Below, piece after piece: positions 1 to 47,988 of a DNA stretch of 47,988 nt (the stretch's first letter is position 1; every line of letters starts with the position of its first letter). Where the stretch lies: contig JAUCBJ010005121.1 in assembly GCA_032718475.1 (NCBI GenBank), positions 1 to 47,988 on the forward strand, written 5' to 3'. A program made the position numbers and the translations under genes. Under the pieces are notes generated by a model that saw only the letters and a list, made by a program, of their open reading frames with translations, searched no databases and had not been told where the DNA came from. The DNA is from Nemertoderma westbladi. Taxonomy: Eukaryota > Animalia > Xenacoelomorpha.

Positions 1-880
1 CCTTGTCTTACAACGACCTGTGAGCAAAAGTGTGGTTTGTCGGCCGGATGGTTAAAACCCTCCATTAATGAGCATAATTGAATAAGTATTACTATCCCAA
101 TTTGATTTTTAATATTTAAAAAATTATGATTACAATACGTTAAACTTAATTAAAAAATACGTAACTAATGATGTACATAACATAGTTCACTTTAAAACAA
201 ATTAGGTTTTCAATAAAATTACCTTATCAGAGTATTAAAATTAAATTACGTAAATTTTTAGAAGGTATTGTAGGGGGTGGGCTGGCGCTGGCGCTTGGAT
301 TTATTTATTTCTTTATTTACATTTATTAGTATAATTAGAGACAGGGGCAGGAAGGAAGCTTGTCGAATTTACACAATTACTGTATAAGCAAATGCACTGC
401 AACGGCAGCCATCGCGCTGCTAGGTCTTTGGTGGCCTTGATTCTGAGTTAAGGAACATTGAAACAATTTCTAATATAACAATAAATTAAAAATATTCCAA
501 AGGCTGTTTTTCTGAACTAGTTGTTGGTGTAATAATAGGCCCTGCCCTACAAGAACAAAACTCAGTCTGGGACACTACCACAACACTGCCATGTAAATCC
601 AATCGCTGTCCATCCACAAAGTCAAGCAAGCTCCATCCACCGCCCTGTCAATCACATCGCGGCTTGGCCATTAACAAAAGCCAGTTCTCGGCGGGAATCT
701 GAGTTCAAAGGCATGCCGCAGAAGAGCGATGTAAACTGTTACCTTGAAATCATTTCAATGTGATTTCAATATGAGACAGAAAGTCTGGAATTTCGGTCCA
801 TCGATTTCAAGGTCATTTCAATATACCATCAATGTCATTTCAATGTCAATGCTACTTTCAATGATATTCTATGGACACAT

Positions 881-934
881 TTTGATCAAACTTTGATCAA
901 TGTTTGATCAAAGTTTGATCAATGTTTGATCAAA
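881..934. repeat. Five near-tandem copies of TTTGATCAA at the break point of Pao-1
   Basis: tttgatcaaactttgatcaatgtttgatcaaagtttgatcaatgtttgatcaaa read directly. Confidence 0.9.
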
Positions 935-1825
935 GGAATGCTTTTTGAGAGCGGGACTGTAGTTGTTCTCCAACTTAGGTGGTTGTCGACGCCACAACAT
1001 TCCAACTTCAAAATGTCCAGTCGGTAGCAAACGTATGGTATCTTCCATCATCTCCAGCGACCGTTTCTCATCAGTGGACATGGTTAGGTCATACCCACCG
1101 GGTTCCATTGCGTCCCTATCCAGCCATTCGACGGTTCTGGCTCCTGTCTCGAGGTCCTGGCGTATCAATTCCTTCTGTAGCTCCTCCTCACTGTATTGGA
1201 AAATGTCTAGGTCTCGATATTTAGCCACCTGACCCTCCACTATGTCGGTATAAGTCAAAACGTTACTCAGATAAGTAGCGTGGGCCGCTGAACCAGACCC
1301 ACAGGTCTGATAACAGTAGTCCTCGGGTTCACCATCTGTCCGGTCATTGTAGAGTGGTTCCGACAACCTAACATTATCGGGATCAACTCCTCGTCCGACT
1401 CGCTAACGTCACTGTAGTGGTCAATACAGGTTCTCCTAAACTCGTCTATGTCTGGTGGTTCTACTAACGGTGGTTGAATTATAGGCTGTAATCCGTTGTA
1501 TCTATCCATTGGCTTGTCGCCACCTGTGAACTCATAGGACATGGGTACTTGTGTATACCAACCTAATATAGTCCTATGGGCATGTGGTCCATTTACATGC
1601 GGCTCAGCTGGTCTCGTTTCCCATATTTGGTGTGCGATCAGCTGTTCTGCACCAATTAACATAGAAACATTCCTATAACCTACCTGGTGTTTCGGTACTC
1701 TGAGCTTGTCAAAATATTCCTGTGCTATGGGACTCATCGGTGGCACCTTACCTAACTGCCTGCCGAACCCCTTCATAGCTAGACACTTAAATCCATCCAA
1801 TGGCAATGCTCTCCGTTCTTGTCGA
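935..1825 (-). pseudogene. BEL/Pao LTR retrotransposon pol fragment (region between protease and RT), frameshifted (Pao-1)
   Basis: ORFs 1267-1956 and 908-1366 contain Pao-like motifs MLIGAE..GPHAHRTILGW and LLPTGHFEVGMLWR..LENNY. The N-terminus of the 229-aa ORF comes from the adjacent insertion. Confidence 0.75.
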
Positions 1826-1826
1826 G

Positions 1827-2448
1827 TGTGGGGCGAGACACGTAGTCGGCGAGCCTTTGCATACGGTTCATATAGGGCAAATGGGGCATGTCCGTCTGTC
1901 TGTCTGTCTGTCCGTCCGTCCGTCTGGTAAATGTTTGAACGCGAATTTCTCGGCATCGCTCGTTCGGAATTGAACCAAACTTAGTAGGTAAGTAGTAGAG
2001 AGAAAGTTTAGAAAGTTTGTAAAGTTTGGTGAAAAATCATGCAGTCTGACGTCAGCTACGACAGATTATGTGGTTTTTAGAAAATGTTAAATTTCTCGGG
2101 AAGGCCTCATTTTCCTGAGCTGAAATTTTGGTGGCCTGTAGAGAATCATGAAGTCTATCTTTTACGAAATTGAAAAGTTAAGACATTTAATTGGGGATCC
2201 GCTAGAGACTCAGAAGTAATGACATAGGCCTACCGGTACGGTACTGCTGTACAGTGTTGCACTGGTAAGTACGAAATTGCAGAATAACAATTTGACACCA
2301 CCTAGCGGATTAACATATGATTGTATATCGAATGAATACATTTATAGCATGGGATATTGGGTCCAAACTAGACATGCCCCATTTGCTCTATATGAACCGT
2401 ATGCCAAGGCTTGCCGACTACGTGCTGCGCGAAGTCCCCACGAACGTG
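1827..2448 (+). mobile_element. DINE-1/HINE-like non-autonomous element (putative Helentron-type rolling circle)
   Basis: Starts TGTGGGGCGAG and ends CCCCACGAACGTG. It has a 54-bp inverted repeat (1839-1892 vs 2371-2424, 3 mismatches) and a (GTCY)n microsatellite at about 1890-1925. Same termini recur at 44616/45960 and 47553. Confidence 0.7.
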
Positions 2449-3060
2449 TTTAGATGTTCCACTGATAGACCCTGACAGTCAGGTGACTTACCTGTGGCTA
2501 AAGATAAGATGGCTTTTTCTATCCAAGGGATGGAAATGTTAGGAGTCGGAGTTTCTTCGCACTGTTTGTCAATGTTCGCTTTAAAATATCATAATCTTTT
2601 TCCACTTCGGTCATTGGCCTGCCTAATATATTTTTGAAATGATCCCGTAGCACATTCTTGACTTTATTTGAATTGCTTGGAGGGGCTTTATTTTTCGTCG
2701 AGAAAAATTCTCAAGTCGGATATTGGAATGCCTCATAATTGTTCCATTTAATTTAGTGCTGTTCAACCAGTTACGAAGATGCCTTGTTGCCTTCTTGGAT
2801 TCTCGGAATGCAGTGCGCACTATTTCTGATTCAACTTCTGTTCCAACTTTGTTGACTCGATGCCACGAATGATATAGTTTTTTGGTCGTTTTTGATAGCT
2901 CGGATAGTTTGGAATTCCGAATTCGGATATTCCTTGTTTTGCGATTAAATTTCATTATCCTCACGTGTTTTTCAGATGTTTTTTCAAGATATTTGTGACT
3001 GAATTCATAAAGTTCTCCATTATGGTAAAATCCCATGAGTGGGCGTCGGGTGGTATTTTT
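2449..3060 (-). pseudogene. Decayed non-LTR retrotransposon ORF2 fragment (linker and RT N-terminal region)
   Basis: Minus-strand translation near 2450-2545 gives WIEKAILSLATGKSPDCQGLSVEHLK, the KSPGxDG-type motif that precedes LINE RT. The basic ORF 2623-3036 lies upstream. Confidence 0.65.
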
Positions 3061-3131
3061 GACCGCAAACTTTCGATTTGTTCTGTTACAGCTGCATTGT
3101 ATTCATACAGTATATCAATACAGTTCTATAT

Positions 3132-3556
3132 AGGGTTGGTGAGCGAAAAAATTGTTGGGCTAGAAACAATTTAATAAGGGGTAGCAAGGTGCCCTGATTC
3201 GAGTGGCGGGGTGTGTTTTTTGTAAAAACACGAGGAAACGGTCGAAATGGCGAGATTAATTAAGCGCGGAAAGCCAATCGACTGTGATTGGCTGTTACAG
3301 ATTTGACGTCACTACGCAGTGCTCCGTTAATTTTTTATCTTGGTTTCTATGGACAGCGATTTTCTATCCATTTAAATACACATTTAATCTCAATCATTTC
3401 ACAAGTGGCTTATCTATTGAAAGCGGAAAGTCTGGCGCATCTTTTGACACTATAAGTAGTTCAATTCATGTTGAAGAACATTGATAAAATGCTGTTCACA
3501 ATTGTAAGCCTTGATTCAAATGTTTCTAGCCCAGCAATTTTTTGTGCACCATCCCT
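3132..3556. mobile_element. MITE with ~37-bp imperfect TIRs, AG..CT ends, AT flanks (PIF/ISL2EU-like)
   Basis: atagggttggtgagcgaaaaaattgttgggctagaaaca (3130-3168) is the inverse of tgtttctagcccagcaattttttgtgcaccatccctat (3521-3558). Superfamily is an inference. Confidence 0.75.
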
Positions 3557-3602
3557 ATTGTAATACAAATTTCATTAAGATCGCATTATAATGTTAACTT
3601 AC

Positions 3603-3767
3603 ATATGACCAACAACCATCGGAGAGGATAAATTCGATGTAATTGTGTTGGGTTGTACGTGGGACCATTCGGATGCAAGTATTTATATCTAACCAAAGTC
3701 TGGCAAACTCAACGGCGAACATAAGATCTGCGTCGTTGGATCCGTAGCTAAATGGTACAACCCAATT
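3603..3767 (-). CDS. Host exon: astacin (M12A) metalloprotease domain, N-terminal part
   Basis: 165-bp phase 0-0 exon with a ttccag acceptor and gtaagt donor. Encodes NWVVPFSY...TCIRMVPRTTQHNYIEFILSDGCWSY, matching astacin VPY..TCIRF.PR...YI.F...GCWSYVG. Confidence 0.85.
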
Positions 3768-6040
3768 CTGGAATAAAATATTAAATAAAATGGGGAACAA
3801 TTCTTAACCGCTCAGTAATTAACCGCTCAGTCCATGAAAATTAATGTTTTGTTAATTAAATATACAGCACACATATTAATTTTCAGCCTTTTAAATAAAA
3901 TAACATTTAATTAACCGGTGGCTTTATTTAACATTGAGTATTCACATGAATTATTTATTAATATGAGAAATGGTTTTTATACATCACTCGAAATCTGCAC
4001 CAGTAGGCCTAGTCGGAATTTTAGCATTTTATATTTATTTAGTAGATTTAGTATTATTTGTACTATTCAATTTGGTCGGATGTTCACAAAAGTGTGAGCT
4101 TGATCATATTACTTACATACTTATACTACTGTAGGCCTACTTTTAAAACTATAATAAGATTGTTTTTATCGGCGTTAGTTCTGTTTCAATGCAGTGCTAT
4201 CATACTGTACACTGTACTAGCACACTGTACAGTGTGCTGGACAGTATTAAAATGTTGTTTTTGTTTATTAGTGGCGGATCAGAACCTAAGCCTGTGCGTT
4301 TCGTCGAATTATCAACGTTCGTTTCGTTGATAACAATAACAACAAATTTGTAAATTATAATTAAATTTACACGAAATTGTAAAAAAAACTGACCCCGCTT
4401 TCATCTTTGTAATCCATCCACCGACCATTCAAGTAGCTGCTGGTCCCTCGATTATTTATGAGCTCGGTTATTATTTTTTTGGTTTCTGGTGTCAGTTTTA
4501 TATCGCCCTATAATATAATATATAAAGAGATTATCAGTGCTTACCTGTTTGGCTACCAACTATACAGGAAATGTGAATTATTGTTGAATTAATTCTGTAC
4601 GTACTATTTGCATGCAGGGCACACTTCACATTTACCATGTATACTATAGGAATTGTTCAATATATCTTAATCTTATCTTTTCTTATCAAATATCAATAAT
4701 TTGCTACGAACTTTGGTATGATGACAGTTAGACAACTTGTCATACTGCTGACAGAGCCGGATTTTTTAATTTCTGAACTATTTCGATATAACAAGACCTT
4801 AAAAATCTGAGAATAATAATAATAATTAAGCAGGTATTATTAGAGCGCCCTAACTCCAGGAAATCAGTTTCGAAGGCGCTGGGTGAGGGAGAAGAATATA
4901 CATAGCTGAGTGTTACTGATAGGCCCTGTTTAATGTTTTTAGACCACACCGGAAATTATTGAGATCGCGCGGTTGCAGTTCTGGGGGAGAGTGGTAAGCT
5001 ATTAAAAACAACAGGTGCTGAGTAAGAGAATGAGCGAGCGCCAAATAATATTACTAAAGTAAATTACCAAATTACTAAAGGATAGTATTTTTATTGCAAA
5101 CGACAGGTGCTGAGTACTTGCTAAAAATGTGGTGTATTGTAGTACAGTATGTAATACATGTATTTATTTATTTATATATTATATATATATATATGTAATG
5201 CATGTATATATTATATTAATACGTATTTTTATGAGTCGCATGTATTTTATATTGTATTTATATTTGTAGGCCCATGCATATATATTATTATTATTATTAA
5301 TATAAATTGACACCATAACTTAGAACCGATCAAAGATAGCATAATTATGGTGATGGGGTTTCCCCATAAAAACATATACGTAGTTTAAATCATGAGTTAA
5401 AAATTAATTAAATTACATTAAAATACTCCGAATTAAAATTATTACCGTATTTAATTGGTCTCAAAAAGGCCGTGCTAATTATGAGATTAAACGAAAAAGT
5501 TAAAAGGGTCAGAAGACTGGATGACATTCATGGAATGAAATAATATGTGTATTAAAATAAGATGAAATATATTTACGTATTAATAAAATGGTCTGACCTG
5601 ATGTCGTAAAAATGAGATAAAATATATGCGTATTAAATTTAAAATGAGATTCAATAAATACGTATTAAAAGGGTCAGAGTGGATGTGAAGTGAAATAAAA
5701 TATGTATTAATTAATAAAGCAGTATACAATATACGTCGTCATCTATTAGTATAAGTAATTGAGATGAGAGTTATTGATTCAACAGTTCATTAAGACGCAG
5801 CTGCAGCACACTGACCAGCTACAGGGAATATCACTTGAGTAGTGTTTATGAAATATCTCCGAAATAAGTCGATCAGACGAGATTTAAGCCCTACATTGTT
5901 TGTAAAATTCGCTTTGGTAATGCATTTGCAATGTAAGGTACTCGGAACCAAAAATCCGTATTTCCTAGATCCGTATTTATTTCGTGTGGGGGGTGTTCCG
6001 GGAACGTACCCGGACCCCAGAAGGAAATCGGGAACTGGAA

Positions 6041-6277
6041 TGTAGTTTTTAACACTCGGTCCTTTTATTCCAAACAGACGTAAACACATTTCCTGATAAC
6101 CGGTATGAAATATACTTACAACAAAGCAAGTACCGTAGACAACAGGCTAATGGGTGGTACTGCATGGAAAACACAGTATATTATCATAAGACAGGTACAG
6201 TATGACAACGCACTAGTACACAATTATACTGTGTTATACTGTAAGCACTACAAGTGGTACTGTATGTAGGTACAACA
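6041..6277 (-). repeat. Probable 3' LTR of Pao-2
   Basis: TG..CA bounded segment downstream of the integrase, AATAAA on the minus strand near 6065, preceded on the minus strand by GTGGAGTG. No partner LTR was found. Confidence 0.5.
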
Positions 6278-6807
6278 CACTCCACGAAAATTTACACAAA
6301 GGCATGGATATTGATCCATGAAATAAGTTCTAGAATAATGTTATATCATGTGAAAGACGTTGAGCACAATAGTTCAAAACATTACATAAAATGGTATATA
6401 ACCTAAATTATCCTAACAATATACAAAACACTTTTACAAATAATGCATATAAAGATTATATATGATTCCTAAAACATTTCTTAATTAAAAGATTCCATGA
6501 GTTATGATTACTTTAATCCCTATCTTAACCCTATCTAACCTATGACGATTAAACTACTATACTAAGTCAATTCCAAGTACTGTTCAAATAGATGAGTTTC
6601 AAGTTACTTAGTTATATTATTTATGGTGACACAGCAGAACTAGCTCAGATATTGGCTGGGGAAATATGGCTTGGGAGTCTTGTCCTTTCCAAGTCGGACC
6701 AAACGAATGGTTACTGAGCTTTACTGATCTTTACTGCGTTGACAATGATGTGGGCCAATTATTACGATTCAGGATTTTCTCTCTTATAAGGACGCGGTCT
6801 CCAACTT

Positions 6808-7431
6808 CTAATGAGGTCTTTGGGTTCTTCCACTTACGCCGTGCCTGTAACGTTTACATATAATTATCTTTCCATCGAATCCAGAATTGATCCGTGAGAT
6901 ATTGCACTCGTCGCCATCTACAGTACGTGACCCATATGTGAGGATGTCAGACTTATGAAAGCTATCCATTTGTGTTGGTGGGTGTCCATCTTCCTTTAAG
7001 GTCAAGATCACGGATGGGTTAAGAGGTTGGGGATCAACAGGGTCTGTTGATACATCCCAGAGTGGTGTTGAATTGATAATTGCAGATGCTTCAACCAAGG
7101 CTGTATGTAACTCATCCATAGACAGCCTCCGGGGTACCATGAGCATCAGAGTCGAATCTAAAATCCTCCTTATGGATCCTATCTTCCTTTCCCAGCTGCC
7201 TTCAAAATGAGAAGCATGAGGAGGATTAAATTCCCACTTTATACCTCGATCTTTCAAATCATGTTCTATCGCTTCAAAATCAATTTCTGCTGCATCCTCG
7301 TTATGTGCCCCTATAAAGTTTGAACCTCTATCACTATGCAGGGTTCTGCATAAACCACGTATACCTATAAATCGCCGAAGGGCATTCCTGAAGCTAGGTG
7401 TGTCCAACGAGGGCAATAATTCGATATGCAC
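6808..7431 (-). pseudogene. Pao-2 integrase catalytic core fragment
   Basis: HIELLPSLDTPSFRNALRRFIGIRG..HSDRGSNFIGA..WEFNPPHASHFEGSWERKIGSIRR. Confidence 0.9.
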
Positions 7432-7548
7432 TGCCCTACATACGAGGCAAGTTAGAAGGAGTGCCCCTGTTTTCCGATTGCCTGTATTTTGTCATGTTGT
7501 TCTTCCCTCTGAAATCGTCCAGGGTCAAGTCCGGTATTTGTGAATGGT

Positions 7549-8856
7549 ACTAGTACTACTAGGATCGGCATGCTGCATTGCAGCTGCATTTTTAAGAATG
7601 CTGTGCCGGCTTGTCAACAAAATTGCACCGCCACAACTCCCTATCACCCATGACATTTGCTAGATCATCCGCATCTTTAAGACCAGTGTCCTTTAAGATG
7701 CGTCTCAAGAAAGTCATGGGCTGTCCACCATGCTTATTCACTCCATGAGGCTGCCAAAGTACAAGATTATGCACTGGCTGGTCCTTACGGCGAAAGCAAT
7801 GTCCTGCAAAGCGGAGGCGATTTTGTTCTAGTGTCAAGCTTGGGGGAACCAATAAGACACCTCCAATGTTATATAGTGTCTGGTTGGAGATGTGTGCATT
7901 GTACTTGACACAATGAACCCGGCGTAGCATTCTTGTGAATGTGCCATCCAGAGATTTGGTGTCCTCAGCAGTTAGAGCCCAGCATGGACTCCCGTAGAGG
8001 AGTACTGGAACTACTGCTGCTCTAAATAATCGGACCTTAAGTTTCCGATTAATTCTCGGTGACTTCCAAATCCTGGAAAGCCTATTCAAGGCTGCCCATG
8101 CTTTTCCCTTACGTATTCGAAGGTCCTCACCTGACTTCCGGATCCATGATCCCAGGTAACAGAAGTCGTCGACATGCTCAAGCATACCATCCTTTGAGCT
8201 TATGCTCATCCGATCAGAGACTTGCTGAGGACTTTCAAAGTTAACTGTCAGAATTTTGGTCTTTCTGGAGTTAATAAAAAGACCAACACTAGAAGCAGCA
8301 TGTTCTAATGAGCTGAGGAGCCGTTGGGCTCCCTCTAATGATTCTGAGAGTACTCCTAAGTCATCAGCAAAGTCTAGATCAGTTAGGTACTTGGCAGGAT
8401 TTCCTCGACTTCTGGAGCCAGTAGGTGGAGTTATCATCACCCCATCATCATTATGATGATCTAAGGACATGCGTAGAACATAGTCAACCACAATAATGAA
8501 TAAGAATGGTGCAAGTGTGTCTCCTTGGAGGACGCCCCATAACACTTCGAATGGTTCTGTGTCACCGTCAACAGTAGACACAAATGTTGTCGAACCATCG
8601 TATACTGATCTGATTGCTGCAATAATTTCATCAGGAATCCCATATAATGAAAGTATGCTGAACATACGTGAGCGAGAGACTGAATCAAAGGCCTTGAAGA
8701 AGTCAACAAAGATAACAGCCAGATGCCTGTCTTTCTTTTTTGATAATTCTTCAATTATCCTTCTAAGTGCCAAAATGGGCTCCATGGTCCCACGACCTTT
8801 ACGGAACCCATTCTGATTTCCACGGAGCAGTCTCTCAATGGGATCCCTGATGCGAT
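7549..8856 (-). mobile_element. 5'-truncated RTE-clade LINE (family RTE-B) inserted in Pao-2 integrase
   Basis: 14-bp TSD tatttgtgaatggt (7535-7548, 8857-8870). RT motifs QNGFR, DFFKAFDS, GVLQGDTLAP, FADD. (TAG)n-type tail. Confidence 0.95.
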
Positions 8857-11800
8857 TATTTGTGAATGGTGGGACTTGCTCAAGCCTATCTTTGGGCAGA
8901 TCAGCCATTTGCTGGGATCCAAGTTTACCTATCATCATTTGGCAGAGGATACAGTTCTTAATGAAATCCTTGATGAGAGTTTGTGCCTTCATGAGATGAA
9001 ACCATGCACTACGGATGGCTCCATGAGTAAGATGTCTTCCCTGATGTCCTACATGACGATGGAAGTGATCTAGCAAAACTTCTGCTAGGGGGTGTTTCTC
9101 TGGTATCAGACAGGGGTGTTGAGCATCAAAAGGGATATCTGCCCTTCTAATTCGACCACCAACCAGAGGTGTACCATTTGCGTTCAAGAAAGGTGCCAAC
9201 TCTGCAATTGGATGTGATTCTGGAATGTGCCTTCCAGCTCTAAGCTCTCGCAGGATATCAGGATAGCAATCCTTCTGAGCATCCTGTACTAACACTTCCT
9301 CTGCATCAGAGATAAAAATAGGTGAGTTCATACATGTTGAACTGATAGTTTTAGATGGGTCCTTTTTGATTCGGATTCTCCTGAGGAGCATTCTACAAAA
9401 CTTTAGGACCATTTATCTATGACCATCTATGACAACTTCAGGTAGATCTTTCAAATCCAAAACACTATTCTCTGAACCAGCTTTGACCAAATGTATGGGA
9501 GAGTATTCTGCTCAGTAAATCAGGGCCTTCCTAGCAACTTAGAAGAACTCAAAGAAATAGGATCAGCTGGTCTTGATGCAATATCTGCCGGGTTCAAACT
9601 AGATGGTATATAATTCCACTGAATTGGCATACTAAATACTAATCTTACAAATTATGTGGATTCGCCGTGAGATATATCTGCTAAAACGAGCCTTTGAATT
9701 TGTTACATAGCCTAATATTACCATACTATCAGAGTAGTAGTAGATATTATGTGGTTTTTGATGTAGAGCATAATCAACTTGTTCTACTGGCCACTGTAGC
9801 TTCTACTGCAGCGCAAAGTTCCAACCTAGGTATGGATGTCCCACTCTGTGGTGTTACCTTTGAGTTACCAGTCACAAAACCCACAGATACTTCTCCACTT
9901 TCATTGACTGATTTCATATAAATCACGTATCCAATACCTTTATCGGACACATCACAAAAAACATAGAGATCTTGCAATGTACAGACTCCAAAATATAGTG
10001 GACAGAATGGGCGAGGAATATGGAGTCGATCCAGTGCCACTAAAGATAGTAGCCAGTCATCCCACTCCTTCCGGAAACGCATGGGAAGTTCCTTATCCCA
10101 TCCACAACTTTCTAGCTCTTCACACGAATCTGCTTTCCTTGGTAAATAGAACATTGTATTATCCGTCCAGCTTGGACAACAGGACTTGCTACACATATTG
10201 GATTAAATATTGAATTTATAGTTGAGAGTACCCCTCTCCTAGTAAAAGGTTTTTGTGGGATATCAATTTTGAGAATAAAGCAATCCAATCCTGTATCCTA
10301 TGTAACCCCAAATGTCCGTTGTAGATTGGACTCACTTATCTGAACACTCATGGGATCACTTGCACATTCTGAAGGTGGAAATGCTGTTAACACATCCACA
10401 TGGCTTGATGCAATCTTATGTAGTCGGATATGGAATTGTAAAAGAGTTTGGATAGACCCTTGTAAGACTGATACTGCATCTTGGATACTATCATGACCTA
10501 CTATAACTGTTATAACTGTTATAGTAGGTCATGATACTATCATTACTTCCTAAACCATCATCTACGTAGATACTGTCTCTAATATACTGTACTACCTCTT
10601 GAGATGGGATAGGGTCACTTATTTCCAAGGTATGACGTAGACTGGTACTGTAGTTGCTATGCAAAGACTAAGGCTATTTCCGAATAAATGCACATTGCTT
10701 CAGTAAGCAACTCGTGGTTTCATTGTATCATTTCCATCAAACCAATAAAACCTTAAGAAATTACGGTGGTCTGGATCCACATGGAAACAATAGAACATTG
10801 CTTCCATATCTGCACTGAATCCCACAGCTCCTTCTCAAAATCTTATCAATACATCTCTCATACAATTATTATCATCGGGACCTTGTATCAGTTGCTCATT
10901 AAGACTAGTTCAAAAATACTTTGCAGAACTATCAAATACGAGAGTCGCACACTGATCTTACGCTCCTCAGACACAGGAAATAAGGGTATGTACCACACTT
11001 TTCCAGGTGAACCTTTGAGTTCATTGTAGGGAACTCTTTCGAACTTATTAGTATTGGAATACTTCCCCATTGAGGTAATGCACTTATCCATTTTCACTGG
11101 GTCCATTTTCAACTTATTAGCTTAGTTTGATGTTCTTTTATAAACAGCATTAGAGTTATCTGGAAAGATCGGGTTTTCCTTATAGAAACGAAGAGGGACT
11201 TGGATCCAGCCATCACCATTTATCTTAATATTTGGTATTATCCTTTTCTCAAATAGAAGATCATCCTGTGATTTCCCAGTTAATTCACCATCAGAGAGGT
11301 TTAAGAAAGGGTTGTTTTTAATCATGCTCACTGACTCAGGAAGAGAATGGTATCTACACTTTCTAAAGGTTGGCACACTCTCCAGGTGGTTATCTGAACA
11401 TATATGCAGTGTGGTAGATGTGGATGATTTGCGGGTAGAATGGGGACATGTTTGGCTAACAATTTCCCACCCTAAAGGTTTCTTATGTAAGAATTGGTGG
11501 TATACTACCATAGGTTTTTGTGGGAAGTAATTCACTACAATCACGACCAAGGAGAGTGAGTGTTTCAGCTAAATCATCTCTTACTGGAAACCTACTTGCA
11601 TAGTTTTGGATATGTGGGAGACTTTTTATTATTTCAGGAGTAGCAATATAATTTCTTGCTTCAGGAATCCCCGCATTTGTATACAGTGGTGGAAGATAGA
11701 AGCTTCTAGATTCGGTAACCCCTTTAATTTCTAGACCTTCAACTATCATACCTGAAACCTGGAACTGTAACTATGTTAAAGTTGAAATCGTGTAATCATA

Positions 11801-14800
11801 TGTTGGAGCTTTGATACCTAAGAATTCGGTAACTTTGGATCTATATAAGACGAGTTAGATTGTTTGTATATACTCTCAATTTCTTGTCTGAATGGAGCTT
11901 TGAGATCCACCAAAAAGATTTTGCTGCAACTCTGATTTTCTATTCCACATTGCGCAATACAGTGAGTTTGTTTGTCATTTGTCTTATTAACATTTGGTGG
12001 TCTCGGCTGTTTGTTCTGAGCCTGAGATATAGGCTGATTGAGTTTACATAAATGTGCATGACTGACACATGGTCTGTCTTTTTACAGATTGAGCAGAATG
12101 TTTCTTCTCTGCATCTACTCTTGAAATGTTCACCAAGACACTTGTAACAAAGATGGTTTTGACGAATAAACTGTTGTTTCTATTCTATCTTTAGGGTGCC
12201 AAAGTCATGACATTCTTGGAGTGGATGACCTCTTCGATTGTGAAATATACACATAGGTTTTTCTGATTCCTTGTCAGTACTTTTCGGAGTCTTATCAATC
12301 TCAGTTTTTAAAGTTGTAGCTGGCTTCTCGAGCGTAGCCAGTCGACCTACCATGATACCCAGTCGATTCCATGTTGAATCTAGGTTGGCCACCAGAACCA
12401 GGTCTATAATTCCCTTGGGTCTTCTCTCTGGGAATGGTAGGACTATAAGAGGCATTAACAGCTAATGCCTCTTAAAAGTTAAAGAGTAACAACAGTTACT
12501 GTTGTTACTCTTTGAAAGTGTGGGTTGCACTTGTTACGGGCACACCCTTTCAGGAATTGGCAAAAGAATCAGAATGGAGGTGTGATCCATATGTCGCCTC
12601 ATAATCACCTCCTTTATTTATACACTTATCATCTAGCCAATGAGGTAACTTAGCACGAAGTGATTCAATTCCAGTAGAAAAATTTAGGTCGAATAGCTCA
12701 GGAATTTTCAGTATGTTTAATTCGAGTATCTTGCACAGATCACTCAAGTCTCGGAGACGTTTAGGATCATCACCAGCTTGAATTGCTTTGAAATTTGTGA
12801 TCTTAGGGATTTTGCTACTATTGCTCCAGTACCGAATCGAAGCACGAGTTCCCCCCAAATTTCTAACAGTGTGGCTTGGGCGTCAGCTCCGCTGGAATTC
12901 ATAAATGTTTCAATTAGATCTAAGGGCTCCCCTTTTGTATTTGCTTTCAATGTTTGAATTTTTGAATGTTGAATGTTGTCCAAGGGAGACAACATAACAT
13001 CTTTAATTTTGTTGTCTATTAGTTTAGCCCATGACCAAAATTTATATGGTTCCCCTCTAAAAGGATCAGGGGATTTTTCCAAAAGTTCCTTTCTAATTAA
13101 ATATTGGGCAACCACATCAGGAGCTACTGTTAAAGGATTTTGCTGCAATAAGGATGGGTTCCCTCGGAAGGAATGAGCCTCAGGGTTCACGGGCATCGTT
13201 TTACTTACTGGGCAAGGTAATGAGAGGTTTCTGTATATATATATGGTTGGTCCTTATTATTTTGACCAAAAAATGAAAACTCTGCACCTGCTGAAATATT
13301 ATTCCTGCTCCCCACTATACACACTGATGGGAGCCCAGTAAATGTAAGACCAGTAAGTTGTTTCGGGGGAGGCCCTCCTGGGTTTGGGTTAGGCACTCTT
13401 GGGGCAGGATGGGTGATTCGAGGCGTACCAAAATATTGTGAATCTAATATGGGTACATTAGCATCACTAGTTTCAGGTTTAGGTTTGATGCCTAGATTAC
13501 CATCTGGTATACTTTCTGTCCAAGAATTAAGGGTGCTGAAGGATGTTGAGTTTGTATTGCTATGTTTGGACTATGGTAATGGTTTGCCAATGTCAAGTTT
13601 ATATTGTGAAGGGCATTATTGGGTGTCAAGAGTGATGCCCCAACTGGTTGAGTAGTTGCATATGTGAATGTATGCTGGACAGGTGTACTGTGCGTAAGCC
13701 TAACCGGACTTACACTCCCCATAGTTAGATTATTAGAGGGTACTCTCACCAATGGGTTAGTTGAAGGACAGAATCGATAAGAAACACTTGGCGTAGGCCT
13801 AGCTGGGCTTATATCTATAATTGAATTCCTCGGTGCAACTGAAACTGATGGACTAGAAGATTGACTGAGTGGCCACTGGACAGTTAATTGTTGTTGTTCG
13901 ATATAACTTTATCACCTTATCTTCACTGGACTCTGGACATTTCATGGATGTCACTCAAGCTGATGTTTGACCATGGCAGTGACACAAATGAAGACTCAAC
14001 AGACACACTATCTTCTGTACTTCTGTATCTTCTGTACTTCTACTGTACAGTACTTCTTATCCAGAGCACAGAATAAGGTATCGAACTGACCCTTTTTATT
14101 TTCGAAATTGCGAATAAATTCATCACTCTCTACCAAGGAACATAAACTGTCAATATCTGTAGAGCACATATCTTCCACACTAAGTTTAATTTTTTCATAG
14201 TCCTCTAGTACATAGTAACCAGGTTGCCCTGAGAGGGGTTTGTTTTGAATTACTACCAGAAGGCGCCGTGGCCATGGTTTATTTACTTTTAAATTATTTA
14301 ACATAGATGTAATTCCTGACAATTATTATATTTAAAGTACCGGTATTTTAAATTCGAAGTAGAGACTATTCCCAGTGAAGTAGTAGCACAAATATGATAT
14401 TCAAATTTATTTCGATTATAGGTAATATATAGTTATAGGTATAGGTATATATTATTTGCAGATTACTTATATATATTTATTTATTTATTATATATTATAA
14501 TATAGGCCTATGTAGCTTTCTAATGTAACCAATGTTTGGAGGGAGGGTGTAATGCCGTGTTACTATGTAAAGTTGTACATGCCTGAATATTTAGTAGGAA
14601 TGGAACTAGAATGACCAGTACTGACATTTAATATATAGCAGTGTGGTAGATGTGGATGATTTGCGGGTAGAATGGGGACATGTTTGGCTTACAATTGCCC
14701 ACCCTAAAGGTTTCTTATGTAAGAATTGGTGGTATACTACCATAGGTTTTTGTGGGAAGTAATTCACTACAATCACGACCAAGGAGAGTGAGTGTTTCAG

Positions 14801-17618
14801 CTAAATCATCTCTTACTGGAAACCTACTTGCATAGTTTTGGATATGTGGGAGACTTTTTATTATTTCAGGAGTAGCAATATCATTTCTTGCTTCAGGAAT
14901 CCCCGCATTTGTATACAGTGGTGGAAGATAGAAGCTTCTAGATTCGGTAACCCCTTTAATTTCTAGACCTTCAACTATCACACCTGAAACCTGGAACTGT
15001 AACTGTGTTAAAGTTGAAATCGTGTAATCATATGTTGGAGCTTTGATACCTAAGAATTCGGTAACTTTGGATCTATATAAGACGAGTTAGATTGTTTGTA
15101 TATACTCTCAATTTCTTGTCTGAATGGAGCTTTGAGATCCACCAAAAAGATTTTGCTGCAACTCTGATTTTCTATTCCACATTGCGCAATACAGTGAGTT
15201 TGTTTGTCATTTGTCTTATTAACATTTGGTGGTCTCGGCTGTTTGTTCTGAGCCAGAGATATAGGCTGATTGAGTTTACATAAATGTGCATGACTGACAC
15301 ATGGTCTGTCTTTTTACAGATTGAGCAGAATGTTTCTTCTCTGCATCTACTCTTGAAATGTTCACCGAGACACTTGTAACAAAGATGGTTTTGACGAATA
15401 AACTGTTGTTTCTATTCTATCTTTAGGGTGCCAAAGTCATGACATTCTTGGAGTGAATGACCTCTTCGATTGTGAAATATACACATAGGTTTTTCTGATT
15501 CCTTGTCAGTACTTTTCGGAGTCTTATCAATCTCAGTTTTTAAAGTTGTATAGCTGGCTTCTCGAGCGTAGCCAGTCGACCTACCATGATACCCAGTCGA
15601 TTCCATGTTGAATCTAGGTTGGCCACCAGAACCAGGTCTATAATTCCCTTGGGTCTTCTCTCTGGGAATGGTAGGACTATAAGAGGCATTAACAGCTAAT
15701 GCCTCTTAAAAGTTAAAGAGTAACAACAGTTACTGTTGTTACTCTTTGAAAGTGTGGGTTGCACTTGTTACGGGCACACCCTTTCAGGAATTGGCAAAAG
15801 AATCAGAATGGAGGTGTGATCCATATGTCGCCTCATAATCACCTCCTTTATTTATACACTTATCATCTAGCCAATGAGGTAACTTAGCACGAAGTGATTC
15901 AATTCCAGTAGAAAAATTTAGGTCGAATAGCTCAGGAATTTTCAGTATGTTTAATTCGAGTATCTTGCACAGATCACTCAAGTCTCGGAGACGTTTAGGA
16001 TCATCACCAGCTTGAATTGCTTTGAAATTTGTGATCTTAGGGATTTTGCTACTATTGCTCCAGTACCGAATCGAAGCACGAGTTCCCCCCAAATTTCTAA
16101 CAGTGTGGCTTGGGCGTCAGCTCCGCTTGAATTCATAAATGTTTCAATTAGATCTAAGGGCTCCCCTTTTGTATTTGCTTTCAATAGCTGAATGTTGTCC
16201 AAGGGAGACAACATAACATCTTTAATTTTGTTGTCTATTAGTTTAGCCCATGACCAAAATTTATATGGTTCCCCTCTAAAAGGATCAGGGGATTTTTCCA
16301 AAAGTTCCTTTCTAATTAAATATTGGGCAACCACATCAGGAGCTACTGTTAAAGGATTTTGCTGCAATAAGGATGGGTTCCCTCGGAAGGAATGAGCCTC
16401 AGGGTTCACGGGCATCGTTTTACTTACTGGACAAGGTAATGAGAGGTTTCTGTATATATATATGGTTGGTCCTTATTATTTTGACCAAGAAATGAAAACT
16501 CTGCACCTGCTGAAATATTATTCCTGCTCCCCACTATACACACTGATGGGAGCCCAGTAAATGTAACACCAGTAAGTTGTTTCGGGGGAGGCCCTCCTGG
16601 GTTTGGGTTAGGCACTCTTGGGGCAGGATGGGTGATTCGAGGCGTACCAAAATATTGTGAATCTAATATGGGTACATTAGCATCACTAGTTCCAGGTTTA
16701 GGTGTGATGCCTAGATTACCATCTGGTATACTTTCTGTCCAAGAATTAAGGGTGCTGAAGGATGTTGAGTTTGTATTGCTATGTTTGGACTATGGTAATG
16801 GTTTAATGGTAGTAGGTCAGGTCAGGTCCCCAGATCCTGCTACCACTATGGCAGTAATGTGGTACTACCTGTAGCTGTCAGCCCAGTAGGGCAGGCCCGA
16901 TAAGCATAGCCTATTCATTATTTAGTTGATCAAGAGTGGGTTGGTTCAGCCCCGTCAACTAAATAAGTCATTGAGGGCTATAGCGCCTAGGGCACCATTG
17001 AAGGCAAAGGCTTGATACGCATCTGCATTAGAGATGATACAAGCCCCGCCCTGTCTAAAATGGATGCTCCTCTACCAGTGTTAGGTAACCTAACCCAGGA
17101 GGCACACTTGGTTCAGAGTGTAACAAATGGACCCCTACAGTCGGCAGCAGGGCTGTAGGCCATGGATAGGCGGAAGGTAATCAACCAACGGCTAGACATG
17201 CTGACAAGGTCGGTGGAAGGTAATCAACCAACGGCGACCTACTGCGAAGACGCTTGTAGGAGTTGCGACCACAAGCGGTTTACCCCCGCAACTGAAAGAT
17301 ATGAGTATGAGAACCCTCCAGGAGAAATACCGGCTCGGTCGTCGCCCGGGTCAACAAGGACCGCGTCCCTCAGTGGTACTACTGGCTACTGGAACAGAAG
17401 ACAGAGAAGAAAGAAGAACCAACCTGTTGAAATGTAAAAAGACACTAAAGATTGCTACAATGAACGCACGCACGCTGAAAGCACAGAGCAAACAGGGTGA
17501 CATGGTCGCTCTGGCAATGGAATATAACATTGACATCATCTGCATCCAAGAACATCGGATTTGTCATGAAGACACTGCCATGAAGTACAATGACATTGGA
17601 AATGGATGGACGTTAGTA

Positions 17619-17867
17619 TGTAATGGATCAGTACCTGAGGGTTAGGATACGACAGTGTGAATGCTGAACTGAATAATCTGAATGCGAAAACCTTTATTCT
17701 ATATAAACAGATAAGTAAGACACAATGAACAAAAGTAACGGTACAGCTGTTGTTTGAATTTCCCGCCTTTTACAATATAGCGGTATTTGTACAGTATATA
17801 GAATTTTAACAGCACACAGTAAAAACTGAAGCAGTGGTCTTCGCGTGGCACGTTAGGGACCACCACA
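17619..17867 (-). repeat. Gypsy 3' LTR (249 bp)
   Basis: Matches 22129-22372 and 22375-22619 with no differences noticed. The PPT (minus-strand tatgggggggctg) is adjacent at 17868-17880. Confidence 0.95.
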
Positions 17868-17961
17868 CAGCCCCCCCATAAGTGGCGGAGCATCGAAGAA
17901 AATAATACAACTTAAAAGAGTATTAAAATAAAATAATAACAATCAAATGATTAGTTCATGT

Positions 17962-20900
17962 TTAATAATAGTGATAAATGTTCTTCTTTGTTGAAATGGT
18001 AACGCGCCCGGCACGGGTTTTTGAAGATGCGTTTGGTGGCCTCAAAGAAGAAGGCCGAGTGGGAGGTGCGACAGGTGGAGCTGATTGAGAGACGCTCGGA
18101 AGTCTGGTCCGGCGAGGCAACTCGATATAAGGTTGAGGCAATACCGTCTGTGGGACGAAAGGTTTGAGACGAGAAACACTGACAGTGTCATGGCGCCCCT
18201 TCTTCTCAATTATGACGGTAGCCCCACAATCTTTTATAACAGGGTAGGGTCCTGTGTAGGGGGCTTCTAAAGATCGTCGAATCCGATCGATACGTAACCA
18301 TACTTGCTGCGTGCCTGGAGGCAGGCTAGTCCGAAATGGAATGCGATCGATTGGTTGAGGTTGCTGATAAATATGGCTAGCAGGGTCGAATAAGGTGCGA
18401 AGATTATCAACCAATGTAGGTAAATCAGTTTTTGAAGCAGTGAGAAGTTTGTAAGGATAGCGAGGCATCTCTCCTGTTACAAGTGTGAATGGAGTGAGTT
18501 TGGTTTCCGAAGGGGTGTTACGAAGAGCCCATAAAATCGGGGTAATCGAACTTAACCAATCTGTTCCACTAGCAACGATGGCTTCTTTCATTCTGCGGTG
18601 TAATCTCTCAACCATTCCGTTTGTTTGAGGGTGGTACGCGGTCGTTCTGAGTCTTGTATATCCAAGTATTCTAGAAATGGCTTGAAACAGTTTTGACTCG
18701 AATTGCGAACCACGATCAGAAATAAGATGGAGAGGAATTCCAAAGTTTGCAATCCAGCCCTCAATGAAGGCGCGGGCCACGGTGGTTGTCACGGTATTGT
18801 GAACCGGAATAGCCATCGGCCAACTAGAAAATCGGTCAATAGCTGTAACTAGGTGAGTAAAACCATTTACTGCGGGTAAAGGGCCAACAATATCTATGTG
18901 GACTATATCGAATCGCTCGGATACAATTGGCATGGGTTGCTTCGGTGGGTGAATATGACGAACAATTTTTGATTGTTGGCAAATGTCACATTGGCGAACC
19001 CATTCTTTAATATCAGTTTTGGCATGAGGCCAAAAGAATTGGGATAACACTAAACGTTGAGACGCATTTCGACCAGGATGAGATAATTGATGTACTTGAT
19101 CGAAAATAGCATGTCGAAGTTGGGGTGGAATATAGGGTCGGGGCCATGAAGAATTAGTATCACATGCCAAGTTAACATCACCGAAAGGATAATCCGTTAA
19201 ATTATCTGGAAGTTCATCATTAGCTTGTGCGGAGGCGATGGCGGGCAAATCACAGGCATCAATGGTGATACTGTAGACAGTAGATTTGTTTGAGTTTCGA
19301 GGCGGTGTGTTTGGGATTTCGGGCCGCGATAAAGAGTCCGCAACGATGTTGGATGAGCCAGGAATGTAACGGAGCTCATCTAGATACTCCGTAATGGTAG
19401 CGAGACGACTGCTCTGCCAATGGGATACTGGGTCGGAAGTTTTCTTAACTGCAGAAAGGAGCGGTTTGTGATCGGTATAGGCAACAGTTTTAATCGACTC
19501 GATGATGGGCCGAAAATGCATGACAGCACTTGATAAGGCGAGCAACTCCCGTTCGAAAGCGGAGCGTTTAGAATCTGAAGCGCTAAGGCGGCGCGAGAAG
19601 AAAGCGAGTGGTCTGCCGTTTGCTTCTAATACGGCACCAATAGCGATTTGAGATGCGTCAGTTGTCAATGAAAGTTCGGATGTATCAGGAGGTGGGTGAA
19701 CTAAAATCACGCTATCTTGCAACAGTTTGATTATCTCCTCGTAGGCTAACTGGTGCTCGGCCAGCCAAAGGAATAGAGGATAAATACCTCCCTTAGGTTG
19801 TGTATTGGTTAAAAGTTCCTGAAGTGGATGAAGGACTTTGGCGGCTCGAGGAATGAAACGACGATAAAAGTTTATCGCACCCATCCGACTTCGAAGTTCT
19901 TTATAAGAAGTAGGAGTCGGAAGGGCCGTTAGTTCATCGACTTTTGAGGGTGATGGTGAAACACCGTCTGCTGTAATTCTAAATCCGAGAAAATCGAGTT
20001 CTGGGACGGCGAAAACGCACTTCGAAAAATTAAGGTGAAGCGAATGAGCAGCTAAACGAGTGAATAGGTCGTGGAGGTGTTTACTGTGTTCAGCCATAGT
20101 GGCAGAGCCCACAATAATATCATCATAATAGGGGAATGTTCCGGGGTCTAAACCTCTCAGGGCCTTGTGAACCTGCCTGTTAAAATGAGGTCCAGCATTT
20201 TTCAAACCGAAAGACATGCGAACATATTCGAACAAGCCAAAGGGCGTTGTAATGGCGGTCTTTGGAATATCTTTTTCTCGTACAGGGATGGCATGGTATG
20301 CCTTGACGAGATCGACTTTCGTGAAGATGGTGCAACCATGGAGAAAGGCGTTGGCGTCACGGGCGTCGGGTGTAGGATAATTGTCTTTTTTAGTGACAAA
20401 ATTTAGACGGCGATAATCGCCACAAGGGCGGTACGTGGAGTCTTTCTTTGTCACCATGTGGAGGGGTGACGACCACTCAGAAGATGAGGGGCGGACAATC
20501 CCAAGAGTCAACAGTTCCTCGAAATAATGCTTCGCAGTGGCGAGTTTATCAGGGGCTAATCTTCTAGGTTTGGAGTGAATCGGAGGACCATCTGTCTCGA
20601 TTGCGAACTCAGTTGATGAGGGAGGAGTCTTTGAATAATCTGGCGGGTCGAATAGATAGGAAAATGGGTGAAGACAATCAGCGATGGGGTCTGGAAACTT
20701 GTAGGATGACTGCGTCTGCAGCGATAATAAAGGATCCAGCGAATCAGAGGTATGAGTTGATAAGGATGCAACGAGTCTGGTATAAGTATCGCGCAATATT
20801 GAAGCTTTACAATCCACCAACAACTCGTGTTCGGAGAGGAAATCTGCGCCTAAAATAGCTTGGGTAACTTCAGCAATAATGAACTTATGGGAAAATTGGC

Positions 20901-21162
20901 GGCGAATGCTCTTGAGTGAAATGGGGAGAGTGATACAACCAACAGTTTTTATTTTACGTCCGTCAGCTGTGTAGAGGATATCGGTGTTCGGTTCGATTAT
21001 CGAGTTTGTAGCAAAGCTGAGTGGCAACACGCTCACTGAGGCACCTGTATCTATTAGAAAGCAGACAGCTTTGTCACAGAGTTGTGCGTTGATAGTGGGC
21101 GATTTACGCGTATTAGCCCCTACTGTTGAAATCGCATCAACGGGAGGGGCATCTAGTTTCCC
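17962..21162 (-). CDS. pol: Gypsy Pol (protease, RT, RNase H, integrase), expressed by -1 frameshift
   Basis: The open frame extends upstream of the ORF-track start (21036) to include FLIDTGAS. Contains RT YYDD, RNase H TDAS and YTDHKPL, integrase HHCC, HIDIVG, SDRG and NGMVER. Confidence 0.93.
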   Translation of the reverse strand, partial: GKLDAPPVDAISTVGANTRKSPTINAQLCDKAVCFLIDTGASVSVLPLSFATNSIIEPNTDILYTADGRKIKTVGCITLPISLKSIRRQFSHKFIIAEVTQAILGADFLSEHELLVDCKASILRDTYTRLVASLSTHTSDSLDPLLSLQTQSSYKFPDPIADCLHPFSYLFDPPDYSKTPPSSTEFAIETDGPPIHSKPRRLAPDKLATAKHYFEELLTLGIVRPSSSEWSSPLHMVTKKDSTYRPCGDYRRLNFVTKKDNYPTPDARDANAFLHGCTIFTKVDLVKAYHAIPVREKDIPKTAITTPFGLFEYVRMSFGLKNAGPHFNRQVHKALRGLDPGTFPYYDDIIVGSATMAEHSKHLHDLFTRLAAHSLHLNFSKCVFAVPELDFLGFRITADGVSPSPSKVDELTALPTPTSYKELRSRMGAINFYRRFIPRAAKVLHPLQELLTNTQPKGGIYPLFLWLAEHQLAYEEIIKLLQDSVILVHPPPDTSELSLTTDASQIAIGAVLEANGRPLAFFSRRLSASDSKRSAFERELLALSSAVMHFRPIIESIKTVAYTDHKPLLSAVKKTSDPVSHWQSSRLATITEYLDELRYIPGSSNIVADSLSRPEIPNTPPRNSNKSTVYSITIDACDLPAIASAQANDELPDNLTDYPFGDVNLACDTNSSWPRPYIPPQLRHAIFDQVHQLSHPGRNASQRLVLSQFFWPHAKTDIKEWVRQCDICQQSKIVRHIHPPKQPMPIVSERFDIVHIDIVGPLPAVNGFTHLVTAIDRFSSWPMAIPVHNTVTTTVARAFIEGWIANFGIPLHLISDRGSQFESKLFQAISRILGYTRLRTTAYHPQTNGMVERLHRRMKEAIVASGTDWLSSITPILWALRNTPSETKLTPFTLVTGEMPRYPYKLLTASKTDLPTLVDNLRTLFDPASHIYQQPQPIDRIPFRTSLPPGTQQVWLRIDRIRRSLEAPYTGPYPVIKDCGATVIIEKKGRHDTVSVSRLKPFVPQTVLPQPYIELPRRTRLPSVSQSAPPVAPPTRPSSLRPPNASSKTRAGRVTISTKKNIYHYY
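21115..21162 (-). promoter_or_regulatory. Programmed -1 ribosomal frameshift signal
   Basis: Slippery G GGA AAC (21156-21162) sits just before the gag TAG, followed after 5 nt by stem-loop GCCCCT..GTTGA/TCAAC..AGGGGC. The -1 frame is pol. Confidence 0.85.
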
Positions 21163-22061
21163 TGCGGCGATGAGTCCCTGGATCCGGCACGAGAAGGCTC
21201 TCGGGAACGAATACGAGGGTTGTGAGAATCACTCTTTGGAAACTGGCACCAGTGGGTGCATGTTCGCGCTTTTATACCAAAAAAGATATGCGAACGGCAC
21301 ACTTTGGGACGCTGTGTAGAAGAGAATGGAGTTAAGGTTCGTTGGAAGGACTCCTGATTAGACTGGCGGTAAAAATCTTGTTGGTAAGATGGGTTAAAAC
21401 TGTAAGCAGAACGGTTTCGAGAATCGTAGCCGTACTCCTGCTGAGAATCTTGAAAAACCTCATCGCGCCGGTTGCTTCGTCGGTATGGACGACCACGTGA
21501 TTGGTGATCTTCTAAAAATTGCGTTTCCTGGGAAAAATCGGTGGAGTTAGTGCGTTTAGATGGAGTTAGTGCGTTTAGCTGGTAACTCTGGCAGGTTGTT
21601 GCAGCGACAACTGTGTCGGCGATTTTTAAAAATTCGTCTAATCCGTTTTGTGCCTGTGTGGCCAGAGCTGATTTTGCGGAGTCAGTGGGCATAGCCTCGA
21701 TAACGCGAGCGATGATTTCTTGTTCGCTGCGCTCGGGCATTTCTGCTGCGTTGGCCAGTATCTTCAATCGTTGGACGGCGTGAGAAGGTCGTTCACCGTC
21801 CGATATCGTGAATGTGGCGATCGCCTTCCGGATAAGATCGTATCTCGATTCGCCAAGTGAACTTTTGAGCAACTCATGAGCTTCCTCATAGGACTTTGTC
21901 TCCGAAGTCGCGATAATGGCCGCCTGATCGGTTGGTAACAAAGTGAAAAGGAGATTGAGTTGGTCGGCATCGGCAGTCTTCTCCATGGCGAAATACGCTT
22001 CTAACTGTTTAAACCAAATCGATGGTTGGCGCGGGCAAAATGCCGGTATTCGAGAAGCCAT
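21153..22061 (-). CDS. gag: Gypsy Gag (302 aa)
   Basis: IPAFCPRQPSIWFKQLEAYF N-terminal motif and C-x2-H-x9-C-x3-C (CRSHIFFGIKARTCTHWC). Confidence 0.92.
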   Translation of the reverse strand: MASRIPAFCPRQPSIWFKQLEAYFAMEKTADADQLNLLFTLLPTDQAAIIATSETKSYEEAHELLKSSLGESRYDLIRKAIATFTISDGERPSHAVQRLKILANAAEMPERSEQEIIARVIEAMPTDSAKSALATQAQNGLDEFLKIADTVVAATTCQSYQLNALTPSKRTNSTDFSQETQFLEDHQSRGRPYRRSNRRDEVFQDSQQEYGYDSRNRSAYSFNPSYQQDFYRQSNQESFQRTLTPFSSTQRPKVCRSHIFFGIKARTCTHWCQFPKSDSHNPRIRSREPSRAGSRDSSPQGN

Positions 22062-22114
22062 TATTGGTCGATCGTGTTTACTAACTGTACCGTAGGTAGG
22101 CTAGAAGGTGCGAA

Positions 22115-22127
22115 GTCTGGGTCACCA
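22115..22127 (-). promoter_or_regulatory. Primer binding site, tRNA-Trp-like
   Basis: TGGTGACCCAGAC 1 nt after the LTR; resembles the complement of the animal tRNA-Trp 3' end (TGGTGACCCCGAC, recalled). Confidence 0.75.
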
Positions 22128-22128
22128 G

Positions 22129-22619
22129 TGTAATGGATCAGTACCTGAGGGTTAGGATACGACAGTGTGAATGCTGAACTGAATAATCTGAATGCGAAAA
22201 CCTTTATTCTATATAAACAGATAAGTAAGACACAATGAACAAAAGTAACGGTACAGCTGTTGTTTGAATTTCCCGCCTTTTACAATATAGCGGTATTTGT
22301 ACAGTATATAGAATTTTAACAGCACACAGTAAAAACTGAAGCAGTGGTCTTCGCGTGGCACGTTAGGGACCAAGATGGATCAGTACCTGAGGGTTAGGAT
22401 ACGACAGTGTGAATGCTGAACTGAATAATCTGAATGCGAAAACCTTTATTCTATATAAACAGATAAGTAAGACACAATGAACAAAAGTAACGGTACAGCT
22501 GTTGTTTGAATTTCCCGCCTTTTACAATATAGCGGTATTTGTACAGTATATAGAATTTTAACAGCACACAGTAAAAACTGAAGCAGTGGTCTTCGCGTGG
22601 CACGTTAGGGACCACCACA
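22129..22619 (-). repeat. Tandemly doubled Gypsy 5' LTR
   Basis: Copy 22129-22372 lacks the terminal ccaca, then a 2-nt filler ag, then copy 22375-22619 lacks the initial tgta. Confidence 0.95.
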
Positions 22620-23962
22620 AGTAACAAGCTCAGCAGTAAGAAACTCGGCCAATGCATCAATTGGTGGAGTAGGAATTCTGCTAAGCCCATTTGCACTTAA
22701 GACCCTAAACAACATCGAATCTATAAATTCCAGGGTTATGATCGCAACATTTGATGGGAATCCCAAGACAACAGTTATATGTTGCTACAGTCCAACCAAT
22801 GCATCAGAGCCAGAACAAGCAGTCAAGTTTTATGAAGAACTGACTGGACTTATTAAGGACATCCCGAAACACAATGTTAAAGTCATTGCTGGTGACCTGA
22901 ATGCGCAAATTGGCCCAGAAGACATCAAGGATTACACCTATAACACCAGTTCTAACAGAAATGGGTACTTACTCTTAGACCTAATGGAAGAATGTGAATT
23001 GATACCAACAAACAACACATTCGAAAAGAGTAAGGGGAAGCTATGGACCTTTCAATACCCTAATGGAACCAAAGCACAACTGGATTACATCTTTATAAAC
23101 AAAAAGTGGAGAAATAGCATGATCAACTGCGAGGCATACAGCTCGTTCAACCTAAATGGTTCGGACCACAGAATTGTGACTGCAGAGATCAGACTCAGTT
23201 TGAGAGCCAGCAAACCCAGGACAAGCAAGCAAATCAACTATGACTGGGAGAAACTCAGAACTGACAATGCTGTAAAGGATGCTTATACAGTAGAAGTTCA
23301 AAACCGCTTTGAAGCACTTCAGTCAATGGATGAAGACCAATCCACCGATTCAATATACCAGAATATAATAACAGCCCACAAGGAATCAGCAAAGAGGCAT
23401 ATCCCCCAGAAACCTAAACGAAAACAGTATGTGCCATGGCAAAACTCTGAGGTTACTTGTAAGAGAGAAGATCTTAAGATAGCCTACAAAGTTAAAACCG
23501 AACAACCAACAACCGAAAACATTAACAAGGTTGAGAAAGCTAAGGACGATCTTAAATTGGCCTACAACATCAGCCAGGAAAAGTACATACAGGATAAAAC
23601 TGAAGCAATTACAACTGCTCACATACAGCAACAATCAAGACTTACCTGGCAAACTGTAAATGAGGTATCTGGTCGGAAAAGTTGTGCAAAGGGGCGCCTC
23701 AAAGCCGATAGTCCTGAAGAACGTGTTGGGAAGTGGAAAAATCACTTCAGCAACTTGCTTGGGCAGCCACCAAACATCGAGGTCAGCCCTACAAGGAAAA
23801 TATATGACAAGACACTACCTATAGAAACAGGGGACTTCACACCTGCCGAACTCCAAAGAAGCATTAAAAGCATGTCCAATAATAAAGCGAGTGGATTAGA
23901 TGAAATCCCAGCGGAGGTATGGAAAACCGGAGTGCTAAATAGACCATTATTGAATGTTTGCA

Positions 23963-24748
23963 CTACTACTAGGATCGGCATGCTGCATTGCAGCTGCATT
24001 TTCAAGAATGCTGTGCCGGCTTGTCAACAAAATTGCACCGCCACAACTCCCTATCACCCATGACATTTGCTAGATCATCCGCATCTTTAAGGCCAGTGTC
24101 CTTTAAGATGCGTCTCAAGAAAGTCATGGGCTGTCCACCATGCTTATTCACTCCATGAGGCTGCCAAAGTACAAGATTATGCACTGGCTGGTCCTCACGG
24201 CGAAAGCAATGTCCTGCAAAGCGGAGGCGATTTTGTTCTAGTGTCAAGCTTGGGGGAACCAATGAGACACCTCCAATGTTATATAGTGTCTGGTTGGAGA
24301 TGTGTGCATTGTACTTGACACAATGTACCCGGCGTAGCATTCTTGTGAATGTGCCATCCAGAGATTTGGTGTCCTCAGCAGTTAGAGCCCAGCATGGACT
24401 CCCGTAGAGGAGTACTGGAACTACTGCTGCTCTGAATAATCGGACCTTAAGTTTCCGATTAATTCTAGGTGACTTCCAAATCCTGGAAAGCCTATTCAAG
24501 GCTGCCCATGCCTTTCCCTTACGTATTCGAAGGTCCTCACCTGACTTCCGGATCCATGATCCCAGGTAACAGAAGTCGTCCACATGCTCAAGCATACCAT
24601 CCTTTGAGCTTATGCTCATCCGATCAGAGACTTGCTGAGGACTTTCAAAGTTAACTGTCAGAATTTTTGTCTTTCTGGAGTTAATAAAAAGACCAACACT
24701 AGAAGCAGCATGTTCTAATGAGCTGAGGAGCCGCTGGGCTCCCTCTGT
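23963..24748 (-). mobile_element. Second 5'-truncated RTE-B copy inserted in RTE-A
   Basis: 8-bp TSD tgtttgca (23955-23962, 24749-24756). Nearly identical to the 3' part of 7549-8856. Confidence 0.95.
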
Positions 24749-24855
24749 TGTTTGCAACCGGATGTTAAAAGGGGAAAAGCCACCACCAATTTGGACTAAA
24801 GGTCAACTAAAGCCTCTCCCCAAGAAAGGAGACCTCGGCATACCAACAAACTATC

Positions 24856-25022
24856 AACACTATCAAACTACCAACAGAGTTTTAATGAAACTGACCCTAT
24901 CTCCTTATTGTACTAATTGGTTTTATTGTGACACTATCTATATATAGTGATTTTTAACCTTTTATTAAATAAACGTCAGCCCGACTGACTCCGCGCGCAT
25001 AATGAATGCGCGATAACTAACT
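24856..25022 (+). mobile_element. 167-bp 3'-end fragment of a LINE/SINE
   Basis: TSD aaactatc (24848-24855, 25023-25030), AATAAA, hairpin cgcgcat-aatga-atgcgcg and a (TAAC)n tail. Absent from the 31800 region of the sister copy. Confidence 0.85.
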
Positions 25023-28000
25023 AAACTATCGTGGGATCTGTCTGCTTGTGGTAGCTGCCAAAATATACAATAAAATGATTCTATATAGGATTAGGCCTCA
25101 CATAGAGAAACTACAGCGTAAGAGCCAAAACGGATTTCGACCAAGTAGATCAACAATAGCTCAGATACTTGCACTACGGAGACTGATTGAAGGAATTAAG
25201 TCAAAGAATCTCCCCGCAGTCATGACTTTTGTGGACTTCAAGAAGGCATTCGACTCCATCCATAGAGGTAAAATGCTTGAAATCCTAAGAGCTTATGGAA
25301 TACCAGAAGTAATTGTTGCTGGCATTGGATTGCTATATTGTGACACAGAAGCGCAGGTACTCTCACCAGATGGTGAAACTGAGTTTTTCTCAATCCTGGC
25401 TGGCGTACTGCAAGGTGACACATTAGCACCATTACTATTTGTAATTGTGCTGGATTACGCAATGAGGACGGCCACAAAGGGTGGAGATCTGGGATTCACA
25501 CTTCAAGAACGCAGAAGTAGTAGATATCTGGCAACTACAGTCACAGACACCGACTTTGCGGATGACATCGCCCTGCTCTCTAATACGCTAGCAGATGCAC
25601 AGCTTCTACTAAATAAAGTGGAGAGGGCTGCTAAGGAGGTTGGATTGCATATAAATGCTACCAAGACCGAATTCATGACCTTTAATGTTGATGGAAACTT
25701 GACAACCATTGATAATAATCAACTAAGGCAGGTCGATGACTTCCAGTACCTTGGATCATGGATAGAGAGTAGCAAAAAGGACATAGAAGTTAGGAAAGCA
25801 AAGGCTTGGGTAGCTCTATCAAAAATGGATACCATCTGGAAATCAGATCTCTCCAGGCACCTGAAGACCAAGTTCTTTCGAGCCACAGTGAAAAGTGTAT
25901 TTTTATACGGGGGTGAGACCTGGACACTGACTAAATCACTTGAACAACGAATTGATGGTTGCTACACAAGCTGGAGACACAAGCACATCAGCTGGAGACA
26001 ACACATGACAAACGCCGAGCTTTATGGTACAATACCACCTGTATCAACCACCCTCCGTGAACGCAGATTAAGATTCAGTGGGCACTGCTGGCGAAGTAAA
26101 GACGAGGTCATACCAGATCTACTTCTCTGGCAACCAACTCATGGAAAGCGTAGTCGTGGACGACCTGCCATAACATATATAGATCAACTTGAAAGGGATA
26201 CTGAACTTGGGAGAAACGAAATTGCGACAACTATGGAGAATCGGGAAGCCTGGAAGGATCTCATTTCCACTGTCCGAGTTCGCTCGACCTAGTAGTAGTA
26301 GTAGTAATGGTTTGCCAATGTCAAGTTTATATTGAGAAGGGCATTATTGGGTGTCAAGAGTGATGCCCCAACTGGTTGAGTAGTTGCATATGTGAATGTA
26401 TGCTGGACAGGTGTACGGTGCGTAAGCCTAACCGGACTTACACTCCCCATAGTTAGATTATTAGAGGGTACTCTCACCAATGGGTTAGTCGAAGGACAGA
26501 ATCGATAAGAAACACTTGGTGTAGGCCTAGCTGGACTTATATCTATAATTGAATTCCTCGGTGCAACTGAAACTGATGGACTAGAAGATTGACTGAGTGG
26601 CCACTGGACAGTTAATTGTTGTTGTTCCATATAACTTTATCACCTTATCTTCACTGGACATTTCATGGATGTCACTCAAGCTGATGTTTGACCATGGCAG
26701 TGACACAAATGAAGACTCAACAGACACACTATCTTCTGTACTTCTGTATCTTCTGTACTTCTACTGTACTTCTTATCCAGAGCACAGAATAAGGTATCGA
26801 ACTGACCCTTTTTATTTTCGAAATTGCGAATAAATTCATCACTCTCTACCAAGGAACATAAACTGTCAATATCTGTAGAGCACATATCTTCCACACTAAG
26901 TTTAATTTTTTCATAGTCCTCTAGTACATAGTAACCAGGTTGCCCTGAGAGGGGTTTGTTTTGAATTACTACCAGAAGGCGCTGTGGCCATGGTTTATTT
27001 ACTTTTAAATTATTTAACATAGATGTAATTCCTGAAAATTATTATATTTAAAGTACCGGTATTTTAAATTCGAAGTAGAGACTATTCCCAGTGAAGTAGT
27101 AGCACAAATATGATATTCAAATTTATTTCGATTATAGGTAATATATATATAGTTATAGGTATAGGTATATATTATTCGCAGATTACTTATATATATTTAT
27201 TTATTTATTATATATTATAATATAGGCCTATGTAGCTTTCTAATGTAACCAATGTTTGGAGGGAGGGTGTAATGCCGTGTTACTATGTAAAGTTGTACAT
27301 GCCTGAATATTTAGTAGGAATGGAACTAGAATAACCAGAACTGACATTTAATATATAGCAGTGTGGTAGATGTGGATGATTTGCGGGTAGAATGGGGACA
27401 TGTTTGGCTTACAATTGCCCACCCTAAAGGTTTCTTATGTAAGAATTGGTGGTATACTACCATAGGTTTTTGTGGGAAGTAATTCACTACAATCACGACC
27501 AAGGAGAGTGAGTGTTTCAGCTAAATCATCTCTTACTGGAAACCTACTTGCATAGTTTTGGGTATGTGGGAGACTTTTTATTATTTCAGGAGTAGCAATA
27601 TCATTTCTTGCTTCAGGAATCCCCGCATTTGTATACAGTGGTGGAAGATAGAAGCTTCTAGATTCGGTAATCCCTTTAATCTCTAGACCTTCAACTATCA
27701 TACCTGATACCTGGAACTGTAACTGTGTTAAAGTTGAAATCGTGTAATCATATGTTGGAGCTTTGATACCAAAGAATTCGGTAACTTTGGATCTATATAA
27801 GACGAGTTAGAGTGTTTGTATATACTCTCAATTTCTTGTCTGAATGGTCTGGAGCTTTGAGAACCACCAAAAACATTTTGCTGCAACTCTGATTTTCTAT
27901 TCCACATTGCGCAATACAGTGAGTTTGTTTGTCATTTGTCTTATTAACATTAGGTGGTCTCGGCTGTTTGTTCTGAGCCTGAGATATAGGCTGATTGAGT

Positions 28001-28506
28001 TTACATAAATGTGCATGACTGACACATGGTCTGTCTTTTTACAGATGGAGCGGAATGTTTCTTCTCTGCATCTACTCTTGAAATGTTCACCGAGACACTT
28101 GTAACAAAGATGGTTTTGACGAATAAACTGTTGTTTCTATTCTATCTTTAGGGTGCCAAAGTCATGACATTCTTGGAGTGGATGACCTCTTCGATTGTGG
28201 AATATACACATCGGTTTTTCTGATTCCTTGTCAGTACTTTTCGGAGTCTTATCAATCTCAGTTTTTAAAGTTGTAGCTGGCTTCTCGAGCGTAGCCAGTC
28301 GACCTACCATGATACCCAGTCGATTCCATGTTGAATCTAGGTTGGCCACCAGAACCAGGTCTATAATTCCCTTGGGTCTTCTCTCTGGGAATGGTAGGAC
28401 TATAAGAGGCATTAACAGCTAATGCCTCTTAAAAGTTAAAGAGTAACAACAGTTACTGTTGTTACTCTTTGAAAGTGTGGGTTGCACTTGTTACGGGCAC
28501 ACCCTT

Positions 28507-29145
28507 TCAGGAATTGGCAAAAGAATCAGAATGGAGGTGTGATCCATATGTCGCCTCATAATCACCTCCTTTATTTATACACTTATCATCTAGCCAATGA
28601 GGTAACTTAGCACGAAGTGATTCAATTCCAGTAGAAAAATTTAGGTCGAATAGCTCAGGAATTTTCAGTATGTTTAATTCGAGTATCTTGCACAGATCAC
28701 TCAAGTCTCGGAGACGTTTAGGATCATCACCAGCTTGAATTGCTTTGAAATTTGAAATTTGTGATCTTAGGGATTTTGCTACTATTGCTCCAGTACCGAA
28801 TCGAAGCACGAGTTCCCCCCAAATTTCTAACAGTGTGGCTTGGGCGTCAGCTCCGCTTGAATTCATAAATGTTTCAATTAGATCTAAGGGCTCCCCTTTT
28901 GTATTTGCTTTCAATAGCTGAATGTTGTCCAAGGGAGACAACATAACATCTTTAATTTTGTTGTCTATTAGTTTAGCCCATGACCAAAATTTATATGGTT
29001 CCCCTCTAAAAGGATCAGGGGATTTTTCCAAAAGTTCCTTTCTAATTAAATATTGGGCAACCACATCAGGAGCTACTGTTAAAGGATTTTGCTGCAATAA
29101 GGATGGGTTCCCTCGGAAGGAATGAGCCTCAGGGTTCACGGGCAT
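28507..29145 (-). pseudogene. Pao-2 gag core (DUF1759-like), least-decayed copy
   Basis: 212-aa ORF. The same region is frameshifted by a 7-bp deletion in units 1 and 2. Confidence 0.8.
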
Positions 29146-29534
29146 CGTTTTACTTACTGGACAAGGTAATGAGAGGTTTCTGTATATATATATGGTTGGT
29201 CCTTATTATTTTGACCAAAAAATGAAAACTCTGCACCTGCTGAAATATTATTCCTGCTCCCCACTATACACACTGATGGGAGCCCAGTAAATGTAACACC
29301 AGTAAGTTGTTTCGGGGGAGGCCCTCCTGGGTTTGGGTTAGGCACTCTTGGGGCAGGATGGGTGATTCGAGGCGTACCAAAATATTGTGAATCTAATATG
29401 GGTACATTAGCATCACTAGTTCCAGGTTTAGGTGTGATGCCTAGATTACCATCTGGTATACTTTCTGTCCAAGAATTAAGGGTGCTGAAGGATGTTGAGT
29501 TTGTATTGCTATGTTTGGACTATGGTAATGGTTT

Positions 29535-32500
29535 AATGGTAGTAGGTCAGGTCAGGTCCCCAGATCCTGCTACCACTATGGCAGTAATGTGGTACTACCT
29601 GTAGCTGTCAGCCCAGTAGGGCAGGCCCGATAAGCATAGCCTATTCATTATTTAGTTGATCAAGAGTGGGTTGGTTCAGCCCCGTCAACTAAATAAGTCA
29701 TTGAGGGCTATAGCGCCTAGGGCACCATTGAAGGCAAAGGCTTGATACGCATCTGCATTAGAGATGATACAAGCCCCACCCTGTCTAAAATGGATGCTCC
29801 TCTACCAGTGTTAGGTAACCTAACCCAGGAGGCACACTTGGTTCAGAGTGTAACAAATGGACCCCTACAGTCGGCAGCAGGGCTGTAGGCCATGGATAGG
29901 CGGAAGGTAATCAACCAACGGCTAGACATGCTGACAAGGTCGGTGGAAGGTAATCAACCAACGGCGACCTACTGCGAAGACGCTTGTTAGACGCTTGTTG
30001 CGACCACAAGCGGTTTACCCCCGCAACTGAAAGATATGAGTATGAGAACCCTCCAGGAGAAATACCGGCTCGGTCGTCGCCCGGGTCAACAAGGACCGCG
30101 TCCCTCAGTGGTACACCAGGCTGGGGTCGATAAATTGGCTACTGGAACAGAAGACAGAGAAGAAAGAAGAACCAACCTGTTGAAATGTAAAAAGACACTA
30201 AAGATTGCTACAATGAACGCACGCACGCTGAAAGCACAGAGCAAACAGGGTGACATGGTTGCTCTGGCAATGGAATATAACATTGACATCATCTGCATCC
30301 AAGAACATCGGATTTGTCATGAAGACACTGCCATGAAGTACAATGACATTGGAAATGGATGGACGTTAGTAACAAGCTCAGCAGTAAGAAACTCGGCCAA
30401 TGCATCAATTGGTGGAGTAGGAATTCTGCTAAGCCCATTTGCACTTAAGACCCTAAACAACATCGAATCTATAAATTCCTGGGTTATGATCGCAACATTT
30501 GATGGGAATCCCAAGACAACAGTTATATGTTGCTACAGTCCAACCAATGCATCAGAGCCAGAACAAGCAGTCAAGTTTTATGAAGAACTGACTGGACTTA
30601 TTAAGGACATCCCGAAACACAATGTTAAAGTCATTGCTGGTGACCTGAATGCGCAAATTGGCCCAGAAGACATCAAGGATTATACCTATAACACCAGTTC
30701 TAACAGAAATGGGTACTTACTCTTAGACCTAATGGAAGAATGTGAATTGATACCAACAAACAACACATTCGAAAAGAGTAAGGGGAAGCTATGGACCTTT
30801 CAATACCCTAATGGAACCAAAGCACAACTGGATTACATCTTTATAAACAAAAAGTGGAGAAATAGCATGATCAACTGCGAGGCATACAGCTCGTTCAACC
30901 TAAATGGTTCGGACCACAGAATTGTGACTGCAGAGATCAGACTCAGTTTGAGAGCCAGCAAACCCAGGACAAGCAAGCAAATCAACTATGACTGTGAGAA
31001 ACTCAGAACTGACAATGCTGTAAAGGATGCTTATACAGTAGAAGTTCAAAACCGCTTTGAAGCACTTCAGTCAATGGATGAAGACCAATCCACCGATTCA
31101 ATATACCAGAATATAATAACAGCCCACAAGGAATCAGCAAAGAGGCATATCCCCCAGAAACCTAAACGAAAACAGTATGTGCCATGGCAAAACTCTGAGG
31201 TTACTTGTAAGAGAGAAGATCTTAAGATAGCCTACAAAGTTAAAACCGAACAACCAACAACCGAAAACATTAACAAGGTTGAGAAAGCTAAGGACGATCT
31301 TAAATTGGCCTACAACATCAGCCAGGAAAAGTACATACAGGATAAAACTGAAGCAATTACAACTGCTCACATACAGCAACAATCAAGACTTACCTGGCAA
31401 ACTGTAAATGAGGTATCTGGTCGGAAAAGTTGTGCAAAGGGGCGCCTCAAAGCCGATAGTCCTGAAGAACGTGTTGGGAAGTGGAAAAATCACTTCAGCA
31501 ACTTGCTTGGGCAGCCACCAAACATCGAGGTCAGCCCTACAAGGAAAATATATGACAAGACACTACCTATAGAAACAGGGGACTTCACACCTGCCGAACA
31601 CCAAAGAAGCATTAAAAGCATGTCCAATAATAAAGCGAGTGGATTAGATGAAATCCCAGCGGAGGTATGGAAAACCGGAGTGCTAAATAGACCATTATTG
31701 AATGTTTGCAACCGGATGTTAAAAGGGGAAAAGCCACCACCAATTTGGACTAAAGGTCAACTAAAGCCTCTCCCCAAGAAAGGAGACCTCGGCATACCAA
31801 CAAACTATCGTGGGATCTGTCTGCTTGTGGTAGCTGCCAAAATATACAATAAAATGATTCTATATAGGATTAGGCCTCACATAGAGAAACTACAGCGTAA
31901 GAGCCAAAACGGATTTCGACCAAGTAGATCAACAATAGCTCAGATACTTGCACTACGGAGACTGATTGAAGGAATTAAGTCAAAGAATCTCCCCGCAGTC
32001 ATGACTTTTGTGGACTTCAAGAAGGCATTCGACTCCATCCATAGAGGTAAAATGCTTGAAATCCTAAGAGCTTATGGATTACCAGAAGTAATTGTTGCTG
32101 GCATTGGATTGCTATATTGTGACACAGAAGCGCAGGTACTCTCACCAGATGGTGAAACTGAGTTTTTCTCAATCCTGGCTGGCGTACTGCAAGGTGACAC
32201 ATTAGCACCATTACTATTTGTAATTGTGCTGGATTACGCAATGAGGACGGCCACAAAGGGTGGAGATCTGGGATTCACACTTCAAGAACGCAGAAGTAGT
32301 AGATATCTGGCAACTACAGTCACAGACACCGACTTTGCGGATGACATCGCCCTGCTCTCTAATACGCTAGCAGATGCACAGCTTCTACTAAATAAAGTGG
32401 AGAGGGCTGCTAAGGAGGTTGGATTGCATATAAATGCTACCAAGACCGAATTCATGACCTTTAATGTTGATGGAAACTTGACAACCATTGATAATAATCA

Positions 32501-33082
32501 ACTAAGGCAGGTCGATGACTTCCAGTACCTTGGATCATGGATAGAGAGTAGCAAAAAGGACATAGAAGTTAGGAAAGCAAAGGCTTGGGTAGCTCTATCA
32601 AAAATGGATACCATCTGGAAATCAGATCTCTCCAGGCACCTGAAGACCAAGTTCTTTCGAGCCACAGTGAAAAGTGTATTTTTATACGGGGGTGAGACCT
32701 GGACACTGACTAAATCACTTGAACAACGAATTGATGGTTGCTACACAAGCTGGAGACACAAGCACATCAGCTGGAGACAACACATGACAAACGCCGAGCT
32801 TTATGGTACAATACCACCTGTATCAACCACCCTCCGTGAACGCAGATTAAGATTCAGTGGGCACTGCTGGCGAAGTAAAGACGAGGTCATACCAGATCTA
32901 CTTCTCTGGCAACCAACTCATGGAAAGCGTAGTCGTGGACGACCTGCCATAACATATATAGATCAACTTGAAAGGGATACTGAACTTGGGAGAAACGAAA
33001 TTGCGACAACTATGGAGAATCGGGAAGCCTGGAAGGATCTCATTTCCACTGTCCGAGTTCGCTCGACCTAGTAGTAGTAGTA
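29535..33082 (+). mobile_element. Uninterrupted full-length RTE-A LINE (3548 bp)
   Basis: TSD gtaatggttt (29525-29534, 33083-33092), ~500-nt 5' UTR, single ORF, (TAG)n tail. Confidence 0.95.
30036..33071 (+). CDS. RTE ORF: AP endonuclease plus reverse transcriptase (1011 aa)
   Basis: APE motifs ATMNARTL, CIQEH, AGDLNA, LDYI, SDH. RT motifs NYRGI, QNGFR, DFKKAFD, GVLQGD, FADD, YLG. Confidence 0.95.
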   Translation: MSMRTLQEKYRLGRRPGQQGPRPSVVHQAGVDKLATGTEDREERRTNLLKCKKTLKIATMNARTLKAQSKQGDMVALAMEYNIDIICIQEHRICHEDTAMKYNDIGNGWTLVTSSAVRNSANASIGGVGILLSPFALKTLNNIESINSWVMIATFDGNPKTTVICCYSPTNASEPEQAVKFYEELTGLIKDIPKHNVKVIAGDLNAQIGPEDIKDYTYNTSSNRNGYLLLDLMEECELIPTNNTFEKSKGKLWTFQYPNGTKAQLDYIFINKKWRNSMINCEAYSSFNLNGSDHRIVTAEIRLSLRASKPRTSKQINYDCEKLRTDNAVKDAYTVEVQNRFEALQSMDEDQSTDSIYQNIITAHKESAKRHIPQKPKRKQYVPWQNSEVTCKREDLKIAYKVKTEQPTTENINKVEKAKDDLKLAYNISQEKYIQDKTEAITTAHIQQQSRLTWQTVNEVSGRKSCAKGRLKADSPEERVGKWKNHFSNLLGQPPNIEVSPTRKIYDKTLPIETGDFTPAEHQRSIKSMSNNKASGLDEIPAEVWKTGVLNRPLLNVCNRMLKGEKPPPIWTKGQLKPLPKKGDLGIPTNYRGICLLVVAAKIYNKMILYRIRPHIEKLQRKSQNGFRPSRSTIAQILALRRLIEGIKSKNLPAVMTFVDFKKAFDSIHRGKMLEILRAYGLPEVIVAGIGLLYCDTEAQVLSPDGETEFFSILAGVLQGDTLAPLLFVIVLDYAMRTATKGGDLGFTLQERRSSRYLATTVTDTDFADDIALLSNTLADAQLLLNKVERAAKEVGLHINATKTEFMTFNVDGNLTTIDNNQLRQVDDFQYLGSWIESSKKDIEVRKAKAWVALSKMDTIWKSDLSRHLKTKFFRATVKSVFLYGGETWTLTKSLEQRIDGCYTSWRHKHISWRQHMTNAELYGTIPPVSTTLRERRLRFSGHCWRSKDEVIPDLLLWQPTHGKRSRGRPAITYIDQLERDTELGRNEIATTMENREAWKDLISTVRVRST

Positions 33083-34177
33083 GTAATGGTTTGCCAATGT
33101 CAAGTTTATATTGAGAAGGGCATTATTGGGTGTCAAGAGTGATGCCCCAACTGGTTGAGTAGTTGCATATGTGAATGTATGCTGGACAGGTGTACGGTGC
33201 GTAAGCCTAACCGGACTTACACTCCCCATAGTTAGATTATTAGAGGGTACTCTCACCAATGGGTTAGTCGAAGGACAGAATCGATAAGAAACACTTGGTG
33301 TAGGCCTAGCTGGACTTATATCTATAATTGAATTCCTCGGTGCAACTGAAACTGATGGACTAGAAGATTGACTGAGTGGCCACTGGACAGTTAATTGTTG
33401 TTGTTCCATATAACTTTATCACCTTATCTTCACTGGACATTTCATGGATGTCACTCAAGCTGATGTTTGACCATGGCAGTGACACAAATGAAGACTCAAC
33501 AGACACACTATCTTCTGTACTTCTGTATCTTCTGTACTTCTACTGTACTTCTTATCCAGAGCGCAGAATAAGGTATCGAACTGACCCTTTTTATTTTCGA
33601 AATTGCGAATAAATTCATCACTCTCTACCAAGGAACATAAACTGTCAATATCTGTAGAGCACATATCTTCCACACTAAGTTTAATTTTTTCATAGTCCTC
33701 TAGTACATAGTAACCAGGTTGCCCTGAGAGGGGTTTTACATTATTTTAATTCAATAAACCTACATTACATAATATCCTTATTTTATTAAACACGGCTTAT
33801 TTTAAGAATAAAACTACTAACTTCAACTTAAAATAATTAAATCTAAAATCATTTTATTTTATTAAATTTTAAGTATTTTAATGTGCTGTTTGTTTCTATT
33901 TTAAGATCACTATCCTACAGACTTATTTTAATTTATTTTATGTATTTTAAAAACAATATCTTACATACTTATTTTATATTGTATATCGCATACACCAACA
34001 TACTTACCAATAGTAATAAATTTGTTTTTATATCGGTGTATTGTATAGCATACTATATGTATATTAATATTTGATTATTTAGATACGGCCTCTATCAGTC
34101 ACTCAGTGAATGTTTAAAAAAATGATTGATCTTATTTTATTGTGTTGTGCATGTTGGTGCGTTTTTACTTATAGAAG

Positions 34178-34212
34178 TAAATAAAAACTTTCCATTTCCA
34201 TTTCCATTTCCA
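34178..34212 (+). repeat. AATAAA plus (TTCCAT)n tail, probable 3' end of an old LINE
   Basis: aataaaaactttccatttccatttccatttcc. Confidence 0.45.
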
Positions 34213-34452
34213 ACATTATTTCTTATATAAGGTTTTTAGATAAACTTTCACGATGTCACAACCTACTCATCCCAGTTCCACCAATTTTTAGTTTAGTGGG
34301 TTTAGAAAATTAATTTAATTTAAAACATATAGAAAAAGGGAGCAGGTTACAATGTTTTTTAGAGTGGGAGATAACTTCAAGAGTTCTCCACTATCTAAAC
34401 TCTACCTAAAGGCCAATATATTAATTTTCTAACGACCCTATTTTATACGAAC

Positions 34453-34625
34453 CTCGTACAACGGTTCTTCCCCGTCTGCCACACATTCGCATATCGGACA
34501 TCCCAACTCGTCCTCCTTCCATCCAAACAGACACTGATCTTCACACTCAGCCACTACAAAATCATTTACACAGGCATCCATACCCTTTCCTTTCAACGAT
34601 TCCATTTGTCTTTGCAGTTGATCCT
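34453..34625 (-). CDS. Host exon with an antistasin-like Cys module, ending ..EEPLYE
   Basis: Acceptor tttcag, donor gttcgt, 173 bp (phase 1 to 0). CEDQCLFGWKEDELGCPICEC fits C-x3-C-x2-G-x3-D-x2-GC-x2-C-x-C. Confidence 0.75.
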
Positions 34626-34763
34626 CTGAAAGGTATAAAATTATGTTCACAACCTTCAATATGTTAGTAATATAATGTTGGCCTATCATCTACATTGGAT
34701 ATTATTGGGTTCGTTTTGATCATGTTCCTTCATATGAAACCATCGCACAGGACTCTTCCCTAC

Positions 34764-34813
34764 CGCAGGCTCCCTGATTTAAGACACAATGGTAGTGAGA
34801 TCGTTTACAATCA
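34764..34813 (-). CDS. Candidate small Cys-rich host exon (DCKRSHYHCVLNQGAC)
   Basis: tttatag acceptor and gtaggg donor. Ends in phase 1, compatible with the next exon across a 138-bp intron. Confidence 0.4.
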
Positions 34814-34923
34814 CTATAAATGAATTGGAGTTGAGCTGTTAATGCAACTGTAATTAAATATGTAATATTATGGTTTTGTTCAGAAATGGAAAAAATGAGA
34901 AAGCGCGTCACCGGGGGTTGAAC

Positions 34924-34971
34924 CAGCGCTATACGTACGTTTCAGCCTATCAGGCCTCATCAGTAGCACTA
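34924..34971 (-). ncRNA. Minimal type I hammerhead ribozyme (mirror copy)
   Basis: Same fold on the minus strand; one C-to-U change in stem I leaves a U-G wobble. Confidence 0.85.
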
Positions 34972-35055
34972 ACCAGTTCAGCCACTTGCCCTAGGATATG
35001 CAACTTAAGACTGCCTGTTCAATAGAAGTGGATTAGGTGGGAGGGTGAATGTCAG

Positions 35056-35157
35056 GGGCAAGTGGCTGAACTGGTTAGCGCTACTGATGAGGCCTGATAG
35101 GCTGAAACGTACGTATAGCGCTGGTTCAACCCCCAGTGACGCGCTTTCTCATTTTTT
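35056..35157 (+). promoter_or_regulatory. tRNA-type Pol III unit: A box, B box, T6 terminator (mirror at 34890-34991, minus strand)
   Basis: TGGCTGAACTGG (35063-35074) fits TRGCNNARYNNG, GGTTCAACCCC (35123-35133) fits GGTTCRANYCC, and TTTTTT lies at 35152-35157. Confidence 0.7.
35076..35123 (+). ncRNA. Minimal type I hammerhead ribozyme
   Basis: Stem I tagcgcta/tagcgctg, core CTGATGA, stem II ggcct-gat-aggct, GAA, palindromic stem III acgtacgt. Predicted cleavage after GUA at 35115. Confidence 0.88.
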
Positions 35158-36029
35158 CCATTTCTGAACAAAACCATAATATTTCAATCACTATAGGAAC
35201 AGGTTCCGTGTACCCAACAATCCGCTGACAACGTATAGATTTTCTATTGAATTTATAACGCAATCCATAATCTATGGTTGCCCTTAGCGACCAGATTTTT
35301 GCAAACTGTTGAACAAGTTTGCTAAAGATGGGGAAACATATCTAAATGGCTAGTTAAGTTATTCCTTTATTATACACAAACAAAGTTATTGATTCTCCTT
35401 ATAACACGACGTGCGTGTGGACTTCTCGCAGCACGGACTCAATATGAGTCTTATTGTTGCAGCACAATTTGTGGACTGTCCCCCTAGCGAGTCTGTCCGT
35501 GTGTAGAATTTCTAAACATTTGATAAACTACATGTGTTCCAAATTTGGTTCCATTTCTTCTATGATTATACTTATTTGCGTTCAAACATTTCCAACGATG
35601 ATAGAGGGTCGTCTAGTTATATCACTACGAAAAGGTGTTTCGCATTTGATAAAAAATATATTCTTTCAATCTCAATTTCATATATTTTGACTCTGTTGCA
35701 ACTATGCCGAAATCCCATGCAGGTGGACTTTAAATCGCTGGTCGGATACAAAATCGGACCCTCCCTGTGAAAATCGGACACTGTGGTGTGATGTTCTAGA
35801 ATATCGAAAAAAAATGAAGAGAGCTGCTGAACTGAAGATTTAAGAAGACGGTTAAACCGAGCCTGAATTTCACGTCAGGCAAACGAGACTTACCGCTGCG
35901 CCGGTACTTCACTTTCCGTTCACTAGTACCCAAGGTATTGTTCGTGGTAATTTCCTGCACATTTAAGTCCCGGGATCTTACCTCCAAAACCGGACCACAG
36001 TCTTTTTGAACCAAAATCGGATCCTCCCT

Positions 36030-39000
36030 CCGCGAATTCCTCCGCTTCCATGATCCTGATGGGTTTATGTGAATGGATGTAATTGATAGAAAGATCTTCT
36101 GAATGAATGTGATTCATTGAGATTTTGTCGCTTGTTCTTCTTTTGTTTAGGGTTTTTATGGATGGACCGGTACAGAACCATCCTATTCTGGTTCTAATAG
36201 CGTATGTTGTCAATGGTGGAGGGGAACTGGGGAATTTTTCCAGAATTTCCATAGCCTCAGGCGCATTCTGGCCGATTATTAATTGAACTCCTATGTCACT
36301 CGAGTTGGTATCTCGGTATATTATTGTTTTTTACAAAGCCATCGCTGTCCCAATCATACATACGGGCTTGGCTTTCCGCAAAATTCTTTATAGCTACCAT
36401 CTTGATATTATCCAGCTTGCATACATTATCGGTGTCTCCTGGATCAGACAGTGAGACCTTATAATAACGGGTTTGGATAACCAATTGCCAAATTTTCATT
36501 ACGCCTGAAAGATTTAGTTTCATAGGGTGTCTGTCATTCTAATCACATAGTTCGTCTGCAAGATCTTGGTCGATAAAAATCCCGAACTTCTGGTATCCAA
36601 CAAATCGTTTACTATAATGCTGTGGTTGTTATAATGTAGTCGAACTTGTAGAACGGGGAATTCGCGAACACCAGTCGATTTTGGGTTTGAAGTGGACTGT
36701 TATTGTTACTGTTATTATTGAAGCTGAGTTATTTGGTCATCTGATGTCTGCTCAAGAGTAGTTGGCGACTCATACGTGATTGCTTCGTATACCATTACTT
36801 TGTTGCAACTCTCCTCGTCACTGGACAATTCATCTGCATCAAATTCCTGTTCGGAACATCCCGAGGTATCGTAGGATGAATGATCAGTGAACTGAACTTT
36901 TGCTTCCATCTGTGGGACTATGTCTCTCAGATGCAATAGATAGTGATGGTTACCATTACATTTAACGTATTTATAAGTGTCTTTTAAATAGCATTTGCTT
37001 CTACTGTGTCCGGGACATAAGCACAGGAAACATACTCTCAGCGTGTTAACTGTCTCTCTTCGTTTTTCGAGTGATAATTTGATGAATTCCAGACACTGTG
37101 ATAATCTATGGGACTCTTTATTACATAGCAAACAGCCAGCGTAGGATACTGATTTGATAATCGGTTTGAGGGTTTTCACTTCAGAATGTTGGGTCTGTTG
37201 AGTTTTTACAGTTCGGATGGGGGCACGGTCACGTGAATGTCTATCAGACTGACACTTGCGTCTAGGGGATGGAGATCTAGGGTCCTTTCACTGTTGTGTC
37301 GTATGTTTGGTATTATCTGCGATGTGGTAGGAACTCTCACTTCCCTCAGATTCTTCTTCACACGTAGATAAATCTGTTTGGTAGACTCGTTCCCGACGTT
37401 AGGTTGAGGGGTTCTTATCGAGTTTCGGGTCTATGGTTGAGTAATCATGAGTAATAAAGATTCATAGTCGAGGTATTCTAAGAAATCCTTCATACTTAGT
37501 GCTGGTTTGTTGCGGAGTTATGCGTTTAGTATGTTGCAGTCCCATCGTGTGGATACACTGCCCTTGGGTAGGGCTGCAGAAATCATGCCAACAACAACCG
37601 GAGTGTCATAATATTCGTGTTTGTCCAACCAATCTAGTTGCCTACAGATTTCCTTAATCTCGTCAACAAATTCAATCATTTCCGTAGTTATTACACATTT
37701 ACGATTGACCAACTTTCAATACAGATATTAGGCTATTGAAGCTTCATCTCCGTACCTGGCATGTAACAGTTTCCATAGTTCTTTCAATCCCTGTGGGTGT
37801 CCGATATATCTTTGCTCTAATTTTTTCGGATAACCTTCCAAGCAGTCTATTAAGAAGCGCAGTTTCTCACTGTTGGGTAATGGTGAACTAAATATACTGT
37901 CTTTTACGTATTCTCTAAATGGAAGCCATTTTAACTCATTTCCATCAAATTTAATAATTTCACCCACTTTAACTGCCTGACGCGCTAATTGGCGGGTGAA
38001 ACTATCCTGGGCTATAGTACTATTAAACATAGTATTAAATGTAGAGTTATCACAGGGGCCTACATTGGTCTGGGGGGGGGGGGGTCTATAAAGATTGTTG
38101 ATATTTTGTGTGTAATTTTGTATCCCTGTGTTATACTCAGGGTTTCTAACATTGGGTGAGATAGGCGGGCGTGACATATTTTCAGCTTCAACGCCGTTTA
38201 TATTAGAGGCTCTCTTTAAGATTTGTTACTCAGGAGAGTCCGGGTTCCTGACCACTGCAGTGTTGTTCGAGGCCAGGAGAGTCCGGGTTCCTGACCACTG
38301 CAGTGTTGTTCGAGGCCAGGAGAGTCCGGGTTCCTGACCACTGCAGTGTTGTTCGAGGCCAGGAGAGTCCGGGTTCCTGACCACTGCAGTGTTGTTCGAG
38401 GCCAGGAGAGTCCGGGTTCCTGACCACTGCAGTGTTGTTCGAGGCCAGGAGAGTCCGGGTTCCTGACCACTGCAGTGTTGTTCGAGGCCAGGAGAGTCCG
38501 GGTTCCTGACCACTGCAGTGTTGTTCGAGGCCAGGAGAGTCCGGGTTCCTGACCACTGCAGTGTTGTTCGAGGCCAGGAGGTCCTGAGAATTAGCCAGCT
38601 TTTGGTGTAGCTCCTCCAGAACCTTGGTGGCCTGCACAGACTCACCCTGCAGCTCCTGCAAACGTCTATGGTGGATCTGCTCGCTGTTAGCGGCTTCGTC
38701 ATGCAACTGCTTTAAGTGCTGCTGTAGTTGTTGCCACTGCAGTTGCTGCTTTTCCAGTGCTAGCTGATTTTGTTCACTCACTATCTCTCATTGTTTATTT
38801 AATCGATTTAATTCAAAATCGATATTATTTAATTGTTTCATTTTATTATTTACTGCCTCCTGCATAGCTTGCAGATTTAATGAGGATTCGTTTAATCTTT
38901 CCCTATAAAGGGAGTCCTCATTCGCCCGGGCGACTCTCTCTTTCGCCCCAATGGGTCCGGCATCCCTTATCGACTCAACCGAGCCTCGATGATGGTCGAT

Positions 39001-40930
39001 GATGGGGGACAGACTAGGACCCAGAGTGTGAGTGTTCAATGGGTGGGCGAAAGCAGTGCTGGACATTCTGTCTGCCAGCAGTGGGTTTGGTCGCGCCTGT
39101 TTAGGTCGAACTGTAGGCGTAACTATTCTATCCCTATATACTGTAGAAGTTTTGGGCTGTAAACTGTCTGTCTGATTTACTTCCTACGGTAGTTATCGAA
39201 ATACCAATAGGTGTAAATTTGGTTTGGGTCACCATAGCCATAGATGTTACATTAGGCTTCAAGGGATATGGGGATTGATATTTGGTGCTGCAAGAGGGGT
39301 GTTCACCACTGTTCATTGGTCTGAAAAAATCAGAGTCAGAGTCAGTTCTGAGATCTTTGATATTTTTAACGGAATTAGCGGGGTGTTGGATTGGCGGTGA
39401 CGTTCAGCCTGTTCTAAGTGCCTTCCACTTCTAGAAGTTCAGGATCTGTCCGATGATTTATCGAACTCATCGGATGAGGTATAACAAGCAAATTCTGGTG
39501 GTGTTCCTTTAGTTGGGAGTCTGGCTGTTGTTTTTCTATCGATTCAATCTTCTTAAGTATTTCATCTTGTTGCTTCTTTGCTTGCTTTCTCTTTTGTTGA
39601 GTTTGAAATTCAAATTCCCTCGCTTCCCTTCTGCGTTTATATTCCTTTTTCTCCTGCTTCGCTTTACGTTCACGTTCCTCTTGTTTACGTTCATGCTCAC
39701 ATTTCTCCTGTTTACATTCCTTACTCCTCCTCTTCCAACTTGAGTTCACGTTCATGTTCTTCTTGCCGGCGTTCGTCCTCTGCCTGATCCTGTAGTTGTT
39801 TCAATGTATTTTTATTTTCCTCCAGGTTCTGATTCATCGTCAACCTTTGTTGATATTCTATTTCTCCTTCCTCATTGATATCCTTTAGGATCCATTTAGT
39901 GGTGGGGCTGGAGGGGGGATGACCACGAAGTCTTTTTATCAATTCTTCCTCTCCCACTGCTCGGATATAAGTCTTGAGGTGTTTGCGGATCGCGTTTTCT
40001 TGTCCCGTTTGAGACTCGGGTTCAGTCTGAGAATATCCTTCAACATCTCGTATATCGATCAGGGATGGGTGGTCAGAATCCAGAGTTTCAGGTTGAGGGG
40101 GTTCGCCTTGGAAGGAGAACCAGGTGTGCGCCGACTGAGCGAATTTTATTATATTGTCATTGGCTGCAGTTTCTATCACTGTGGCTCCTCCAGTCCTGAT
40201 GGCAGACTGATAGAAGGCGGAGAGGATTATCCTAATACGGATTATTCTCTCTTTTATGTCATAAAAGAGCGATGGGGGATGGTCTATGTTTGGGTTCCGT
40301 AAGGCAGTTTCAAAACTGTCGATTTGCTTAGCAAAGCCAGTCTGAAATCCCCTTAGGGTCCTTCCCACCTTACTAAGATCGGTGGGATCGGCCGGTACTC
40401 TCAATGCTGTCAGTTCGTCAGCGGTAGCAGAATGTAATGGAAAAAATAGTTATAATATCGTAATACAGCCCGCTGCATCTCTGTGACAGACATAGACAGT
40501 ATTTCAGGGCATAATGGGGTTGCCCGCTTGATTCGAACTGGAATATTCCGGCTCGGGCAATTCTCTGGTCGGAGATCTGTCCGGATCGGAATGTAGTGGT
40601 ATTGCAGTTACGTCAAGGTTGGAGGTGTGGTCGCTGAGAGAACTATCTGAGGTGCTCTTGTTGATATTTGAACGAAGACATTTTGTTAGATTTTATTTAG
40701 GAGAGAATGTATATTTATTAACCCTTTAAATAATTATTATGCCTTCTTTTATTATCGACGAATTGAATATAATATATTATAAATAATTATTACAATCGCA
40801 CCCAAATAAATAACACGGAATTAAATTGATTAATTTAGTCCACAAGTTAATTACCGGTAAATAATATATATACAACCGGTAATTTATTTGTCAGGAATAA
40901 TGCTGTGATAAATATTCTGATTCACCACTT
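36030..40930 (-). mobile_element. Decayed BEL/Pao element (Pao-3): gag and protease region only
   Basis: KFDGNELKWLPFREYVKDSI (37728-38177), triple zinc knuckle CLLC..H..C / CFLC..GH..C / C...HHYLLH (36715-37179), degenerate protease LLDTRS near 36600, AIRTRIGW near 36190. Confidence 0.85.
38231..38580. repeat. Perfect 43-bp minisatellite, 8 copies plus 6 bp
   Basis: Unit caggagagtccgggttcctgaccactgcagtgttgttcgaggc starting at 38231, 38274 ... 38532. Confidence 0.97.
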
Positions 40931-41244
40931 GGTGGGGGAAACTATTAAGTTTAACTCACTACAAGTAATGCTGAGAGGAATGAATTACCTCCTACTGGAT
41001 TAGGGATAAGATAGCCCAATGACAAAGAAGGGGGTCCTGATAAAACACGCCCTGAGGCGCCCTAGGGCGCCCGGGAGCGCCTGGAGGCGCCTGGGGACGC
41101 CCTGTGGCGCCTGGAAGACGCCCAGGAACGCCCGGAGGCGCCCTGATGATGCCCGGTGGCGCCCTGAAATAAATACACAAATCCTTCAATTTGATACTGG
41201 CAGTGGCAGACCCTATACAAGTAGGCCTATAGAGTGTATTCAGG

Positions 41245-42344
41245 GGGTAAATCTTTTCGACCTACGCGTAGGCCTACGCGTAGCTACGCGTAGATACGCG
41301 TAGCTACGCGTAGTTTGTAACTTCCATTCCTGTCATTTACCGGTAGGGCCAGACTTACTGCCTTTTTGACAACTACGCGTAGTTATTTTGGAACTACGCG
41401 TAGGTATTTTGAAACTACGCGTAGGTGCTACGCGTAGCTACGCGTAGGTGCTACGCGTAGCAGTCCTGATAACAATGATTTTTCATTTCAGGTCCGGTAG
41501 GGTTGAGTTGTTAGGCAAGTATCGGTATATGTCAGGTATCTGATTATCAGACAAATGTAATAACAGAATCGGAAACTCATATCTCTACATACAGCACTGG
41601 TAATAAATTCACGTCTCATGATTCAAGTATCTTTGTTTCCATTGGATTATTTAAATATTGAACAGTAGTAAATAAAGCGACCAGTCTACCGGTGAAGAGG
41701 TTAAGCGAAAGCTGATAAATACTGCATATAATCAAATTGTTTGGTCAAAAAACAAGTGCAACCAATCATGGTAGACAATTTAGTCTCCCCCTTCCCTTGT
41801 CAAGGGGTTAACATATTAAATACAGTATATCCTTGCCCTATCGTGAACAAAGGCAATAAAAAGCATAGAGAATCGATAAGAACCATCGGCCTATTTCCTT
41901 TGTAAACTATTTTTGAACTCTAAACATTAATTATTAACACATTTTACCGCCCGCAACGCATGAAGTGAAGAATATGTAGTCTTCGCGTATTCCTCTATAT
42001 AGAGTATACAGGTATAGGATACATTACTGTTGAAAGCATTTGATGGTTGTGGGTTGTTTATTGAACATACCGTATTGTGTCTTATTTTAGTACTGACTCG
42101 CTTGGAATACGTAAGCCTACTAATGATAAACGACGTATAGGCATAGTTATGGGTAGCACCTATGCGTAGGTCGCGTAGTACCTACGCGTAGCTACGCGTA
42201 GCACCTACGCGTAGCTACGCGTAGCACCTACGCGTAGTTAGTGTTAAAACTCTGAAACTGGTGATATATGACCCAATGTTGCGAACTACGCGTAGCTACG
42301 CGTAGCTACGCGTAGGCCTACGCGTAGGTCGAAAAGATTTACCC
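41245..42344. mobile_element. 1100-bp non-autonomous TIR element with CTACGCGTAG arrays
   Basis: TIR gggtaaatcttttcgacctacgcgtagg and its exact inverse; 8-bp TSD tattcagg (41237-41244, 42345-42352). Confidence 0.92.
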
Positions 42345-42510
42345 TATTCAGGCAACTGCAGAACTACTGTACTGCACTGCTGTACTGTACCGGTACCGGG
42401 TATTGTAGAGCTGTATATACAGATATAGGTATAGGCAGATAGGCTCATCATAAATCGGACTTTCTGTCTTTTTATCTCGCCAGTCCTCACAATATTACAG
42501 TAGACTGTTA

Positions 42511-43605
42511 GTGATAATGGAAAATTTTAGATCATCCACTCCATTGAAAGACGTGGTTGAGCCATCTAACGATAGCTCATTTGTTGTTGCACTTTCGTCA
42601 GTGGAGGAATTTGAGGTGATACAACATGTCCAAAAGTTACCGCAGCCCGGCATGTTTTTAGCTACGGAACGTTTAATTAAGTTGTTGACTGAGCGACAAC
42701 CACGTCTGAAAAATATTCCAGCAATGACAAAGGACAATGTATTTATGTTACTTGACAACACTGTTAACCGTGAGCGACATGAAATGGGTTTAAAAAAACA
42801 AATTCTACGACAATTGCGGTTCGTGGAATAAGCCTTCACTAAAGCATTATTTTATGAAGAAAGGTGAAATATTCGTCTATACCGATGTTAAGGGTGGTCA
42901 GTTCTATGAAGGGCCAGTTAAAGATGGTGTGCTAATGAATCCGCAGCCAGAGAAGGGAGATCTACTTGTGTTATCCCGAATGTATTATAAACTCAAGATA
43001 TTGAAGAAATACGAAAAGCGTGTTTCATGGATTGACAGTTTTCCTTCCAATACTGAACCAGTGTTTCGAAATGTTGCCGTAATCGAGTATAACTGTATAA
43101 GGGAATATTTCCTACCTCTACCGGTACCTCAACCGAGCACGAGCAGGTAGGCCTACCCTGTCAGTCTCAATATGTGCGCACCTCACCGGCAGTTATTGAA
43201 CATGTGAAGGAAAGTCTTGAACGAAATGTTCCACCGAGAGAAATTTATCAGGATATGTTATTGAATGATTCGACTGAAGCACCCCGTAATATCAGACAAA
43301 TTTACAATGTAAAACAGACTGGGAAGGCAAAAACAGGGAATGCAACAAACAATCTTGCAGATGATATTCTCGAGGTTATATCATCTATAAATGAACACGA
43401 GTTTATTCAGACTGTTATTCACGAGAAAAACTCGCCTCCATTAATTATTCTATACAGTGATGTTCAGATGAAAGACATGAAATGTTTCCTTTCAACCGAT
43501 ACGGATTATCATTCAATTGTTGGAGTTGATAAAACTTTTAATTTGGGTCCCTGTTATGTTACTTCCTTAGTTTACAAGAACAATTATCTGATCCGAAAAG
43601 AGAGC
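42511..43605 (+). pseudogene. MULE-type transposase, frameshifted and truncated
   Basis: PPLIILYSDVQMKDM..IVGVDKTFNLGPCYVTSLVYKN (D-x-T-F first catalytic Asp context), split over three ORFs. Confidence 0.7.
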
Positions 43606-44281
43606 GGGGGATTCACCAGTCTTTTTGCGACCCCGGGATGCGTCCCCGGGATTGTTGAAAATACGCCAACTAGGACTCTTAGTATATTTTGCCGAGTATG
43701 GGGTATAACGAACTGTTGATGGGCTAAGACCGCATAAAGTGGTTCTGATCGACTGAAAAATTCGAACTAGTAAGTCTGTACGTAAGGTAAGTCAATAAAT
43801 AGCAGTTCGATACTTGGTTGAAGAAACGAAAGTACCCCACGATTCATCCAGAGACTATGTTGTGGATATTTTTCATGGACCAGTCGTACTTCTGCGCTTT
43901 AATTCCGTAAAACCAAGTATGAAAGTTAATTCGTCGGGAATAAAGTATTATTTCCTCCCACAAGGAAATAAATAATTTTATATGTTCCAATAATGGAAAT
44001 AGGAATAAGATAGGGGATAAAATGAGGCCTACAAGTGTAAATATACTATGAAGCCAAGCAATCAGATACCGGTAATTCACAGTAGGCAGACTTGCAGTAA
44101 AATGTTTTACGGTAAATATGAGATTCCGTCTATTATCTGAACCGACCAATCTAGAATTATTGCCGCGGGAATTTACCTATTGTACCCGACTTACGGTAGA
44201 AAATGAACGTCTACGCCTTACAAGGTCCAACAACACACAGGGTGCTATAAGTTAATGTTCAAAACTCAAAAGTACGTGAAA

Positions 44282-44410
44282 GCTGCCGCCCCCAAACCCC
44301 CGCTTCTTTTGTTGGGGGCTGCCGCCCCCAAACCCCTGCTTCTTTTCTTGGGAGATGCCGCCCCCAAACCCCCGCTTCTTTTCTTGGGGCTGCCGCCCCC
44401 AAACCCCGGC
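44282..44410. repeat. 36-bp GC-rich tandem repeat, about 3.5 copies
   Basis: gctgccgcccccaaacccccgcttctttt(g/c)ttgggg. Confidence 0.9.
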
Positions 44411-44615
44411 ATTTCCCTGAGTGCCCGTGGTGAAAGACTTTGAGACCATTTTGAAATAATCAATTCATGTTTGTATCATCAGATAATAAATTGACTAAGC
44501 CTAGAAGCTGTATTGAATGTTAACCAAATTAATATATAAATTACTACAATATTATATAATTCAACAACATCCTATTAAAAATATTGCAAGTAACCAGGAA
44601 ATTTAATATGTAGTG

Positions 44616-45960
44616 TGTGGGGCGAGCCACGAAGTGAGTGAGCCTTAGCGTAGTGGTACCATTAATCAACCTGTCGTTCTGTCGCGTTCAATTTTAAACG
44701 TTAATAACTCGGCCAATCTTTGATGAAATCTATCCAAACTTGGTACACATGTTGTTTGGCAAAAGTTTAGAAATTTTCCAAGTAGAATTTCCGTGTGGCC
44801 TTCGAGAAGCTAAGATAATAGCAGTTAATTAGTTAATTAAGTTGATTACGGTAAAAACACCATTTTCAACCTGCCTTTTAAAGGAAATTAATTGTTTTAC
44901 AGTATAAGATTTAAATAATTATAATTAAAAATTATACAGATGTAATCCACATACGCCATTCTATTATAGTTTTTAATTAGTTCAAGTGATTTGCTTTAAT
45001 AATTGTGTCTTTAATTGATCTAAAGTAATTAAAACGGCAAAAAAAATTGATTCTCATTAAATACTGATCATTTATTGGTTAACATCCAAGTTGGCTCGGT
45101 GCTGGTATATAGGATAGGAAGGATGTTTGGTGTGTGTAGAACAGCCAGTGCTCTTCAATGGGAATGCGAATGTAAGTAACCACATGTGTACAGGCCGGTA
45201 GACAGATTGGCCATAGCTAGCTAACGAGATGGAAATCTGAATTCCCTACTATTCAGTCTATTATTGTGTTATTGTGTGTTAGACAGATCTCATTTAATAA
45301 ATGTCAGTCAATAACATTTTACCACTGCAGAAGGCTTATTTATATCCATACTTGTTTTTTCCTCATAAATATTGGGCTTATTATTTTTTGATGGGATTTC
45401 TTTGTAGTTGAATTGTCTAAGTTTTTACACTGAGGCATTAACAGAGGGTACTGGTATTAAATTAATTATTTGAATATCATTACTGCATCGACTGCATTTA
45501 GTACTGCGTTCTGCATTGATTATATTCCTATAAACCATTCCTGGTTTCGCATATTGCACGTATCCATAGTTATAAAGATTGCCAGTCTGCGTTTAGGAAA
45601 TATATTTAAATACAAAACAGGACGAGCGCAACGACGCTTATAATAATTAAGACGAGTACGGCGTTGATTATATTCCTATACACCACCTGGCTTTGCATAT
45701 TGAACGTGCGATTGGAAATAAGTTCGTTCTACCCTTCCGTGGGTGGTAGATGTCGCGGTTATGTATTGGTGGTTGGGAAGGGTGGGGGGGGGGGGGGGGG
45801 GTGGAGAGATTAAAAGGGGTGAACACGTACTGTCCCCCTTTCTTGGATTGATTGGTGGTGTGGGTAAATTTCTCAAAACCTGATTTTGTGATACAGTCGC
45901 TCAATTTTAATTTGTATCTCATAACTGGGCCTCGTGCTGCGCGAAGGCCCCACGAACGTG
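44616..45960 (+). mobile_element. DINE-1/HINE-like element with the same termini as 1827-2448
   Basis: tgtggggcgagccacgaag ... ctcgtgctgcgcgaaggccccacgaacgtg, with internal ccaaacttggtacacatg. Confidence 0.65.
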
Positions 45961-46423
45961 TATAATATCTATATATATAGTATGTATAGTAATATGTATA
46001 TCAATATGTAATGCTGAACATAGAATACAGGTCGATGCATGTCGATTTTACCCTGGATAGGTATAATTTTGATTGCAACAATAATATTCATCCCCATCTG
46101 CTACATTTTGAAGAAGACTATTACGTAATAATACCTTTAATTAAAACAATTAATTATTATAATTCTATAGTTAATAAAAACAGTATATCATTCGGGGGAT
46201 GGAATTTATAGGTCATCTAATTAATTGTTTAAAGATTAGCAAACAATACTATGTAATTGCATTGATAAAACCCATAAATAAAACTTGGATATAAAATGTA
46301 AAATCGGGATGCAAAAGATCACTTTCTGAGCTACGAAAGGGAAATTGGATACTACTTGTCTGGATACAAGCGGTCCGTTTACCTTACAAAATGAAAAATA
46401 CGAATGTGCGAAGTTAAGAACAG

Positions 46424-46524
46424 GGAAATGTCCGGGGGAGAAGTGTCCTACTTGAGCGGGGGGGGGGGGGGACTGTCCGGGGGAGAAGTGTCCGGGGGGG
46501 GGGGGGGGGGAGTGTCCGAACACC
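46424..46524. repeat. G-rich TGTCCGGGGG repeats, probable single end of a TIR element
   Basis: Repeated tgtccggggg/agaagtgtcc and poly-G runs ending gtccgaacacc. Confidence 0.5.
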
Positions 46525-47424
46525 AACATAAAGGCGTGTAATAAACCCTGGTCATCAGTAATCTGACCAGTATCCAAAGGCCTTGCATTGGAGGTAAACT
46601 CCGTAGCAATATGCAAATGTGCTGAGTGGATAAAATAATCAACCAGCAGAGATTATATATCAGGTTTACTCAAGGCATATAATACGGGCCAATAAGACGT
46701 CACGAATCTCAGTAAGGCATCCTATCAATTCGTATATGGGTATAATGGCACTATGGCGTAAAAACCCTTACCTAGCGAATAATTCAATAGGAATAATTAA
46801 TATTACACCGTAACTGGTTTTTTATCAATATAAAATGTTGTTTTGGACCAAAATTAGTAAAATAAGTAATTAAAAGGCACAATTCATGAATGCAGCAACA
46901 AAAAGGCTAGACAACATGGCTCGCCCCACATATGTACATAGGCCATCGGTCATTTTGGTGTCCGAGTGGATTGCGCTACGCATCCATATGTATTGTTTAT
47001 TTTCAGCTAACCATATCTAAGGGCCGCTCATTAAAAGTATTAAAATCGGGACGGACTTACCTATGCCGTAACACATCGAAAACAACGCGAAACTTATCAA
47101 TAGCTTCATGACTTCACCGACTATAACTCTTTATTTTACTGCGTAATTTTAGCTTCAAGTTATTTTGCAAAAAAAATTTGCAAATTTAACTAACAGTTTC
47201 CATTTATATTATTTTCTGTCGACAATTTATAGAAATATTCTTATTCAAACATTGATTTAATGTAAATCCATTAAAAATTAACGCCATAAGAAAAACTATC
47301 CGTCGTAGACTTTTATTGGCGATCATAAATACAAAAACATTATAATATATTTACCGTCCAATTAATATATTAGTGGCCTGATGTTTAATGTAATTGAATT
47401 CCCACAATATGAACAGCTGTAAAG

Positions 47425-47457
47425 TACTACTACTACTAGGTCGAGCGAACTCGGACA
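47425..47457 (-). mobile_element. Ultra-truncated RTE-A 3' stub
   Basis: Reverse complement of tgtccgagttcgctcgacc(tag)n, identical to 33050-33082. Confidence 0.9.
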
Positions 47458-47552
47458 AAAATAAAATATGAAAAAAGTATCAGCTTTCAAAAATTTCGCC
47501 TAGCTGTAGAAACAAAGAGACAGACAAACTGAGGATTTATATATGTATAATA

Positions 47553-47988: not shown

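Follow-up and report, generated by a model that had tools for sequence, protein, structure and literature searches.

The nearest precedent for the insertion described here, compared by description only, is the Sm-alpha/Sj-alpha group of Schistosoma, which, in the parts of the published accounts that were compared, joins a tRNA-related Pol III promoter to a canonical type I hammerhead ribozyme within a unit measuring a few hundred bp, the combination that we also find, with a putative promoter, at our locus (PMC6765202, PMC2770079, PMC8490949). According to the same portions of those accounts, cutting of Sm-alpha parts the promoter from the start of the unit, hence tandem copies are needed, as would be the case here; the promoter of Sm-alpha precedes the ribozyme (a layout taken from a review legend), whereas here the ribozyme lies between the promoter boxes and the boxes form a predicted helix (PMC6765202, PMC2770079). 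Metazoan non-LTR retrozymes, whose size range of 170–400 nt accommodates our unit of about 237 nt, share with it, in the sections compared, a non-coding unit, a canonical type I hammerhead and a palindromic loop III, together with a self-paired RNA (predicted in our case) and a proposed dependence on Penelope-like elements (PLEs); no tRNA-type promoter is mentioned in those descriptions (PMC7229834; bioRxiv 10.64898/2026.07.22.740005). As defined in the passages compared, retrozymes are tandem arrays, whereas the present locus is an inverted pair (PMC7229834, PMC7761336, PMC11722881), and monomers are known as derivatives. Evidence on the retrozyme life cycle is limited (bioRxiv 10.64898/2026.07.22.740005).

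PLE insertions, as described in the relevant parts of PMC8557442 and PMC3846280, carry an inverted 5′-truncated copy, mostly head to head, with a 30–40-bp tail at one end, target duplications of 8–10 bp and palindromes at the junction. Hammerheads lying 100–700 bp apart on opposite strands were recognised in 2014 as truncated PLEs (PMC4209133). For the anole PLE, the purified protein nicks and extends both strands, reverse transcription starts at two internal AC-rich sites, the interval between them being the tail, and mainly uncut RNA is used (PMC11167929). As far as the compared portions of the papers describe them, EN+ PLEs (Adineta Pen2a and Pen3a, PMC3846280 and PMC8557442; anole PAc, PMC11167929) resemble our insertion in having head-to-head copies, one of them 5′-truncated, a tail at one end, a target duplication, a junction palindrome and a type I hammerhead upstream of AC-rich ends. 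They differ in that our insertion has no ORF, a longer tail and duplication, and a canonical rather than a minimal hammerhead; the pLTR promoter of Pen2a is given in that source as a TATA/Inr type (PMC3846280), whereas here we find tRNA-type boxes. tRNA-derived SINEs, in the part of PMC8969392 compared, are likewise short and non-coding with boxes of tRNA origin, but their boxes are spaced by 30–35 nt rather than the 48 nt found here, and, unlike them, our unit has its putative promoter 64 nt inside the unit, inverted ends, and no A-rich or LINE-type tail.

The window analysed is a stretch of 47,988 nucleotides from Nemertoderma westbladi (contig JAUCBJ010005121.1), and all coordinates refer to it. 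The whole unit is a single 366-bp insertion (34819–35184) inside an 11-bp target-site duplication; an 11-bp repeat in the same geometry occurred at 0 of 6427 control positions. Along the insertion lie a 45-bp tail, the left arm, 64 bp, the right arm and one extra T. The two inverted arms, 128 bp each and 64 bp apart (34864–34991 and 35056–35183), mismatch at only 2 of 128 positions, the pairs 34968/35079 and 34912/35135, and both differences are CpG-type transitions after which the predicted pairs survive as G-U. Each arm comprises, in order, 7 nt, an A box, a type I hammerhead, a B box and a T6 run. The features of the locus are as follows:

34453–34625, minus strand: antistasin-domain host exon (Pfam PF02822, E 5.6e-6, clearing the cut-off), bounded by AG and GT and phase-compatible with the interrupted exon
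34764–34818, minus strand: likely host exon, downstream piece, Cys-rich, in register with the upstream piece, with a candidate GT donor after 34764
34808–34818: target-site duplication, left copy, 11 bp, identical to 35185–35195
34819–34863, minus strand: one-sided 45-bp tail of PLE type, prolonging the 3′ end of the left copy, between the arm end and the duplication
34864–34991, minus strand: left copy, inverted and 5′-truncated at the tRNA +1 position
34914–34924, minus strand: left B box
34925–34970, minus strand: left hammerhead, mirror of that in the right arm, cut predicted at 34932/34931
34973–34984, minus strand: left A box
34990–34995: 6-bp palindrome in the sequence of the inverted junction, short enough to be due to chance
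34992–35055, plus strand: the "spacer", 5′ part of the right copy, with predicted pairing of 35023–35054 to 35137–35166
35056–35183, plus strand: right arm, remainder of the right copy, with the extra T at 35184
35063–35081, plus strand: tRNA D-arm-like stretch (tRNA positions 8–25) containing the A box at 35063–35074 and predicted to supply the 5′ strand of helix I in the hammerhead
35077–35122, plus strand: type I hammerhead of the right arm, core from 35084, cut predicted at 35115/35116
35123–35133, plus strand: B box, within a hairpin that resembles a T arm and carries an additional C, or alternatively paired with the A box
35152–35157, plus strand: T6 run, Pol III terminator-like, inside the predicted rod
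35185–35195: target-site duplication, right copy, 11 bp, identical to the left copy
35196–35243, minus strand: likely host coding exon, upstream piece, 16 open codons after AG

The duplication, the tail, the unequal copies, the boxes and the ribozyme core are read directly from the sequence, while the rod and the A:B helix discussed below come from prediction, and all inference is drawn from this one insertion. Within the 48-kb window, hammerhead folds and A/B-box pairs occur only in these two arms, and windows simulated with an order-3 Markov model yielded them in 0 of 300 and 0 of 200 cases, respectively. This confirms the arm architecture given in a preliminary description of the locus, whose statement that arm symmetry starts 7 nt before the A box, at the tRNA +1 position, also agrees with the coordinates; that description did not include the 11-bp duplication, the 45-bp tail at one end or the predicted pairing between spacer and right arm. 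With two differences per 128 bp and a perfect duplication, the sequence indicates a young event. The termini of the insertion are not inverted repeats: the left arm begins 45 bp inside the duplication, so that inverted repeats do not abut both duplication copies. No head-to-tail tandem copies of the unit were found within the 48-kb window.

All features of a PLE-type insertion are present (head-to-head unequal copies, a one-sided tail, a target duplication), with the 45-bp tail and the 11-bp duplication slightly above the PLE ranges of 30–40 and 8–10 bp. The two 3′ ends lie 68–69 and 113 nt after the predicted cut, and the 20 nt at each end are 65–70% A+C, both ending in ATT; an ATT, the preferred motif, adjoins only one of the two inferred nicks, which counts against the comparison. 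Judged by this anatomy, a PLE-type insertion is very probable indeed, and the link to Penelope reverse transcriptase proposed in the preliminary description is likely, given the target duplication, the one-sided tail and the head-to-head layout. The unit itself is probably non-autonomous: no ORF with a reverse transcriptase and GIY-YIG endonuclease exists inside the 366 bp, the frame opened by the ATG of the hammerhead core closes after 26 codons, and no GIY-YIG domain was found in the 24 scanned of the 40 long frames in the window. An A-rich, simple-repeat or LINE-derived 3′ tail is absent, the ends being unique sequence, and no match of at least 30 nt links the ends of the insertion to the LINE ends of the window.

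The 64 bp between the arms, which had been taken as a neutral spacer from which two cassettes point outward, are predicted to pair with the right arm only. For the segment 34992–35184, a single 193-nt rod tipped by the ribozyme is predicted, at −65.0 kcal/mol and z −3.25; a shuffled sequence did as well in 1 of 300 cases. On the opposite strand, the spacer in reverse together with the left arm gives no rod (z +1.84), and an arm alone folds like its shuffles (z 0.04 and 0.19). A duplex between the spacer and the 3′ arm as good as the natural one arose in 4 of 2000 shuffles (918 of 2000 for the antisense), and none of 2368 natural 64-mers paired as well, although the best came close (−36.8 vs −37.5). 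In this duplex, 28 pairs are formed, 9 of them G-U and none A-C, and the irregularities are two U-U mismatches and a 2-nt bulge; such a one-strand G-U bias in the predicted pairing points to a process acting on RNA. By this model, the spacer is a structural part of the right copy. Since it pairs with the right arm on one strand, the right copy would start 64 nt or more ahead of the tRNA +1 position, the left copy, head to head with this longer one, is inverted and 5′-truncated, and the unit, made up of spacer, arm and tail, measures at least 237 nt, within the 150–450 bp of a non-coding, self-paired retrozyme unit. The mobilised RNA thus extended past both the tRNA +1 position and T6, and the earlier proposal of a mobile RNA of about 100 nt does not hold, because both copies pass T6, with 26 and 71 nt of the insertion beyond it, and the right copy reaches 64 nt upstream of +1. 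Pairing between the tail and the spacer was rejected as proof of a closed circle, its energy not being significant (no better than chance, 296–744 of 2000 shuffles); an exact 8-bp tail–spacer helix also appeared in 38 of 3000 shuffles and is a hint only.

The hammerhead has a helix I of 6–7 bp, a helix II of 4–5 bp closed by a G-U pair, and a helix III of 2 bp with a 4-nt palindromic loop, in line with the canonical sizes (helix I 6 bp, helix II 4 bp, helix III 1–2 bp, palindromic loop). Under the definitions of PMC4209133, which separate the canonical class from the PLE minimal class with its long helix II, it is by its helix sizes a canonical metazoan type I hammerhead of retrozyme type, and not a "minimal" one as previously stated. 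The active fold lies 2.5 kcal/mol up in predicted energy. Through the palindrome of helix III, two molecules can dimerise (predicted, −9.8 to −11.8), but a transcript across both arms holds one ribozyme and its antisense, so that dimerisation could occur only in trans; among Xenopus dimers, 8 of 9 tested did not cut. In both arms the pair closing helix II is G-U at the conserved G10.1–C11.1, so that this copy may cut poorly, and its cleavage activity, as judged from sequence, is uncertain; the G-U pair is possibly due to CpG decay in the source copy. The U at position 1.7 and the A ending loop II presumably suit the tertiary contact of full-length hammerheads. The Rfam and tRNA checks proposed in the preliminary description gave no Rfam family at gathering score for the arms, the best hammerhead match being a weak one to Hammerhead_3 (19.7 bits, E 0.27), and ARAGORN called no tRNA in them. 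Rfam miRNA matches, far below gathering scores, were dismissed as artefacts of long hairpins, and the ARAGORN run with lowered thresholds was uninformative, as it called both arms but also 3–5 other stretches per 600 bp.

Between the A and B boxes, which point to a tRNA origin, the hammerhead occupies the place of the anticodon and variable arms. A 19-nt pattern of the A-box region, with two positions open and two degenerate and designed to resemble known tRNAs, matched at least 118 loci in viral contigs; among the matches listed, 97 were ARAGORN tRNAs, of the types Ile, Asp, Met, Asn, Gln and Lys, and the motif started at tRNA position 8 or one off. As many as 17 of the 19 positions in the region agree with D-arms of actual tRNAs, a level reached by 9 among the matches listed. 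At positions 12–13, the tRNAs among these matches have GC (88), AC (8) or GT (1), and never TG, the dinucleotide present in the arm, by which the D stem is broken and two Watson–Crick pairs with the B box are gained. The resulting A:B helix is predicted to be the outer helix I of the hammerhead, with a pair probability of 0.97–1.0 in the 193-nt RNA and 0.01 in the 102-nt RNA. The A box is complementary to the B region at 8 of 12 positions, so that the two boxes are not independent evidence. In the rod, T8, G18 and G19 stay unpaired and nevertheless fit the A-box consensus; no pairing joins the 5′ and 3′ acceptor strands, the acceptor stem and the D stem having been lost. Taken together, the box sequences make a tRNA origin highly likely, in support of the earlier reading of tRNA-derived boxes around a hammerhead at the site of the anticodon arm.

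Whether the boxes also act as a working Pol III promoter is a more balanced matter, and from the sequence we place it at even or slightly better. In favour of a working promoter, the left copy ends at +1, out of some 70 positions at which the A box would have been retained; against it, Pol III transcription would stop at T6, near +100, before reaching either 3′ end. The putative promoter stands at the 5′ end of the left copy, while the right copy extends 64 nt further upstream.

The explanation that we prefer, with roughly even odds of being correct in full, is a tRNA-derived, PLE-mobilised retrozyme present as head-to-head non-coding copies, which likely uses its boxes as a Pol III promoter. 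Pol III would transcribe tandem master copies and read through the T run, giving unit-length RNA, which is the weakest step of the scheme. This RNA, of at least 237 nt, would fold into a rod tipped by the ribozyme, with A box:B box pairing as outer helix I. A PLE protein would nick both target strands 11 bp apart, as suggested by PLE biochemistry (PMC11167929), and reverse transcription would start at the two internal AC-rich sites, which lie on the 3′ side of the cut at distances of 68–69 and 113 nt. Of the two cDNAs, the first would stop at +1 and the second would run 64 nt further, and both would be joined head to head. The predicted cut falls between the A and B boxes and both copies span it intact, so the template would have been uncut, re-ligated or circular RNA; because cutting separates A from B, only such RNA could transmit a working promoter. 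A more specific version holds that a tRNA gene was rebuilt as a ribozyme, its D and T arms re-paired as helix I while still serving as a Pol III promoter, and that the family is a Pol III-driven circular-RNA SINE using Penelope enzymes; we offer this only tentatively.

Several alternatives were weighed against this PLE-mobilised retrozyme with a Pol III promoter. The same element might instead retain its tRNA remnant only as helix I, with Pol II reading the unit from neighbouring promoters; such an arrangement would suit the T6 within the unit, the loss of the acceptor and D stems, the pairing of both boxes in the rod and the view that retrozymes arise by read-through transcription, but it leaves the left-copy end at +1 and the fit of the unpaired T8, G18 and G19 to the A-box consensus unaccounted for, and we consider it rather unlikely. 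Still less likely, in our assessment, is a back-to-back pair of 5′-truncated pLTRs from an autonomous PLE that by chance has a tRNA-type promoter in its pLTR. The insertion signature would be identical, opposite-strand hammerheads at such distances are known from truncated PLEs (PMC4209133), and an intron could reopen the frame, AG sites being present in the tail; however, the frame from the core ATG, where the anole PLE ORF starts (PMC11167929), has only 26 codons, the tail lacks an ATG, helix II of the hammerhead is not the long one seen in minimal PLE motifs, and the entire 193 nt are predicted as one rod.

Two independent Pol III cassettes of about 100 nt, cut to 60 and 42 nt and mobile around a neutral spacer, are highly improbable, even though the symmetry begins at +1, T6 follows the B box and this copy may well make such short RNAs. 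The insertion includes DNA beyond T6 and 64 nt upstream of +1, and a spacer pairing with one arm only contradicts the cassettes as template. Fold-back and Mutator-type miniature elements have long inverted ends and 9–11-bp duplications. A DNA element of that kind, or a PLE insertion that picked up a tRNA fragment on a single occasion, would accommodate the 128-bp inverted arms, the 11-bp duplication, the short centre and the single copy in the window, but we judge it improbable: the left arm lies 45 bp inside the duplication, the termini carry no inverted repeats, the one-strand G-U bias suggests selection on RNA, and tRNA parts interlocked with a ribozyme are unexpected from a one-off capture.

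The layout had been presented as unfamiliar from described families, a claim that stands only in part. The head-to-head arrangement is already known, an inverted pair being the usual PLE form with its hammerheads noted in 2014, and the new feature is the hammerhead interlocked between the boxes, of which our literature search of titles and abstract starts found no description; the supplements of PMC7229834 and PMC4209133 contain retrozyme sequences, possibly including relatives. The parts of PMC10886601 and PMC8969392 that give the SINE consensus contain nothing on a ribozyme-between-boxes layout. A hammerhead core followed by a B box was found at 1 locus in prokaryote genomes, with only weak Rfam matches to bacterial sRNAs, at 0 in viral contigs and at 15 in metagenomes, of which 11 are chance matches and 4 share an unrelated leader; these collections contain little animal DNA and are silent on copy number. 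The four metagenome contigs with that leader (L003, L005, L007 and L011) have their first ~125 nt in common; from a single point onward, each continues into different genes, which have introns and a fungal appearance, and the shared stretch is likely the terminus of a repeated mobile element. Within the leader, Rfam Hammerhead_3 (27.6 bits, E 0.009) recognises a hammerhead of type III, whose helix I/loop I includes an A-box-like motif, and a hairpin 65 nt further on carries a complete B box. The B box, and not the A box, was partly selected by the search pattern; the active fold of the hammerhead lies 10 kcal/mol above the minimum. It is a possible independent case, by sequence, of a hammerhead between tRNA boxes, and hints that the design arose more than once.

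The insertion likely interrupts a host coding exon, apparently the nearest one upstream of the antistasin exon, as the reading frames on either side suggest; no homologue of the host protein was found by homology or atlas search. The left copy lies in the sense orientation of the antistasin-domain gene, which would allow the hammerhead of that copy to cleave the pre-mRNA. The window as a whole is repeat-rich animal DNA, with LINE frames (AP endonuclease and reverse transcriptase) and pieces of Gypsy and Pao/BEL elements. Between 11400 and 33800 lie nested Pao/BEL-like and LINE blocks of 98–100% identity, spaced by about 3.2, 6.8 and 12.7 kb, which reflect either a recent segmental duplication or an assembly duplication. 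A second LINE reverse transcriptase family (7592–9412 and 24002–24802, minus strand) sits inside a Pao-like integrase and forms a fused 606-codon frame, and a perfect 43-bp tandem array of 8.3 copies (38231–38584) occupies a Pao/BEL gag-like region. The segment 41245–42344 resembles a non-autonomous DNA transposon, having inverted ends of 59 bp and, at either end, many CTACGCGTAG units, which are 10-bp palindromes; beside it, 42454–43719 (plus strand) has frames of 125 and 208 codons with no Pfam match, possibly from a decayed transposase. At 1839–2424, 54-bp inverted repeats lie 478 bp apart in a MITE-like arrangement.

The dependence of animal retrozymes on PLEs rests on shared ribozymes, co-occurrence and pLTR homology, and the in vitro PLE assay that already exists could readily take as substrate a retrozyme-type unit bearing the full PLE signature. 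If the reading of a tRNA gene rebuilt as a ribozyme is true, the insertion would be direct anatomical proof that PLEs move retrozymes. Retrozyme transcription is unsettled, and a Pol III promoter that lies inside the unit and interlocks with the ribozyme would be a testable answer, and an unusual case of the same sequence serving as both a DNA promoter and the scaffold of an RNA catalyst.
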